Assembly: GCA_040218735.1 (NCBI GenBank)
Contig: JAVJQW010000012.1
Location: forward strand, 224,001-288,000
Direction of reading: 5' to 3'
Length of the DNA stretch: 64,000 nucleotides
Source: Deltaproteobacteria bacterium
Lineage (GTDB): Bacteria > Myxococcota > Kuafuiibacteriia > Kuafuiibacteriales > Kuafuiibacteriaceae
The notes below the pieces were generated by a model. The model ran no database searches, was not told the DNA's origin, and worked only from the letters and a program-made list of their open reading frames with translations. A program made the position numbers and the translations under genes. Positions 1 through 64,000 of the stretch are shown in pieces; the stretch's first letter is position 1; every line of letters begins with the position of its first letter.

Positions 1-713
1 ATCGTCTGCTCGATGACGCGCGGCCCGGCGAACCCGACGAGCGCGTTCGGCTCCGCGACGATCACGTCCCCGAGGAGCGCGAAGCTCGCCGCGACGCCGC
101 CGGTGGTCGGGTCGGTGAGCACGCTGATGTACGGCATCTTCGTCTCGCGGAAGCGGCTGATCGCGGCGGACGTCTTCGCCATCTGCATCAGCGACAGGAT
201 GCCCTCCTGCATGCGCGCGCCGCCGGACGAGGAGAAGACGACGACCGGGCAGCGCTCCTCGAGGCCGATCTCGAACGCGAGCGTCACCTTCTCGCCGACG
301 ACGCTCCCCATCGAGCCGCCCATGAACTTGAACTCGAAGGATCCGGCGACGACCTTGCGGCCCTTCAGGCGGCCGGTCGCGAGGACGAACGCCTCGGCCT
401 CACCGCTGCTCTTGCGCGCGGACTTCACGCGGTCGAGGTAGTTCTTGCTGTCCGCGAAGCCGAGCGGATCGGCGGGCGCGAGGTCCGGTGCGATCTCGGT
501 GATCGAGTCGGAGTCGAGCAGCTGCATCAGGCGCGTGCGCGCGTTGATGCGGAAGTGTTTGCCGCAAGAGGGGCACGTCCCGAGCGCGGCGGCGACGTCC
601 TCCGCGAGGGAGGAGGTGCCGCAGTCGTCGCACAGGCGCCACAACCCGGTCGGGACGGAGGCCTTGGTCTCCTCCTTCACCTTGGGGGCCGCCATTCGCT
701 TGAACCACGTCAC
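1..713 (-). CDS. accD: Acetyl-CoA carboxylase carboxyltransferase beta subunit (3' end runs off the window)
   Basis: Not in the ORF track because it is truncated. Manual translation from GTG 713 gives MTWFKR...GLWRLCDDCG...GTCPSCGKHFRINAR (Zn finger), FMGGSMGSVVGEK, SSSGGARMQEG, LTDPTTGGVAASFA, GFAGPRVIEQT. Confidence 0.97.
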   Translation of the reverse strand, partial: MTWFKRMAAPKVKEETKASVPTGLWRLCDDCGTSSLAEDVAAALGTCPSCGKHFRINARTRLMQLLDSDSITEIAPDLAPADPLGFADSKNYLDRVKSARKSSGEAEAFVLATGRLKGRKVVAGSFEFKFMGGSMGSVVGEKVTLAFEIGLEERCPVVVFSSSGGARMQEGILSLMQMAKTSAAISRFRETKMPYISVLTDPTTGGVAASFALLGDVIVAEPNALVGFAGPRVIEQT

Positions 714-752
714 GGGGGACGGTGTTCCAACGAGCACCGGGGTTTTGGCAAG

Positions 753-3233
753 TCACTTCGACGTCGCGATGCGGACGCCGTCCCAGTCCGGCGGCGGCGG
801 GTCGGCTTGGTACTCCATGCACCACGCGATGTAGAGGTCCGAGGCCTTGTCGCCGTCGATGCCCGAGAGCGCGCGGGCGCGGGTGAAGGACGCGATGGCG
901 TCGTCCCACTGCTGCTCGCGGAAGGCGGCGAGGCCTTCGTGGAACGCGGTGACGAACGGGAGGCGCGCGGCGGTGTCGCGTTTCGCGCCGACGAGCTCGA
1001 AGATGCGCACCGGTTCGAACTTGCCCTTCACGCGGAGCGAGCCGAGCTCGCGGCAGAGCATGTCGGCCTCGACGAGGGCCTTGGTGTCCTCGGAGATCAG
1101 GATCTCGACGCCGTACTCCTTCGTCTGCCCTTCGAGGCGCGCGCCCAGGTTCACGCGATCGCCGAGCGCCGTGTACGCGAAGTGATCCGCGCTGCCCATG
1201 TTGCCGATCGTCATCGGCCCGCTCGAAAGACCGATGCCGATCGCGATGTGCGGGAGGCCCTCTTCGAGGAAGCGCTCGTTGAGTTGTTCGACGACCTTCA
1301 GCATCTGCAGCGACGCCTTGCACGCGAGCAGCGCGTGGTTGGACTGTTCGATCGGCGCGCCCCAGAACGCCATCACCGCGTCGCCGATGTACTTGTCGAG
1401 CGTGCCCTCGAACTCGAAGACGATGTCCGTCATTGGCGTCATGTACTCGTTGAGGAGCTTGCCGAGCTCCTCGGGCGTGAGCTGCTCGGAGATCGTGGTG
1501 AAGCCGCGGATGTCGGAGAACAGGACGGTCGCTTCGTAACGGTTGCCGCCGAGCTTGAGGTACACCTCCGGGTTGCCGAGGACGTGCTCCATCACGCGCG
1601 GCGCGAGGTAACGTCCGAAGGCCTGCTTCGTCTTGCGGCGCTCGCGTTGCTCGACGAAGAAGCTCCACATCGCGACGGCCAACATCGTGACGAAGATGAG
1701 GAGGACCGGGAGCACCGTGTACACGAGCACCCCCTCCCGGAAGAAGACGAGCTGGTCGGCGACGATCCAGAACGCGGCGAGCACGAACGCCGTGACGACC
1801 TGCCCGATCACTTGGAAGCGCGTCATCACCAGGCCGGTGATCAGGCCAATGAGGAGGAACAGCGCGATCTCGATCGCGATCGCGTGCAGCGGGCGCGCGA
1901 GGTGGCGGCCGTCGAGGATGTTCTGCGCGAGCGTCGCGTGGATGTAGACCCCGGGGACCGCGCGCTCGAGCGGCGTGACACGTTGGTCGTGCGTGCCGAT
2001 CGCGGTGGCCGCGACGAAGACGACGCGATCCTTCAGCTGGGCGGCGGGGACCTTGCCGTCGACGATGTCGGAGATGGAGTAGATCGGCATCTGCTCCGCC
2101 GCGAAGCGCCCGTACCAGTCGAGCGAAGTCGTGGCGGCGAGCTCGGTGTCGATGACGAGATCACCGACGCGCACGGCCTGAGGGGAGAGGTCTTCGGGGG
2201 TGGAGACGAGCTCGATCGGCGCGTCGACGGCGACCTGCACGGCCTTCAGCGCGAGCGTCGGGAGCACCCAACCGCTCCCCTTTACGGTGCTGACGAGCGG
2301 GATGCGACGGTTGACGCCGTCCTCGTCCGGCGACGCGTTGATGGTGGCGAAGTGTGGCGTTGCCTTCGCGAGGACGTCGGTCGGCGCGAGGACGCCGAAG
2401 TACTTGCGGTAGACGCCGCGGTCGAAGAGGTCGCCGGCTTCGTAGATCTGTCCGACGCCGTCGCCGGACTCGATCAGCTCGTTGATCGTGGAGGTGCGCA
2501 CGACGTGGAGGGCGCGGTCGTGATCCTCCGGGCTGCGTTCGAGGAGCTCCGCTTCGGTCTTGGAGTAGTTGACGACGCCGAGGACGACGCGCCCACTCTT
2601 GGCGATCGCCTTCGCGAAGTCGCGATCGGGGTTGGCGTCGGAGATCTGCCCTTCGAGTGTGGTGCTGAAGCGTTCGATCGCGTGGCGGACCTCGCGGTCC
2701 TTGGCGATCGGTTTGTCGAGACGATCGGCGATGCGGCGCGCGGGTGCGGAGCGTCGGAGCTTGCGCAAGTCACGTTGCGCGCGCTCGAGCGCGAGCGCGT
2801 TGTCTTCGAGGGTCTTCGACGCCCCCTTCAGGCCCGTGACCTTCGCCTCTTCGACGAGCTTTTGGATCGCGACCTGCCCGTCGTCGACCTGCGGCTGCTC
2901 GAACGTCATGTCGAACGCGACCGAGCCGACGCCGGCCTCGGTGAGGCGGTTGACGAGATCGGCGTGCACGGTGCGCGACCAGGGCGGGGGCCCGAAGCGC
3001 GCGATCGACTTCTCGTCGAGCGCGGCGATCGCGACGCGCCAGGCGTCCGGTTCTCGCTGCCCGCGCGCGGCGAACTTCACGTCGACGCCGAGGAGCTCGA
3101 GCCGCTGTAGGAAGTTCGGGGGTCGCCCGGAGAAGACGCGGAGCTCGTTGGCGATGTGGTACACGACCGCCACCAGCGCGATGAACATCGTCACGCGCAG
3201 CCCACGCTGCGCGATCCACCTCAATACGGCCAT
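753..3233 (-). CDS. CHASE2-domain adenylate/guanylate cyclase (class III)
   Basis: CHASE2 motifs (DEKSI...PWSR, GVYIHA), three TM helices, cyclase motifs LFSDIRGFT, DKYIGDAVMAFWGAP, YTALGDRVNLGARLE, C-terminal DWDGV. Confidence 0.93.
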   Translation of the reverse strand: MAVLRWIAQRGLRVTMFIALVAVVYHIANELRVFSGRPPNFLQRLELLGVDVKFAARGQREPDAWRVAIAALDEKSIARFGPPPWSRTVHADLVNRLTEAGVGSVAFDMTFEQPQVDDGQVAIQKLVEEAKVTGLKGASKTLEDNALALERAQRDLRKLRRSAPARRIADRLDKPIAKDREVRHAIERFSTTLEGQISDANPDRDFAKAIAKSGRVVLGVVNYSKTEAELLERSPEDHDRALHVVRTSTINELIESGDGVGQIYEAGDLFDRGVYRKYFGVLAPTDVLAKATPHFATINASPDEDGVNRRIPLVSTVKGSGWVLPTLALKAVQVAVDAPIELVSTPEDLSPQAVRVGDLVIDTELAATTSLDWYGRFAAEQMPIYSISDIVDGKVPAAQLKDRVVFVAATAIGTHDQRVTPLERAVPGVYIHATLAQNILDGRHLARPLHAIAIEIALFLLIGLITGLVMTRFQVIGQVVTAFVLAAFWIVADQLVFFREGVLVYTVLPVLLIFVTMLAVAMWSFFVEQRERRKTKQAFGRYLAPRVMEHVLGNPEVYLKLGGNRYEATVLFSDIRGFTTISEQLTPEELGKLLNEYMTPMTDIVFEFEGTLDKYIGDAVMAFWGAPIEQSNHALLACKASLQMLKVVEQLNERFLEEGLPHIAIGIGLSSGPMTIGNMGSADHFAYTALGDRVNLGARLEGQTKEYGVEILISEDTKALVEADMLCRELGSLRVKGKFEPVRIFELVGAKRDTAARLPFVTAFHEGLAAFREQQWDDAIASFTRARALSGIDGDKASDLYIAWCMEYQADPPPPDWDGVRIATSK

Positions 3234-3285
3234 GAATGGACCGCTTCGGGGCGTAGCAGCCTTTTTTCGTTTCGGCCACTCGACA

Positions 3286-3303
3286 ACTTACTAACTAGTA
3301 AGT
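3286..3303. promoter_or_regulatory. Palindromic operator, probably bound by the adjacent TetR
   Basis: ACTTACTA-AC-TAGTAAGT, a perfect 8-bp inverted repeat in an AT-rich patch 14 bp upstream of the TetR start. Confidence 0.75.
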
Positions 3304-3317
3304 AACGTCAGCAGTCG

Positions 3318-3914
3318 ATGATGGCCACGAAGACAGACACGCGGGAGGAGATCCTCCGGACCGCGTCGCGGCTGTTGCAGCTCAACGGCTTCAACGGCTT
3401 CTCCTACGGCCACATCGCCAAGGAGCTGGGGATCAAAACCGCGGCGGTGCACTACCACTTCCCGTCCAAGGCGGACCTCGGGGTGGCGCTCGTGAACCGC
3501 TTCCGCACCCGTTACCGGCTCTGGATGGAGGACGCCGCGGGCCTCCCGGCCACCGAGCAGCTCGCCGGTTACTTCGCGATCCACCGCCGCTGGCAGGAGC
3601 GCGGCTCGCGGGTGTGCCCGGCCGGCGTGCTCCAGGCCGAGCTGTTCGCGGTCCCCGACGAGGTCCGCCAGGCGGTCTCCGAGATGGTCCAGGAGGTCTA
3701 CGACTGGCTCCTGGACGTGCTCACGACGGGCCGCGAGTCCGGCGAGCTGAGCTTTGCCGGCCCCCCCGACGCGATGGCCGTGGTCATCGCCGCCACCCTG
3801 CAGGGCGCCCTGCAGTCCGCCCGAATCCTCGGGCCCCCGCTCTTCGACCAGGCCGAAGGCCAGCTCTGGCGCCTCGTCGGCGTCGAGCCCGAGAGCTTAC
3901 CGATTCGTAAGTAA
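3318..3914 (+). CDS. TetR/AcrR family transcriptional regulator
   Basis: N-terminal HTH GFNGFSYGHIAKELGIKTAAVHYHFPSKADL; C-terminal CPAG motif of the NemR/LmrA-like group. Confidence 0.93.
   Translation: MMATKTDTREEILRTASRLLQLNGFNGFSYGHIAKELGIKTAAVHYHFPSKADLGVALVNRFRTRYRLWMEDAAGLPATEQLAGYFAIHRRWQERGSRVCPAGVLQAELFAVPDEVRQAVSEMVQEVYDWLLDVLTTGRESGELSFAGPPDAMAVVIAATLQGALQSARILGPPLFDQAEGQLWRLVGVEPESLPIRK
3896..3914. promoter_or_regulatory. Second copy of the TetR operator, inside the tetR 3' end
   Basis: CTTAC-CGATTC-GTAAGTAA has the same arms and spacing as CTTAC-TAACTA-GTAAGTAA at 3287-3305; it directly precedes the AGGAGG SD of the hydrolase gene. Confidence 0.6.
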
Positions 3915-3923
3915 GGAGGAACC

Positions 3924-4874
3924 ATGGTTCACGCGATTCCCACGCTTCCGCGCATCCCGATCGAGGAGCCCGCCCGGCCCTCCCCCCGCGCGCCGCTGGC
4001 GCTGCGGGCGGTCCGCACCGCCTTCAAGTGGTTCGGCCCGTGGGCCCCGGAGGCGCTCGCCGACTGGGCGACGCGCCTGTACTTCTCCCCGCGCCGCCAC
4101 CCGGTCTCGCCGCGCGACGCGCAGTGGTTGGTCGGCTCAGACCTCGAGTGGATCGAGACCGAGCGCGGCCGCATCGCGGTGTACGCGTGGCCCTACGGCG
4201 GCCTGTTCCCGTGGGAGCAACCGCGCGAGCGCGGCAACGTGCTCCTGGTCCACGGCTGGGAGGGCCGCGGCGCGCAGCTCGGCGCGTTCGTCGATCCGCT
4301 CCGCACCGCCGGTTACCGCGTCGTCGCGTTCGACGCTCCCGCGCACGGTCGCTCCAGCGGCCAGCGCGCGACGCTGTTCGGTTTCAGCCGCGCGATCCAG
4401 CGCGTCGCCGAGCTGCACGGCCCGTTCGACGCGGTGATCGCACACTCGATGGGCGTCCCGTCGGTCGCGCTCGCGATCGCGCAGGGCTTCGAGGTCGAGC
4501 GCGCCGTCCTGATCGGCGGCCCGTCGCGCTTCGATCGCGTCACGTCACGCTTCGCGCGCGAGCTCGCCATGAACGACGCGATCGAAGCCCACTTCCGCGG
4601 CAACCTCGAAGCGAAGTTCGGAGACGACGTCTGGGAGAAGTTCGACGCGCAGGCGCTCACCGAGAACACCCCCGAGTCGCTGATCCTCCACGACGTCGAC
4701 GATCGCTTCGTGCACTTCTCGGAGGCCGAGCACCTCGCCGCCTCGTGGGATCGCGCCCGCCTGATCGCCACCGCGGGCCTCGGCCACCACCGGATCCTGC
4801 GCGACCCGATGGTGCTGGAGACGAGCGTGCGCTTCCTCGCCGGCGAAGGCGGCCTGCGCCGCATCAGCGCCTGA
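3924..4874 (+). CDS. Alpha/beta fold hydrolase
   Basis: LLVHGWEG, DAPAHGRS, nucleophile elbow AHSMG, HDVDD, GLGHHRIL; strong SD AGGAGG. Confidence 0.9.
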   Translation: MVHAIPTLPRIPIEEPARPSPRAPLALRAVRTAFKWFGPWAPEALADWATRLYFSPRRHPVSPRDAQWLVGSDLEWIETERGRIAVYAWPYGGLFPWEQPRERGNVLLVHGWEGRGAQLGAFVDPLRTAGYRVVAFDAPAHGRSSGQRATLFGFSRAIQRVAELHGPFDAVIAHSMGVPSVALAIAQGFEVERAVLIGGPSRFDRVTSRFARELAMNDAIEAHFRGNLEAKFGDDVWEKFDAQALTENTPESLILHDVDDRFVHFSEAEHLAASWDRARLIATAGLGHHRILRDPMVLETSVRFLAGEGGLRRISA

Positions 4875-4879
4875 CGCGT

Positions 4880-6109
4880 TCAGTTGTCGGAGTCGTTGAT
4901 CCCGTACTTCTTGATCAACCGGTGCAGGTACACCCGATCGATCCCCGCCATGCGCGCGGCGCGGCTCACGTTGCCGCCGGTGCGCTCTAGGAGCGCCACC
5001 GCGTACTCGCGTTCGAAGGCCTGGATCATCCGCGCGCGCGCCTCTTTGTACGGGAGGTCCGCGCCGACGATCGTCTCGGTCCCGCGGCGCGGGGGCGGCG
5101 ACCGCTCCGCGGTGCGCTCGCGCTCGATTAGGCGGATGAGGAAGGTCTTCAGCTCGCGCAGGTTCTCGGGCCACGCGTGCGCCTGCATCTGGCCGAGGTC
5201 CTCCGGGCCGAGGCGCAGGTTCGGGTGGCCGAGCTCCGCGAGCATCACCGTCACCAGCGACGGCAGGTCGCTCGCGCGTTCGCGCAGCGGCGGGACGTTC
5301 ACGACGACGCGGGTCAGGCGGCGCCCCAGCTCCTCGGCGACGCGGTCGTGACAGAACGAACGCTCCGCCGACGTCGTCGACACCAACAGCCGCACGCTGA
5401 TGCGATCGTCCTCCAGCTCCGACAAGAGCGCCTTGCGCCCGTCCTCGGAGATTTGATCGATCTCCGCGAGCAACACCGTCCCCTGCAGCTGCCCGATGCG
5501 CGAGCTGATCCCCGCGTGGTCGATCGAGGACGCCGGCAACACCACGAAGCTGTCGCCCTTGTGAATGCTCGCCTCGTGAATCGCGCGCGCCACACGCACG
5601 CGCCCCGTCCCGCGCTCGCCCTCGATCAACGCCGGCAACCGCACCCGCCCCGCCCGCGCGATCTCCGCGCGCAGCCGACGTGTCGCGCTGCTGTTGCCGT
5701 GGAGCGCCGAGCGGCTCTCCATGCGCGACGGTCCGGACAACACGTCGGGCCCGTCGATGCGCAGTAACGTACGCCCGATCACAATCTCCGCACCGACGGT
5801 CAGGTGTCCGTGCACGATCCGAACGCCGGACTGGTAGATGCCGTTCTTCGAGTCGAGGTCTCGGACCTCCACTCCGCGCGGCCCGGGGATGAGCTCCGCG
5901 TGACGACGCGACACCGTCGGGTCGTTCAGCACGAGGTCCGCCTCGTCCGGCGACGAGCCGACGACGACCACCTCGTCGAGCGACTGCGTGATCCCGTAGT
6001 CCGGCCCGTCGACGACGCGGAGCTGCAGCGCGCTGGTCTTGGCCGCCTCTTCTTCGGCGGCCTCGATCAGATCCGTTTCGTTCGGAGCTTGGGGGACGTT
6101 GTGGACCAT
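4880..6109 (-). CDS. FHA-domain sigma54-activator-like protein with a degenerate AAA+ domain and Fis-type HTH
   Basis: FHA (DPTVSRRH, DLDSKNG), AAA remnants GERGTGR / LLAEID / VPPLRER / WPENLREL, HTH GGNVSRAARMAGIDRVYLHRLIKK; start chosen at ATG 6109. Confidence 0.85.
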   Translation of the reverse strand: MVHNVPQAPNETDLIEAAEEEAAKTSALQLRVVDGPDYGITQSLDEVVVVGSSPDEADLVLNDPTVSRRHAELIPGPRGVEVRDLDSKNGIYQSGVRIVHGHLTVGAEIVIGRTLLRIDGPDVLSGPSRMESRSALHGNSSATRRLRAEIARAGRVRLPALIEGERGTGRVRVARAIHEASIHKGDSFVVLPASSIDHAGISSRIGQLQGTVLLAEIDQISEDGRKALLSELEDDRISVRLLVSTTSAERSFCHDRVAEELGRRLTRVVVNVPPLRERASDLPSLVTVMLAELGHPNLRLGPEDLGQMQAHAWPENLRELKTFLIRLIERERTAERSPPPRRGTETIVGADLPYKEARARMIQAFEREYAVALLERTGGNVSRAARMAGIDRVYLHRLIKKYGINDSDN

Positions 6110-6336
6110 GCAGCTACACTGACTTATCGGGGACACCCGCGGACTTGTAGATTACTGAAACCTTACACGGTCCCCTGGGCGCCTGACGATCGGTCGGGTT
6201 AGGTCCGCGTCTGGACTGGTGTTTTACAACTGCGCAAACGCCCCACTGTGACGAAGAAACGCGACACCTGGACACACCTGACAGGATCTTCGACACCCCG
6301 CCGGCCCGAAATCGACAAAAGGTGACCCCGCAGCTG

Positions 6337-6351
6337 CGGCACGAAACCTGC
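6337..6351 (+). promoter_or_regulatory. Sigma54 (-24/-12) promoter candidate
   Basis: CGGCACGAAACCTGC = GG-N10-GC with GGCAC and TGC cores; predicted +1 about 6363, next to ATG 6365. Confidence 0.55.
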
Positions 6352-6364
6352 GACGAATCCGGAC

Positions 6365-6559
6365 ATGCTCGTGCCGGTCCTCCGCGTCGTCCTCCTCCTC
6401 GTGGCCCTCTTCGCCCCGGGTGGCTTGTTCGTGGTCGCTGGCGTGCTCTGGCGCCGCCACCGCACCCAGCGCGGCGAGCTCGACTTCGACGGCACCTTCC
6501 GTCGAGTCCCCGACACGCGTCGGGGACGCCACAGCCCCATCCTCGTCCGAGGGACGTGA
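6365..6559 (+). CDS. Small membrane protein (64 aa), function unknown
   Basis: Hydrophobic N-terminal hairpin (VLRVVLLLVALFAPGGLFVVAGVLW), basic tail, GC3-rich codons, fills the intergenic gap. Confidence 0.55.
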   Translation: MLVPVLRVVLLLVALFAPGGLFVVAGVLWRRHRTQRGELDFDGTFRRVPDTRRGRHSPILVRGT

Positions 6560-6561
6560 TC

Positions 6562-6927
6562 TCAATCGCCTTCGAGCTTCTTGATCGCACGCTTCGGCGC
6601 GACCAGCTTGTAACCCTGCACCAAGAGCGACCGCAGCTCCCCGTAATCCGGCTTCACCAACCGATACGCCACCCACCCGCTCGGACCGACGTACTTCGGC
6701 CGGTAGAAGCGGTCGGGGTCGGCCGCGATCAACGCCTCCTGCGCCCCCTCTGGCGCCTTGATCCACATCGCAGGCACCCCGTCGTCGTACTGCCCGCCGT
6801 GAAACGTCGCAAACGTCTTCTTGCCGCCCCAGAACGTCGGCGCCCCGTGCGACAGCTTCTCGTGCGTCTCCGGGAACGACGCGATGATCTCGCGCACCTT
6901 CTCGAGCGGATCGATCTTCTTCGGCAT
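6562..6927 (-). CDS. MmcQ/YjbR family protein
   Basis: Start re-called at ATG 6927: MPKKIDPLEKVREIIASFPETHEKLSHGAPTF...DPDRFYRPKYVGPSGWV. Confidence 0.85.
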   Translation of the reverse strand: MPKKIDPLEKVREIIASFPETHEKLSHGAPTFWGGKKTFATFHGGQYDDGVPAMWIKAPEGAQEALIAADPDRFYRPKYVGPSGWVAYRLVKPDYGELRSLLVQGYKLVAPKRAIKKLEGD

Positions 6928-6938
6928 CCGAGCCTCCC

Positions 6939-7628
6939 TCAGCGGTACTTGTAGATCGTGTAGAGGATCTTGTACCCCGCGCCGACCACGCCCCGCACCG
7001 TCCCCGCGACCTTCGACTTCCCGGCGATACGCGAGCGGTTGTGCACGTCGACCTCGCGCACCGGCACGCCCTGCTTCGCCGCCTTCACCTGCATCTCGAC
7101 CGTCCAGCCGTAGTTCTCGTCTTCCATCCCGAGCTGCTCCAGCGCCGCCCAGGACACCGCGCGGAACGGCCCCAGATCCGTGAACGTCGTCCCATACATA
7201 TGTCGCATCAGGAACGTGGCCAACGCATTCCCGAACCGCTGCGGCGCCGTGAGCGACCCGGCGTCCGCGAGCCTCCGCCGCGCCCCGATCGTCATCACAC
7301 ACACCCCGCTCTCGATCGGCTCGACCAAGGCCGGGAGCTCCGCCGCGACGTTCGACCCGTCGCCGTCCACGAACACCACGATGTCCGGCGGCCCGTCCGC
7401 GTGCCGGCGCAGGTAGTCGATGCCCGCGAGGCACGCCGCGCCGTAGCCGCGCTTCGGCGCCGCGACGACGTCCGCGCCCGCCTCGCGTGCGACCGCGGCC
7501 GTTCGATCCGTGCTCCCGTTGTCCGCGACGACCACCCGCTCGAGGCCCCCGACCTCCAGCAGCTCGCGCACCACGTGCCCGATCGCGCCCTCTTCGTCGA
7601 GCGCGGGGATGACGACGCTGACGCGCAT
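6939..7628 (-). CDS. Glycosyltransferase family 2 (DPM-synthase-like)
   Basis: VVIPALDEE, DNGSTDRT, RGYGAAC, FVDGDGS, TDLGPFRA, YGWTVEMQ. Confidence 0.92.
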   Translation of the reverse strand: MRVSVVIPALDEEGAIGHVVRELLEVGGLERVVVADNGSTDRTAAVAREAGADVVAAPKRGYGAACLAGIDYLRRHADGPPDIVVFVDGDGSNVAAELPALVEPIESGVCVMTIGARRRLADAGSLTAPQRFGNALATFLMRHMYGTTFTDLGPFRAVSWAALEQLGMEDENYGWTVEMQVKAAKQGVPVREVDVHNRSRIAGKSKVAGTVRGVVGAGYKILYTIYKYR

Positions 7629-7930
7629 CAGTAGCCGCGCGGTAGATCGTCGATGTTCACCGTGTCCAGCGCGAACCGGATCAGCTGGGATTTGTTCGCG
7701 CGTCGGTGACCGCGGCGCTTGAGCTCTTCGACGAGCGCCTCGAGGCGTTCGATGTCCTCGGTGTACAGGCTGATCGAGACGACCTTGTAGTGCGTCGGCT
7801 TCTTCTTCGCTTCGGGCTTCGCCTTCGTCTTCTTCTTCGGCGCGTCGCGCTCCTCGCGGAAGAAGCTCTGGTCGAGCAGCTCGTCCGCGCTCAGCGGATC
7901 CTCACCGAGACCGCGGGGGCGGTCAGCCAT
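7628..7930 (-). CDS. Small putative ParA partner: flexible N-terminus plus ribbon-helix-helix-like C-terminus
   Basis: N-terminal RPRGLGEDPL, Lys-rich linker, C-terminal YKVVSISLY-TEDIERLEALVEEL-NKSQLIRFAL; overlaps the parA stop and the GT2 start (TGATG). Confidence 0.7.
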   Translation of the reverse strand: MADRPRGLGEDPLSADELLDQSFFREERDAPKKKTKAKPEAKKKPTHYKVVSISLYTEDIERLEALVEELKRRGHRRANKSQLIRFALDTVNIDDLPRGY

Positions 7931-8978
7931 GCGAAGCGACCTCCGCCACCTTCGGCGCCTCCACCGGCGCGCGACCGCCGACGAGGTGATCCACCACCGC
8001 CGTGTAGTCGCGCGCGCCGTGGCTGTCCGGCGCGTACTCGAAGATCGTCTTCTTGTGGCTCGGCGCTTCCTTCAGCCGCGCGTTCACCCGCACCGGCGGG
8101 AGTACCAACGCACCGAAGTGCCCGTTCAGCGCCTCCACGACCTGCCGCGAGATGCGGTTGCGGCTGTCGAAGAACGTGGGGAGCACCCCCGCGATCAACA
8201 CCGGGTGCAGCAGCGCGTTCTCCACGTGGTGCAGCGTGCGGAGGATCTGCTTCACGCCGACGAGCGCGAGGTAGTCACACGACACCGGCACCAGCACTTC
8301 ACTCGCCGCGTACAGCGCGTTCTGGTTGAGGATGGAGAGCGACGGCGCGCAGTCGAGGATGATGTCGTCGTACGCACCCATCACCGGGCGCAACGCTCGG
8401 CGCAGACGCTCCGCGCGATCCTTCGACTCCACCAACGACAGCTCCGCCACCGCGAGCGATTGATCCGAAGCGAGCAGGTCCAGATCGCGCCGCGCCGCGA
8501 CGATCGCCTCGCGCACCGGCCGGTCCTCGGCGAGCACGTGGTAGAGCGTGGTGTCCGAGCGAACGCCGAGCGAGATGCCGGAGTTCGCCTGCGCGTCGAG
8601 GTCGACCAACAACACCCGCCGCCCGCGACGCGCGAGCCCGGCCGCCACCGACACACTCGTCGTCGTCTTGCCGGTTCCGCCCTTCTGGTTGAGCACCGCG
8701 AGGACACGTGTCCGCTTCGTCGCGCGCTGCACTTCGGCGAGCGCGGCGGCGCGGCACAGCTCCGAGCAAACCAAGCGACGTTCGTCGCGCTTCGCGATCA
8801 CCTGGTAGGCGAACCGGACTTCGAAGGTGTTGCCGCAGTGGCTGCACGTCTTCGGCTTCGACGCCTCGAGCTCGGGCGTGCGGCATGCGAGCGAGCAGAA
8901 GAACCGATCCTGGTCGCGCTGGTAGGAGAAGCGCGGGGTGAACTGCGTATCGCAGACGCTGCAGCGAACCCGAGCCAC
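7923..8978 (-). CDS. ParA/Soj family ATPase with two N-terminal TRASH/FCS-like Cys4 fingers
   Basis: Deviant Walker A NQKGGTGKTTT, VDLDAQAN, DCAPS; N-terminal CSVC...FCSLAC and CSHC...VCSELC. Confidence 0.9.
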   Translation of the reverse strand: MARVRCSVCDTQFTPRFSYQRDQDRFFCSLACRTPELEASKPKTCSHCGNTFEVRFAYQVIAKRDERRLVCSELCRAAALAEVQRATKRTRVLAVLNQKGGTGKTTTSVSVAAGLARRGRRVLLVDLDAQANSGISLGVRSDTTLYHVLAEDRPVREAIVAARRDLDLLASDQSLAVAELSLVESKDRAERLRRALRPVMGAYDDIILDCAPSLSILNQNALYAASEVLVPVSCDYLALVGVKQILRTLHHVENALLHPVLIAGVLPTFFDSRNRISRQVVEALNGHFGALVLPPVRVNARLKEAPSHKKTIFEYAPDSHGARDYTAVVDHLVGGRAPVEAPKVAEVASHG

Positions 8979-9110
8979 CGCGATGAACGTAGCACGGCGA
9001 TCGATCGAGTCAACCCATCGAAAACGTTGGTGATCCAGCGCAGCGAAAAGCCGGATCAGATCGCGACGTTGCGCCCTTTTGAGGCCCGATGTGTTACCGC
9101 CAGCGCGACC

Positions 9111-10316
9111 ATGATCGCACCTCTGTCCGGCGTGAAGATCCTCGATCTGTCACGCGTGCTCTCCGGCCCGTTCGCCACCCAGCAGCTCATCGATCTCGGC
9201 GCCGAGGTCATCAAGATCGAGCACCCCAAACAGGGCGACGACACCCGACGCTTCGGACCGCCGTTCGTGAACGGCGAGTCGACGTACTTCATGAGCATCA
9301 ACCGCGGGAAACGGAGCGTCGCCGTCGACCTCAAGAGCGAAGCCGGTCAGCAGCTCGTCCTCGATCTCGCGATGTCCTGCGACGTCGTCATCGAGAACTT
9401 CCGCCCCGGCACCGCAGCGCGCCTCGGCCTCGGCGCCGAGACGCTGCGCGAGAAGAAACCGTCGATCATCACCTGCTCGATCAGCGGCTACGGCACCCGC
9501 GGCGATCCCGACTACGAAGGCCTGCCCGGCTACGACGCCGTGTTGCAGGCGGTCACCGGCCTCATGGCGCTCACCGGCGAACCGGAGGGTGGGCCTACGA
9601 AGGTCGGCGTCGCGATCTCCGACATGGTCGCGGGGCTGTACGCCGCGCAGGGCATCCTCGCCGCGCTCTTCGAACGCGCGACGACCGGCGTGGGACGGCA
9701 CGTCGAGATCTCGATGCAGGACGCGATCGCCTCGCTGCTCACGTACCAGGCCGGCATCTACTTCGCGACGAACGAGAACCCGGCGCGCATGGGCAACGCA
9801 CACCCGTCGATCTGCCCGTACGAAACGGTGCAGACGAAGGACGGCCGCTACGCGCTCGCGATCGGCAACGACGCGCAGTTCGAACGCCTCGCCGCGTTGA
9901 TGGGGCGCGCCGAGCTCGCGCAGGACGAACGCTTCACGACCAACCGCGCCCGCGTCGAGAACCGCGAAGCGCTCATGGCGATCCTCGACCCGATCTTCTT
10001 GGAGCGGACGCGAGGCGAGTGGGACGAAGCCCTCCGCGAAAAGGCCCTCCCCGGCGGCCCCGTCCTGGAGGTGAGCCAGGCGCTCGAGCACCCGCAGCTC
10101 GCGGCGCGCGGTTCCATTCTGGAACACGAGCACCCCACCGCCGGGAACGTCCGAACCGTGGCCAGCGCGCCCCGATTCGACCACGCGAAGCCGATCGGGG
10201 TCGGCCCGCCGCCCCGGCTCGGCGAACATACCCGGAGTGTGTTGAGCGACGTCCTAGGGAAGTCCGCAGCGGAGATCGAAGAACTCACGGCCGCCGGCAT
10301 CATTTTCGGCGGTTGA
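9111..10316 (+). CDS. CaiB/BaiF family (class III) CoA-transferase
   Basis: Start re-called at ATG 9111: PLSGVKILDLSRVLSGP, GAEVIKIEHP, NRGKRS, ENFRPG, GYD. Confidence 0.95.
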   Translation: MIAPLSGVKILDLSRVLSGPFATQQLIDLGAEVIKIEHPKQGDDTRRFGPPFVNGESTYFMSINRGKRSVAVDLKSEAGQQLVLDLAMSCDVVIENFRPGTAARLGLGAETLREKKPSIITCSISGYGTRGDPDYEGLPGYDAVLQAVTGLMALTGEPEGGPTKVGVAISDMVAGLYAAQGILAALFERATTGVGRHVEISMQDAIASLLTYQAGIYFATNENPARMGNAHPSICPYETVQTKDGRYALAIGNDAQFERLAALMGRAELAQDERFTTNRARVENREALMAILDPIFLERTRGEWDEALREKALPGGPVLEVSQALEHPQLAARGSILEHEHPTAGNVRTVASAPRFDHAKPIGVGPPPRLGEHTRSVLSDVLGKSAAEIEELTAAGIIFGG

Positions 10317-10329
10317 GCGTTCGACCCCC

Positions 10330-11541
10330 GTGTCCCGCTCCGCCCCACGCCTCGGTACGGTCGAGCTGATCGCGATGATCGCCGCGTTGATGTCCCTCAA
10401 CGCGCTGGCGATCGACGTGATGCTCCCGGCCCTCCCGGCGATGGGGAACGCGCTGGGCGTCTCCACCGAAAACGATCGCCAGCTCGTCATCGTGGCGTTC
10501 GTACTAGGTATGGGCACCGGACAGCTCTTCTTCGGCCCGCTCTCCGACGCGTTCGGCCGCAAGTCCGTCCTCGTGATCTCACTCGCGGGTTACGCGGTCT
10601 TCGGCGCGGCGTGTGCGTTCCCGGGGAGCTTCACGCAGCTCATCGCGTTCCGCGCACTTCAGGGGCTCTTCGCCGCCGGCGCGCGCGTGACGGCGCTGTC
10701 GGTCGTCCGCGACAAGGCGGCCGGCCCGAAGATGGCGCGCATCATGTCGTTCGTGATGGCGGTGTTCATGATCGTGCCGATCATCGCGCCGAGCCTCGGC
10801 TACGTGATCCTCAAGGGCTTCTCGTGGCGCGCGATCTTCTGGGCGCTCGTGCTGTTCGGCGTGTCGCTGTGTGTGTGGCTGCTGCTCCGCCTCCCGGAGA
10901 CGCTCCCCGAGGACCAGCGCCGCTCGATCCGCCCCAAGGCGATCCTGCGCGGCTACGTCGAGGTCGTGCGTCACCCGATCACCCGTTCGTACACCCTCGC
11001 GACCGGGCTCGTGTTCGGCGCGCTCTTCGCGTTCATCAGCAGCTCCGAGCAGATCTTCCGCTCCTTCGATCGCGTGGAGACCTTCCCGCTCTTCTTCGCG
11101 GGCGTCGCCAGCACGATGGCGATGGCGTCGGTGTTCAACGCCCGCTTCGTCGAACGCATCGGGACGCGGCGCCTCTCCCACGCGGCGCTCGGTACGTTCG
11201 TCGTGGTCCAGATCGTCTACGGCGGGCTCTACTTCTCCGGGTTCGAAGGGTTCTGGCCCTACTACCTCTGCACGGGCGCGAGCTTCTTCACGTTCAGCAT
11301 GATGGGCGCCAACTTCAACGCGATGGCGATGGAGCCCCTCGGGCACGTGGCGGGCACGGCCTCCGCGGCGCTGGGGTTCACGTCCACGACGATCTCCGGC
11401 GTGCTCGGCGGGCTCATCGCGGCGCGCTTCGACGGCACCCCGCTCCCGATCGTGTTGGGTTTCGGCGTCCTGGGCGTCGCGGCGATGTTGATCGTCACCT
11501 TCGGGCCCGGGCGACCGGCGATGGCCACCGTTACCAGTTGA
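10330..11541 (+). CDS. Bcr/CflA family multidrug efflux MFS transporter
   Basis: AIDVMLPALP, GPLSDAFGRK, PIIAPSLG, LPET; about 12 hydrophobic segments. Confidence 0.93.
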   Translation: MSRSAPRLGTVELIAMIAALMSLNALAIDVMLPALPAMGNALGVSTENDRQLVIVAFVLGMGTGQLFFGPLSDAFGRKSVLVISLAGYAVFGAACAFPGSFTQLIAFRALQGLFAAGARVTALSVVRDKAAGPKMARIMSFVMAVFMIVPIIAPSLGYVILKGFSWRAIFWALVLFGVSLCVWLLLRLPETLPEDQRRSIRPKAILRGYVEVVRHPITRSYTLATGLVFGALFAFISSSEQIFRSFDRVETFPLFFAGVASTMAMASVFNARFVERIGTRRLSHAALGTFVVVQIVYGGLYFSGFEGFWPYYLCTGASFFTFSMMGANFNAMAMEPLGHVAGTASAALGFTSTTISGVLGGLIAARFDGTPLPIVLGFGVLGVAAMLIVTFGPGRPAMATVTS

Positions 11542-11744
11542 CGCCGCCGCGCCGCTCTGTCAGTGGAGTGCTACGGCGATTGCTTCCTGCCGTCGGCGCG
11601 CGCCCACTGGCTCGCCGCCTACTTCAGAAGGCTCAGTTCTCCGAAGCGGCACCGATGCCGCCACGCCCGGTCGAGCGGTACGGCGACCGAGCCTTGACGT
11701 GCCCCCCGCGGGCGCACGGACCACTTGGAAAGAGGATCGATCAA

Positions 11745-12038
11745 ATGGAAAACAACAAGCTCTACGTCGGCAACATGTCGTGGAACACCGATGAAAACGG
11801 CCTTCGCGCCGCCTTCGAGGCCTTCGGGTCGGTCCAGGAGGTCGCGATCATCACGGACCGTGACACCGGCCGCCCGCGCGGGTTCGGGTTCGTCACCATG
11901 AGCTCCGACGCCGAGGCCAGCGAGGCCGTCAGCGGCATGGACGGGCAGCAGCTCGACGGACGTGCCCTTCGTGTGAACATTGCCGAATCCCGCCGCGGCG
12001 GCGGCGGCGGTGGTCGACGCGACCGCGAGCGCTGGTAG
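11745..12038 (+). CDS. RRM-type RNA-binding protein with Gly-rich tail
   Basis: Start ATG 11745 with SD AGAGGA; RNP2 KLYVGNM, RNP1 RGFGFVTM, DRDTGR, RGGGGGG tail. Confidence 0.95.
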   Translation: MENNKLYVGNMSWNTDENGLRAAFEAFGSVQEVAIITDRDTGRPRGFGFVTMSSDAEASEAVSGMDGQQLDGRALRVNIAESRRGGGGGGRRDRERW

Positions 12039-13191
12039 ACTCACCACCGGGCGGCCCACCATCAGTTCTCGAACGACACCGGTAGGTCGCCCGCGCTTCG
12101 CGCCGCGCTCTGCATTCCACCGGCAGCTCTTGCGCCGGGCCGACGAATATTTCGAAACGAATGCACTCAGCCGAGACGGCGGGCTTCGGCTCGCCGTCAA
12201 GGCGTTTGTCTTCCTCGGCTGGACGACGACCGCCTACCTGCTCCTCCTGTTGTGGAGCGAGCACTGGTGGACGACCGTCCCCCTCGCCATCTCCCTCGGC
12301 CTCGCGATGGCCGGCATCGGCTTCTCGGTGATGCACGACGCCAACCACGGCGCGTTCTCCACCTCGCGAACGCTGAACGGGATGATGCGCGCGACGCTCG
12401 ACGTGATCGGCGGCAGCTCCTACATCTGGCGCTTCAAACACAACGTCCTGCACCACACCTACGCCAACATCGACGGCGTCGACGACGACCTCGACGCGGG
12501 CGGTGTCCTCCGCCTCGCGCCCACGCAGCCGCGCCGCTGGTTCCACCGCGCGCAGCACCTCTACGAGCTCCCCGTCCTCGGGCTCCTCGCCGCGAAGTGG
12601 CACCTGCTCGACGACTGGATGTTCCTCGTGCGCGCGCGCATCGGCGAGACGCGCTTCCCGCGCCCGCGCGGTGCGGACCTCGCGCTGCTCCTCGCGGGGA
12701 AGGTCGTCTTCTTCACGTGGGCCGTCGCGATCCCGGTGTGGATGCACGGCCCGAAGCTCACGTTCCTCGTAGGCGCGATAACCTCCGTCGTCCTCGGGAT
12801 GACGCTCGGCATCGTGTTCCAGCTCGCGCACGTGTGCGGCGACGTGCTGCTCCTCGCTCCGCCCTCGGAGCGCGAGCGCTACCCCCTCGCGTGGGCGGAG
12901 CACCAGGTCGCGACGACCGTCGACTTCGCGACCGGTCACCGTGCCCTGTCCTGGTACGTCGGCGGTCTCAACTTCCAGGTCGAACATCACCTGTTCCCGA
13001 ACGTCAGCCACGTGCACTACCCCGCGCTCGCGCGGATCGTGCGTGAGACGTGCGCCGAGTTCTCGGTGCCGCTGCTCGAGCACGCCACGCTGAAGGATGC
13101 GCTCGCGGCGCACTTTCGACACGTCGCGGCGCTGGGCCGCCCGCGCGCGGGGCCCCCGGAGCCGGTCCCGGTTGGCGCGAGCCCCCGATGA
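12010..13191 (+). CDS. Membrane fatty acid (acyl-lipid/CoA) desaturase; start uncertain
   Basis: His boxes HDANH, HNVLHH, QVEHHLFP; no in-frame ATG before TM1, nearest GTG at 12010. Confidence 0.9.
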   Translation: MVDATASAGRLTTGRPTISSRTTPVGRPRFAPRSAFHRQLLRRADEYFETNALSRDGGLRLAVKAFVFLGWTTTAYLLLLLWSEHWWTTVPLAISLGLAMAGIGFSVMHDANHGAFSTSRTLNGMMRATLDVIGGSSYIWRFKHNVLHHTYANIDGVDDDLDAGGVLRLAPTQPRRWFHRAQHLYELPVLGLLAAKWHLLDDWMFLVRARIGETRFPRPRGADLALLLAGKVVFFTWAVAIPVWMHGPKLTFLVGAITSVVLGMTLGIVFQLAHVCGDVLLLAPPSERERYPLAWAEHQVATTVDFATGHRALSWYVGGLNFQVEHHLFPNVSHVHYPALARIVRETCAEFSVPLLEHATLKDALAAHFRHVAALGRPRAGPPEPVPVGASPR

Positions 13192-13208
13192 TGATGTAAC
13201 GCGGGTCG

Positions 13209-14024
13209 ATGGATCGGCCCTTCAACGAAGCGCTCCTCGAGCACCTCGGGTCGCGTTACCGCCTCGGCGATCGCACGGACGACGGGGTGGAGCTCAGGTA
13301 TCGGTTCGGCAAGGCGGAGTTTCGGCCGTCGCGGATCGTGATCGTCGAAGCGGGCGACCAGCGTGCGCTCGACCTTCGGATCGACGTGCGAGTCCCGGAG
13401 GGCCACGCCCTCGAAGAGGCCGACGCCCTCGTCGAGACGCTCGAGGAGAAGTCACTCACGCCGCGTGGGTTCGAACGCACGAGCAACGACGTGCAGGCGA
13501 TGACTTCGGAGTCCGGCAAGGCCGCGGGTCACGTGCGGACGATGACCTACCGCGCCCAGGCGACGACGCCCAAGGAGACCGGCGATCGCATCCGCGCAAT
13601 CGTCGAGACGCTCGACATCCCGATCGTCGTCGGCATCCACGAGCCGGGTGACGTCGTCGCGAAGAAGCCGCTGCCTCCGCCCAAGAAGAAGGGCGCGAGC
13701 ATGCCGCACGACCCGATGGAGGTGTGGACGTACACCCTCGCGGGCGGCGTCATGCGATCGCTGAACGTGGTGATCGATCCGAACGTGCGAACGCTGGAGG
13801 TCGTCGAGCGGAAGCTGCTGTCGAAGAAGCAGCTCGGCGAGACGCTGAAGCTCGCGCACGTCGCGAAGTTCCTCGTCGCGGATGACGGCAACGAAGTGAA
13901 GCTCTACGCGGAGAAGCGCGAGGGCGATCGTGTGTTGCTCGCGGAGGGGCTCTCGGACGCCGAGTTCACCGCGACCGCGAAGCGGATGGCCGACAAGGTC
14001 TTCATCACGATCGAAGCAGTCTGA
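13209..14024 (+). CDS. Hypothetical protein (two domains joined by a Pro/Lys linker)
   Basis: Coding-like codon usage, fills the gap, linker KKPLPPPKKK; no recognisable motif. Confidence 0.7.
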   Translation: MDRPFNEALLEHLGSRYRLGDRTDDGVELRYRFGKAEFRPSRIVIVEAGDQRALDLRIDVRVPEGHALEEADALVETLEEKSLTPRGFERTSNDVQAMTSESGKAAGHVRTMTYRAQATTPKETGDRIRAIVETLDIPIVVGIHEPGDVVAKKPLPPPKKKGASMPHDPMEVWTYTLAGGVMRSLNVVIDPNVRTLEVVERKLLSKKQLGETLKLAHVAKFLVADDGNEVKLYAEKREGDRVLLAEGLSDAEFTATAKRMADKVFITIEAV

Positions 14025-14037
14025 AAGGAGACAGCAC

Positions 14038-15063
14038 ATGGAGTATCGCAACCTGGGCCGCTCGGGCCTGAAGGTGTCGTCGTTGTGCCTCGGCACGATG
14101 ACGTTCGGTGAGGCGAACGAAAACTCGTTCATGCACGAGGTGGGATGCACGAAGGAGGAGTCGTTCGAGATCATGAACCGCGCGCTCGACGCGGGGATCA
14201 ACTTCTTCGACACCGCCGACGTCTACGGACAGGACGGCCTGACGGAGCGGGTGATCGGCGAGTGGTTCGAGAAGGACAAACGCCGCGACGACGTCGTGCT
14301 CGCGACGAAGTTCCGCTTCCGCATGGGTCAGGACGCCAACGGCACGGGTGCGTCGCGCTACCGGATCCGCAAGACGGTGGAGGACTCGCTCCGGCGCCTG
14401 AAGACGGATCGCATCGACCTGTACCAAATCCACATGCAGGACATCGACACGCCGGAAGACGAGACGCTGCGTGCGCTCGACGACCTCGTGCGCCAGGGCA
14501 AGGTGCTCTACATCGGCGCGAGCAACTACGCGGCGTATCGTCTGGTCGACGCGATGTGGACCAGCGAGCGCGACCGCCTCGAGCGGTTCGTCTCGCTGCA
14601 GGCGCAGTACTCACTCATCGTGCGTGAGTTGGAGCGCGAGCACGTCCCGGCGTGTGCGAAGCACGGCCTGTCGATCATCCCGTGGTCCCCGCTCGCGGGT
14701 GGGTTCCTCACCGGCAAGTACCAGAAGGACGCCAAGCCCCCGGAGGGATCGCGGCTCGACAAGTGGAAGGACCGCTACGCGCGCTTCGACAGCCCGCGCA
14801 ACTGGCGCGTGATGGACGCCGTCAACGCCGTCGCGAAGGAGACCGGCGCGTCCGCGGCGCAGGTGTCGCTGGCGTGGCTGCTTCGAAAGCCGACGGTCGC
14901 GTCGGTGATCTTCGGCGCGCGCTCCGTCGCGCAGCTCGACGACAACCTGAAGGCCGCGGCATTGGAGTTGGCGGACGGGATGGTGAAGCAGCTCGACGAC
15001 GCGAGCGCGCTCGAGCTCGGCTACCCGTACGACTTCATGAACAACATCCAGAAGCGCTGGTGA
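14038..15063 (+). CDS. Aldo/keto reductase
   Basis: Start ATG 14038 with SD AAAGGAG; MEYRNLGRSGLKVS, GINFFDTADVYG, SLRRLKTDRIDLYQIH, WSPLAGG. Confidence 0.95.
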   Translation: MEYRNLGRSGLKVSSLCLGTMTFGEANENSFMHEVGCTKEESFEIMNRALDAGINFFDTADVYGQDGLTERVIGEWFEKDKRRDDVVLATKFRFRMGQDANGTGASRYRIRKTVEDSLRRLKTDRIDLYQIHMQDIDTPEDETLRALDDLVRQGKVLYIGASNYAAYRLVDAMWTSERDRLERFVSLQAQYSLIVRELEREHVPACAKHGLSIIPWSPLAGGFLTGKYQKDAKPPEGSRLDKWKDRYARFDSPRNWRVMDAVNAVAKETGASAAQVSLAWLLRKPTVASVIFGARSVAQLDDNLKAAALELADGMVKQLDDASALELGYPYDFMNNIQKRW

Positions 15064-15072
15064 CCCGGAAGC

Positions 15073-16920
15073 TCACTCGACGAGCGCCCCGTAGTAGACC
15101 GCCGGGTCGACCGGCCGCCCCATCTCCCGCACCTCGAAGTGCAGGTGCGGGCCGGTGCTGACGCCCGTGTTCCCCACCGCACCGATCCGCTCGCCCGCTT
15201 TGACACACTGACCGACTTCCACGTCCACGGCGTCGAGGTGGTAATAGCGCGTCTGCACGCGACCGTGTTGCAGGACGACGTAGCGGCCGCGCGCGTCGGT
15301 GCCGGCGGCGTCGACGCTCCGCACGACGCCGGGGAGCGGCGCGTGGACCGCGGTACCGAGCGCGTGCCGGACGTCGATGCCCTGGTGGTCGTAGGGCTCC
15401 TTTCGGATCGGGTGGGTTCTCGGCCCGAAGCCGAGCCGGACGTCGTCCAGCGCGACCGGTGCCTTCATCTGCTCGCGCAGCCGCGCGCGGGTGCGTTCGA
15501 GGAGCCGCGACAACGTGGGCGACGTCGGCTGCTTGCGCTCGGACCACAGCGCCATCACCTGCTCGGCGTAGCGGACGCTCTCGTCGGGGAGCGGTCGGTG
15601 GCGATCGACGTGGGCCTGCACCTGCTCCGGCCCCGCGTTGTACGCGGTGACCGCGAGGCGGAGCTCGCCGAACCGGTCGAGCTGCTGCGCGAGGTACCAG
15701 GCGCCGAAGTCGACGTTGAGCTCCGGGTCGTAGATCGATGCGTCCGGCGCATCGAGCCCGCGCGCCTCGGCGATCCGCCGCGCCGTCTGCGGCATGATCT
15801 GCATGAGCCCCGCGGCCCCCGCCGGGCTCTCCGCGTCCGGGTCGCCGCCCGACTCGATCAACATCATCGCCGCGACGAGATCGGCGTCGACGCCGTGCCG
15901 CTCCGCGGCCCGCAGGACGACCTCGGCGTGCTGGCTCACATCGGGCGGGAGCCACGCGGCGAGGAGCGCCCGGTTCGCGGCTTTTGCTCCGACCCCCGTG
16001 GCCAGCGCAGCGACGATGGTCACCAACACGACCAAGCCGCCGAGCGCCGACGGCCCGGGGCGCGACGCGGGCGCGGTCGGCTGAAGGATGCGTAGGATTC
16101 GTTTCTTCAAGGGACCTCCGGATGCGCCCAGGGCGAGCGCGGGGACTGCGCCGCGGAGTTGCTCGAGCTCGACCAACGCTCGGGCGTAACCGAGTCGATC
16201 CTCGAGCAAGTGGGCAGCGTCGTCGTCGCAGCAGTATTCACGTTCGACGCGCATCCGATGGGAGAGCCACCAGACCGCAGGGTGATAGAACAACAGCGCC
16301 TCCACCACCGATTGGAGGAGGTTCACGAGGTAGTCGTGCCGGCGGACGTGCATGAGCTCGTGCGCGAGCAAGGCTTCGACGCAGTCCAAGGAGACGCCGC
16401 TCGCCAGCGACAGCGGGACGAGCACGATGGGGCGCAAGGCTCCGACCACCATCGGGACGTCCGCGACTCGCGACGCTCGAACTTCGATCCGCCTCGTGAT
16501 CCCCGCGAGCGAGACGAGGCGATCACAGACGTCGAGCCACACGCGCGCGACGGTCGCCTCTGCGCTCGCGACGCCGCGACGCAACCGCAGCCACGACGCC
16601 CCGAGGCGGAGCAACATCAGCGCCGCGCCACCACACCACCCGACGACGATCCACGACGACGGCGATAGCGCGGCGGGCGCGCCCAGCGCCGTGGATCCGA
16701 CGGCGTGACTCGAAGCGAGCCCGTACCAGGTGACGACGAGGCACACGGGGAGCGCGAAGAACCCCGCCGTGGCCAAGGCGTACCGCAGACGTGGTCGGTG
16801 CGACCCGGCGAGCGCGTGGAGCGCGGCGTGGACGACGACGATGAACGCGCCCTGCCCGAGGAGGTACACGAGCGCCTCCGCGAGGGCGACCGACCAGCGC
16901 GAGACGAGCAGCTCAGTCAT
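15073..16920 (-). CDS. BlaR1/MecR1-like peptidase M56 fused to SLT lytic transglycosylase and peptidase M23 domains
   Basis: AHELMHVRRHD, EREYCCDD (M56); IESGG, AAGLMQIMP, AYNAG (SLT); HQGID, YYHL, GPHLHFE (M23). Confidence 0.9.
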   Translation of the reverse strand: MTELLVSRWSVALAEALVYLLGQGAFIVVVHAALHALAGSHRPRLRYALATAGFFALPVCLVVTWYGLASSHAVGSTALGAPAALSPSSWIVVGWCGGAALMLLRLGASWLRLRRGVASAEATVARVWLDVCDRLVSLAGITRRIEVRASRVADVPMVVGALRPIVLVPLSLASGVSLDCVEALLAHELMHVRRHDYLVNLLQSVVEALLFYHPAVWWLSHRMRVEREYCCDDDAAHLLEDRLGYARALVELEQLRGAVPALALGASGGPLKKRILRILQPTAPASRPGPSALGGLVVLVTIVAALATGVGAKAANRALLAAWLPPDVSQHAEVVLRAAERHGVDADLVAAMMLIESGGDPDAESPAGAAGLMQIMPQTARRIAEARGLDAPDASIYDPELNVDFGAWYLAQQLDRFGELRLAVTAYNAGPEQVQAHVDRHRPLPDESVRYAEQVMALWSERKQPTSPTLSRLLERTRARLREQMKAPVALDDVRLGFGPRTHPIRKEPYDHQGIDVRHALGTAVHAPLPGVVRSVDAAGTDARGRYVVLQHGRVQTRYYHLDAVDVEVGQCVKAGERIGAVGNTGVSTGPHLHFEVREMGRPVDPAVYYGALVE

Positions 16921-17302
16921 CGCCCTGCTCCGCCTTGAGCTTCTCGATCATCGTCTCCAGCTCTTCGAGCTCCTCGCGCGACGCACGCTTCGTCGAGAGC
17001 GCGCGCATCGCGAGCTGCGCCGCGGAGCCTTCGAACGCCGCGTCCACGAGCTTCTTCACGAGGTTCTTCTGCGTGCGCGCCGCAGGACGAGTCGGACGGA
17101 AGATGTAGCTGCGCTGGGACGTGTCGCGACGGAGCAGCCCCTTCTGCGTCATGACCTGCATCAGCTTGAGCGTCGTGGTGTAGGCGGTGCTCTGCTCGGC
17201 GGCGAGCGCGTCGTGCACCTGACGCACGGTGCTGGGCCCCTCGCGCCAGAGCACGGCGAGGATCGCCAGCTCGGCGTCCGTCGGCATCGGAACGTTCCCC
17301 AT
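16913..17302 (-). CDS. BlaI/MecI/CopY family repressor
   Basis: PTDAELAILAVLW, STVRQVH, AYTTTLKLMQVMTQKG, FEGSAAQL; overlaps the M56 gene start by 8 nt. Confidence 0.93.
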   Translation of the reverse strand: MGNVPMPTDAELAILAVLWREGPSTVRQVHDALAAEQSTAYTTTLKLMQVMTQKGLLRRDTSQRSYIFRPTRPAARTQKNLVKKLVDAAFEGSAAQLAMRALSTKRASREELEELETMIEKLKAEQGDD

Positions 17303-17316
17303 GGCTCGCATCAATA

Positions 17317-17354
17317 TACGAAGACCTTCGTAGATGTCTACGAAGATCTTCGTA
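17317..17354. promoter_or_regulatory. Tandem palindromic BlaI-type operator
   Basis: TACGAAG-AC-CTTCGTA (17317-17332) and TACGAAG-AT-CTTCGTA (17339-17354), 22-bp period, just upstream of the repressor gene. Confidence 0.85.
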
Positions 17355-17464
17355 CGATGAACCAACTAGCCCGGAGTCGCCGCAGGGGGCCCGGGGAGCC
17401 CCGGATCGGGCCTCGCTGCTTTCGTGGCGATCGACCGCCCAAAAGGCGTAGACTTCGCTCGTTC

Positions 17465-19045
17465 GTGGCGTCCGCGCTCCCCAACGCGATCGGCCGGTAT
17501 CGCATCCTCTGTGAGCTCGGGCAGGGCGGGATGGCCGTGTTGTATCTGGGCCGGGCGGTGGGGCCCGGCGGTTTCCAGCGCCTGTTCGCGATCAAGACGA
17601 TCCACGAGCAGTACTCCCGCGAGGAGGCGTTCGTTCAGATGTTCCTGGACGAGGCCCGGTTGGCCGCGCGGATTCATCACCCGAACGCCGTGCCGGTGTA
17701 CGAGGTCGGCGCCGACCAGGGGCGCCATTACATCGCGATGGAGTACGTGGACGGCGAGACGCTCTCGTCCACCATCTCCAAGGTCTGGAAGGCCGAGCCT
17801 CCCTTCCCGGTGGGCACCGCGCTACACATCGTCGAAGGCGTCTGCGAAGCCCTCCACGCGACCCACGAGCTCACCGACTCCACGGGCGCTTCCCTGAACG
17901 TCGTCCATCGCGACGTCTCGCCGCAGAACATCATGGTCGGCTACGACGGTATCCCGCGCCTGATGGACTTCGGGGTGGCGAAGGCCGCCGACCAGCTCGC
18001 GCACACGCGACCCGGCGTGAACAAGGGCAAGGTCGCGTATATGGCGCCCGAGCAGCTATCCGGCGGTACCTTGGATCGACGCGTCGACGTGTTCGCCCTC
18101 GCCGTCGTGCTGTGGGAGGCGCTCGCGGGCCGCCGCCTCTTCAAGGGCGAAAACGACTTCGTGACCGCCGACCGGATTCGCGCCGGCGTCATCCCGAAGC
18201 TCGACAACTTTCGCGACGACGTCCCGCCCGAGATCGGCCCCCTCCTGCGACGCGCGCTCGCCAAGGACCCGGCCCGTCGCCCCGCCTCCGCGCGCGACTT
18301 CGGCCGCGCGATCCGCGAGGTCGCGATGGAGCACCGCCTCCTCGTGTCCACGCCGGAGGTCGCAGAGGTGATGCGTCGGGTCTTCGCGAAGCGCTACGCG
18401 AAGCGGCAGGAGCTCGTCCGGCAGGCCTCCGAGCTGGGCGTCGTGGAGTCGACCGAGCTGTTGGGCGACGACGACGGCGCGCGCGCCTTCAACCACATCC
18501 CCACCGTCACCGGTGAGTTGTCCGTCGAACGCAGCCGCACCGAAGCCGGCGCCGCGGAGGGCTCCGCGAGCGCGTTCGTCCCGGAAGCCGCCACCACGAT
18601 CCGAAGGCGCACGGTCTTCCTCACCTTCGCCGGCGTCGCGCTCCTCGCGGCGCTGATGACGTTCGCCGTCCAGGCGTGGCTCACCGAGCCCGCGGAGACC
18701 CCGGTCCAGATCGTCACGCGACCGACGCCGGTCACGCCGAAGGTCGTCGAGCCGATCCGCATCGAGTTCGACGTGACGCCAGCGTCCGCGAAGCTGAGCG
18801 TGGACGACAAGCCGATCACCAAGACCCTCGTGCAAGAGCCCTCGGATCGCGAGCTCGTCGTGCACGTCTCGGCCGATGGCTTCGAGCCTCAGACCCGCGT
18901 CGTCCGACCGAACCGCACTCAGCGCGTCACCGTCGAGCTGACCCCGATCCCCGAGGTCAGACCCGATCCGCCTCCACCTCCCAAGCGACGCCGCCGCCCG
19001 GACCGAGGCAACCAACGGCTCCTGCTGGAGGGCGACGAGTTATGA
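17465..19045 (+). CDS. Membrane-anchored Ser/Thr protein kinase with a PEGA-like extracellular domain
   Basis: Start re-called at GTG 17465; LGQGGMA, AIK, HRDVSPQN, DFGVAK, YMAPE, one TM helix. Confidence 0.92.
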   Translation: MASALPNAIGRYRILCELGQGGMAVLYLGRAVGPGGFQRLFAIKTIHEQYSREEAFVQMFLDEARLAARIHHPNAVPVYEVGADQGRHYIAMEYVDGETLSSTISKVWKAEPPFPVGTALHIVEGVCEALHATHELTDSTGASLNVVHRDVSPQNIMVGYDGIPRLMDFGVAKAADQLAHTRPGVNKGKVAYMAPEQLSGGTLDRRVDVFALAVVLWEALAGRRLFKGENDFVTADRIRAGVIPKLDNFRDDVPPEIGPLLRRALAKDPARRPASARDFGRAIREVAMEHRLLVSTPEVAEVMRRVFAKRYAKRQELVRQASELGVVESTELLGDDDGARAFNHIPTVTGELSVERSRTEAGAAEGSASAFVPEAATTIRRRTVFLTFAGVALLAALMTFAVQAWLTEPAETPVQIVTRPTPVTPKVVEPIRIEFDVTPASAKLSVDDKPITKTLVQEPSDRELVVHVSADGFEPQTRVVRPNRTQRVTVELTPIPEVRPDPPPPPKRRRRPDRGNQRLLLEGDEL

Positions 19046-19860
19046 GGGCGGTGCTGACGATCGCCGTCGCGCTGTTCGTGTCGACGGCCGCGACGCAGGT
19101 CCTCGCCGCGCGTCCGCCGAGCCCCAAGCGCACGGCGTCGGCGCTCATCAACGAAGGCAACAAGTTGATGCGCAAGCGCGACTACCGCGCCGCGCTCGCG
19201 CGTTACCGGGCGGCGCACGAGCTGTACCCGACGCCGAAGATTTTCTTCAACATGGCGGAGGCGAGCATCGAGCTCGGTGAGCTCGTCCAGGCGGCCGAGT
19301 ACTACGAGCGGTTCATCGCCGAGTCGGGCGTGCGCAAACGCTCGAAGCTCCGCCGCGCGGCGAAGCGGCGCCTGAAGCGCCTGGGTAAGAAGCTCTCCAG
19401 GATCGACGTGAGCCAGCGCGCCGTCGGCGCAACCGTCTTCATCGATGGCACGAAGGTCGGGACGGCGCCGCTCAGCGGACACCGCGTCGTCGCGGGCACC
19501 CACGAGGTCGTCCTCGACAAGGCGGGGTTCCTGACGCGCACGATCCAGCTCGAGTGTCCGGCGGGCGAGCGGGTCGCGGTCGACGAGGCGCTCGAAGCGC
19601 GCGCGCCATCGCCACCTCCAGTGGCCGTCGCGCCGCCCCCTCCGGCGCCCCCTCCGCCTCCGCCGCCGCAGATCGTCGCGGCGCCCGTGGAACCCGAGGT
19701 CGACGAACCGCTCACCTCGAAGTGGTGGTTCTGGACGGCGGTCGTCGGCGCAGTCGCAGCGGGTGGCGTCGCAACCGCGTTGGTCGTCACGCGCTCGGAC
19801 GACTTCGCGCTCGACGCGGACCTCGGCGTCAGCTCGACCGCGGACTGGGAACGCCAGTAG
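19042..19860 (+). CDS. Exported TPR plus PEGA domain protein with C-terminal membrane anchor
   Basis: ATGA overlap with the kinase; signal peptide, TPR (YRAALARY...FNMAEA), PEGA (GATVFIDG...GTHEVVLDKAGF), Pro linker, KWWFWT anchor. Confidence 0.85.
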   Translation: MRAVLTIAVALFVSTAATQVLAARPPSPKRTASALINEGNKLMRKRDYRAALARYRAAHELYPTPKIFFNMAEASIELGELVQAAEYYERFIAESGVRKRSKLRRAAKRRLKRLGKKLSRIDVSQRAVGATVFIDGTKVGTAPLSGHRVVAGTHEVVLDKAGFLTRTIQLECPAGERVAVDEALEARAPSPPPVAVAPPPPAPPPPPPPQIVAAPVEPEVDEPLTSKWWFWTAVVGAVAAGGVATALVVTRSDDFALDADLGVSSTADWERQ

Positions 19861-22683
19861 CTACTGCTCGTAGCAGCCGCGATCCACGTTCGGGACCGTA
19901 CGCGTCACGCCGTCGAGTGAGACCCCGAGCGACAGCTCGGTCCACACCGTCGCGGGGTCCACGCCGGAGTCGCGGGCCGGGGCGATGGGCGTCAGGTGAC
20001 TGTCGTTCGGACCGCTGAAGAGCATGTCGTCGTTCACGACCCCGCCGACCTCTTCGAGGCCGTCGAGGTCGTACGTGCCGGACGCCGCCGTGAAGTCACC
20101 GAATACGGTGCCAAAACCTCGGTGATGCACCGCGTAGGCGCCGAAGCTCATCGGCGGGTCGAGCGCGAGCACGCCCGTGTCGTTCTGACTGCGGCGCTGC
20201 GCCCGGAACAGCGCCGTCGTCGTCGCCGTCGAGCTGGCCTCGACGATCGTGTTGACGAACCGGGCCTGGTCGACGTTGGCGATCTCGAACCCGGACACGG
20301 GGTGGTGCAGCGGCGGCGCGCCCTGGAGCCTGCAAGTCAGGTTGACGATGGCCGCGGTCACCGCGGGGTACTCGGAGCTGCTCGGGTTCCCTCCGGCGAC
20401 GCGCGCGCAGGTGCTCCAAGCGCCGCGTACCAGGACGTCCTGAACGATGACCCCCTGGCCGACGACGAAGCCCCAGAACAGGCCGCGGTTGGCGTCGTTG
20501 TCCGTTCGGATCTCGACCTGGCGAACGACGTGATGAGCCGGCAGGTCCATCCAGGCCCGGACACCCTCGACGAAGATCCCCGCCTCACCGACGCGCTGGT
20601 TTGCGTTCGCCACCACGGTGAGGTTGCTGACCTGCATCGGCGGCGCCGCGTCGGTCGTCAGCGCAATGACCGCGCGGTGGGAGGTCCACGCGCCGTTCTG
20701 CCGCAGCCAGACGTCTTCGTCGCGGCCCTCGAGGACGATCTCGTCCGCGGAGCCGCCCACGCCGACGATGTCGATCGGCCACGACACGACGACGTTGCCG
20801 GCGTAGGTCCCCGGCTCGATCTCGAGTCGCCCTCCGGGCCACAGGCTCCACGCCGCACGCTGGATCTCGTTGTCGTCCGCGGTCGTGAAGTCACACGCTG
20901 CGCAGGTACTCGGCCCGACACGAGCGACGGTGCGTCGCGGTCCGTCGTGGTCGCTGCGGTTCTGGAACGCGCCGGGCAGCACCCGGGTCCTCCCGTCGAT
21001 CGGGACGCCATCGAAGCTGACCCCGACCGCAGGGACGAGCACGCTGGCGGGCGGAGGCGTCGCGTCGGCGAAGAAGCGCGGGTCCAGCGGCGAGTCGATG
21101 TCCGCTCCGAGGGTGTTGTCGACGACGCGGTTGCTTGCATCGAACTCGTCGAGCCCACGCACGATGGCCGCCGGCGTCCCCTCGTGGACGTTGCCGGCGA
21201 CGGTCAGGCTCGACGTCGCGGTGCTGCCCACGATCAACGAGGTCGTTGCGCCGGACATCGTGACGAAGACGTTGTTGGCCACCGTGAGCCCCTGCGTCCC
21301 CGCCGCGGCGATCGTCGCGTCGTGACTCTGGTAGCTGACGTACGTGTTGTTGATGAGCCGGGAACGGTGCGCGAAGGACAGATCGCCGATGCCCTCCCAG
21401 TGACCGAAGATCCACGAGTTGGTGAGGTCGGTGTCCTCACTCAGACCCACCGCGAACTGAATGCTGTTGGCGCCGAACACCTCCGGGCGAATCGCGGCGA
21501 GGATCATTCGATCGATCTCGTGGCGACCGGTGCCGTCCTCGGCGACCTCTTCCGTCCAGGTGTCGATCAACTGATCGCAGGAGCCGGCAGACACGATCGA
21601 GAAGCCCTCCACGCGCACGCCGTCGCCGAGGAGGCGTACGCCACGAGCGTTCTGGCAACGCAGGTTGACGTCCTGGGGGCTGCGTCCCGCCGCCGCGCCG
21701 ATCCACGTGAGGCCCGGGAGCTGGATCCCTCCGGCCGGTGACTCGAAGTAGGACGGACCGTCGAGGTCGTCGTACAGGATCAAGTGATCGTACGGCTGCG
21801 CGGCCTGGGCGGCCTCGGCGACGGCGAGCTCGCCGACGAAGGTGCACACGGAGGACATCATGTTCTGCGGCGTGAGGTGCGGACAGGTCGCGTTGTCCGG
21901 GCCGACATAGACCGGCCGGAACAGCCGAAACGCCACGCGGACCTCGGCCGGGTCGAGCGCGCCCGCCGTAATCGCGACCGTCGCGGAGTACACACCCTCG
22001 GTGAGGGGCGCGGTGTCGACCGTGAGCGTGAGGGTGTGGTGGTCGTCGCCCGCGTCCACGAAGTCCGCCGTCATCCAGGGCTCGGTCGACGCGGAGAGCT
22101 CGGACGTGGCGCCGGGGTAGTCGACGTCGACCTCGAAGGTCAGCTCGGTGCCGCGATCCACCCACGGACGATCGAAGCTCGCCGGGCTCACGAGGATGCC
22201 GGGCGGGCGGCCCCCGTCGCGAACGCCGCCGTCGCGGGGCTCCTCTCCGCCGTCGCGGACACCAGCGTCGCGCGTGCCGCCGTCCCGCTCCTCGGCGGCG
22301 CCGAGGACGACCTCCAACGTGTTGCAGGCGTCGACCGAGCCGACGACGCTGGCCGTCCCGCGCGCGAGGAGCACGCCCGAGGCCTGCGTCGTGTCGTAGG
22401 CGGCAACGGTGAGCGTGAGGGGGTAGCCGGCCGAGGTCGGCGCGGGGTCGAAGGTCACCGCGAAGCTCGTCGAGTCACCTTCGAGCATCGCGACGTCGAA
22501 CACCCGGCGGTAAGTGTCGTCGTCGACCTCGAGTGTGGCTTCGAGCGAGCGCGTTCGTGTGGCGAGCGCGGCGTCGTCGATCCGGATCGTCGCGATCGCC
22601 CCGGGTGGTGCGTCGGAGCACGGCTCGCCGCCGGAGCACGCGAACAAGACGCCGCAGACCCATACCGAGACAGACCGACGCAC
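19861..22683 (-). CDS. Large lipoprotein with Ig-like and duplicated beta-helix-like modules
   Basis: Lipobox VLFAC, RDGG-repeat linker, INNT/ANNV beta-helix repeats, two modules ending GVSFDG...PGAFQ and GVSLDG...DRGCYEQ. Confidence 0.75.
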   Translation of the reverse strand: MRRSVSVWVCGVLFACSGGEPCSDAPPGAIATIRIDDAALATRTRSLEATLEVDDDTYRRVFDVAMLEGDSTSFAVTFDPAPTSAGYPLTLTVAAYDTTQASGVLLARGTASVVGSVDACNTLEVVLGAAEERDGGTRDAGVRDGGEEPRDGGVRDGGRPPGILVSPASFDRPWVDRGTELTFEVDVDYPGATSELSASTEPWMTADFVDAGDDHHTLTLTVDTAPLTEGVYSATVAITAGALDPAEVRVAFRLFRPVYVGPDNATCPHLTPQNMMSSVCTFVGELAVAEAAQAAQPYDHLILYDDLDGPSYFESPAGGIQLPGLTWIGAAAGRSPQDVNLRCQNARGVRLLGDGVRVEGFSIVSAGSCDQLIDTWTEEVAEDGTGRHEIDRMILAAIRPEVFGANSIQFAVGLSEDTDLTNSWIFGHWEGIGDLSFAHRSRLINNTYVSYQSHDATIAAAGTQGLTVANNVFVTMSGATTSLIVGSTATSSLTVAGNVHEGTPAAIVRGLDEFDASNRVVDNTLGADIDSPLDPRFFADATPPPASVLVPAVGVSFDGVPIDGRTRVLPGAFQNRSDHDGPRRTVARVGPSTCAACDFTTADDNEIQRAAWSLWPGGRLEIEPGTYAGNVVVSWPIDIVGVGGSADEIVLEGRDEDVWLRQNGAWTSHRAVIALTTDAAPPMQVSNLTVVANANQRVGEAGIFVEGVRAWMDLPAHHVVRQVEIRTDNDANRGLFWGFVVGQGVIVQDVLVRGAWSTCARVAGGNPSSSEYPAVTAAIVNLTCRLQGAPPLHHPVSGFEIANVDQARFVNTIVEASSTATTTALFRAQRRSQNDTGVLALDPPMSFGAYAVHHRGFGTVFGDFTAASGTYDLDGLEEVGGVVNDDMLFSGPNDSHLTPIAPARDSGVDPATVWTELSLGVSLDGVTRTVPNVDRGCYEQ

Positions 22684-22742
22684 GGCTCAGAGTGTGCCAG
22701 GCACCGAGGACGGGATCGACTCTTGCGCAGTCGGGCTCCCCT

Positions 22743-22852
22743 GGTGCACCGTCTCGGTCCTCGACCGAAAGGAGGCCGTACCATGTCTGCATCTCATCGC
22801 ACCGTCCCGACGCGCCTCTCTTCGGAGCGCGTCTCCCTCTGACCAAGGAGAC
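22743..22852 (+). promoter_or_regulatory. Candidate translational attenuator (alternative hairpins)
   Basis: GACGCGC (22809-15)/GCGCGTC (22827-33) hairpin with a cUUCGg loop competes with GTCTCC (22831-36)/GGAGAC (22847-52), which buries the downstream SD. Confidence 0.6.
22783..22842 (+). CDS. Putative leader peptide MSASHRTVPTRLSSERVSL (19 aa)
   Basis: SD AAAGGAGG (22768-22775) 7 nt before the ATG; TGA ends 2 nt before the SD of the rbfA-like gene. Confidence 0.6.
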   Translation: MSASHRTVPTRLSSERVSL

Positions 22853-22855
22853 ATC

Positions 22856-23224
22856 ATGGGCAATTCGCGTCGGCGGCGGCAGATGCCGTCGCCGTTCGCT
22901 TCGGATCCACTCGCCGACGAGCGAGGTTTCGACAAACGCAAGCTCCGCCAGCTGTGCCGGCAGGTCGAACGTGCGCTGACGTGTGCGCTCGACGACGTCG
23001 GGCTCTCGCACCTGGCGCTCACCGCCGTGCTCCCGTGGCCGAACTCGAGTCGGCTGCTGGTGGCGGTGCAGCCGACCGAGGACGGTGAGATCGATCGCGA
23101 TGCGATCCTCGACGAGCTGCGCGCGGCAAAGAGTGAGCTGAGGATGGTGGTCGCCGAGGCGATTCACCGGAAGCGAACGCCGGAGCTGTGTTTCGAGATC
23201 CTGTTGGATCCGAGCGAGGCATGA
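22856..23224 (+). CDS. Ribosome-binding factor A (RbfA)-like protein, divergent paralog
   Basis: ATG 22856 with SD AAGGAG; RKLRQLCRQVERAL...LRAAKSELRMVVAEAIHRKRTPELCF matches the RbfA C-terminal R-x-x-P-x-L-x-F pattern. Confidence 0.75.
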   Translation: MGNSRRRRQMPSPFASDPLADERGFDKRKLRQLCRQVERALTCALDDVGLSHLALTAVLPWPNSSRLLVAVQPTEDGEIDRDAILDELRAAKSELRMVVAEAIHRKRTPELCFEILLDPSEA

Positions 23225-23227
23225 ACC

Positions 23228-23264
23228 GAGCGGGGCGTCCCTGACGGGGGCGCCCCGCTCTTTT
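23228..23264 (+). terminator. Rho-independent terminator
   Basis: GAGCGGGGCGTCCC-TGAC-GGGGGCGCCCCGCTC followed by TTTT, right after the rbfA-like stop. Confidence 0.85.
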
Positions 23265-23343
23265 AGTTGTCGGCCAATTGGCTCACGCCGTCGAAGGCGC
23301 GCCGGCAAGGACACCCTGGTCGCGGCGTAGTAACCAGTCGCCC

Positions 23344-24948
23344 GTGGATCACGTCTTCCTCCGCACCGCGCAAGCCGCGAACCAGATTCCGCAAGATCTC
23401 CCCGAGGACGCTGAGCGTCGGCGGCGGGACGAACGACAACGCTGCGCCGAGCACGACTGCGACCTCGAACCCGTCGTCATCACCACCTACGGCGACCTCG
23501 CTGACCCCGCGGTGTGGCGCGCACGACCGCTCGCCCACGACGGGTGGAAGTGCCCGGTCGGTGATCACCTCGTGCTCGGCGCGATCCTGTCGCCGGAGCA
23601 GATCACCGCGTTGTCCGACGCAGGCGGCCGCGCCGCGCAGGCCGGCGACCTCGACGCCGCCGAGTACAACTTCCGGCGCATCGTCAGCGCGTGGCCCGGG
23701 TTCGCAAGTGGGCACTCGAACCTCGGCGCGGTGTACCTCGACCGCGTCGGCGCCGCGCAGCGCGCGGGTGAGGAGTTCCGACCGCTCCTCGACGTCGCGA
23801 TCCGCGAGCTGAGCCGCGCGCTCGACTGCGATCCGCCGGCGGGCGCGCAGACCCGCGTGATGCTCGGGCGCATCCAGGCGCGGCTCGGGCAGATCGCGGA
23901 GGCCTACGCGACGCTGAACCCCATCTTCGACGACCCGGACGCACCGCGGGCGTTCATCGACATGGCGCACGAGCTGGTGGCCTCGCTCCCGCCGGCGCCG
24001 GGCCCTCGCTTCGAACACCAAGACGTCGTGCTCACGCTCCCCGACGGCTGGCGCGCCGTGGACCCCGGCGGTCTGTCAGCGATGTTCGAGGGCCCCGACC
24101 ACGAGATGGTGAACGTCGCGCTCATGCCGAGCCCAGCGTGCAGCGAGGCGCACCTCGAGCACATGATGACGTTCCATCAGCAGGGCCTGCAGAAGAACTA
24201 CCCGCAGGTGCACCCCGAGCCCGCGCGGCGTTCGGATCGACCGGCGTACCTGTGCGCGAATCGCGTCTATCACGTGGACGGTGACGGGAAGCCGTGGACC
24301 GTCACCGCGCGGTACGCGATCTGCCGGTCGGCGAACCTGCAGGCGGGCATGACGTACCCGGCGGTGCAGATCGTCTACTACGGATCGAGCTGGGGTCCGT
24401 CGGCCGCGGTGATCGAAGCGATCGAGAACGCGCAGCTCTTCGGGCGGGTGGCGGCGGTGGTCGAGGCCATGCAACCCCCGGTGGCTTCACTCGAAGAGGC
24501 GATCGAGCGCGCAGAGCTCGGCGCGAGTCGCGCGGCGATCGAATCACACTGGCCCCGCGACACGCAGTGGACCTGGGACGACGCCAAGCAGACCTTGAGC
24601 GGGCGCCCCGAACCCATCGCGCCGTTCAGTTTGACCTACGAGCTCCCCGACGATCGCCTGGCCGCGATTCGCATCCTGATCCGCGCGCCGGGGGACTGGA
24701 GCACGATGGAGCTCCTCGAGGAGCACCTCCGGTATCAGCTCCCGAGCTTCACGTTTCTTTCGGTGCGCGATCCGTGGTCCCTGGATTCGGCGCGAGGGCG
24801 CCTCGAAGGCAAAGGCAACCCACGTTTCATGATGGGCGTCCCGATCGCAGGGACGAAGGACGGTACCCAGGTCAGCGGGAAGGCGTTTGCGTTCAACGTC
24901 GAGGGTCGGCAGCACTACGGGTTCGAGCTCATCTGGCGACCGCGCTGA
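23344..24948 (+). CDS. Hypothetical TPR-containing protein with a possible N-terminal metal-binding motif (start uncertain, 23278 or 23344)
   Basis: TPR-like GDLDAAEYNFRRIVSAWPGFASGHSNLGAVY; CAEHDC...WKCPVGDH. Confidence 0.65.
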   Translation: MDHVFLRTAQAANQIPQDLPEDAERRRRDERQRCAEHDCDLEPVVITTYGDLADPAVWRARPLAHDGWKCPVGDHLVLGAILSPEQITALSDAGGRAAQAGDLDAAEYNFRRIVSAWPGFASGHSNLGAVYLDRVGAAQRAGEEFRPLLDVAIRELSRALDCDPPAGAQTRVMLGRIQARLGQIAEAYATLNPIFDDPDAPRAFIDMAHELVASLPPAPGPRFEHQDVVLTLPDGWRAVDPGGLSAMFEGPDHEMVNVALMPSPACSEAHLEHMMTFHQQGLQKNYPQVHPEPARRSDRPAYLCANRVYHVDGDGKPWTVTARYAICRSANLQAGMTYPAVQIVYYGSSWGPSAAVIEAIENAQLFGRVAAVVEAMQPPVASLEEAIERAELGASRAAIESHWPRDTQWTWDDAKQTLSGRPEPIAPFSLTYELPDDRLAAIRILIRAPGDWSTMELLEEHLRYQLPSFTFLSVRDPWSLDSARGRLEGKGNPRFMMGVPIAGTKDGTQVSGKAFAFNVEGRQHYGFELIWRPR

Positions 24949-24958
24949 CCCTTCGGAC

Positions 24959-26047
<1,089 letters not shown>

Positions 26048-26170
26048 GTCGCCCCCCATAACGCGCGCGTAGGACGACGTCACGAACGACGGGTCAGGCG
26101 AACGACGCACGGACGAAGGCCCCCGGCCGATTGTCGAAGTGAAAGACAACCGGCTACTTCGTACGACAGC

Positions 26171-27124
26171 GTGCAGCTTCTACTGAAGAACCTGGCGCTC
26201 CTCGGCGCCGCGGCCCTGATCCTCTGGTCGATGACCCACTGCGCCCCCGCGCCGGAAGCTCCGCACGTGGATCGGTGCCTGGAGGGCACCACCGCCACCC
26301 CCGACGGCTGCCGCGCGGTCCCCAACTGGAACCCGTGGACGGTCGATGCCTCCGTGCCCCCGCCTCCGCGCGACGGGGGCCCACCGCCGCCCCCGCGCGA
26401 CGGCGGACCGCGCGACGCGGGGCCGCCGCGCGACGGCGGTATCCCCGAGGAACCGCTCGAAGGCCTCTCGGGGACGTGGGCGCTGGAGATCGTGAACGCG
26501 CAGATCGTGACCAACGAGTACGTGGGGACGCAGACGGTACTGTCGACGAGCATCGCGATCGTCGACGTTCGCCAGACCGACGAAGTGGTGGAGCTGGCGA
26601 CGCGCCTGTGCTCGGTCGTGTCGGAACCGTACGGCGAGACGACGACGTCGTTCGACCTCGGCTACGTCCAGAGCGTCCCGGTCGTCATCACGACCGCGTA
26701 CCTCGACGCGAGCTCGGAGACGTTCGAACCGTCGGAGCGGCGCTTCCTGATCGGTTGGGCGGCGGACGCGGACCCGATCGCCGAGCCCATCCCCGACACC
26801 GATGAAGACCCGCGTGTCTTCGACGTCGACGGCGACGGCGAGCCCGGCGTCACGATTCACGTGAGCGGCTCGCTCAACGGTGACCTCCACGTCGCGCAGC
26901 GCACGACGATCGAGCTGTACGGCGTCATCGAGTCCGACGAACGCATCGCCGGCACCAGCCGAACGACGATCGAGCGCGAGATCCTCGGCAGCACCAACCC
27001 GCTGCTGCGCGCGGGTGACACGACCCAACGCCCGCACCCGAACCTCGACCGAAGCCCGTTCGAGATGTTGCGCATGCCGTTCGGCGCGAGCTGCGACGAA
27101 GTCGCGATGGCGCTCGCGGACTAG
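26171..27124 (+). CDS. Exported hypothetical (lipo)protein with RDGG-repeat linker
   Basis: Signal peptide ending MTHC, PPPRDGG repeats, DVDGDGEPGVT Ca-binding-like motif. Confidence 0.7.
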   Translation: MQLLLKNLALLGAAALILWSMTHCAPAPEAPHVDRCLEGTTATPDGCRAVPNWNPWTVDASVPPPPRDGGPPPPPRDGGPRDAGPPRDGGIPEEPLEGLSGTWALEIVNAQIVTNEYVGTQTVLSTSIAIVDVRQTDEVVELATRLCSVVSEPYGETTTSFDLGYVQSVPVVITTAYLDASSETFEPSERRFLIGWAADADPIAEPIPDTDEDPRVFDVDGDGEPGVTIHVSGSLNGDLHVAQRTTIELYGVIESDERIAGTSRTTIEREILGSTNPLLRAGDTTQRPHPNLDRSPFEMLRMPFGASCDEVAMALAD

Positions 27125-27142
27125 TCGCCCTCACCAGCCGCG

Positions 27143-28621
27143 CTAGAAATCGAAGCCTCGTTCACCCGCCAGGTACTTCTTCATCCGCAGCTTCTTCTGC
27201 GTGCTGTCGCTCGTCATGTAGCGCAGCTTCCCGAAGATCGGACGCTCGGGCCCCCACGGCCGATCGTAGCGGCCGAGGACCCAGAAGATTCCGCCGTAGG
27301 AGTTCGGGTCGCGACCATCCAACGCGTACTTGTTGTTGAGGTGCACCATGATCTCCAGCGCGCGCTCCGGGGTGGGGGACCACGCGTAGATTTTTTTCCC
27401 CCAGAGCATTCGCAGGTAGTTGTGCATCCTCCCGTCGCGCACGAGCTCGCGCTGCGCAGCGTTCCAGATCGGGTCGTCGGTCTCGGCGTTCTCCAGCGCT
27501 TCGAGACCGTAGACGTCCCGCGCGTCTTCGCGGTGATCGTCCATCGTCGCGCGCGCCCAATCCGGCAGGCTCTCGAAGTCGCGGTAGCCCGCCACGCGGT
27601 GCGCGGTGTGGTGCGTCAGCTCGCGCCACGTGATCAGCTCGTCGATGAACGCCTCGGCGCCTTCGCTCAACCCCCAGAAGCCGGTGCGCGAGGCGTTGGC
27701 CTTGCCGAGCTGGTCGGGGCTCCACTTCGCGCCCTCGACGATGTCCCCGAAGATCTCGTGGATGCCGATGTGCCCGAAGTGCAGGTACGGCGATAGGCGG
27801 CTCGCGCGGTCGTCGTCCGGGTGATTACGTCCCTCGGCGTAGGCTTCCAAGTCACGCTCGAAGAACTCACGCCACCGTCTCCGCGCAGCGTCCTGGCCGC
27901 CCTCGATCGGCACCACACCAACGTCGTGATCGATCGGCAACTCATCGAGGCGATCACCAGCGAGCATCGCGTCGTCGGCGCTCGGCCACTTCGAAGTCAC
28001 CTCGTCCGAGATCTCGGCGCCCCCTTCAACCTTCGCGCGGGTGGGTTGCGCCATGGGTCGGTGCATTACGAACGCACCCACGTTCTTCTGAATGTAGCGT
28101 CTGAAATCCACCGCACGACCGAAGGTCCGCTGCGCCGCGCGAAAGGGAACGAGCCCGCACGCATCGACGACCTCGAACCGCACGCCGGCCTTCTTCAGCT
28201 GCTTCGCCGCCGCCGGGAGCATGTGCGGGTGAAAGAACCCCGGCCAGTCGTCACCGATCACCGCGGCGGCGTCCTTCGCCATCGCCCGGAGCATCCCGGC
28301 GCCGGCCCCCGGTTTGGGCTCGACGTACGGGTAGTAGAGGATCGGACCGCCCGCGAACGACGCCTGATTCGCGCGCATCCCGTCGAGGACGAACTTGTGG
28401 TGGCGGTCACTCGCCCATTCGTAGCCGGCCCGCAGCCCCTCCATCACCACGATCGGGAGGCCGGTGTCCTTCGCGAGCTCGATGGCGCGATCGAGCGCGT
28501 CGTTGTGGCGCGTGCGCCGGTAGGCGGTCATCCAATACAGGATGTAACGGCCGCGGCTGGTGAGCGGTTCGTCGACGAGGACGCGGAGGCGATCGGCGGG
28601 CACGGTCACGACGTTGTTCAC
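27143..28621 (-). CDS. phrB: Deoxyribodipyrimidine photolyase (class II CPD type)
   Basis: YILYWM...R...N.AL, SRLSPYLHFG, FIDELITWREL, MHNYLRMLWGK, LDGRDPNSY, IFGKLRYM. Confidence 0.93.
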   Translation of the reverse strand: MNNVVTVPADRLRVLVDEPLTSRGRYILYWMTAYRRTRHNDALDRAIELAKDTGLPIVVMEGLRAGYEWASDRHHKFVLDGMRANQASFAGGPILYYPYVEPKPGAGAGMLRAMAKDAAAVIGDDWPGFFHPHMLPAAAKQLKKAGVRFEVVDACGLVPFRAAQRTFGRAVDFRRYIQKNVGAFVMHRPMAQPTRAKVEGGAEISDEVTSKWPSADDAMLAGDRLDELPIDHDVGVVPIEGGQDAARRRWREFFERDLEAYAEGRNHPDDDRASRLSPYLHFGHIGIHEIFGDIVEGAKWSPDQLGKANASRTGFWGLSEGAEAFIDELITWRELTHHTAHRVAGYRDFESLPDWARATMDDHREDARDVYGLEALENAETDDPIWNAAQRELVRDGRMHNYLRMLWGKKIYAWSPTPERALEIMVHLNNKYALDGRDPNSYGGIFWVLGRYDRPWGPERPIFGKLRYMTSDSTQKKLRMKKYLAGERGFDF

Positions 28622-28718
28622 CCACGGACGACCGCCGGGGTCGAGCCTCGATTTGATCGTCGTTCACGACGCACCGCGCCTTGTGCGCGACGAGAATCGT
28701 GGGTAACGACGGCAGACC

Positions 28719-30026
28719 ATGACGTTGATCGAAGCCCTCGCGGCCGAAGGCCTCACGGAGCTCGTGCTCTTGCGCCGCGGCGACGACTTCATCGCGACCG
28801 CGCGCCGCACCTTCGACGACGGACTCGATTTCGCCCGATTCAACCGCGACTTCGACACGGACACGATCGACCTCGCGACCCCTCGCGTCCTGCAGGACGG
28901 TGAGGTCCGAGCGATCGACGCGCTCGGCCCGACGCTCCAACACCTCGAAAACAGCCTGCACGCGGGCCGTCACCAGATGGTGGTGGTCAAGGTTCACGCG
29001 GGACTCGGCATCACCACAGCGCTCTTCGTCCACTCCTCCAAACTCGGCCGAAACAACGGCCTGCATGCGCTTCGCGCGGGTGGGTTCAGGCGCCACGAGC
29101 TCACCGAGGACGAGCTCGACGTACTCACCGATGGCGCCAACCTATCGCGCGCGATGTCCTACAAGAACGCAGCCGCCGACCTCCCGATGGGGGGATGCAA
29201 GATGACCGTGCACGCCGAACCCATCGCGCTCGACGACACGCAGCGCCTGGGTTTCCTCGCCTACACGATCGAGTCGGGCCGCTTCCTCACCGGACCGGAC
29301 ATGGGTTTCCTCCCCGACCACGCCGACGCGATGCGCGCGAAGTACACCCGCCACGTCACCGGTGGCGCCCGCGGCGTGCTGGGGCCGACCGGCACGCCCA
29401 CCGCGCTCGGGACGTTCCTCGCGATGAAGGAGGCGGCGGCCATCCACCTCGGCTCGGAAGATCTCACGGGCAAGGTCGTCGCGATCCAAGGTCTCGGCGC
29501 GGTCGGCTTCCCGCTCGCAAGGCATCTTGCAGAGGCGGGCGCGCGTCTCGTCGTCGCGGACCCGAGCGAGGCCGCGCTCATCCGCGCCCACGAAGAGTTC
29601 GGAGCGCTGGACGTCGTGGCGACCGACGCGATCCTCCAGACGAAGTGCGACGTCCTCGCGCCGTGCGCCTTCGGCGGCGTGCTCACCCCCGATACGATCG
29701 AGCAGCTCGACTGCGAGATGATCTACGGCTCCGCCAACAACCAGCTCGCCGCGACATCCAAGGAGCGTGAGCTCGAGCTCGCCGAGATGGTCGCGAAGCG
29801 CGGCATCCTGTTCCAGGTCGACTGGACGCACAACACGGCGGGCGTGATGTCGGGCTTCGAAGAGTACGTGCGCGGCCACGAGGCGCGCGCTTCTCACCTC
29901 CAGCCGCGCCTGGAGCGTGTGTGCCGTGACGGGACGCGCCGCATCCTCGAACGCGCGCGCGCCGAGGGGCGTACGCCGACCGCCGTCGCGTACGACGAAG
30001 TCGAAGCGCGCATCTACGACGACTGA
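28719..30026 (+). CDS. Glu/Leu/Phe/Val dehydrogenase family protein
   Basis: LSRAMSYKNAAADLPMGGCK, GPDMG, IQGLGAVG, APCAFGG, GSANNQL. Confidence 0.88.
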   Translation: MTLIEALAAEGLTELVLLRRGDDFIATARRTFDDGLDFARFNRDFDTDTIDLATPRVLQDGEVRAIDALGPTLQHLENSLHAGRHQMVVVKVHAGLGITTALFVHSSKLGRNNGLHALRAGGFRRHELTEDELDVLTDGANLSRAMSYKNAAADLPMGGCKMTVHAEPIALDDTQRLGFLAYTIESGRFLTGPDMGFLPDHADAMRAKYTRHVTGGARGVLGPTGTPTALGTFLAMKEAAAIHLGSEDLTGKVVAIQGLGAVGFPLARHLAEAGARLVVADPSEAALIRAHEEFGALDVVATDAILQTKCDVLAPCAFGGVLTPDTIEQLDCEMIYGSANNQLAATSKERELELAEMVAKRGILFQVDWTHNTAGVMSGFEEYVRGHEARASHLQPRLERVCRDGTRRILERARAEGRTPTAVAYDEVEARIYDD

Positions 30027-30889
30027 CGGCTCCGCACCACGAGCAGCAGCCCCACCACGATCAACACGAACCCGGCGAGCTGGTGCAGCCCGAGCGCTTC
30101 GCCGAGGAAGATCCGGGCGAACGTGGCGGCGAACATCGGCTGCATCGTGATGTACGTGGAGACGAGCGTCGGTGAAGAACGCCGAATCGCCCAGGTCACC
30201 AACGCGTAGTTGAGCGTCGTGGGGACGATCAGGATGTACGCGATACCGGCGTACGACAGCGGCGCGTAGCTCGTGAGATCCGTGGCGACGAGCGTGGGGC
30301 CCGCGACGACCAACACGCCGAGCCCGCCGAAGACATACGCCCACGCGGTGAGCGTCAGCGGCGGGACACGTTCGAGGACGGGTCGCTGCAGCACGACGAA
30401 CAGCGCGTAGCTCAGGCAGTTCAGCAGGACGAGGAGGTTGCCGACGGCGGTGTCGGAGTCGAGCTCGAACTGCGTCGGATCGACGAGCACGATGGCGCCG
30501 AGCGTCGCGCTCACGATGCCGAGCCCGCGCAGCCACGACAGGCGCTCGACGCGGAAGAGGATCGCGAGCGCCGCGGAGAACGCGGGGATCGCGGGCATGA
30601 GGATCGCGGCGTTCGTCGCGGTGGTGCGTTCGAGCCCGTGGATGAACAACAGCTGGTTCAGACACACACCGAACAGCCCGAGGTAACTCAGGTGCAAGAG
30701 GTCGCGCCACGCCGGTCGGTGGCGCTCGACGAACCACGCCGCGGCGAAGAGGATCGGCGCGGCGAACGACACCCGCAGCGCCGCGAGCACCATCGGATCG
30801 ACCTCGTGCAGGATGTGTTTTCCGAAGACGTGGAACGCCGCGAACGACGCCTGCACGAAGACGAGTACGGCGTGAACGGAGCGACGCAT
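30014..30889 (-). CDS. DMT/EamA family transporter
   Basis: About 10 TM helices in two repeats; GLERTTATNAAIL, MQPMFA...LGE. Confidence 0.9.
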   Translation of the reverse strand: MRRSVHAVLVFVQASFAAFHVFGKHILHEVDPMVLAALRVSFAAPILFAAAWFVERHRPAWRDLLHLSYLGLFGVCLNQLLFIHGLERTTATNAAILMPAIPAFSAALAILFRVERLSWLRGLGIVSATLGAIVLVDPTQFELDSDTAVGNLLVLLNCLSYALFVVLQRPVLERVPPLTLTAWAYVFGGLGVLVVAGPTLVATDLTSYAPLSYAGIAYILIVPTTLNYALVTWAIRRSSPTLVSTYITMQPMFAATFARIFLGEALGLHQLAGFVLIVVGLLLVVRSRQSS

Positions 30890-30965
30890 CGGTCACGTTG
30901 GCGCATGCCACGGCGCGCGCCCGATGGTCGACCTCGCCCGGCCGACACGTGTAGGGTCGCGCCGA

Positions 30966-32270
30966 ATGCGAATCGCCGTCACCGGAGGCGCCGGGCAGCT
31001 CGGGACCCTCGTCCTCGAGCGTTTGATCGAACGCGACGACGTGGAGTCGATCGTGTGCCTCGATCTGACGCCACCTTCCGTGGTCGCCGACCACCTCACG
31101 TTCGTCCAGGCCGACGTCCGCGACGAAGACTTTGGTCGTCACCTCGAAGGGATCGACGGGCTGTTCCACTTCGCGTTCATCGTCACGCAACGCGTCGAGC
31201 CCGGCGTGTTCGACGCCGTGAACGTCGAAGGCAGCAAGAACGTCTTCATCGCGGGCGCGAAGGCCGGCGTGAAGCGCTTCGTGTACGCGTCGTCGATCGC
31301 GCAGTACGGCATCGTGCCCGGACACCCCGAGCCGATCGTCGAGGACACACCCCGCCGACTGCAGAGCGACTTCCCGTACTCGGCGGCGAAGTACCGCGTG
31401 GAGATGTTCCTCGACGACTTCGTGGGCGAGCACCCCGAGCTGAAGGTCGGGCGCCTGCGCCCCGCGATCCTCCTCGGCACCCACATGCAGAACCCGGGCG
31501 CCAAGCTGTTGGGCCGGATGCTCGATCGCGGGTGGATGATCGACAGCGGCACCGGCGTCCCGATGCCGCTGGTCTGGGACGAGGACGTCGCCGACGCCGC
31601 CGTCACGATCCTCTTCGACGGGCACCACGGCCCGTTCAACCTCGGCGCCGACGAACCGCGGACGCCCTCCGAGATCGCCGACGCCTGCGGGCTGTCGCCG
31701 GTGGAGCCGCCCGCGCTCCTCATGAAGGCGATGGACGTCGTCGGCCCGGCGCTGGAGCGACTGGGGATCGGCGAGGCGGTGGACCCTTCGTGGAAGCGCG
31801 AGTCGAGCGCCCGCGTGGTGATGTCGAGCGCGAAGGCCGTCGAGACCCTCGGTTGGGATCGGCGCTGTCCCACGACGGTGAGCGTAGTGCAGCGTTACCT
31901 CGACGAAGCGCACGGAAGGACCAACCCGCGCGTCGAGGCGTTCCTCCGGCTCGCCGCCGTCGGAAGGGTCGGCGGCGCCGACCTCGGGCCCGTGCACCTG
32001 AGCCTCACGGGTCGAGGTGGCGGCGACTGGATCCTGTCGCGCACGGCGGGCCGCGTCGACGTGCAACGTGGCTTGCCGCGCCCGCCAAAGGGGGCGGTGC
32101 GTCTGACGACCGAGGCGTTCGTCGCCCGCATCGCCGACGCCGCGCGCCGCGCCGCGTTCTCACCCGACGAAGTCACGGCGCGTGGTGAAGGTGGGTTGGA
32201 GCTGCTGAACGCGCTCCTCGATCACGGGACCTCGTCGCGCTTCGGCGGGTGGCTGCGACGCCTCGCCTGA
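30966..32270 (+). CDS. NAD-dependent epimerase/dehydratase (extended SDR) with a C-terminal SCP2-like domain
   Basis: MRIAVTGGAGQLG, NVEGS, YASSIAQYG, YSAAK; C-terminal LTGRGGGDW...VTARGE. Confidence 0.8.
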   Translation: MRIAVTGGAGQLGTLVLERLIERDDVESIVCLDLTPPSVVADHLTFVQADVRDEDFGRHLEGIDGLFHFAFIVTQRVEPGVFDAVNVEGSKNVFIAGAKAGVKRFVYASSIAQYGIVPGHPEPIVEDTPRRLQSDFPYSAAKYRVEMFLDDFVGEHPELKVGRLRPAILLGTHMQNPGAKLLGRMLDRGWMIDSGTGVPMPLVWDEDVADAAVTILFDGHHGPFNLGADEPRTPSEIADACGLSPVEPPALLMKAMDVVGPALERLGIGEAVDPSWKRESSARVVMSSAKAVETLGWDRRCPTTVSVVQRYLDEAHGRTNPRVEAFLRLAAVGRVGGADLGPVHLSLTGRGGGDWILSRTAGRVDVQRGLPRPPKGAVRLTTEAFVARIADAARRAAFSPDEVTARGEGGLELLNALLDHGTSSRFGGWLRRLA

Positions 32271-32273
32271 GCC

Positions 32274-32831
32274 TCACACGTCCTCGATCGGTGGCCTTCG
32301 ATCGACGGGCAGCGCGCGGTGACGCTCCCAAGCCGCCCGCGCCTGCGCAGCGGTGCCGCCGGGGTGCGCCGCGTGCCAAGCCTTGGTGAAGCGGTTGAAT
32401 TCGAGGCTCTCGGATTGCGCGGGGAGCTCCGTGCCGCGCGTCGCGTGCCAGTGCTCGACGGCGTCCGACAGAGTCGCGCCCGGCGGCGGGTCGCGGAGGA
32501 ACGCGCGCATGTGCCCGTCGAACTTGAACGCTGCGCCGATTTGCTCCTCGAAGAAACGTCGTAGCGTCTGCGTCGAACGCTGCCTTGCGAGGATCGGCGA
32601 AGCGAGGGTCGGCGAAGTGATGGCCGACCGAGGGCGCGCGTTGGGCTCGGGGGCAGGCGCCGGACGTCCGCCCAGGCGCGCCGCGATGCGGGCGGTGAGC
32701 GCAGCCTTCGGGCCGCTCGCGGACACCCCCAGGCTGCGCGCAAAGGGTTGAAGCTCCGCCATCGTCCAGTACCAGCGGAGGAGCTCGGCCTCCGACAGCC
32801 GTGCGCTGAGCTCGGGTCGTGCCTCGTTCAT
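32274..32831 (-). CDS. SAP-like/DUF6434 family protein
   Basis: Start ATG 32831 (ATGA overlap with the acylase); RWYWTMAELQPFARSLG...GPKAAL, LRRFFEEQIGAAFKF, EFNRF. Confidence 0.75.
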   Translation of the reverse strand: MNEARPELSARLSEAELLRWYWTMAELQPFARSLGVSASGPKAALTARIAARLGGRPAPAPEPNARPRSAITSPTLASPILARQRSTQTLRRFFEEQIGAAFKFDGHMRAFLRDPPPGATLSDAVEHWHATRGTELPAQSESLEFNRFTKAWHAAHPGGTAAQARAAWERHRALPVDRRPPIEDV

Positions 32832-35155
32832 CGCTCTGCGAAGAACCACTCGGTGCCGTCGTCGAACACGTTCAGCCGTTGGTCCGCGTGATACCGCGCC
32901 GCGAGATCGTCGTAATGCGGTGAGAACGGGTGCCCCGACTGACCGACCGGCGTGATCCACGTGCTGGCCTGCGGATTCATGAGGTCCCAGACCATGCGCG
33001 TCGACGCGCCGAACTTCGGCCGCTCCACGCGCGGAACCGATGACCACCCGACCTGCTCGCGCTCCTCGATCGCGAACCAGTCCCCGACGACGGGGACGCG
33101 ACCGACGAATGCGTGCTGCGCCTTCCAGCGGTTCATCTTCGGGTAGGGCTCGTAGTCGGCCTCCGCGATCGTCGCGACGACCTGCGTGGCGAGGTCGGCG
33201 TCGGTGAAGCCGAAGACGTCGAAGCCCTGCTCCATCGCGGTCAACATCCACGCGCTGTCGAGGCGCGCACGGTAGGGGAGCGCGTCCGGAGACGTGCCAC
33301 CGAGGAGCGCCTTGCGCACGCGGCCGAGGCACACCTGGAGCACGAGGCGCTCTGCTTCGATCGCCTCGGTGAACGTCTCGACGTCGGCCTTCGCGTCGCC
33401 GCCCCACTTCGTCCACCGCGCGAGCATCTGCTCGGCCTCGTCGCTGTCGGGCTTGGCGTGGGCGACGAGCCAGTCGAGGAGGATCTTGTGGTAGCGGCTG
33501 TTCGTGTCCATCTGCAGCGCCTCCATCTCCTCGCGTTTGAAGCGCTTCTTGCTCGCGAGCACCGTGCGGATGCGGTCCTTGCGGAGGTCCTCCGTCCACT
33601 TCTGCCCGTGCGGATCGACCCAGATGCGTTCGTTTGCGGTGGCGATGAAACGGGGCTCCTCGGGGCCCGCTTCCTTCACGTAGATCTGCATGCGCGGACG
33701 CGCAGACGCCGGTTCGTACCCCTGCCAATCCCCGTCGAGCGCCGAGCGCGGGAAGCGGCCCGACTTCGACCGTACGATGCCCGTCCCGCTCGCGCGGTAG
33801 CCCATGTTCCCGAGTCGATCGACGACCAGGACGTTCTGCGCCGGCACGCGCATCCCGTCGAGCGCGGCCATCATTTCGTCCCAGCTCTTCGCGCGGTTCG
33901 TGTCGAACGAGGGGACGGCCAACCCCGGCTGGAGCGGGAGCCAGCGACGCGCGTAGACGCGGTCGCCGAGGTAGTCGCGCTTCGCGATCGGGCCGCGTGA
34001 AGTGTGGCGCGAGGTGACTTCGACCGGCGCGCCGTCCTTCACCTGGATGACGTGTTTCTTCTCGATGACCGGCGCCCAGATCTTCTCACCGTCGTCGATC
34101 CGTTCGACGTACTGCTTGCCGTCGTCGGAGAGCTCCTCGAGGAGGTAGTCGTCGACGTCTTCGCCGACGTTGGTGAACGCCCACGCGAGGTACGCGTTCA
34201 TGCCGAGCACCACGCCGGGCGCGCCGGGGATCGACACGCCGACCGCCCACTCGTCCTTGTCGACGCGCAGCCGGTTCAGGAACCACAGGTGCGGGACACT
34301 CGCGGCGAGGTGCGGATCGTTCGCGAGGTAGCAGTCCTTGCCGCCGCACCACGCCCAGCTGTTGCTCGCGCCCCAGCCCGCGACGTCTTCGTCGTAGAGG
34401 CCCGCGAGGCGTGCTCGTTCGGTGGTGTCGAGGCGCGCGAGCTCCCTCTCTTCGATCGGCGCGGCGGGCAGCGGCGTCGCGGGCATCGCCGGTCCGCTTC
34501 GATCGGGGGTGCCGAACAGCGGCTCGTTCCAGGGGTGGTCGACCGGGAAGAGGAAGTCGAACCACGCGTCGCCGAGACCTTCGGACCACCGTTGGCGCAG
34601 CGCCTCGCCGGGCGCGGCGGTCGCGAGCTGCTCGCTCATGAGGATGGTGATGAAGAGGGTGTCCTCGACCTTCCACGGCTCCGGGTCGACGCCGAGGAGG
34701 AGGTACTCGAGCGAGACGCGGCCGTCGTAGTCCTGAAGGAAGCGGTTCACACCGCGCGCGTAGGCTTCGAGGAGCTCGCGTTCCTTCGGTTCGAGGCGTT
34801 TCTCGGCTTCGGCGACGACGCCGGGCCAGTCTTCGAGGCGCCGACCTTCGTCGAGCGGGACGGCCTTTGCGCCGTACAGCTCCGCGACGCGGCCCGCGGA
34901 GAAGCGGCGGATCATGTCCATGTGGAAGAAGCGCTGCGACGCGGTGACGTAGCCCTGCGCTTCGACGACGGCGGGCCACGAGTCGGCGTCGATCGTGGGG
35001 ATGCCGAAGTCGTCGATCCGAACCTTCGCGCCTTCGTAGGCTTCGAGCGCGTCCGGCGAGGCGCCTTGGTTGCGGACGAGCCAGTACAGACCGACGCCGA
35101 CGACGAGGAGGAGGACGACGACCAGGCCGAGGCCGCGGAGGAGCCAACGCTTCAC
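32828..35155 (-). CDS. Penicillin acylase family Ntn-hydrolase (peptidase S45)
   Basis: DDFGIPTI, AQGY...RFFHMD, autoprocessing ASNSW, LANDPHL, GQSGHPFSPHYDD; N-terminal TM. Confidence 0.93.
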   Translation of the reverse strand: MKRWLLRGLGLVVVLLLVVGVGLYWLVRNQGASPDALEAYEGAKVRIDDFGIPTIDADSWPAVVEAQGYVTASQRFFHMDMIRRFSAGRVAELYGAKAVPLDEGRRLEDWPGVVAEAEKRLEPKERELLEAYARGVNRFLQDYDGRVSLEYLLLGVDPEPWKVEDTLFITILMSEQLATAAPGEALRQRWSEGLGDAWFDFLFPVDHPWNEPLFGTPDRSGPAMPATPLPAAPIEERELARLDTTERARLAGLYDEDVAGWGASNSWAWCGGKDCYLANDPHLAASVPHLWFLNRLRVDKDEWAVGVSIPGAPGVVLGMNAYLAWAFTNVGEDVDDYLLEELSDDGKQYVERIDDGEKIWAPVIEKKHVIQVKDGAPVEVTSRHTSRGPIAKRDYLGDRVYARRWLPLQPGLAVPSFDTNRAKSWDEMMAALDGMRVPAQNVLVVDRLGNMGYRASGTGIVRSKSGRFPRSALDGDWQGYEPASARPRMQIYVKEAGPEEPRFIATANERIWVDPHGQKWTEDLRKDRIRTVLASKKRFKREEMEALQMDTNSRYHKILLDWLVAHAKPDSDEAEQMLARWTKWGGDAKADVETFTEAIEAERLVLQVCLGRVRKALLGGTSPDALPYRARLDSAWMLTAMEQGFDVFGFTDADLATQVVATIAEADYEPYPKMNRWKAQHAFVGRVPVVGDWFAIEEREQVGWSSVPRVERPKFGASTRMVWDLMNPQASTWITPVGQSGHPFSPHYDDLAARYHADQRLNVFDDGTEWFFAER

Positions 35156-35192
35156 GCCGGGTGCTTTCGCTCATCCGGAGGAAGAACGCCAA

Positions 35193-36272
35193 GTGGGAAC
35201 CGCGGTCGGGCTCGACATCCGGGGCACGAATCACGAGGATCCCCACGCGGTGGGCGGGCACTGGATTCGAGCGGCCGCGAGCTGGTCGGTGCTCGACGCC
35301 GCGAAGGCGCGGGGCTTCGAGCCGGCGGACATCCTCGCGCGTGCGCAGCGTGAGGCGCCGCCCGAGGACCTCCGAGCGATGATCCCGCTCGAGCTCCACT
35401 TCGCGATCTGGACGGCCGCGATCAAACTGATCGACGACCCGGGCTTCGTCGTCGACGTGGGCACCACCGTCACGCACGAGAACTTCGAGGTCGTCGGCCT
35501 CGCGGCGCGGGCCGCGCCAGATCTCGAACACGCGCTCCGGGTGATGCAGCGGTTCGGGCACGTCTATTCGAACGACAACGGCTTCGAGATCGACGCCGAC
35601 CCGCGCGGTCTGTGGGGCTACATGCCGCCGAGCGGTGCCCTCCCCCTCGCGGCGCGGTGTGCGACGGAGGCGATCGTCGTACAGGTCGTGCACGTGGCGC
35701 GTTCGTTGGTGCAGGCCGAGTTCCGCCCGCTGGAGGTCACGTTGCGCCACCGCGCGCCGGCGTCCACGGCGCGGCTCGACGCGTTCTTCGGTGTGTCCCC
35801 GCGCTTCGAGACGCCGCGCACCGCCATCCTGTTTGCGGTCGAGGATCTCACCCGCCCGATCGCGACGGCGGACGCGTTGCTGCACCAGGTCCTCCTCCGC
35901 CAGGCCGAGGCGGAGCTACAGCAGCTCCCCCGTGACGAGACGTTCACCGCGCGCGTCGCCGACGCCGTGCAGCGACTCCTCCCCTCCGGGGACGTGTCGA
36001 TCGCGACGGTCAGCCGGCAGCTCGCCTGCTCCGAGCGCACGTTGCGACGCCGACTCGGGCAGGAAGACACGAAGTTCTCGGGCGTCGTGGACGAGGTGCG
36101 TCGTTCCCTCGCCGCGCGTTACCTCGACGACGAGCGCCTCGCGGTCGAGGAGGTCGCCGTCCTCGTCGGCTTCTCCGACGCGCGCGCGTTCCGTCGCGCG
36201 TACGTCCGCTGGACGGGCGAGAGCCCCGGCGACCGACGCAGCGCAGCGCGATCGCGGTCACGCGGGTCCTGA
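35193..36272 (+). CDS. AraC family transcriptional regulator (OruR-like); start 35193 or 35250
   Basis: C-terminal double HTH SERTLRRRL...VAVLVGFSDARAFRRAYVRWTGESP. Confidence 0.9.
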   Translation: MGTAVGLDIRGTNHEDPHAVGGHWIRAAASWSVLDAAKARGFEPADILARAQREAPPEDLRAMIPLELHFAIWTAAIKLIDDPGFVVDVGTTVTHENFEVVGLAARAAPDLEHALRVMQRFGHVYSNDNGFEIDADPRGLWGYMPPSGALPLAARCATEAIVVQVVHVARSLVQAEFRPLEVTLRHRAPASTARLDAFFGVSPRFETPRTAILFAVEDLTRPIATADALLHQVLLRQAEAELQQLPRDETFTARVADAVQRLLPSGDVSIATVSRQLACSERTLRRRLGQEDTKFSGVVDEVRRSLAARYLDDERLAVEEVAVLVGFSDARAFRRAYVRWTGESPGDRRSAARSRSRGS

Positions 36273-36275
36273 GTC

Positions 36276-36312
36276 TGGCCGTTTGGGTCCGGTCCTTTGG
36301 CCGGTTCGGTCC
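36276..36312 (+). promoter_or_regulatory. Direct-repeat AraC-type binding site candidate
   Basis: TGGCCGTTTGGGTCC (36276) and TGGCCGGTTCGGTCC (36298), 22-bp period, between araC and the peroxidase gene. Confidence 0.55.
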
Positions 36313-36348
36313 GCGCCCCGCGACGACGCGCGCTCCACCATCGACGGC

Positions 36349-37278
36349 GTGAAGCACTACGAAGTCGCTTTGTTGATCCTCGCGAGCGGTGCGTGCCGCG
36401 GCATCGAGCCGATCGAGGCGCCGGGCCCCCTGGACGAGGTCGGCGCCGCGCGCGTCGCGCTCGGCCACCGGCTCTTCTTCGATCCGGCGCTCTCCGCCGA
36501 CGACGCGACCCCCTGCGCCGCCTGCCACCAGCCCGACGCCGGCGGCGCCGAGCCGCGCGCCGTCTCGGAGGGGGTCGGCGGAGCGCTGGGACGCCGCAAC
36601 GCACCGTCCGTGTTCAACGCGAGCCTCAAGTTCGCGCAGTTCTGGGACGGGCGCGAGGCCGAGCTCGACGCCCAGGCGCTCGGCCCGCTCTACGCGGCGG
36701 ACGAGATGGGCCTCGACGCCGAACGCCTCGTCGCCCGCCTCGCGAGTTACCAGGCGGAGTTCGCGCGTGCGTTCCCGAGCGAGGCCGCACCGCTCACGCC
36801 GAAGAACGTCGCGTTGGCTTTGGCGGCCTACGAGCGCCGCCTCGCCTGGCCGGGCCGCATCGACCGTTACCTCGCCGGCGACGAAGCCGCGCTCACGGCA
36901 GCCGAGCGCGCCGGCTACGACTACTTCGCGGGCAACTGTGCCTTCTGCCACGACGGCCCCGGCATCGGCGGCCAGCGCATCGAGCGCCTCGGCGATCGTG
37001 TCCCCTGGCCCGAGTCCCGCGCGCAAGACCGCGGTCGCCGCGAAGTCACGAACGACGAGGACGACGACCTGAAGTTCGTCGTCCCGAGCCTACGGAACGT
37101 CGGCCGCACGGCGCCCTACTTCCACGACGGCAGCGTCGAGACCCTCGACGAAGCGGTGCGCCTCATGGCGAAGCACCAGCTCGACACCGAGATGACGGAC
37201 CGGGAGGTCGAGGAGGTCGTCGCCTTCCTCGAAGCCCTCGAGGGCGAGGCCCCGGTAGAGCTCGTCGAGGCGCCATAG
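36349..37278 (+). CDS. Di-heme cytochrome c peroxidase (CCP/MauG family) lipoprotein
   Basis: GTG 36349, lipobox SGAC; [47 protein letters not shown]. Confidence 0.92.
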
Positions 37279-37282
37279 CCAA

Positions 37283-37494
37283 GCGAACCGCGACGGCGGA
37301 GCCGGCCGCCCCGCAAACCCGGGCGCCGTAGCCCATGGCGGACCGCGAGAGTGAAGGCCGGTGCCGGCCGCCCGCGAAGATGAGCGCCCTGGCCCGAGGC
37401 GGACCGCGAACGTGGACGACGGTGCCGCCCCGCGAACGAAGCGCCGGAGCTCGAGGCGGACCGCGAACGTGGACGACGGCGCCCGCCGCCTCGC
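37283..37494. repeat. Array of 3-4 REP-like imperfect palindromes (period about 57-61 bp)
   Basis: CGAGGCGGACCGCGAACGTGGACGACGG is identical at 37395-37422 and 37452-37479, with degenerate copies near 37337 and 37283; units fold as GGCGG-ACCG-loop-CGGT-CCGCC. Confidence 0.75.
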
Positions 37495-37504
37495 GGAGCC
37501 GGCG

Positions 37505-38188
37505 TCACACCGACTTCAGGCGTCGCCCCGGAACCTCTTCGACGAGGATCGGCCCCGCGTCGCGCCACCCCTTCCGCAGGAGCCACACGCGGGGCGGCCC
37601 CCCGATGCGGACCTCCTTCGTCGTGCGCGCTCCGGCGTTCTCGAACCCGTCGAACCACCGCGCCGACGAGTAGGGATCGATCCACCGCTTGGGCAACGTA
37701 TGGCCACCCTGCGCGGCGTGTTTGCGAGCGTTCAGCAGCACGTACGCAATCGCGTGCCGCGCCTCGCGCGGCGAGCGAAGTACATGCGCGTGATACCGGT
37801 CCGAGAAGACCTGCCCCCGTCGCTTCAACGCGGTGTTCAGGCGCCGCGCCAGCCGGACCTGGAGCCCCTTCATCGCCCGCATCAGCGACCGTCGGTCCCG
37901 CGGCTCCACGAGCAGGTGGAGGTGATTCTTCTGCACGGAGAAGTGCACGAGGCGGCACTCGAAGCGTTCTGCGCCGTCCCGTAGCGCCTGTTTGATCGGC
38001 TGAAAGCGTCGCTTGCTTCGCAGGTTCCCAACGGCCCGCGAGACCCGGAGCGTCACGTGAACGGGTGCGTTCTTGGGGATCGACGCGCGCCGACGATGCT
38101 CGACGTTCCGCCGACCTTTGCCCTTCTTCCGGCCAGCGTTCTTCCGAGCACCGCCGTGCCGGAAAGGGAATCTGAGAACCTCCTGCAC
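37505..38188 (-). mobile_element. HUH/Y1 transposase, REP-associated tyrosine transposase (RAYT)-like
   Basis: HVTLR, SVQKNHLHLLVE (HUH), GQVFSDRYHAHVL, YVLLNARKH (catalytic Tyr), DPYSS; no tnpB next to it. Confidence 0.88.
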
Positions 38189-38845
38189 GCTTGATTAAGG
38201 CTAACAATTCTACTCCGCGACTACAAGAGCAACCTCACCGAATTCGAACGTCCAGATCTCGAAGTAGAGACACCGCTTGGCGGATGGCCGCCGCGTCGAG
38301 TTGATGAGGTGGTCGAGCTGGCATAGCGCCCGTTCCGCTTGCGGCCGGTTGCGCTCGAGGCGCAGTCCGAAGAGCGACGACCCATTCGACGCGAGCATCA
38401 CCTCGTGCAGGAGGTCTGACGCGATGCAACCTGACGGCCCTCGGTCTCGACCGCGCCGCAGTCGGCTAACCCCCAGACGTCGACACGCCGTTCCCAGAGC
38501 GATCCGCCGAACCACCCGAGAGACGCCCCTCGCCGGGTTGGCGCTCACCAACGCGGCGTCCCCGCCGCGAAGATCCAGAGCGTGCGCCCGGACGTCCCCG
38601 TCGCGTCGCACCAGCGCCATCCTCCGAACACATCCACGTCTCGAGCGTCACGTGCGACCGCCCGGACGCGCTCGTGTGCGCCACCGAGTTCAGACACCGA
38701 GACGCCAACTACGGGCGATTCTTTCGAGCGAGCTCTGCGCCGCAAAGCTCGCGCGCCAGCGACCACTCGGAGCACAAGTCCACGACCGAAAAACGGCACG
38801 ACGTCCACGCGGGTCGGTGCACCACCGCCTCCGCACGCCGCTCGG

Positions 38846-39433
38846 CCTCACGTTTCGGCGCACGGCCCCTGCCCCGAACCTCTCCCGCTCCCAAGCCAGC
38901 GATCCGAAGCGCACCGTTCAGGCTCCCGTCGACCGCCGGAGCTCCTCTGGAGATTGAAGTGTGGTGAGCCTGGTGACCGGGCAGCTGCGGACGCTCTGCC
39001 ACCAGAGAAGGAGCTACAGCCTCACACAGGCACACGCCGGAACACGTGCTCCACGTTCACGCCCTCCCGCTCCGAGACCCAAGCGCCGCGACACGATCGA
39101 CGCGCCCAACCCGACCAATGCCAGCTCAGGCATCAGAACCGCCCTCACGTTTCGGGGCACGGCCTCCGCCCCGAACCTCTCCCGCTCCCCAGCCAGCGAT
39201 CCGAAGCGCACCGTCCAGGCTCCCACCGCCCGCCGGCGCTGCTCTGTGTATCGAAGCGTGGCGAATCGGGCGTCCGCATTTGCTGACGCGCTGCCACCGG
39301 AGATGGAGCTACCCCCTCACGCAAGGCACGCGCCGAAACACGTCCTCCACGTTCACGCCCTCCGCCTCCCGGAGCCCAAGCGCCTCGAACCGATCGACCT
39401 GCTCCACCCCAACCGACGCCAGCTCAGGCATCA
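38846..39433. repeat. Diverged tandem duplication (two units, period about 297 bp) including the 3' end of the LarA-family gene
   Basis: Units start CCTCACGTTTCGG at 38846 and 39143 and end CCAGCTCAGGCATCA at 39135 and 39433. Confidence 0.85.
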
Positions 39434-40355
39434 ACGGCGCCCCGACGACCACGATCCGCGCGAGCTCCAGCGCCCTAACCAACACGTAGGCCCGCTGCTC
39501 CCCGCCCGAGATCACGCGCTCCTGCGCCCGAAGCTCCTCCACCAAGACGTCCCGACCCCGCCGAAGCGCCCGCGCGAAGGCCACCTCCCCGGCCCCGCGT
39601 CCGATCCCCTCTTCGCACCCAGCCTCCACCACGAGCATTCCCCCCGCGGCGACCGCCGGGCGCGGATGCAGCGCAACGTAGGTTGCGGCCCGGGAGGCCT
39701 GGTAGAAACTCTTCGCCTTCGCGCCGGGCACCGTCATCCGCAGCCACGGCTTCGGCGCGTCCCAGCGTTCGAAGCAAACCTCGCCCGCCAACGCCGCCGC
39801 CCGCGCGAACGTCTCGCGCACCGGCCCGAAGAACTCCACCGCCGGATCGCCCGGCACCACCTGCAACGCCCACACGTCCTCGAGGGCAGCCGCCCGCGAC
39901 CACAGCATCGCCTGAAACGGGTTGTCCTCCACGCGCCCGATCGCCACCCTCGAGTCCGCCACCGACCACAGTCCGTGAGACTGAGCGATCGCCGCCGCGC
40001 TCGCGCACCCGATCGATACGGTCTTGATGCCGCCCGAGAACCCCGCGTACTGGTGCGGCTCGACGAGCCCCACGCAGATCACCGCGTCGGCGGACGTGAC
40101 GTGCTCCGAGATCGTCGCCGAGGTCGCCGCGTCGTGCTGCACCACGGGCACCCCGCGGGACGCCGCGACGAGCGGTCGAAGCTCCCCATCCGTCATCGGC
40201 CGGTGCAGCCCCAGCGCCACCACGATCCGCGGCCGCGCTTCGACCCCGATCAAGCCATCGAGCAGAGGACCGAGCCGCGCGTAGTCGAACGGACGCGTCG
40301 CGTCGGGGACCACGACGGCGACGGATCTGTTCGCGTAGCGGTCCAGGCCTTTCAC
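39309..40355 (-). CDS. LarA-family (nickel-pincer) racemase/epimerase-like protein, DUF2088
   Basis: GTG 40355 overlaps the scramblase stop; VPDATRP, ALGLHRPMT, EPHQYAGFSGGIK, NPF, YQA, CEEGIG. Confidence 0.82.
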   Translation of the reverse strand: MKGLDRYANRSVAVVVPDATRPFDYARLGPLLDGLIGVEARPRIVVALGLHRPMTDGELRPLVAASRGVPVVQHDAATSATISEHVTSADAVICVGLVEPHQYAGFSGGIKTVSIGCASAAAIAQSHGLWSVADSRVAIGRVEDNPFQAMLWSRAAALEDVWALQVVPGDPAVEFFGPVRETFARAAALAGEVCFERWDAPKPWLRMTVPGAKAKSFYQASRAATYVALHPRPAVAAGGMLVVEAGCEEGIGRGAGEVAFARALRRGRDVLVEELRAQERVISGGEQRAYVLVRALELARIVVVGAPLMPELASVGVEQVDRFEALGLREAEGVNVEDVFRRVPCVRG

Positions 40356-40987
40356 TGCTTGCGGCGTTCGAAGTGCACGATGTCGATCAGCGCGACACCG
40401 GCCACCACCAGCGCCTTGAGGTTCGGATCCGAGATGCCGTGCAGGTCGACCGAGTAGTTGTCGGCGTCCGAGAACATCTCCCGCCCCAGCCCCGACCACT
40501 TCTTCTTCACCGCGCCGAGCACCGCGCCCTCCGGGGACTGCACCTCGAACGTCCACGGCCGGAAGAACGCGCCGAAGAACCTCGCGATGACCCTCCCGGA
40601 GGCGTCCTCGATGGCGTAGATCCGGCGGACCCAGCTCCACTCGCGGACGATGCGACCGATCCGGTTGTCGTCGCCGTCCGTGATCGTCAGCTCGTGGAAC
40701 ATGAACTTCCACGGCCGGTCGAGGCGCAGGACCTCCTCGCCGTCGGCCGCCACCAGCGACATCGTGAACGGACGGGTCGGTCCGAGGAGCATCCGGTAGA
40801 GGAACTCCTTGGCCCCCGCGCCGGTCTCCCGGAAGTCGAAGGCGGGCTGTCCGGCCTCGTCGAGGACCTCGTACGCATTCTTCAGCTCCGCCGAGAACAA
40901 CACCTCGAACCACTTGCGCTGCTGGCGGACGAAGAGCTGGTCGACCGACTGAAAGCGGGACCTGACGAGGGCGGTCGACTCGGACAC
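40352..40987 (-). CDS. Phospholipid scramblase / LURP-one-related protein
   Basis: LFVRQQRK, RPFTM, IGRIVREWSW, KKWSGLGREMFSDADNY, LIDIVHFE. Confidence 0.85.
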   Translation of the reverse strand: MSESTALVRSRFQSVDQLFVRQQRKWFEVLFSAELKNAYEVLDEAGQPAFDFRETGAGAKEFLYRMLLGPTRPFTMSLVAADGEEVLRLDRPWKFMFHELTITDGDDNRIGRIVREWSWVRRIYAIEDASGRVIARFFGAFFRPWTFEVQSPEGAVLGAVKKKWSGLGREMFSDADNYSVDLHGISDPNLKALVVAGVALIDIVHFERRKQ

Positions 40988-41034
40988 GGCCGTCAGCCTC
41001 CGACAAAACGCTCCGGATTCCAAGCGTTTGGGAG

Positions 41035-41063
41035 TTGACGCGAGGAAATATGCGGCCTAACGA
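41035..41063 (+). promoter_or_regulatory. Sigma70-type promoter candidate for the ABC operon
   Basis: TTGACG-17 bp-TAACGA upstream of ATG 41091. Confidence 0.35.
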
Positions 41064-41090
41064 ACCGCCGTTCGAATACGAGGTGAAGGA

Positions 41091-42020
41091 ATGATACGCA
41101 CCGACTCGCTCACCAAGTTCTACGGTCGTCGATGCGCGGTGAAGGACCTCACGGTTTCGATCGCCGAGCACGAAATCGTCGGGTTCCTCGGACTCAACGG
41201 CGCCGGAAAGACGACCACCCTGAGGATGCTCGCCGGCCTCCTCGCACCGTCCTCCGGACGGATCGAGATCAACGGCCGCGACGTCGCCGCCGACTCCGCC
41301 GAGCACCGCTGGCAAATCGGGTTCCTCCCCGAACGTCCGCCGCTCTACGACGACATGACCGTCCGCGGCTTCCTCGACTTCGCGGCGCGCCTGCGTGGCT
41401 ACGACGACGCCGCGGTCGATCGCCGCGTCGACGAAGTCACGGAGCTGTGCGCGCTCGGCGAGTACAAGGACGAGGTCATCGCCAACCTGTCGCACGGCTA
41501 CCGCCAACGTGTCGGGATCGGCCAGGCCGTCATCCACGAGCCGGCGCTCGTCATCCTCGACGAACCGATCAGCGGCCTCGACCCCGTACAGATCGTCGAG
41601 ATGCGCTCGCTGATCCGCAACCTCAAGGAGCGCCACACCGTGCTCCTCTCCAGCCACAACCTCCCGGAGATCGGTCAGACCTGCGACCGCCTGCTCGTCA
41701 TCCAGGGCGGGGAGCTCGTGATGACCGGCTCGGAGGCGGACCTCGCCGTCGGCGAGGGCGGGCGCTTCCGCGTCGAGGTGTCGGGCTCGAAGGCCGACGT
41801 CGACGCCGCGTTCGAGAAGATCACCAAGGGCGGCCTCCTCGACGAGGTGCGCGTGGAAGGCGAGGGCCCGTTCCACTGCGTCGTTCGAATCAAACAAGGC
41901 GAACCGGAGGAGCTGTCCCGCGCGCTCGTCGAGGCGGGCCTCGGCCTGCGCCGGATGCAACCCGCCGCGGCGGAGCTGGAGTCGTTGTTCATGAAGCTGA
42001 CGAAGGGAGGTGAGGCGTGA
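41091..42020 (+). CDS. ABC transporter ATP-binding protein (GldA-like)
   Basis: GLNGAGKTT, LSHGYRQRVG, ILDEP, SSH. Confidence 0.95.
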   Translation: MIRTDSLTKFYGRRCAVKDLTVSIAEHEIVGFLGLNGAGKTTTLRMLAGLLAPSSGRIEINGRDVAADSAEHRWQIGFLPERPPLYDDMTVRGFLDFAARLRGYDDAAVDRRVDEVTELCALGEYKDEVIANLSHGYRQRVGIGQAVIHEPALVILDEPISGLDPVQIVEMRSLIRNLKERHTVLLSSHNLPEIGQTCDRLLVIQGGELVMTGSEADLAVGEGGRFRVEVSGSKADVDAAFEKITKGGLLDEVRVEGEGPFHCVVRIKQGEPEELSRALVEAGLGLRRMQPAAAELESLFMKLTKGGEA

Positions 42021-42769
42021 GCGCTCGTAAACCGTCGGCCGTCTCGGGCATCACGCTGATCGTGAAGCGCGAGCTCGGCCAGTACGCGACCACCTGGATC
42101 GGGTACGTCATCATGGCCGCGCTGCTGTTGGTGTGTGGCCTGCTCTACAACGCGTTCGCGCTGGGCAGCTCGCCGAAGTACTCGGCCGACGTCCTGTCGG
42201 ACTACTTCTTCTTCACGAGCGGCTGCACGATCGTGGTGGGGCTGCTGCTATCGATGCGCCTCGTCGCGGAGGAACGCGACCGCGGCACGCTCCCGCTGCT
42301 CGCGACGTCGTACCTGTCGGACGGGCAGCTCGTCGTCGCGAAGTTCCTCTCGGCGTTCTCCGCGCTGAGCGTGTGGCTCGTGTTCACGCTGTACATGCCG
42401 GCGATGATCTTCATCAACGGCAAGGTCTCCGTCGGGCACATCTTCGCCGGCTACCTCGGGCTGCTGTTGCTCGGTGCGGTGTCGGTGTCGATCGGACTGT
42501 TCGGGTCGAGCCTGGTGAAGTCGCAGTTCGCGGCGTTTGTCATCGGCGCGGTCATCACGGTGGTGTTCCTGCTGCTGTGGATGACGTCGCGGGTCGTCGA
42601 CGGCGCGCTGGGTGACTTCATCAGCTACCTCGCCCTGCACGACAAACACTTCCGGCCGTTCATGGACGGCACGGTCACGACGTCGGCGGTGGTCTTCTAC
42701 CTCTCGCTGACGTTCTTCTTCCTGACGCTCTCCCGCAACGCGCTCGAAGGAAGGCGGTGGCGCCCGTGA
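42017..42769 (+). CDS. ABC-2 type permease (GldF-like)
   Basis: KREL, MRLVAEERDRGTL, AKF, six TM helices; GTGA overlap. Confidence 0.9.
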   Translation: MSARKPSAVSGITLIVKRELGQYATTWIGYVIMAALLLVCGLLYNAFALGSSPKYSADVLSDYFFFTSGCTIVVGLLLSMRLVAEERDRGTLPLLATSYLSDGQLVVAKFLSAFSALSVWLVFTLYMPAMIFINGKVSVGHIFAGYLGLLLLGAVSVSIGLFGSSLVKSQFAAFVIGAVITVVFLLLWMTSRVVDGALGDFISYLALHDKHFRPFMDGTVTTSAVVFYLSLTFFFLTLSRNALEGRRWRP

Positions 42770-44598
42770 ACGACAAGCGGATCCATCAGCTGTGGCCCTC
42801 GTGGGCCATCCTCGTCGGCTGTGTGCTGCTCTACGTCGGCGAGCGGGTCTTCGACACAAACGAGACGATGCGCATGGCGCTCGGTATCTCGGGCGTCGTC
42901 CTCGTGCTCGCGGCCGTCGTCGTACGCGTCAACGAGATGCTCGCGGCGAGCCCCGACAAGAAACCCGTCGCGCAGCGCATCCTCTTCGCGACCCTCGGCG
43001 TCGCCGCGGCGCTCGCGCTGTACGGGATGATCGCGTTTGTCTTCGACGGCGACGACGACGCGGCCAAACGTACGCGCGGCACGCTGTGGGGCCTGTGGCC
43101 GACGCTGCTCGTCGTGTCGGCCTCGCCGCTCATCGCGCTCGAAGTCGCGGTCGCGTCCGTCGCGTTCAACCCGCGGTACGAGCTGACGCGCGTTCGCAAC
43201 GCGTTCTCGCGCGGTCTCTCGCTCGGGCTGTTCCTCGGGGCGCTCGTGTTCGCGAACTACATCGCAAACGAGAAGAACGAGAAGTACGAGCTGTCCGCCG
43301 AGAACACCACGCGGGCGTCGACGCAGACGCAGCAGGCGGTACGAGACCTCACCAAAGAGGTCCGTGTGGTCTTGTTCTACGCGCGCGCCAACGAGGTCGC
43401 GGAGACGCTGGACCGGTACTTCGAGCCGCTCGCGGCGTCGAACCCGAACCTGAAGATCGAGCGCGTCGATCACGCCCTCGCGGGAGAGCTCGCGAAGGAG
43501 ACCGGCGTGACCGAGAACGGCTACGTCGCGCTGATCGGGGACGGCTCGAAGGACAAGATTCGCGTGGGGACGAAGGCCCGCAGCGCGCGCTCGGCGCTGC
43601 GGCGGTTCGACGAGAACTTCCTCAAGGCGCTCGTGAAGGTCACGACGCAGAAGCGCATCGCGTACATCGTGACCGGTCACGGCGAGCGGGCGACGAAGAC
43701 CGCGGACAAGGAAGACAAACGCGCCACGATGAAGTCGCTGAAGCGGCAGCTCGAGGCGTGGCAGTTCACGGTGAAGACACTCGGCGTCGCGGACGGGCTC
43801 GGGGCCGAGATGCCGAAGGACGACGGCATCATCTTCATCTTCGGGCCGGACAAGGAGCTGCTGGAGTCCGAGGCGCAGACGCTCGTGAAGGGCACGGCGA
43901 AGGGCGCACGTATCTTCATCACGCTGGACGGCGACGCGGACAGCGCGAAGCTCGACGCGCTCCTCAACCCGCTCGGCGTGAAGTTCGACAACACACGCCT
44001 CGCGAACGAGCGCGTCTACGCGCGGCTGACGCGCACGGACGCAGACGTCGAGAACCTCGTGTCGAACAAGTACAGCTCCCACGCTTCGGTCACGACGATG
44101 ACGCGCAACGCGCGCGAGCTGCCGACGCTGCTGTCGACGGTCGGTTCGTTGTCGCAGGTCGAGGAAGGGAAGCTGGAGCGCGTGAAGACGGACCTCGTCC
44201 TCAAGGCGATGGACGACACGTTCCAGGACAACAACGGCAACCGGAAGCTCGACGAGGGTGAGAAGAAGGACCGCTTCGGGATCGCCGCGGCGATCACGCG
44301 CACGTCGACCACAGGCAAGAAGGACGACGAGGCGCGGATCTTCGTGCTCGCGGACAGCGACGTGGTGGCGGACGACCTGCTGAAGGTCGCGCAGGGCAAC
44401 ATCTATCTCTTCCGTGACGCGGTGGCGTGGCTGCAGCGTTCGGTCGATCCGGTGGTGCCCACGGTGACGGAGAAGGACGTGAAGATCGTGCACAAGAAGG
44501 AGGACGACTCGCTGTTGTTCCTCGGCACGACGTTCCTCGTACCCGCGGCGGTGATGCTGCTCGGGTACTTCGGGACGCGACGGAGGCGTCGGTCATGA
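42766..44598 (+). CDS. GldG-like ABC auxiliary component
   Basis: N-terminal TMs, YIVTGHGE, GPDK, VLADSD, GN..LF.DAVAWL, C-terminal TM plus RRRRR. Confidence 0.85.
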   Translation: MNDKRIHQLWPSWAILVGCVLLYVGERVFDTNETMRMALGISGVVLVLAAVVVRVNEMLAASPDKKPVAQRILFATLGVAAALALYGMIAFVFDGDDDAAKRTRGTLWGLWPTLLVVSASPLIALEVAVASVAFNPRYELTRVRNAFSRGLSLGLFLGALVFANYIANEKNEKYELSAENTTRASTQTQQAVRDLTKEVRVVLFYARANEVAETLDRYFEPLAASNPNLKIERVDHALAGELAKETGVTENGYVALIGDGSKDKIRVGTKARSARSALRRFDENFLKALVKVTTQKRIAYIVTGHGERATKTADKEDKRATMKSLKRQLEAWQFTVKTLGVADGLGAEMPKDDGIIFIFGPDKELLESEAQTLVKGTAKGARIFITLDGDADSAKLDALLNPLGVKFDNTRLANERVYARLTRTDADVENLVSNKYSSHASVTTMTRNARELPTLLSTVGSLSQVEEGKLERVKTDLVLKAMDDTFQDNNGNRKLDEGEKKDRFGIAAAITRTSTTGKKDDEARIFVLADSDVVADDLLKVAQGNIYLFRDAVAWLQRSVDPVVPTVTEKDVKIVHKKEDDSLLFLGTTFLVPAAVMLLGYFGTRRRRRS

Positions 44599-45545
44599 GT
44601 GAAGTGAAGGTCTACGCAGTGCTCCTCGTGGGGCTGATGATCGGCGCGTACCTCACGTGGACGGACGAGGACGACAAGGCCACCACGGACAAGGTGACGA
44701 TCGTGGATGCGAAGGTCGAGCAGATCGAGCGCATCCAGTACTTCACGAAGACGCAGACGATCGCGATCGGGTTCAAGGACCTCGGCGGCGAGCGGACCCC
44801 GTGGTTCGAGATGGACTCGCGTTCGAAGCCACGCGCGTTCGTCGGCAACGAGAAGACGAAGGATCTCCTCGAGCCGTTCGCGCCCTTCGAGGCGCTGCGC
44901 ACGCTCGGCAAGCAGCTGTCGGAGGACGAGCTGAAGACGACGGAGCTGGACGGCACGAAGAAGAAGCTGATCCTGACGATCGCCGGCAAGGACCGCACGT
45001 TCGACATCGGCGGTCGCACCAGCGGCGCGCGTGATCACTACGTCCGCGCGACCGGGGGCGACGAGGTCTACCTGGTCGGCTCCAAGGTGCTCGGCGACCT
45101 CGAGTACCCCGAGGGCAAGTTCATGCAGCGCAAGCTGCGCGTCGCCGACAAGAAGGAGGTCGACAAGGTCGTGGTCGCCGCCAACGGCAAGACCGCGACG
45201 GCGTTCCAGAAGAACAAACTCTCCCCGCGGGATGCGTTCTGGGCGCGCGAAGGCTCCGAGGACAAGGACGAGACGCTCGGTAACTTCCTCGACAAGCTCG
45301 ACAAGCTGTCGGCCATCGAATACCCGGCGGACGCGGACGAGAAGTTCGAAGCCGCGCAGACGGTGCTCGAAGCGAGCTGGTACGGCGAGGACGGCAAGGA
45401 GCTGGGACGCGTGAAGATCGCGCGCGACGGCGAAGGCAAGAAGGCCGACTTCTACGCGCTGTCGACCGCGACGAAGAAGCCGGTGAAGGTCTCCCGGTTC
45501 ACCGCGGAGCAGCTCGAGACGAGCCTCGCCGCGGTCCTCCAGTAG
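44595..45545 (+). CDS. DUF4340-like periplasmic protein
   Basis: ATG 44595 (ATGA overlap), N-terminal anchor, IGG...YVR...VYLV; usual fourth gene of this operon type. Confidence 0.75.
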   Translation: MSEVKVYAVLLVGLMIGAYLTWTDEDDKATTDKVTIVDAKVEQIERIQYFTKTQTIAIGFKDLGGERTPWFEMDSRSKPRAFVGNEKTKDLLEPFAPFEALRTLGKQLSEDELKTTELDGTKKKLILTIAGKDRTFDIGGRTSGARDHYVRATGGDEVYLVGSKVLGDLEYPEGKFMQRKLRVADKKEVDKVVVAANGKTATAFQKNKLSPRDAFWAREGSEDKDETLGNFLDKLDKLSAIEYPADADEKFEAAQTVLEASWYGEDGKELGRVKIARDGEGKKADFYALSTATKKPVKVSRFTAEQLETSLAAVLQ

Positions 45546-45551
45546 ACCCCG

Positions 45552-46367
45552 TCACTCCTCCTCGTCGGGGAACGGCCCCAGATCGATCTTGATGGCGCGC
45601 GTCGCGATGTGCGTCGGCAGGTGTTTGTCGATCGCGTCCTTCTTGTCACGCCCGTAGTCCTCGAACATATGCGTCAAGGACAGCCCGGCCGCGAGCTGGC
45701 CGCCGATCTGGTCTTCGAGCGAGTGCGCGTACACCAGCGGCTCGTTCTTTTCGGTGTATCGCTTCTTCTCTTCCTCGCTGAGGTCGTCGGGCTCCGAGAA
45801 GGGCATCGCGTACTTCAGCGTGGTCACGCCCTCTTCCGCGGCGTCCGGATCCACGAGGAGGGCGACCGGGTTCGTGAAGCCCGCGAGGAGGAGGCCGTCC
45901 GGGGCGAGCACCCGCGCGACCTCGCGCCACACCGGGAGCACCACCGGCGAGAAGCAGTTCGAGACCGGGTGGAACACGAGGTCGAACGTCTCGTCGGGGA
46001 AGGCCGACAGATCCGCCATGTCGCCTTGGACCGTGTCGATCTCGAAGCCGTCGCGCTCCGCCACCATCTGGTCGCGTTCGAGCTGTTTCTCCGACGCATC
46101 GAACACGGTCACGTCGGCGCCGACCGCGGAGAAGATCGGACCCTGCTGACCACCGCCGGACGCGAGCGCGAGGATCCGCACGCCGCTCATGTCCGGCGGG
46201 AACCACTCGCGAGGGACCGGGATGTTCGGCGTGAGGACCACCGACCAGTCGCCCTCACGCGCCCGGTTGATCTCCTCCGTGGACACCGGGAGCGTCCACT
46301 CGTTGCCGTCCTCGACCTGCTGATCCCAGGCCTGCTGGTTGTACCGTCGCGCGTCGTCGTCGGACAT
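45552..46367 (-). CDS. Class I SAM-dependent methyltransferase
   Basis: LALASGGGQQGP, DASEKQL, GDMADLS, FDLVFHPVSNCF, GFTNP. Confidence 0.9.
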   Translation of the reverse strand: MSDDDARRYNQQAWDQQVEDGNEWTLPVSTEEINRAREGDWSVVLTPNIPVPREWFPPDMSGVRILALASGGGQQGPIFSAVGADVTVFDASEKQLERDQMVAERDGFEIDTVQGDMADLSAFPDETFDLVFHPVSNCFSPVVLPVWREVARVLAPDGLLLAGFTNPVALLVDPDAAEEGVTTLKYAMPFSEPDDLSEEEKKRYTEKNEPLVYAHSLEDQIGGQLAAGLSLTHMFEDYGRDKKDAIDKHLPTHIATRAIKIDLGPFPDEEE

Positions 46368-46414
46368 GCCCCTCGATCGGTCATCGCGAACACCCCGTCA
46401 AGGGCCCGGGCCTC

Positions 46415-48316
46415 GTGCATAATCGAACCTTGGTCGACGCGCTCGAAGACGAACACCTGTCGCGCCTCGAAGCGCTGCTCGAGCTCGAGGCGCGCGCGGA
46501 GGCGGAACGCGCCAAGGCGCGCGCCGAGCGGCTCAGCCCCGCCGACGCCGAGCGCGTGGGGATCAGCCTCGTCGATCTCGTCGTCGAAGACGCCTACGGC
46601 GGCCTGGGTGGGCTCTATGTCCTCAAGCTGAAGAAACGCACCGTCGGGCGCGCCCTCCCCTGGACGCGCATCGGCGCGGGGGACCCCGTCGTGCTCACGC
46701 GCGAGGAGGACGGCGAGACCATCGCGCGCGGCGTGGTGTCGGTGCGGCGTACGAGTCACGTCGCGGTCGCGCTGTCCGAGCCGCCGGACGTCGAAGACGA
46801 CGAGCGGCTGCGCATCGATCTGTCGTCCGACGAGATCACGAGCAAGCGACAACGCGAAGCCCTGCGGCGCGTACGCACCGCCAAGGGCGACCGCCTCGCC
46901 GAGCTGCGCGGCGTGTTGATCGGCGAGGCCCCTCCGCTGTTCGAAGAGCTGGGAGAGGTCTCGGCGCCGCTCAACGACGCCCAGCTCCGCGCGGTCGCGC
47001 TCGCGATGTCGGCGCGCGACGTCGCGCTGATCCACGGGCCGCCCGGCACCGGGAAGACGCGCACCGTCGTCGCGCTGATCGTCGAGGCGGTTCGCCAAGG
47101 GCAGCGTGTGCTCGCGTGCGCGCCGAGCAACCTCGCGGTCGACAACATCGTGGAGCGCCTCGCCCCGCACGGGCTCGACGTCGTGCGCACCGGTCACCCC
47201 GCGCGCATCCTCCCCGCGGTGCACGACGCCGCACTCGCGTTCCGCGTCGAAAAACACGAGGACGTCCGCCTGTCGCGCAACCTCGTGAAAGACGCGCTGA
47301 AGCTCTACCGAAAGTCCGACAAGAAGACACGCACGCGGATGGCGCGACGCGAACGACAGGAGCTACGGCAAGAGGCGAAGCAGCTCATGAAGGAGGCGCG
47401 GCGCCTGGAGCGCGGCGCCGTGGAGCGGCTGCTCGCGAACGCGGACGTGGTGTGCTCGACGACGTCGATCGACGACCACCTCGTGCACGGTCAGCGCTTC
47501 GATCTCGCGGTCATCGACGAAGCCGCCCAGTCCACCGAACCCGGATCGTGGCCGCCCTTGCTCTACGCCGACCGCGCGGTGCTCGCGGGCGACCACCAGC
47601 AGCTCGCAGCGACGGTGATCTCCAGCGAAGCCGCGCGCGAGGGCTTCGGCGTGAGCCTCTTCGAGCGGACGATCGCGCGCCACCCGGAGGCCGCGGTTCG
47701 GCTCGCGCGGCAGTACCGGATGAACGAAGCGATCATGCGCTTCTCCTCCGACGCCCTCTACGACGGCGCGCTCGTCGCCGACGCGTCCGTCGCCGGCCAC
47801 CAACTGGTGGGCCTCCAAGGCGTCGCGGAGGACCTCCTCACCACGGCGCCGCTCCACATGATCGACACGGCGGGCGCGGGGTGGGCGGAGATGATCGAGC
47901 CGGACGGCGAGAGCCGCCTCAACGAAGACGAGGCGCAGCTCGCCGCGAAGAAGGTGCGCGCGTGGATCGAGCTGGGCGTAAGGGGCGAGGACATCGGCGT
48001 CATCACCCCCTACGCCGCGCAGGCGAGGCGCGTCCGCGAGCTGGTCGACGACGCCACCGTGGAGGTCGACACCGTCGACGGCTTTCAAGGGCGCGAGAAG
48101 GAGGCGATCCTGATCTCCCTCGTCCGCTCCAACGAGGATGGTGAGATCGGGTTCCTCGCCGACGTCCGCCGAATGAACGTCGCCCTCACCCGCGCGCGCC
48201 GCAAGCTCCTGGTGATCGGCGACAGCGCGACGCTCGCGGGCAACGACTTCTACGGCCGGCTCTTCGAATACATCGAAGAGAACGGCACCTACGCCACGGT
48301 CTGGGAAGAGCTCTGA
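46415..48316 (+). CDS. SF1 UPF1/IGHMBP2-like DNA/RNA helicase
   Basis: HGPPGTGKT, APSNLAVD, IDEAAQ, GDHQQL, QYRMN, VITPYAAQ, TVDGFQGREKE, RMNVALTRAR. Confidence 0.93.
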   Translation: MHNRTLVDALEDEHLSRLEALLELEARAEAERAKARAERLSPADAERVGISLVDLVVEDAYGGLGGLYVLKLKKRTVGRALPWTRIGAGDPVVLTREEDGETIARGVVSVRRTSHVAVALSEPPDVEDDERLRIDLSSDEITSKRQREALRRVRTAKGDRLAELRGVLIGEAPPLFEELGEVSAPLNDAQLRAVALAMSARDVALIHGPPGTGKTRTVVALIVEAVRQGQRVLACAPSNLAVDNIVERLAPHGLDVVRTGHPARILPAVHDAALAFRVEKHEDVRLSRNLVKDALKLYRKSDKKTRTRMARRERQELRQEAKQLMKEARRLERGAVERLLANADVVCSTTSIDDHLVHGQRFDLAVIDEAAQSTEPGSWPPLLYADRAVLAGDHQQLAATVISSEAAREGFGVSLFERTIARHPEAAVRLARQYRMNEAIMRFSSDALYDGALVADASVAGHQLVGLQGVAEDLLTTAPLHMIDTAGAGWAEMIEPDGESRLNEDEAQLAAKKVRAWIELGVRGEDIGVITPYAAQARRVRELVDDATVEVDTVDGFQGREKEAILISLVRSNEDGEIGFLADVRRMNVALTRARRKLLVIGDSATLAGNDFYGRLFEYIEENGTYATVWEEL

Positions 48317-49215
48317 CGCGGGTGTCGCCGCCGGAGCAGCACCATGCTGCGCCCCGCGCGGTGCCTCAACACCAACGGCACCGCGAGGAACGGCGAGAGG
48401 CCCGCGAAGAAGAGGCACGTGTACAGCACGTGGATCTGCTGCGGCTGGTCCGGGAAGAAGAAGTGGAACAGCAGCAGCGCGATGCCGGTGTTGCGCACCA
48501 CGACCTCGACGGAGAGCGCGAGGTTGTCGTCGTCGTAGCGCCCCGCGAGGCGCGCGACCTGCGGCGTGATGAGCGCGAGCAGGACGCCGAACCCGACGAT
48601 CGTCAGGGGCGGCCCGAAGCCGTACGCGGCGACCTCGATGCGCCCGCTCCCGAGTGAGCTCACGACGAGCAGTGCGATGATGGCGACGCTCGCGCGGATC
48701 GACCACTGCGAGAACGCCAGCGCTCGCGTCGGCGCGAAGCGCAGCACCGCCATCCCGACCAGCAGCGGCACGAGCAGGAACGCGACGATGTCACGAACGA
48801 TCCGTGCGTACGGGAACGCAAAGTCCGGCGGGAGGTGCTCCTGCGCCAACAGGCCGAGGACCACCGGGACCGTCGCCATGCAGAGGAACGTCGTCGTGGT
48901 CGTCACCGCGATCGACAGCGGCACACTCCCCTTGCCGAGGTACGTGAAGAGGTTCGACATCGCGCCGCCGGGGACCGCCGCGACGAGGATGAGCCCGACC
49001 GCCCAGCCGTCGGAGAGACCGAGCACCGCGATGTACGCCGCGGCGAGCGCCGGCACGACGAGCAGTTGGAGCCCGAGCCCGAGCGCGAGACCTTTGGGGT
49101 GTTGCAGGACGAGCGCGAAGTCGGCGACGCGAAGGGTCGCGCCCATCCCGACCATCGCCAGCAGGAGCTGCACCGGGATGAGGTACGCCTCCGCGAAGAC
49201 CTGAAAGCTCTGCAC
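48289..49215 (-). CDS. Bile acid:sodium symporter family protein
   Basis: MVGMGATL, PGGAMSNLFTY, EVVVRNTG, multiple TM helices. Confidence 0.9.
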   Translation of the reverse strand: MQSFQVFAEAYLIPVQLLLAMVGMGATLRVADFALVLQHPKGLALGLGLQLLVVPALAAAYIAVLGLSDGWAVGLILVAAVPGGAMSNLFTYLGKGSVPLSIAVTTTTTFLCMATVPVVLGLLAQEHLPPDFAFPYARIVRDIVAFLLVPLLVGMAVLRFAPTRALAFSQWSIRASVAIIALLVVSSLGSGRIEVAAYGFGPPLTIVGFGVLLALITPQVARLAGRYDDDNLALSVEVVVRNTGIALLLFHFFFPDQPQQIHVLYTCLFFAGLSPFLAVPLVLRHRAGRSMVLLRRRHPRQSSSQTVA

Positions 49216-49219
49216 GCGT

Positions 49220-49582
49220 TCAGTCGTCGTCGTCGTCGTCGTCGGATTCGGCGGCGGCTTCCGCGGCGGCGGAGATCATCTCCACGGCCTCCCGGAAGTT
49301 CTCCTCGACCACCGTCGCGGCGAAGTCCCGGGCTTCGAGGTCGGCTTGTTTGTCGGTCGCGAGCTTCTTGGCCTGGCTCCACAGCGTGCGGAGCTGGGAG
49401 TCGACGGACTCGTTCAACCCGAACTCGTCGCGGAGCCGCTGCTGCCAGTTGGCCCCCGCCTGGGCCCCAAACGCGTGTTTCATCAGGATCTGCGTCTTGG
49501 CCTGATCGGGCGTCGGGAGCTCGCCGATCGCCGCGAGCACGTAGTTTTCGAGGAGCAGGACTATGGGTTTCTTCGCGCTCAA
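49220..49582 (-). CDS. Hypothetical helical protein with acidic tail (start uncertain)
   Basis: KPIVLLLENYVLAAIGEL...VEENF, poly-Asp C-terminus; TTG 49582 preceded by GAGG. Confidence 0.65.
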   Translation of the reverse strand: MSAKKPIVLLLENYVLAAIGELPTPDQAKTQILMKHAFGAQAGANWQQRLRDEFGLNESVDSQLRTLWSQAKKLATDKQADLEARDFAATVVEENFREAVEMISAAAEAAAESDDDDDDD

Positions 49583-49623
49583 GCTCGACCTCGGACCGTG
49601 AGTGAATACTATCATCGCGACCC

Positions 49624-50925
49624 GTGCGCCGCCCGTTTTCTGTCCTCACGCCGTCTCTCGCCATCGCGGCGACGCTCGCCGTGCTGGGCCCCCGGACCGC
49701 CGAGGCCGGCGACGGGTTCCTCGCCGTCGGGCGCTTCGACGAACACGGTAAGGCGGTCGCCGGTCACGGCCGCGTCCTCGCCCGGGCGCTCCGCGCCGAG
49801 CTGTCGCAATCCGGAGCCTTCGATCTCGTCGCCGACGACCGCGCCAAACGAGCGGCGCTCGATCGCATCAAGAAGGACCTCTCCCGAATCACGGACGACG
49901 CGCACTGGATCGAGGTCGGCAACGCCGTCGGCGCGACGCACCTCCTGCTCGGCGAAGTCCAAGAGGACCGCAACACCTGCCTCGCGTTCGCGCAGCTCAT
50001 CCACCTCGAGAGCCAGAAGACCAAGGTCACGCGGCCCGAGTACTATGACTGCACGCGCTCCGACCTCGTGCAGGTCGCGGGGGACCTGTCGATGCAGCTC
50101 GTCGGTCGTCGCGCGTCGAAGCCGACCAACCGCTCCCACCTCGTCGCGCGGCAACGCCCGGTGCGGATCGCGATGCGCGACAAGACCGCCGTCGTCGACG
50201 ACAAGCGCTACACCTTCTTCGAAGGGGAGATCGTCCCGGACGATCGACGCCCGACGGAAACGGCACCCCCCGCGAGCCCGCCGCCGGCCGCCCCGACGGC
50301 ACCGCCCGCTCCCCCGACTGCACCACCGCCCCAGGACCACCAGTCCTACTCCCCTGCGCCCGAGGCCTGGCGACCGCCCTTCGATTTGAAGCGCTGGCCC
50401 GGCCTCGACGTGCCCGAGGACGGCTATACGATCCACCACCTCGCGCGGCTCGTCTCCGCGAAGCGCGAGATGTTCGCGAGCGCGCTCCTCGTGCTCCCGC
50501 TGGTGCTCGTGTTGATCGGCGGCATCGTCACGCGCGTCGAGGAACGCATCGGGCACGCCGTTCTGCGCTACGGCTTCTTCATCTCGGTGCTCGCCGTGTC
50601 GCTCGAGCTCGCAACCGTCGCCTTCTATCAGTGGATCCTCGGCCGCAGCATCCTGCTCGACGCGGACCCGATCCTGCTCGCCGCCCCGCCGGTGAGCGTC
50701 GCGCTGTGGTGGATCGGCGTGCGGCTGGTACGCGCGAAGGACGCCATCGGCCTGCTCCGCCAGATCCCCTGGACGATCATCTCCGCCGCATACTTCCTCG
50801 GGCTGCTCCTGGTCGCGTCGCAGACGCCGCTCCCGCTGTACGCGATCGGCGGCGCCGTCGTGGTGTTCTTCGTGATGATGCGCGTCCTGTTCGCGCTCCG
50901 ACGCCGACGCGCCGACGCCACCTGA
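49624..50925 (+). CDS. Hypothetical exported and membrane protein (CsgG/TolB-N-like domain, Pro linker, multi-TM C-terminus)
   Basis: Signal peptide, EVGNAVGATHLLLGEV pattern, PPA-rich linker, five hydrophobic segments. Confidence 0.65.
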   Translation: MRRPFSVLTPSLAIAATLAVLGPRTAEAGDGFLAVGRFDEHGKAVAGHGRVLARALRAELSQSGAFDLVADDRAKRAALDRIKKDLSRITDDAHWIEVGNAVGATHLLLGEVQEDRNTCLAFAQLIHLESQKTKVTRPEYYDCTRSDLVQVAGDLSMQLVGRRASKPTNRSHLVARQRPVRIAMRDKTAVVDDKRYTFFEGEIVPDDRRPTETAPPASPPPAAPTAPPAPPTAPPPQDHQSYSPAPEAWRPPFDLKRWPGLDVPEDGYTIHHLARLVSAKREMFASALLVLPLVLVLIGGIVTRVEERIGHAVLRYGFFISVLAVSLELATVAFYQWILGRSILLDADPILLAAPPVSVALWWIGVRLVRAKDAIGLLRQIPWTIISAAYFLGLLLVASQTPLPLYAIGGAVVVFFVMMRVLFALRRRRADAT

Positions 50926-51047
50926 GTGGGCAGCGCTGAGCCGCCCGCACCGCCGAGGGTGCAGACCTCGACCGGACTGCACACCCTCCGCGCCCCCTTC
51001 CATCGCGACGGTGACTGGTACGCGGTGTGCTCCATGAGCGCACCGAG

Positions 51048-52263
51048 ATGACCATCACCGTCGACAACTACCACGCCCACGACGTCCACGAGCCGCAGCA
51101 CGATGACGACCCGATCGTCGTCGACACCCCCGAAGCGCCGACGCCGTGGGAGCCGGACTTCGTGCCCGTCCCGCAGGCCTTCCTCGTCGGGCGCGCCGAG
51201 CCCGGGCCGCCGGTCGGCCTCCTCGCCGAGAGCGCCGAGAACCCGCCGCCGCCCGGCGAGCTGGAAGGAACGACCCGCGTCACCGAGACGGCCGTCGAAC
51301 ACTTCGACGACTGGGACGCCAACGGCGATGGCCGCCTCAGCAAGGACGAGCTCGAGAGCGCGATGGCCGATCCGACCTACACGGACGAGGCGGCCGCCAC
51401 CCTCGTCGCGCTCTACCGCGCGTTCGACGATCTGAAGAAGGCGAGCAACGACCAGTGGGGCCCGGAGACCGGCGTCTCCCGCAGCGACCTCGCCGCGCTC
51501 GAAGCCGCGCAGGCGGCGGAGCAGGACATCGGCTTCGCGCACTACTGGTACGACGACGCCCTCGCGACCATCGACGGGACGATCGACGACGTCTTCGCAC
51601 CCGGCGGCCCCGACGGCCTGGCGCTAACGCAGGGCGGCTACGGAAACTGCTTCTTCCACGCGGGCCTCGCCGGACTCGCCGAATCACGCCCCGACGTCAT
51701 CGTGGACATGATCGAGGAAAACGAAGACGGCACGTACACCGTCACGTTCCCCGGACGGCGAACCCATCACCATCGATGCGCCGACCGACGCCGAGATCGC
51801 GATGGGCGGCGGCGCGGGCGCCAACGGGCTCTGGGTGGCGATCCTCGAGAAGGCGTACCTCGAAGATCGCGGCTGGGCCTCGGAGCTCGGCACCGCGGGG
51901 ACCGGCGTCAGCTACGTCACCGGCAACGCGTCGTCCTTCCACGTCGTCCCGTGGATGAGCGAAGACACCCTCGTCGAGAGCCTCGAAGAGACGCTCGCCG
52001 ACGGCGGCGTCATCGTCGCGGGCGTGGGCGGCGGCCCCTTCGGCACCGACGAGATCCCCGACCAACACGCCTACACCGTGCTGGGTTACGACGCGGAGAC
52101 CGGCCTCATCACGCTGCGCAACCCGTGGGGCCGCACCGAGACGACCGACGACGACGGCCAACCGCTCGACGGCGTCGACGACGGCGTCTTCACCGTCACC
52201 GTCGAGGAGTTCATGGAGCTGTTCGACACCGTCGCGTTCGAGAACGTCCCGGACGAGGAGTGA
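51048..52263 (+). pseudogene. EF-hand plus calpain-like (C2) cysteine protease split by a +1 frameshift
   Basis: Frame 1: DWDANGDGRLSKDEL, QGGYGNC; other frame: WVAILEKAY, HAYTVLG, LRNPWG; removing one C from CCCC at 51749-51752 restores TVTFP-DGEPITIDAP. Confidence 0.8.
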
Positions 52264-55200
52264 TCAACGACGGCGGCGCAACAGAGCGAGGCCCAGCAAC
52301 ACGACGAACGAAACGAACGCACCGCCGCGCGGGCCGCGCTCCGACTGGCAGCTGCAGCCGCCGTCCGCTTCGACCGTCTGGACGACGTGCACCGCGAGCG
52401 GCGCGCGCGCCTTGGCGCCGTTGCCGTCGGTGGCCTCGGCGATGAATGCCGCGGAGCCGACCGTCGTGGGCGTTCCACTCAGTAGACCCTCGGCCGACAG
52501 CGTGATGCCCTCGGGGAGGTCGCCGGAGAGGATCGCCCAGCTGTACGGCGGGCGCCCGCCCTGCGCGCGGAGCGTAGCTTCGTAGGCAACGCCGACCGTG
52601 GCGTCGCCGAGCGTCGTCGTCGAGACACGCACGCCGCCCTCGGCCGTGACCTCCAGCGTAAAGCCGGACGTGTCGACGCGACCCTCGGCGTCCGCGACCT
52701 GCACCACGAACGGGAACCGCCCCGCCGCCGGCGGCACGCCGCACAGCTCACCGTCCTCGGAGAGCTCGAGGCCCCCCGCGTCGCCGTCGACGATCGACCA
52801 GCGGTACGGCGTCACGCCGCCGGTCGCGAACATGCGCACTTCACACAGCTCGATCCCGATCATCGCCACGGGGAGCGGCGTCTGCGTGATGGCGACGCGA
52901 CGCTGCGGATCGATGATCGTGAGCAAGACGTCCGCGGTGGCGGTGTCCCCGGCGGCGTCCCGGACCTGCACCGTCAACGTCTCGTCGCCCGCGAGCTCCG
53001 GCGTCCCCGTGACCCGGCCGTCGGGGCGCACGGTGAGGCCGCCCGGCACGGAGCGCACCGACGTCCACGTGTACGGCTCGATACCGCCGACCGCGAGGAG
53101 CTGCGCGTCGTACTGCGCGCCGAGCGCCGCCGGAGGGAGCGAGCGCGACGCGACCATGACCTCGACCGTCGCCGCGCGCACCTGGAGCGTGAAGGACCGC
53201 TCCGCAACCGCCACGCCGCTCGCGACGCGCACCGTGAACGTGAACGCACCCTCGGTGGTCGCGGTCCCGGAGAGCAGCCCGCTGATCGCGTCGAGCTGCA
53301 GCCCCGGCGGCAGTGTCCCGCTCGCGATCGTCCAGTTGTGACCGACCGTTCCACCCACCGCGTACAGACCCGCCTCGTACGGGACGCCGAGCCGCGCGGC
53401 CGGGAGCGCCTCCGTGAAGATGGCGAGCGCCGCGGGGTAGATCGGGATCTGCACCGGCACCGACGCGTTGTTGTCGTAGTCGATCTCCTGGAGCGTGCGG
53501 GTGTGGTTCGGGACCAACGCCACGTAGTAGGTGCCGGCGGGCACCGTCGCGGGGATGTCGATCACGTCGATGCCGTAGTCCTGCGCCCCCTCCGCGAGAG
53601 AGCTCGTCGCCGTGCCGAGCAGGATGTCGGTGGCGTCGACCGTCGCGTCCGTCGAGGCGAAGTAGCCGTAGTCGAACGTCGGCGCGTCCGCGACGCCGAT
53701 GTTCTCGAGGAGGCGCGTCACCGCGAACGACTCCCCCGCCGCCGCGGCCGTCGCCGTGGTGATGATGCGCGCGGTCAGGTCCGGGACGAGGTTCGACACG
53801 AGCACCATCCCCGGGACGAGGATCGTGTTGTCGCCTTCCTCGGTCTCGGCGACGGCGTCGTCGAAGTCCACGATCACGCCGAGCTGGACGGCGCCGGTCG
53901 CGGTCCCCGCGGGGAGCACGATGTTGTCGGTGAACGTCGCCGTGGACAGCGCCGGAACCGTCACCGGCGACGAGACGAACACCTGCGTCCCGCTCGCGAG
54001 GATGCCGTTGCGCGTGATGTAGTACGCGTAGCGGAACGCGCCCGCGTCGGCTTCGTCGGTGTTGATGACGTCGAGGGTCACCGCGTAGGGGCGGCCGACG
54101 AACGCGACGGGCCCCGCCTGCTGGATGGCGGGCCGGAGGTTCGCGCCCAGCACTTCGAGTCGTGAGAAGTTCGAGCGCGCGTTGTTCGTCTCGCTGCGCT
54201 CGTCGATCAGGTTGTCCGGATCGACCTCGACGTAGACGTAGTAACGATCCGGCGGCGCCATGATCGGCGGCGTCGTGAACGTGATCGGGATGTCGCCGAT
54301 CCCGTTCGCCATCACCGTGGTGCGCCCCAGCTCGAAGTCGCTCGGCTCGATCGTCGAATCCTCGGTCGCCACGATCCGGTAGGTGAGCGGCCCCGTGTAC
54401 GGCGAGCCGTCGATCGAGAGCGTCGCGTCCACGGTGATCGTCTCCCCCGGCGAGACCGTACGGGGGTCGAAGCTCGGGCTCGGGGTCGTCACGAAGATGT
54501 CCGGCCCGCTCTCCACCTCGTCGTCGTCCGCGAGCACGTTGTCATTCTCGTTGGCCTCCACGATCACCGCGCCCGGATCCACCTGCGCGATGACGTAGTG
54601 ATCGACGGGCGGCACCGCCGGGAAACCGGGCGTGCGGGTATCGTCGAGCGACGGCTGACCGGTGAGGTTCACGGTGTACGTCCCGAGGAGGACGTCGCTC
54701 GCGTCGAGGGTCTGGTCCGTCGACAGCAGCAGACGATAGCTGAGCGCTCCGGAGTAGGGGGCGCCGACGGAGCCGAGGCTCGTCGTCACCGAGAAGGGCT
54801 GGCCGACCGTCGCCTCCGCGTCGGCGTCGATGTCGAGCACCGTAAAGTTCGGTCCGGCGGCGAAGGTGTCGACGCCGACGAAGCGGTTGTCGAAGTCGCG
54901 GATCTCCGGGATCACGTTCGCGGGATCCAGCGTAAACAGCGGGTACCACTGCCCCGGGGCGAGCTGGGGCAGCGTGATGGTGACGTCCACCGACTCGGAC
55001 GCGACGCCGTTCAGCGTGACGGTCGTGTTGCCGAGCAGCGGATCGTTCACGTCGAAGATCGGGTCGACGGAGGCCTGCACGCGGACCGCGAGCGGCCCGG
55101 CGTACGCGACGCCCGCGTTGTCGATCGCGAGGGAGAAGGTCATCGGCGCACCGGCCGTTCCGCCGGGCGGCACGACCACGGACGACGCCGAGAAGTCGGG

Positions 55201-56622
55201 CCCGCTCGGGAAGGTCGCCGCGCCGATGAAGACGCCGTTGGTCTCGTCGTACTCGACGACCTGGTTCAGCGGGTCGACGATCGCGACGCCGTAGTAGTCC
55301 CCCGGCGGCAGCGCGGGGACGGTGATCGCGAGAGGGAACATCTCACTCGGCGCGCCGGTGGCGTTGACCGTGAACGTGTCGAGGAGCGGGTCCTGCGCGG
55401 GGACGTAGTTGGTGTCGGTGCTCGCGCGCAGCTCGATCCCGACGGGGCCTGCGTAGGGCACACCGAGGTTCTCGAGCTCGACGGTGAAGTTGATCGTGTC
55501 GCCGGGGTTGCCACCCGTCGCCGCGACGACGGACGCGGCGGTCAGCTCGTACGCGGTGGCGAAGCGATCCGCGGCCACCGCGACGTTGTTGTTCTCCTCG
55601 GCCTCCGCGACGCCGTCGTTCGAGTCGACCGCGAGCATCAAGTAGTAGTTCCCGGGCGCCGTGCCGCCGGGGACGGTGACCGTCGCGGTGAGCGTCGCGG
55701 AGCCCCCGGCGACGATGCTCGGGACGACGAAGCTGCCGACGTCGATGTCCTGTGCGTCGCGCACGGTGTCGTTGGAGAGGTAGAGCGTCGAGGTGACGTT
55801 GGCGACGTCCTGCGTGCCGACGTTTTCCAGCGTCACCGACCCCATCGCCGTGCCGCCCGGGAGGGCGCCGCGCGGGAACCCGCCCACCGCGCCGAACAGC
55901 TCCGGTCCGAGCGCTTGTTCGACGGAGACCATGCGGTTGTGGAGGCTCGTGTAGTCGGGGACGTTGCAGTACGGGGAGGCGGTGGCGCACGGGCGGAAGG
56001 CGTCGTTCGGCTCGCCGTCGTTGTTGGGGCCTTCGTAGCCGACGGTCGCGCTGTAGTTTTCGAGCGGTGTCGCGAGGCCGCCGTAGTGGACCTCGAAGCG
56101 ACCGCTCGCCCCCTCGTAGAGCCGGACCTGCAGGGCGATGTCGGCTTGGCCGCTGAACGCGTAGTGCTCGAGGTCGCGCACCTCGACGACGAAGACGCGG
56201 TTCGGCGCGGCGCCGACGACGCCGTAGTCGGCGTAGCCGGACGTGCCGGGGAGGATCATGTCGTCCCACCACATGTAGATCGTGTTGTTGCGGCTCGACG
56301 CGGAGTTGATCGCGTAGTTCGTGTAGCTCGGTGCGTTGGTGCCGAAGTGCAGGAAGCCGTTCACGCCGATGCGCGCCTCGGTCATGGGTTGGCCGAGGTA
56401 GTTGAAGGTGAACGGGAGGGTCAGCGTCTCGACGCCCTCGTCGCGCGACGAGAAGGTGATGGGGGTGACGTTCTGGATGCCGGGTATCGTGTCGATCGGC
56501 GTGAAGACACTCGCCTGCTCCGCCGTGAGGAACACCTGCGCCGAGGCGGATCCCAGCGGCGCCGACGCGCCGAGTGTGATGAGTAGCGCCGAGAGCGCCC
56601 GTCGATTCCCCACGGAATTCAC
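52264..56622 (-). CDS. Large cell-surface protein: nidogen-like N-domain, CARDB-like repeats, putative Ig (He_PIG) repeats, MYXO-CTERM anchor
   Basis: LPFTFNY...NGF; repeated ExxExNN; repeated GGxxPYxW...LPxGL...GTP; C-terminal GGCSC...LLGLALLRRRR. Confidence 0.88.
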   Translation of the reverse strand: MNSVGNRRALSALLITLGASAPLGSASAQVFLTAEQASVFTPIDTIPGIQNVTPITFSSRDEGVETLTLPFTFNYLGQPMTEARIGVNGFLHFGTNAPSYTNYAINSASSRNNTIYMWWDDMILPGTSGYADYGVVGAAPNRVFVVEVRDLEHYAFSGQADIALQVRLYEGASGRFEVHYGGLATPLENYSATVGYEGPNNDGEPNDAFRPCATASPYCNVPDYTSLHNRMVSVEQALGPELFGAVGGFPRGALPGGTAMGSVTLENVGTQDVANVTSTLYLSNDTVRDAQDIDVGSFVVPSIVAGGSATLTATVTVPGGTAPGNYYLMLAVDSNDGVAEAEENNNVAVAADRFATAYELTAASVVAATGGNPGDTINFTVELENLGVPYAGPVGIELRASTDTNYVPAQDPLLDTFTVNATGAPSEMFPLAITVPALPPGDYYGVAIVDPLNQVVEYDETNGVFIGAATFPSGPDFSASSVVVPPGGTAGAPMTFSLAIDNAGVAYAGPLAVRVQASVDPIFDVNDPLLGNTTVTLNGVASESVDVTITLPQLAPGQWYPLFTLDPANVIPEIRDFDNRFVGVDTFAAGPNFTVLDIDADAEATVGQPFSVTTSLGSVGAPYSGALSYRLLLSTDQTLDASDVLLGTYTVNLTGQPSLDDTRTPGFPAVPPVDHYVIAQVDPGAVIVEANENDNVLADDDEVESGPDIFVTTPSPSFDPRTVSPGETITVDATLSIDGSPYTGPLTYRIVATEDSTIEPSDFELGRTTVMANGIGDIPITFTTPPIMAPPDRYYVYVEVDPDNLIDERSETNNARSNFSRLEVLGANLRPAIQQAGPVAFVGRPYAVTLDVINTDEADAGAFRYAYYITRNGILASGTQVFVSSPVTVPALSTATFTDNIVLPAGTATGAVQLGVIVDFDDAVAETEEGDNTILVPGMVLVSNLVPDLTARIITTATAAAAGESFAVTRLLENIGVADAPTFDYGYFASTDATVDATDILLGTATSSLAEGAQDYGIDVIDIPATVPAGTYYVALVPNHTRTLQEIDYDNNASVPVQIPIYPAALAIFTEALPAARLGVPYEAGLYAVGGTVGHNWTIASGTLPPGLQLDAISGLLSGTATTEGAFTFTVRVASGVAVAERSFTLQVRAATVEVMVASRSLPPAALGAQYDAQLLAVGGIEPYTWTSVRSVPGGLTVRPDGRVTGTPELAGDETLTVQVRDAAGDTATADVLLTIIDPQRRVAITQTPLPVAMIGIELCEVRMFATGGVTPYRWSIVDGDAGGLELSEDGELCGVPPAAGRFPFVVQVADAEGRVDTSGFTLEVTAEGGVRVSTTTLGDATVGVAYEATLRAQGGRPPYSWAILSGDLPEGITLSAEGLLSGTPTTVGSAAFIAEATDGNGAKARAPLAVHVVQTVEADGGCSCQSERGPRGGAFVSFVVLLGLALLRRRR

Positions 56623-56667
56623 ACTAGCGCAGGCACCCGACAGGCCTCCAGCGCGTTCGACCGTGAT

Positions 56668-57192
56668 TCAGCTGGCCGGTGCGGGCTCGACCGGTCGGTC
56701 CACCTCGCGGGCCCGGACGATTCGAATGAGCTCGAAGGTCCCGGGCGCCTCCACGAGGTCGGCCCAGCGCGCCGATTCCGCCTCCAAGAGGGCGGCGTCG
56801 GCCGTCTTGAGGACGTCGTCCACGCCGCTGAGGAACTGGAGCGACTCCTCCCAGCCCGGGTTGTGGCCGAGGAGGAGCAGGGTCTGCACTTCGTCGTTGG
56901 CCTCGCGGAGCGCGTTCACGACGTCTTCGGGGCGCGCGCGATAGAGCGCCCGCTCGAAGGCCACCACGGGGGCGGCGTCGACGGCGCCGCACAACAGCTC
57001 GGCGGTGGATCGGGTGCGCTGCGAGTCGGAGGCGACGATGCAGTCCGGGACCCACCCGAGCTCCTGCAGGTGGCGGCCGACCGCCGGCGCAGCGCGACGT
57101 CCGCGTTTGTTGAGCGGGCGCGCGTGGTCGTTCGGCGCGTCCGACTTCCAGGAGCTCTTCGCGTGACGCATGAGGATGAGGCGACGTCGCAT
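56668..57192 (-). CDS. Histidine phosphatase family protein (SixA-like)
   Basis: RRLILMRHAKS, DHARPLNKRG, RTRST, LGHNPG. Confidence 0.9.
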   Translation of the reverse strand: MRRRLILMRHAKSSWKSDAPNDHARPLNKRGRRAAPAVGRHLQELGWVPDCIVASDSQRTRSTAELLCGAVDAAPVVAFERALYRARPEDVVNALREANDEVQTLLLLGHNPGWEESLQFLSGVDDVLKTADAALLEAESARWADLVEAPGTFELIRIVRAREVDRPVEPAPAS

Positions 57193-57239
57193 GGGCGAGT
57201 CGGAGCGTATCACCAAGTGCGTTAGGATCGCGCCCGACC

Positions 57240-58400
57240 GTGGGGAGCCAACCCGTCATCGCCGGCACGCCGGTGTGCCCGGCGTGTGAGCGGGCACGGG
57301 ACGTCGGCGCCCAGGAGTGCCCCTTCTGCGGCGTCGTCTACGCGCGGTACCGGCCGCGCCTGCCCGAGTCGGCGCTCGAGCCCGTCGAGGAGGCCCCGAC
57401 GCCGAACGTCGCGCGGATCCGTCTGTCCCTCGCCGAGAGCGAGCGTTTCTTCACCTGCGCGGCGCAGGCGCTCGAGGCTGGACTGTCGTTGTCGCAATTC
57501 GTCGATGGCCCAGCGCTCGGCGGGTTCCCGGCGCCGCTCCGCGGGCACCTGAAGTCGTCGCTCGACGCTGGGTCCACGTTCTCGGACGCGCTCGCCGAAG
57601 CGCAGATCACCTCGCGGGCGGACACCGCGCTGCTCGCGGCTGGTGAGACGCAGGGCAAGCTGGCCGGCGCGTTGACCACCCTCGCGATGCGGTACGAGGC
57701 GACGCGCAACGCGCGGCGTCGGATGTTGATGCTCCTGCTCTACCCGACGGTGTTGTTCGTCGCGTCGAACGTGATCCTCCCGCTCCCGACCGCCGTGACG
57801 GAGGGCGTCGGCGCGTACCTCGCGACGGCCGTCCCGCCGGTGCTCGCGGTCGCGTTGATCTACGTGTTCGCGGCGTTCGTGATCCCGCGGCTCTCGCCGC
57901 GCGCGCTCGCGCCGGTGCGGGATGCGCTGGGGTACGTGCCGCCGATCTCGTTCATCCTCGTCGCGCGGGCGCGCGCGACGTTCGCCGAGACCCTCGCCGC
58001 CGGCGTGTCGGCGGGCCTCTCGATGCGACTCGCCGTACAGCTCGCGGCGGACGCGGCGGGGCACAAGAGGATCACCCCCCAGGCGGACGACGTCGTGTCG
58101 GCGCTCGAAAACGGTTCGTCGCTCGCGGACGCGCTGCGTGCGACCGGCTTCTACGCCGAGACGGACCTCGCGCTGATCGGCCACGGGGAGATCGTCGGCA
58201 AGCTCGACGAGGTGCTCCCGCGCGTGCAGGCGGAACACGCTCGGAAGGCGCGCGCGCTGACGACCGCGGTGATCATCGGGGCGAGCGTCGTGGTCCTGAC
58301 CGCGGTGGTCGTGACGATCGCGATCGCGATCATCGACGGGTTCTCGGCGTACTTCGGAGCGATGAACAACAGCATCGACGGCCTGTTCCAGGAGCTATGA
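57240..58400 (+). CDS. Type II secretion / type IV pilus platform protein (GspF/PilC family) with an N-terminal Zn ribbon
   Basis: CPAC...CPFC; two T2SS-F repeats (AGETQGKL...LYP; GEIVGKLDEVL). Confidence 0.8.
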   Translation: MGSQPVIAGTPVCPACERARDVGAQECPFCGVVYARYRPRLPESALEPVEEAPTPNVARIRLSLAESERFFTCAAQALEAGLSLSQFVDGPALGGFPAPLRGHLKSSLDAGSTFSDALAEAQITSRADTALLAAGETQGKLAGALTTLAMRYEATRNARRRMLMLLLYPTVLFVASNVILPLPTAVTEGVGAYLATAVPPVLAVALIYVFAAFVIPRLSPRALAPVRDALGYVPPISFILVARARATFAETLAAGVSAGLSMRLAVQLAADAAGHKRITPQADDVVSALENGSSLADALRATGFYAETDLALIGHGEIVGKLDEVLPRVQAEHARKARALTTAVIIGASVVVLTAVVVTIAIAIIDGFSAYFGAMNNSIDGLFQEL

Positions 58401-59373
58401 ATCGCTTCGTCCCCACGCGCGCCCTCCCCTTCGGGCACCTGATGACGATCGCGAGCGCGCTCTCGGAGCACGTGCGTCGTCGGCCGAAGCTCCCCGAAGA
58501 GCGCAGGCGGTTTCGAACCGACGATGAGACGGAGGTGCTCGGCGTGTGTTCGTGGCACGACGACACCCCGCGCGGGACGGTGATCGTGCTGCACGGCCTC
58601 ACCGGCGACGGCGACGCGAGTTACATCGTGAACACCGCGCACAAACTCTACGCGCGCGGGTTCGACGTCGTTCGATTGAACGCGCGAAACTGCGGCGGCA
58701 CCGAGTCGTGGACGCCGACGCTCTACCACACGGGGCTGACCACGGACCTCGCGGCGGTCGTCGACACCTTGGTCGCGGAGGGGCGCGGGCCGCTCCACGC
58801 GATCGGCTTCTCGATGGGCGGCAACGTCGTCCTGAAGTACGCGGGCGAACGCGGGGAGGCGTCGTGTCTCGAGCGCGTCGTCGCGGTGTCGCCGCCGGTC
58901 GAGATCGCGCTCGCTTCGGCCGCAATCGATCGTGGGTTCCTCAACGGCATCTACCAGCGCGCGTTCCTCGACAGCCTCGCGGACCTCGTGCGGCGAAAGG
59001 CGAAGCTCTACCCGGGTCGCTACGACGTCGCCGGGCTGAAGGGCGCCACGTCGCTCAGGATCTTCGACGACCGGTACATCGCACCGTGCTTCGGCTTCGC
59101 GGACGCGGACGACTACTACTTCCGCGCGAGCGCCGGGCGGCACCTCGAAGGCATCCGCGCCCAGACCCTCGTGCTGCACGCGAGGGACGACAGCTTCGTG
59201 CCCGCGGCCCCGCTCGAGGAGTGGCGGCGCTGGGCGCCCGACCACGTGCACATCGAGATCACGGAGCACGGCGGCCACGTCGGCTTTGTGTCGCGGCGCG
59301 CGGCGCGGGTCGGTGACCCGGACGCGTTCTGGGCGGAGAATCGGGCGGTCGACTGGGTCGACGGGCGGGCCGG

Positions 59374-59392
<19 letters not shown>
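58397..59392 (+). CDS. YheT-family alpha/beta hydrolase
   Basis: GHLMTI, LHGLTG, NARNCGG, YHTG.T.DL, GFSMGGN, HARDD, GGHVGF. Confidence 0.9.
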
Positions 59393-60165
<773 letters not shown>

Positions 60166-60207
60166 GAGCGGGGACCGAGAAGATGAGATTGGGTCCGGGA
60201 AGTAAAG

Positions 60208-60546
60208 CTAATCTCGGATGCGCTTCTTGATGTCCGGGACCGAGGAGGGGTCGTCCGCGCGCATGTAGCGCTTCTCGCCGTCCAGCGCCGTGACGTTCTC
60301 GTAGACGCCCTTCTCCCGGCGGACGAGCTTCGTGAACCCCATCTCCTTGAGCTTGCTGTTGCCAGCCGGCATCGACAGGCCCGGCGCGTAGAGGATGCGC
60401 TCCACCTCGGCCTCGGGGTCCGTGTCTTGGACCGGGACTTCCGCGCGCGCACACACCTCGCCCCAGGTCTTGAGGTCCTCCTTCATGGAGTGGGCGACCT
60501 CGACCGTCTCACCGTTGGCGGCGCAGTAGTACGCGTAGACCGGCAT
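60208..60546 (-). CDS. FmdB-like zinc-ribbon protein
   Basis: MPVYAYYCAANG..VEV.H.M, GFTKLVRREKGVYENV. Confidence 0.75.
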   Translation of the reverse strand: MPVYAYYCAANGETVEVAHSMKEDLKTWGEVCARAEVPVQDTDPEAEVERILYAPGLSMPAGNSKLKEMGFTKLVRREKGVYENVTALDGEKRYMRADDPSSVPDIKKRIRD

Positions 60547-60631
60547 CAGCGCCCCCATTCCCTCCGCTGGCCGTCCTCGCTGTCAAGGCCTGCGTTGACT
60601 CGGGTCCTCGCCCCGTGGTGCTCGATCCCGC

Positions 60632-62683
60632 ATGAGGTTCACACCCGCGCTGCTCGCCGTGTTCGTCACCCTCCCCCTCACCGCCCGCGCCGACGAGGGG
60701 ATGTGGCTCCTGAACGACTTCCCGACCGAGAAGACGAAGGCGCTCGGCTTCACGCCCGACCAGGCCTGGCTCGACGATGTCCGGCTCGCCTCGGTCCGCC
60801 TCGCGGGCGGGTGCTCGGCGAGCGTGGTCTCCGAGCAGGGCCTCGTCCTCACGAACCACCACTGCGCCGCGCGGTGTGTGGCGCAGCTGTCGACCAAGAA
60901 GAAGGACCTCGCCGCGAACGGCTTCTACGCGAAGCGGCCGCAGGACGAGAAGCAGTGCCCCGCAATGGAGCTCAACCAGCTCACGAACATCGAGAGCGTC
61001 ACGGCGCGCATCAACGGCGCGACGAAGGGGCTCGAGGGCGCCGCGTTCAAGGAGGCGCGCGACAAGGAGATCGCCGCGATCGAGAAGGCGTGCGCGACGA
61101 GCGACGCCGTGCGCTGCGACGTCGTCACGCTCTACCACGGCGGACGCTACGACCTGTACACGTACCGCCGGATGCAGGACGTCCGCCTGGTGTTCGCGCC
61201 GGAGGAGGACATCGCGTACTTCGGCGGCGACCCGGACAACTTCAACTTCCCCCGCTACAACCTCGACATGACGCTCCTCCGCATCTACGAGGACGGCAAA
61301 CCCGCGAAGACGCCAAATCACTTCCGCTGGTCGAAGGCCGGCTCCTCGGCGAACGACCTCGTGTTCGTGAGCGGCAACCCGGGGCGGACGAGCCGCGGCA
61401 ACACGGTCGCCGAGCTGGAGTACCTGCGCGACGTCTATCTCCCCGACCGCATCTTCTGGCTCGCCGAGCTGCGCGGTCAGCTCACGGTGTTCGCGCGCTC
61501 CAGCAAGGAGCACCACCGCATCTCGAAGACGGATCTGCTCTACGTGGAGAACGGGTACAAGGCGCTCAAGGGGCGGCTCGGCGCGCTGCTCGACAAGGAC
61601 TTCTTCGCGTCGAAGGTCGAAGCGGAGAAGAAGCTCCGCGCGAAGGTCGACGCGGACCCGAAGCTCGCCGCCTATCGCGGCGCGTGGACGGAGATCGACA
61701 AGGCGCTGCGCGTCGCGCGCAACCTGCGCACCGAGTACAACGCGAAGGAGGCGCGCGGGACCTTCGGCTCGTCGATGATGGGTCACGCGCGCACGCTCGT
61801 TCGGTGGGCGGCGGAGAAGGACAAGCCGAACGGCGAGCGGCTCCCCGAGTACACCGACTCGAAGCTCCCCGCGCTCAAGGCTCGGCTGCTCTCGAAGGCG
61901 CCGATCTACCCCGACCTCGAGGAGCTCAAGATCGCGCTGTACCTCACCAAGCTGCGCGAGGAGCTGGGCCCCGACGACCCCTTCGTGAAGAAGGTGCTCG
62001 GCAAGGACTCGCCGGAGAAGCTCGCGAAGAAGCTGGTGAAGTCGAAGCTGGTGCGCCCTGCGCTCCGGAAGAAGCTCTTCGAAGGCGGCGCCGCCGCGGT
62101 CGCGAAGTCGAAGGACCCGATGATCGTCCTCGCGCGTGTGATCGACGCCGACGGCCGCGCCGTGCGCGAGAAGTACGAGACGCAGGTCGAGTCGGTGATC
62201 GACAAGAACACCGAGCGGGTCGCAAACGCACGCTTCGCCGCGCTCGGCACGAGCACCTACCCGGACGCGACGTTCACGCTGCGTCTGTCCTACGGGCAGG
62301 TGAAGGGCTTCGACCACCACGGCGCGCCGGTGAAGCCGTACACGACGATCGCCGGGGCGTTCGGCCGCGCGACCGGCGAGGTGCCGTTCAAGCTCCCGAA
62401 GTCGTTCACCAAGAACAAGGGCAAGATCGACCTGTCGACGCCGATGAACCTCGTCACCACGAACGACATCATCGGCGGCAACTCGGGCTCACCGCTGTTC
62501 AACGCAAAGCGCGAGATCGTCGGGCTGATCTTCGACGGGAACATCTACTCGCTCGGCGGCGACTACGGGTTCGATCCCTCCGTGAACCGCGCCGTCGCGG
62601 TGGACAGCCGCTTCATGGTGGAGGCGCTGCGCAACGTGTACGGCGCAAAGCGCCTGCTCACCGAGCTCGGTCACACGCCGTAG
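60632..62683 (+). CDS. S46 family dipeptidyl peptidase
   Basis: ADEGMW, GCSAS.VS..GLVLTNHHC, GGDPDNF.FPR, YPDATFTLRLSYG, DIIGGNSGSP, FDGN. Confidence 0.95.
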   Translation: MRFTPALLAVFVTLPLTARADEGMWLLNDFPTEKTKALGFTPDQAWLDDVRLASVRLAGGCSASVVSEQGLVLTNHHCAARCVAQLSTKKKDLAANGFYAKRPQDEKQCPAMELNQLTNIESVTARINGATKGLEGAAFKEARDKEIAAIEKACATSDAVRCDVVTLYHGGRYDLYTYRRMQDVRLVFAPEEDIAYFGGDPDNFNFPRYNLDMTLLRIYEDGKPAKTPNHFRWSKAGSSANDLVFVSGNPGRTSRGNTVAELEYLRDVYLPDRIFWLAELRGQLTVFARSSKEHHRISKTDLLYVENGYKALKGRLGALLDKDFFASKVEAEKKLRAKVDADPKLAAYRGAWTEIDKALRVARNLRTEYNAKEARGTFGSSMMGHARTLVRWAAEKDKPNGERLPEYTDSKLPALKARLLSKAPIYPDLEELKIALYLTKLREELGPDDPFVKKVLGKDSPEKLAKKLVKSKLVRPALRKKLFEGGAAAVAKSKDPMIVLARVIDADGRAVREKYETQVESVIDKNTERVANARFAALGTSTYPDATFTLRLSYGQVKGFDHHGAPVKPYTTIAGAFGRATGEVPFKLPKSFTKNKGKIDLSTPMNLVTTNDIIGGNSGSPLFNAKREIVGLIFDGNIYSLGGDYGFDPSVNRAVAVDSRFMVEALRNVYGAKRLLTELGHTP

Positions 62684-64000
62684 CGCTCGACGAGGGCGTC
62701 GATGCTGGCGGCGAACTCCGTGGTGTCGGCGAAGCGTGCGTCGCGCTCCTTCTCCAGGGCGCGCATGACGAGGTCCTCGACGGCGCGCGCCGCCTCGCGG
62801 TTCGGGTGCGGCAGTCGCATCGGCGGCGGCGGTTGCGTGAGCACACGCGAGAGGATCTGAACCGTGGAGCCGCCGTCGAACGGCACGTGCCCCGTGAGCA
62901 TTTGGTAGAGGATGACGCCGAGTGTGTAGAGGTCGGTGCGGAGATCGATCTCCTCCCCCGCGGCCTGCTCGGGCGACATGTACCGCGGCGTCCCGAACAC
63001 CATCCCGGCCTTCGTGATCGAACGCGCGCCGTCGCGGTCGGTGATCTTGGCGATGCCGAAGTCGAGGATCTTCGGAATGGGGCTGCCCTCGCGCTCCGTG
63101 ATCACGACGTTCTCGGGCTTCAGATCCCGGTGCACCAGCCCCGCCGCGTGCGCGTGTTTGAGGCCGGCGAGGATGTGCCGGATGAACGCGAGGGCCAGCC
63201 GGATGTCGAGCGGGCCGGTGCGGTGTAACAGCGACGCGAGCGACTCCCCTTCGACCACGTCCATGACGAGGAACATCCGACCGTCACTCGCGTACCCGAA
63301 GTCCGTCACGCGCACGATGTTCGGGTGGTCGAGGCGACACACCGAGCGCGCCTCGAGCTGGAACCGCTCCTTCGCGGCCGGCATCTCCGACAGCTCCCAA
63401 CGCATCACCTTCAACGCGACCGGCTTACCGAGCAGCATGTGCTCGGCGCGGTACACGACCGAGACACCGCCCTCGCCGAGCACGCCGATGATCCGGTAGC
63501 GCCCCGACACGACGTCGCCGGGCGACAGCTTGTGCGCCGTCGGACCAGGCGCGGCGTCATCGGACGGCTCGGACGTCTGGTAGGGCGGGAGCGTGACGGG
63601 ATCCTCGATCACCAGATCCCCGTCCGGGGACGAAGACGAAGCGTCGGGCTGCGAACGTGAACCCTCGCGAGGCGTAGGCGGCTCGAACGGAGGAAGGATC
63701 GGGTTCGACCGCGACTGCGGCGGACGCGGCTCGTAGGGCTCGGTGCCCTGCGGATCCGAACGCGACTCCGGCGGCCGCCGCGGCGGCTCGTACGGATCCG
63801 GCTGCGGCGTCGACTGCGACTTCGACCACTCCTCGGGGAACGGCGTCTCGTTGCGCTCGATCTCGAATCCGGAGTCGTCGTCGTCCGGGAGCTCGGGCGG
63901 CTCCATCGACGGCTGCGACGACGACGGCGGCGGCGCCGCGTCATCCGGCATCGGCGTGGAGTCGGACCCCGCGACGATCGCGTCGATCAGGGAGTCGAGC
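62671..64000 (-). CDS. Ser/Thr protein kinase with a long Pro/acidic disordered N-terminal region (frame stays open to the window edge, so the start may lie outside)
   Basis: LGEGGVSVVY, VALK, HRDLKPEN, DFGIAK, GTPRYMSPEQ; no stop in frame between 63951 and 64000. Confidence 0.92.
   Translation of the reverse strand, partial: LDSLIDAIVAGSDSTPMPDDAAPPPSSSQPSMEPPELPDDDDSGFEIERNETPFPEEWSKSQSTPQPDPYEPPRRPPESRSDPQGTEPYEPRPPQSRSNPILPPFEPPTPREGSRSQPDASSSSPDGDLVIEDPVTLPPYQTSEPSDDAAPGPTAHKLSPGDVVSGRYRIIGVLGEGGVSVVYRAEHMLLGKPVALKVMRWELSEMPAAKERFQLEARSVCRLDHPNIVRVTDFGYASDGRMFLVMDVVEGESLASLLHRTGPLDIRLALAFIRHILAGLKHAHAAGLVHRDLKPENVVITEREGSPIPKILDFGIAKITDRDGARSITKAGMVFGTPRYMSPEQAAGEEIDLRTDLYTLGVILYQMLTGHVPFDGGSTVQILSRVLTQPPPPMRLPHPNREAARAVEDLVMRALEKERDARFADTTEFAASIDALVERYGV

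Follow-up and report, generated by a model that had tools for sequence, protein, structure and literature searches.

The window, by which we mean the whole 64,000-nucleotide stretch of DNA analyzed here, contains an RbfA-like gene preceded by a short upstream open reading frame (uORF). This arrangement raises two questions: how does the leader control the gene, and what does the gene product do? A sequence-only reading had proposed that a leader-peptide attenuator switches an accessory RbfA paralog as part of a ribosome-stress module. Our analysis of homologous loci argues that the leader, which is conserved across the gene family, is probably a translational attenuator that depends on the uORF and controls an RbfA-like factor associated with RtcB. 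The elements that had been read from the DNA were all at the positions given (Table 1): the strong Shine-Dalgarno sequence (SD1), ATG and 19 codons of the uORF, the GACGCGC/GCGCGTC hairpin, the overlapping GTCTCC, which can pair with GGAGAC at the Shine-Dalgarno sequence of the main gene (SD2), and a clear terminator. An in-frame N-terminal extension of the RbfA-like gene, whose frame is open from 22514, was rejected; both SD2 and the conserved N-terminus point to 22856 as the start.

Table 1. Features of the RbfA-like locus, in window coordinates
Feature	Position	Strand	Remarks
Small hairpin, TCGGTC (22754-22759)/GACCGA (22763-22768)	22754..22768	+	Directly 5′ of SD1; doubtful part of the element
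SD1 (AAAGGAGG), strong Shine-Dalgarno of the uORF, segment 1	22768..22775	+	7 nt 5′ of the ATG at 22783
uORF, 19 codons, TGA stop	22783..22842	+	Frame differs from that of the main gene
Box A, segment 2	22809..22819	+	uORF codons 10-13; 5′ arm of hairpin; counterpart of the family TCGAGCCTC box
Box B, segment 3	22827..22836	+	GCGCGTC pairs with box A; overlapping GTCTCC is the anti-SD for the main gene
SD2 (AAGGAGAC) of the RbfA-like gene, segment 4	22845..22852	+	GGAGAC (22847-22852) pairs with GTCTCC
RbfA-like gene, 122 aa + stop	22856..23224	+	Main ATG at 22856
Intrinsic terminator	23228..23266	+	15-bp stem (23228-23260), then T run

By sequence, the protein is distant from canonical RbfA. 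It scored 23.6 bits against Pfam RBFA (PF02033) and 13.4 against TIGR00082, below the respective cut-offs of 34.7 and 51.15, and its E-values against PDB sequences were only 0.21-0.48; some homologs carry a precomputed PF02033 match. The RbfA KH-like fold had been set beforehand as a test of the proposal. In the AlphaFold2 model (pLDDT 81.7), the elements follow in the order alpha-beta-beta-alpha-beta (helix 27-47, strands 53-60 and 66-73, helix 81-102, strand 110-115), and the best 15 Foldseek matches in the PDB were all RbfA, with a TM score by target of up to 0.78 (2dyj_A, rmsd 2.1; other RbfA structures are 1jos, 7afq, and 8byv). By both order and matches, the protein has the type-II KH-like fold of RbfA. 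Its C-terminal motif region is colinear with that of canonical RbfA. Unlike canonical RbfA, the family has motifs of its own (RQLC-Q-VE and IHRKRTPEL) and a basic N-terminal tail. It is large, with 1703 representatives at 50% identity (E≤1e-10).

The gene also differs from canonical rbfA in its setting. It has its own terminator, is flanked by a divergent ORF of 940 aa and by a TPR gene, and lies outside the infB-rbfA(-truB) context, as had been claimed. A canonical rbfA, whose presence elsewhere in the genome the proposal had called for, was found on contig C70 after IF-2 and DUF503 (infB-DUF503-rbfA), and one was also present in all five other genomes tested. The RbfA-like gene therefore coexists with a canonical copy.

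Comparison of 82 de-duplicated loci, each with at least 330 nt upstream of the gene, revealed that the uORF is conserved, a property on which the proposal had been staked in advance. An AGGAG, GGAGG, or GGGAG motif followed by an ATG-started ORF of 12-24 codons occurred in 57 of these loci, compared with about 1% of controls (1/82 reverse complements and 14/1140 other segments of the same loci). (Scanning contigs with a single protein as query gave 3 loci only.) Among the 25 loci that failed this strict test, some have GTG or TTG starts or weaker Shine-Dalgarno sequences, and some have nothing. SD1 is conserved in homologs, and uORF length peaked at 17-18 codons (35/57), 18 being commonest. 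Box A began in phase 2 from the uORF ATG in 42 of 48 leaders, at distances of 26, 29, 32, or 35 nt, while the uORF stop lay 22 nt from box A in 32 of 48. All three stop codons were used (TAG 27, TGA 17, and TAA 14 among 58 uORFs). Judging from these sequences, the uORF appears to be translated. Its peptide is weakly constrained, with 40, 43, and 53 differences at the three codon positions and 36 synonymous versus 66 non-synonymous codon changes. No arrest motif could be named in the uORF peptides, and no conserved arrest peptide was visible.

These data bear on two other views of the leader: that it acts as a structured RNA to which a protein or ligand binds (for example, in autoregulation by the RbfA-like protein or RtcB), with the reading frame incidental, or that the uORF encodes a functional micropeptide. 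Conserved helices do exist, as described below. However, conservation of SD spacing, start, ORF length, stop-to-box-A distance, and box A phase would be unexpected in an untranslated RNA, and an Rfam scan of 12 loci, including that of the window, returned no family at E≤1. The spread of differences over codon positions and the excess of non-synonymous changes argue against a micropeptide. We regard both views as highly improbable.

Comparison of leaders also revealed two competing helices, one between boxes A and B and the other between box B and SD2. RNAalifold on a 32-row MAFFT alignment gave no consensus pairs, and the helices tested for covariation were written by hand after this result; the alignments were likewise hand-picked (32 of 59 leaders, then 26 of those 32), and MAFFT misaligned the variable parts. 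In the 32-row alignment, 83.3% of cells were paired for A:B plus an inner hairpin, compared with 21.7-60.2% when the arms were slid, and the A:B helix contained 20 double-change cells. For B:SD2, 65.2% of cells were paired, compared with 33.9-46.7% when slid, and the covariation score was 0.323. Neither the double changes of A:B nor the score of B:SD2 was matched in any of 500 shuffles; thus, the covarying stems that the sequence-only reading had looked to homologs for are present. Examples of B:SD2 pairs are CTCC/GGAG, CTCTCAC/GTGAGAG, and GAGCTCCC/GGGAGCTC. Four bases of B (alignment columns 157-160) belong to both helices. When arms were swapped between leaders, cognate pairing exceeded non-cognate pairing for B:SD2, A:B, and SD1:A (p≤0.0005 each), while two negative-control pairings showed no effect (p 0.69 and 0.41). 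SD1:A was paired in 65.9% of cells but did not covary (136/500 shuffles scored as high), and we retain it merely as an option.

A covariance model spanning SD1 to box B detected 46 loci at E<1e-3, including 20 outside the seed. In the window it matched 22768-22839 with 20.3 bits (E 0.04 in 315 kb; 0.0013 in 10 kb), aligning the window's box A to that of the model. A search of the whole genome at E≤1 returned no match, the window's own leader included. Since that leader was also missed, the model cannot say if such leaders precede other genes in this genome.

We infer both the direction of the switch and its inducing signal. Four segments would be involved: SD1 with the uORF start region, box A (about codons 11-13), the anti-SD box B, and SD2. 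Pairing of B to A would leave SD2 free, pairing of B to SD2 would mask it, and the position of a ribosome on the uORF would set the availability of A. In the resting leader, B would mask SD2, with box A perhaps sequestered by SD1. If a ribosome halted at the start or first few codons, it would cover SD1, allowing A to capture B and SD2 to open, by analogy with the induction of erm genes through impaired translation. With a ribosome that crosses box A, or terminates, SD2 would stay closed.

Constrained folding of 54 leaders gave probabilities in this direction. SD2 was unpaired with a probability of 0.257 in the free leader and 0.340 when a ribosome covered SD1 and the early codons (22 leaders up, 8 down). 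This opening is small (0.26 to 0.34); the loci are related, and p-values overstate the case. A ribosome over box A gave 0.242, and one at the uORF stop 0.251. As a loose terminator-like signal (hairpin and T run) occurred in only 8 of 56 leaders, with the T run mostly inside a loop, control is probably translational rather than transcriptional; transcription attenuation was rejected as the conserved mechanism.

The same elements could instead act with the opposite logic, as a homeostat of translation capacity that needs no stalling peptide. Frequent translation of the uORF would occupy box A, leaving B on SD2 and the gene off; when initiations on the uORF are few, as with 30S subunits that are immature or whose anti-SD is not intact, A:B would form and the weaker SD2 would open. 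The competition between A:B and B:SD2 fits this logic, as do the poorly conserved peptide, the SD2 that stays closed in models whose ribosome covers box A or sits at the stop, and an SD1 far stronger than SD2 (means of -10.8 and -6.2 kcal/mol, in a set selected for SD1≤-8). However, because the free leader is predicted to keep SD2 mostly paired, a mere lack of uORF translation would leave SD2 closed in the models, and the main gene needs ribosomes too. We consider the homeostat unlikely.

To return to the attenuator, the genes that it would control suggest what it is for. In 45 of 76 family loci, rtcB lies directly downstream of the RbfA-like gene on the same strand, and in 6 more it is 0.8-1.2 kb downstream; all five of the downstream genes tested matched RtcB in Pfam (E 1e-67 to 1e-129). 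In the window and its close clade (L005-L011 and L014), rtcB is absent beside the RbfA-like gene. The description of the gene as stand-alone therefore holds for the window's copy, but as a derived state in a family that mostly sits directly 5′ of rtcB. The window's genome has two rtcB genes, both on other contigs, and has kept a separate RtcR-RtcB pair.

A model of the complex between the two proteins of another locus (L012) supports their predicted binding. Its ipSAE was 0.64 (runs 0.49, 0.64, and 0.64), compared with 0.16 for the best control; 58 of 80 solved complexes attain this ipSAE mark, as do 2 of 110 mismatched pairs. Contact agreement between runs was at least 65%, and the partner pLDDT was at least 71. 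Since the family is normally found 5′ of rtcB, a function in RtcB-linked repair of RNA or ribosomes is indicated rather than plain 30S maturation. Thus, of the proposed accessory paralog in a ribosome-stress module, the RbfA fold and the existence of a canonical copy stand, while the rtcB linkage points away from plain 30S maturation.

The role of the protein, which we also infer, can be framed more specifically, if tentatively. The RbfA-like protein might be a 30S-docking adaptor that brings RtcB to damaged 16S rRNA, with the leader as damage sensor, the whole forming a self-contained sense-and-repair circuit. RbfA binds 16S rRNA at the 3′ minor domain and anti-SD region, and the damage would lie there. 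When ribosomes stalled on the strong-SD uORF or did not clear it, box A would be freed and SD2 unmasked, and the repair pair would be switched on. Such a small-subunit repair circuit would be widespread in Myxococcota and Planctomycetota; in the window's own genome, sensor and adaptor would have become uncoupled from rtcB, the latter being under RtcR control.

Leader-peptide attenuation is known chiefly from antibiotic-resistance and amino-acid operons. In erm and cat/cmlA-type leaders, which are translational attenuators, ribosome position selects the fold. The leaders described here likewise have a short uORF with its own Shine-Dalgarno sequence and alternative pairings that mask a downstream one; here too, ribosome position would select the fold, and control is probably translational rather than through a terminator. 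They differ in that segment 1 is the uORF's own Shine-Dalgarno sequence and start region instead of a stretch inside the uORF, in lacking a visible conserved arrest peptide and a known inducer, and in that the regulated gene is RbfA-like, usually with rtcB, instead of a methylase or acetyltransferase gene.

The Rtc system responds to damage to the translation apparatus. In known RNA-repair operons, the partner of RtcB is a release-factor homolog or cyclase and RtcR-RtcBA is controlled by RtcR with sigma-54, whereas here the partner has an RbfA fold and control would be by a uORF leader. What is shared with the operons RtcR-RtcBA and PrfH-RtcB2 (PMC7790460, PMC9223846) is that RtcB is encoded with a ribosome-directed partner. 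Papers on the uORF-controlled WhiB7/WblC antibiotic stress regulon (PMC10727445, PMC7157823), in which the uORF likewise senses translation stress, list M. abscessus rbfA as WhiB7-dependent (2.63-fold). In these accounts, however, transcription of a transcription factor is attenuated and rbfA is canonical, while here the uORF is directly 5′ of an RbfA-like gene.

In the literature searched, neither an RbfA leader or uORF nor an RbfA-RtcB operon was the subject of any paper found, and the earlier statement that such control had not been described for RbfA-like genes holds to this extent, as it does for Rfam in the 12 loci scanned; a survey of RNA-repair neighborhoods may already list the partner. 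Such neighborhoods were reportedly surveyed by Burroughs and Aravind in NAR in 2016. Papers that mention both RbfA and a leader peptide dealt with other subjects, such as BIME repeats (PMC2965389). The position of rtcB directly 3′ of the RbfA-like gene and the modelled binding are new here.

An attenuator-type leader, with no Rfam match in the loci scanned, would here precede a paralog of a ribosome factor whose family numbers about 1700 sequence clusters. The RtcB link offers testable ideas on how RtcB in bacteria locates damage in ribosomal RNA and on how repair might be switched on by the translation state itself, without RtcR. Moreover, two competing, covarying helices around a uORF provide a comparative data set for ribosome-sensing leaders beyond model organisms.

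How well does the window's own leader fit? Taken singly, it is weak evidence, barely above chance, because the whole 131-nt leader folds no better than its shuffles (z -0.05); homologs carry the case. The duplex of SD1 with the 16S 3′ end has -11.6 kcal/mol. The 7-bp hairpin of GACGCGC (22809-22815) with GCGCGTC (22827-22833) has -14.9 kcal/mol (z -3.1; equaled by 2/200 shuffles), and GTCTCC (22831-22836) with GGAGAC has -8.4 kcal/mol (z -1.6; 12/200). GGAGGC (22771-22776) can also pair with GCCTCT (22814-22819), the SD1:A option, in a fold of -15.6 kcal/mol (z -2.0).

The window's copy is also derived. Its uORF stops 13 nt before the main ATG. Of 56 leaders, this is the only one in which the gap does not exceed 20 nt; in the other 55, the uORF ends at least 58 nt before the main start. 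Box B lies within the uORF, whereas SD2 has its partner 3′ of the uORF in seven other loci from the window's clade, and the 39-position inner segment of the covariance model is reduced to 4 nt. By this comparison, rtcB and some 35 nt of leader have been lost from the window's copy, the latter probably comprising the end of the ancestral uORF with its stop codon and the inner hairpin; as a result, the uORF now continues across box B to its present stop. SD2 is predicted to be half open in the free RNA (0.51) and fully open with a ribosome at the uORF stop (1.00). A terminating ribosome would itself melt B:SD2 and could re-initiate, so this atypical, shortened leader may work by coupling and not by classical attenuation. 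The idea of a leader-peptide attenuator is supported by the conserved uORF and the mutually exclusive, covarying pairings of the family, and fits the window's copy less well.

The short gap, the open SD2 at the stop, the lost inner segment, and the missing rtcB would also suit a leader that is only a relic, in which the uORF couples translation by termination and re-initiation and the conditional switch is gone. On the other hand, SD1, both boxes, and the GTCTCC/GGAGAC pair have been retained, the A:B hairpin within the uORF could still gate ribosome progress, and the leader is unchanged in the three of four DNA runs of close strains whose contigs cover it, with no differences at 22755-22860 compared with 7 variable sites in the coding region. 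We consider a mere relic quite improbable.

The TCGGTC/GACCGA fold that had been noted before SD1 is present in the window and is not conserved. One close strain has T>G at 22754, within its stem, and the region 5′ of SD1 shows no conservation in a locus of the same genus (L006). Compared with the window, the uORF of this locus has an in-frame 3-nt indel and third-position changes, and the GTCTCC/GGAGAC pair is retained with different spacing.

All of the elements named by an earlier sequence-only reading of this locus, which had proposed that a leader-peptide attenuator controls a stand-alone RbfA-like gene, were present at 22400-23600 when we read the sequence and listed the ORFs, including the terminator after the gene. 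Compared with shuffled sequences, the hairpin inside the uORF (-14.9 kcal/mol, z -3.1) and a putative fold between SD1 and box A (-15.6 kcal/mol, z -2.0) were stable, 12 of 200 shuffles matched the anti-SD stem (-8.4 kcal/mol), and the entire 131-nt leader folded no differently from shuffles (z -0.05). Taken alone, the window sequence is thin evidence for a switch. We found no sigma-70-like promoter within 22500-23500. The intergenic region 22684-22767 is common to the leader and a divergent 940-aa ORF (19861-22683, minus strand), for which a Pfam search returned no family at E≤1. Downstream lie a 556-aa protein with weak TPR matches (23278-24948, plus strand) and a 396-aa PD40 beta-propeller protein (24959-26149, minus strand), neither related to RNA repair.

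Features of the window locus (positions in the window) and of the rtcB locus L117, elsewhere in the same genome (positions in L117)
Feature	Position	Strand	Remarks
SD1, Shine-Dalgarno of the uORF	22768-22775	+	AAAGGAGG; 7 nt 5′ of the ATG at 22783 (sequence reading)
uORF	22783-22842	+	19 codons; stop TGA at 22840-22842 (ORF listing)
Hairpin inside uORF	22809-22815 with 22827-22833	+	GACGCGC with GCGCGTC
Box A, segment inside uORF	22809-22819	+	
Box B, partner of box A and anti-SD	22827-22836	+	
Anti-SD pairing	22831-22836 with 22847-22852	+	GTCTCC, overlapping the hairpin 3′ arm; complements GGAGAC of the main gene's SD
SD2, Shine-Dalgarno of the RbfA-like gene	22845-22852	+	
RbfA-like gene	22856-23224	+	ATG at 22856; 122 aa
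Terminator	23228-23260	+	15-bp stem directly 3′ of the RbfA-like gene
RtcR (L117, contig C66)	3-1316	-	sigma-54 activator, divergent from rtcB
RtcB (L117, contig C66)	1417-2634	+	the copy 58-65% identical to linked RtcBs

To characterize the protein, we compared its sequence and its predicted structure with RbfA. The Pfam RBFA match (residues 31-114) scored 23.6 bits, below the cut-off of 34.7, and NCBIfam matches were weaker, such that profile scores place the protein outside the RbfA family. A PDB search with a 27-homolog profile matched only RbfA chains (E 0.21-0.48). An AlphaFold2 model built on the 27-homolog alignment (pLDDT 81.7) has the order alpha-beta-beta-alpha-beta, and its best 15 Foldseek matches in the PDB were all bacterial or mitochondrial RbfA (top TM-score by target 0.78, 2dyj_A). 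The predicted fold is thus that of RbfA, and the RbfA-like identity holds for the fold and fails for the profile and genomic context of the canonical family. The gene had been read as an accessory paralog, and a canonical rbfA is indeed present on contig C70 of the same genome (103.5 bits), after IF-2 and DUF503. All five other paralog-bearing genomes tested also contain a canonical copy (87-106 bits).

Relatives of the RbfA-like protein numbered 29 in a large protein index, and matches occurred in 11 of 20 genomes of the order (the window's own included) and 17 of 401 sampled across the phylum. A metagenome scan yielded 99 confirmed loci, of which 80 were kept. When 1.84 billion representatives were searched with a profile, 1703 matched at E≤1e-10 and 2901 at E≤0.001. 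Both the source names and the Atlas clusters indicate Myxococcota and Planctomycetota as the family's home. Residues C34, Q36, R105-K106-R107, and P109 (window numbering) are invariant in protein alignments A1 and A5; the motifs they form are not present in canonical RbfA.

We determined whether the uORF is conserved. In most upstream regions of the genome loci, a strong SD accompanied a short frame that began with ATG or GTG, and the peptide N-termini were related (MSA.., MSV..) in five of eight. Compared with L006, a locus from the same genus, the window uORF differs by an in-frame 3-nt indel and third-position changes. Of the 82 loci that remained after de-duplication and had 330 nt or more upstream, 57 passed a strict uORF test (AGGAG, GGAGG, or GGGAG 4-10 nt before an ATG opening a frame of 12-24 codons), versus 1 of 82 reverse complements and 14 of 1140 segments taken from elsewhere in these loci. 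Some of the 25 loci that failed have a GTG or TTG start or a four-base SD, and some have nothing of the kind. Length was sharply peaked, with 17 or 18 codons in 35 of 57.

For further comparisons, we assembled a clean set of 59 leaders, each with a uORF of 15-21 codons and an SD1 duplex at least as stable as -8 kcal/mol. The set was later reduced to 58 by removing a false member, L067; two near-duplicates were omitted from some counts. Stop codons varied (TAG 27, TGA 17, TAA 14 among the 58). Of the 58 leaders, 10 gave no match to the box A motif; in 42 of the remaining 48, box A began in phase 2 relative to the ATG, at distances of 26, 29, 32, and 35 nt, indicating indels in threes. The peptide is weakly constrained: across 28 pairs, differences at codon positions 1, 2, and 3 numbered 40, 43, and 53, with 36 synonymous and 66 non-synonymous codon changes. 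Retention of the reading frame but not of the peptide sequence would be the pattern expected of a regulatory uORF. The uORF often begins ATG-CTT-GC or ATG-TCT-G (columns 25-32 of leader alignment A2), with CTT as codon 2 in 15 of 58; neither the tested helices nor the peptide explains this nucleotide conservation just past the start.

The aligned leaders share the order SD1, ATG, uORF with box A (consensus TCGAGCCTC, codons 11-13), stop, a GGCCCG/CGGGCC hairpin, box B (AGGCTCC.. or AGGCTCTCAC), a variable hairpin, SD2, and the main start codon, with a median of 104 nt from uORF stop to main start. We aligned 32 of the 59 clean leaders with MAFFT, choosing those of ~170-210 nt, a selection that excluded the clade of the window, near-duplicates, and long leaders. 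Since RNAalifold predicted nothing on this alignment, we tested three hand-written helices. For A:B with the inner hairpin, 83.3% of cells were paired, compared to 21.7-60.2% when the 3′ partner was slid; there were 20 double-change cells, and 0 of 500 shuffles scored as high. For B:SD2, 65.2% were paired (33.9-46.7% slid), and the covariation score of 0.323 was also attained in 0 of 500 shuffles. Pair 161:261 was CG in 19 rows and UA in 6, pair 162:260 was CG in 15 and UA in 8, and the partners differed by group (CTCC/GGAG, CTCTCAC/GTGAGAG, and GAGCTCCC/GGGAGCTC). Thus, both stems of the proposed switch covary. SD1:A pairing (65.9%) exceeded slid controls, but covariation was not detected (136 of 500 shuffles as high). 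As columns 157-160 are common to A:B and B:SD2, these helices compete for box B. When partners were swapped among 56 leaders, cognate partners outperformed non-cognate ones for B:SD2, A:B, and SD1:A (permutation p≤0.0005 each, values that overstate independence because the loci are related), while two pairings expected to be absent gave no signal (p 0.69 and 0.41).

A covariance model spanning SD1 to box B, seeded with 26 of the 32 rows after removal of six poorly aligned ones, matched 46 loci at E<1e-3; 20 were not in the seed, three of these being exact duplicates of seed rows. Ten further loci gave weak matches (E 0.04-0.23), all of them on the correct strand and 5′ of the respective gene, and these included the window's leader (22768-22839, 20.3 bits). 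A search of the window's whole genome at E≤1 returned no match, its own leader included. The model places SD1, ATG, box A, and box B in the window, with its 39-position inner segment reduced to 4 nt. The window leader is therefore a shortened homolog. The deletion removed the ancestral stop, such that the uORF now reads through box B; among 56 leaders, only the window's has a stop-to-start gap of ≤20 nt.

We used constrained folding of 54 leaders to ask how a ribosome would affect SD2. The SD2 core was unpaired with probability 0.257 in free RNA, 0.340 with a ribosome held on SD1 and the early codons (higher in 22 loci and lower in 8; Wilcoxon p 0.002), 0.242 with a ribosome on box A, and 0.251 with one at the uORF stop. 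The predicted effect of the early ribosome is modest and runs in the direction expected of an erm-like scheme with four segments, where a ribosome arrested early would free box A to capture box B, opening SD2. As a loose hairpin plus T run lies between uORF and gene in only 8 of 56 leaders, control is likely translational. In the window, SD2 is predicted to be half open in free RNA (0.51), and a ribosome at the uORF stop opens it completely, suggesting that this leader works by coupling. That the uORF is translated, which way the switch acts, what signal induces it, and what the protein does are inferences. Contigs of close strains showed no change at 22755-22860; they varied at seven coding-region sites and at two sites farther upstream. 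Of these two, 22754 falls in a small hairpin before SD1 noted in the sequence-only reading.

Clustering of neighboring ORFs revealed a conserved downstream gene, identified as RtcB by Pfam in all five examples tested (E 1e-67 to 1e-129). Of 76 loci with 400 nt or more of downstream sequence, searched with a profile of these RtcB proteins, 45 have an rtcB that begins no more than a few bases from the stop codon of the RbfA-like gene and often overlaps it; in six more loci it lies 0.8-1.2 kb further downstream. It is not linked in the window or its closest relatives (L005-L011, L014). "Stand-alone" describes the gene of the window and those of these relatives, but not the family at large. Of 50 loci with sufficient sequence on either side, 24 had both uORF and rtcB, 8 only the uORF, 10 only rtcB, and 8 neither. 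An ORF of ~250 aa between the two genes in one subgroup, tested in three of the six loci with the more distant rtcB (L058:2809-3555, L075:1683-2444, L083:1009-1770), with no Pfam match at E≤0.001, may be a third operon member. In L013, an IS transposase with DDE_3 and HTH domains (273-1370, minus strand) separates the genes, illustrating one route by which the pair can be split. Elsewhere in the window's genome are two rtcB genes, one encoding an RtcB 58-65% identical to those linked to RbfA-like genes in other genomes; a candidate sigma-54-like promoter, TGGCAC-N5-CTGCT, was read from the sequence before this copy.

The finding holds up and extends beyond what the sequence-only reading could see: by sequence comparison, a conserved, putative uORF attenuator precedes an RtcB-associated RbfA-like gene family, and the window holds a compact, rtcB-less derivative of this arrangement. 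The device would work like the erm and cat leader-peptide attenuators, except that the first segment is the uORF's own SD region and no arrest peptide is visible. The PrfH-RtcB2 and RtcR-RtcBA systems resemble this family in rtcB linkage, but neither their partners nor their control match it. Canonical rbfA belongs to the uORF-controlled WhiB7 stress regulon, according to two reports (PMC10727445, PMC7157823), a loose parallel. Rfam holds no family corresponding to the leader, and literature searches for an RbfA leader peptide, uORF, or paralog, or for RtcB with RbfA or a uORF, returned nothing relevant, a 2016 survey of RNA-repair neighborhoods being outside their scope.

We modeled the complex of the co-encoded RbfA-like protein and RtcB of L012, from a genome of the window's family, using alignments of our own; the prediction concerns the L012 pair, not the window protein. 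The ipSAE was 0.64 (runs 0.49, 0.64, and 0.64; best control 0.16). For reference, 58 of 80 solved complexes attained that mark, as did 2 of 110 mismatched pairs. Agreement between runs extended to at least 65% of contacts, and partner pLDDT was at least 71. The model supports binding between the two L012 proteins. The predicted RtcB interface is located on helix 1, just past the C/Q motif and adjoining the RKR motif.
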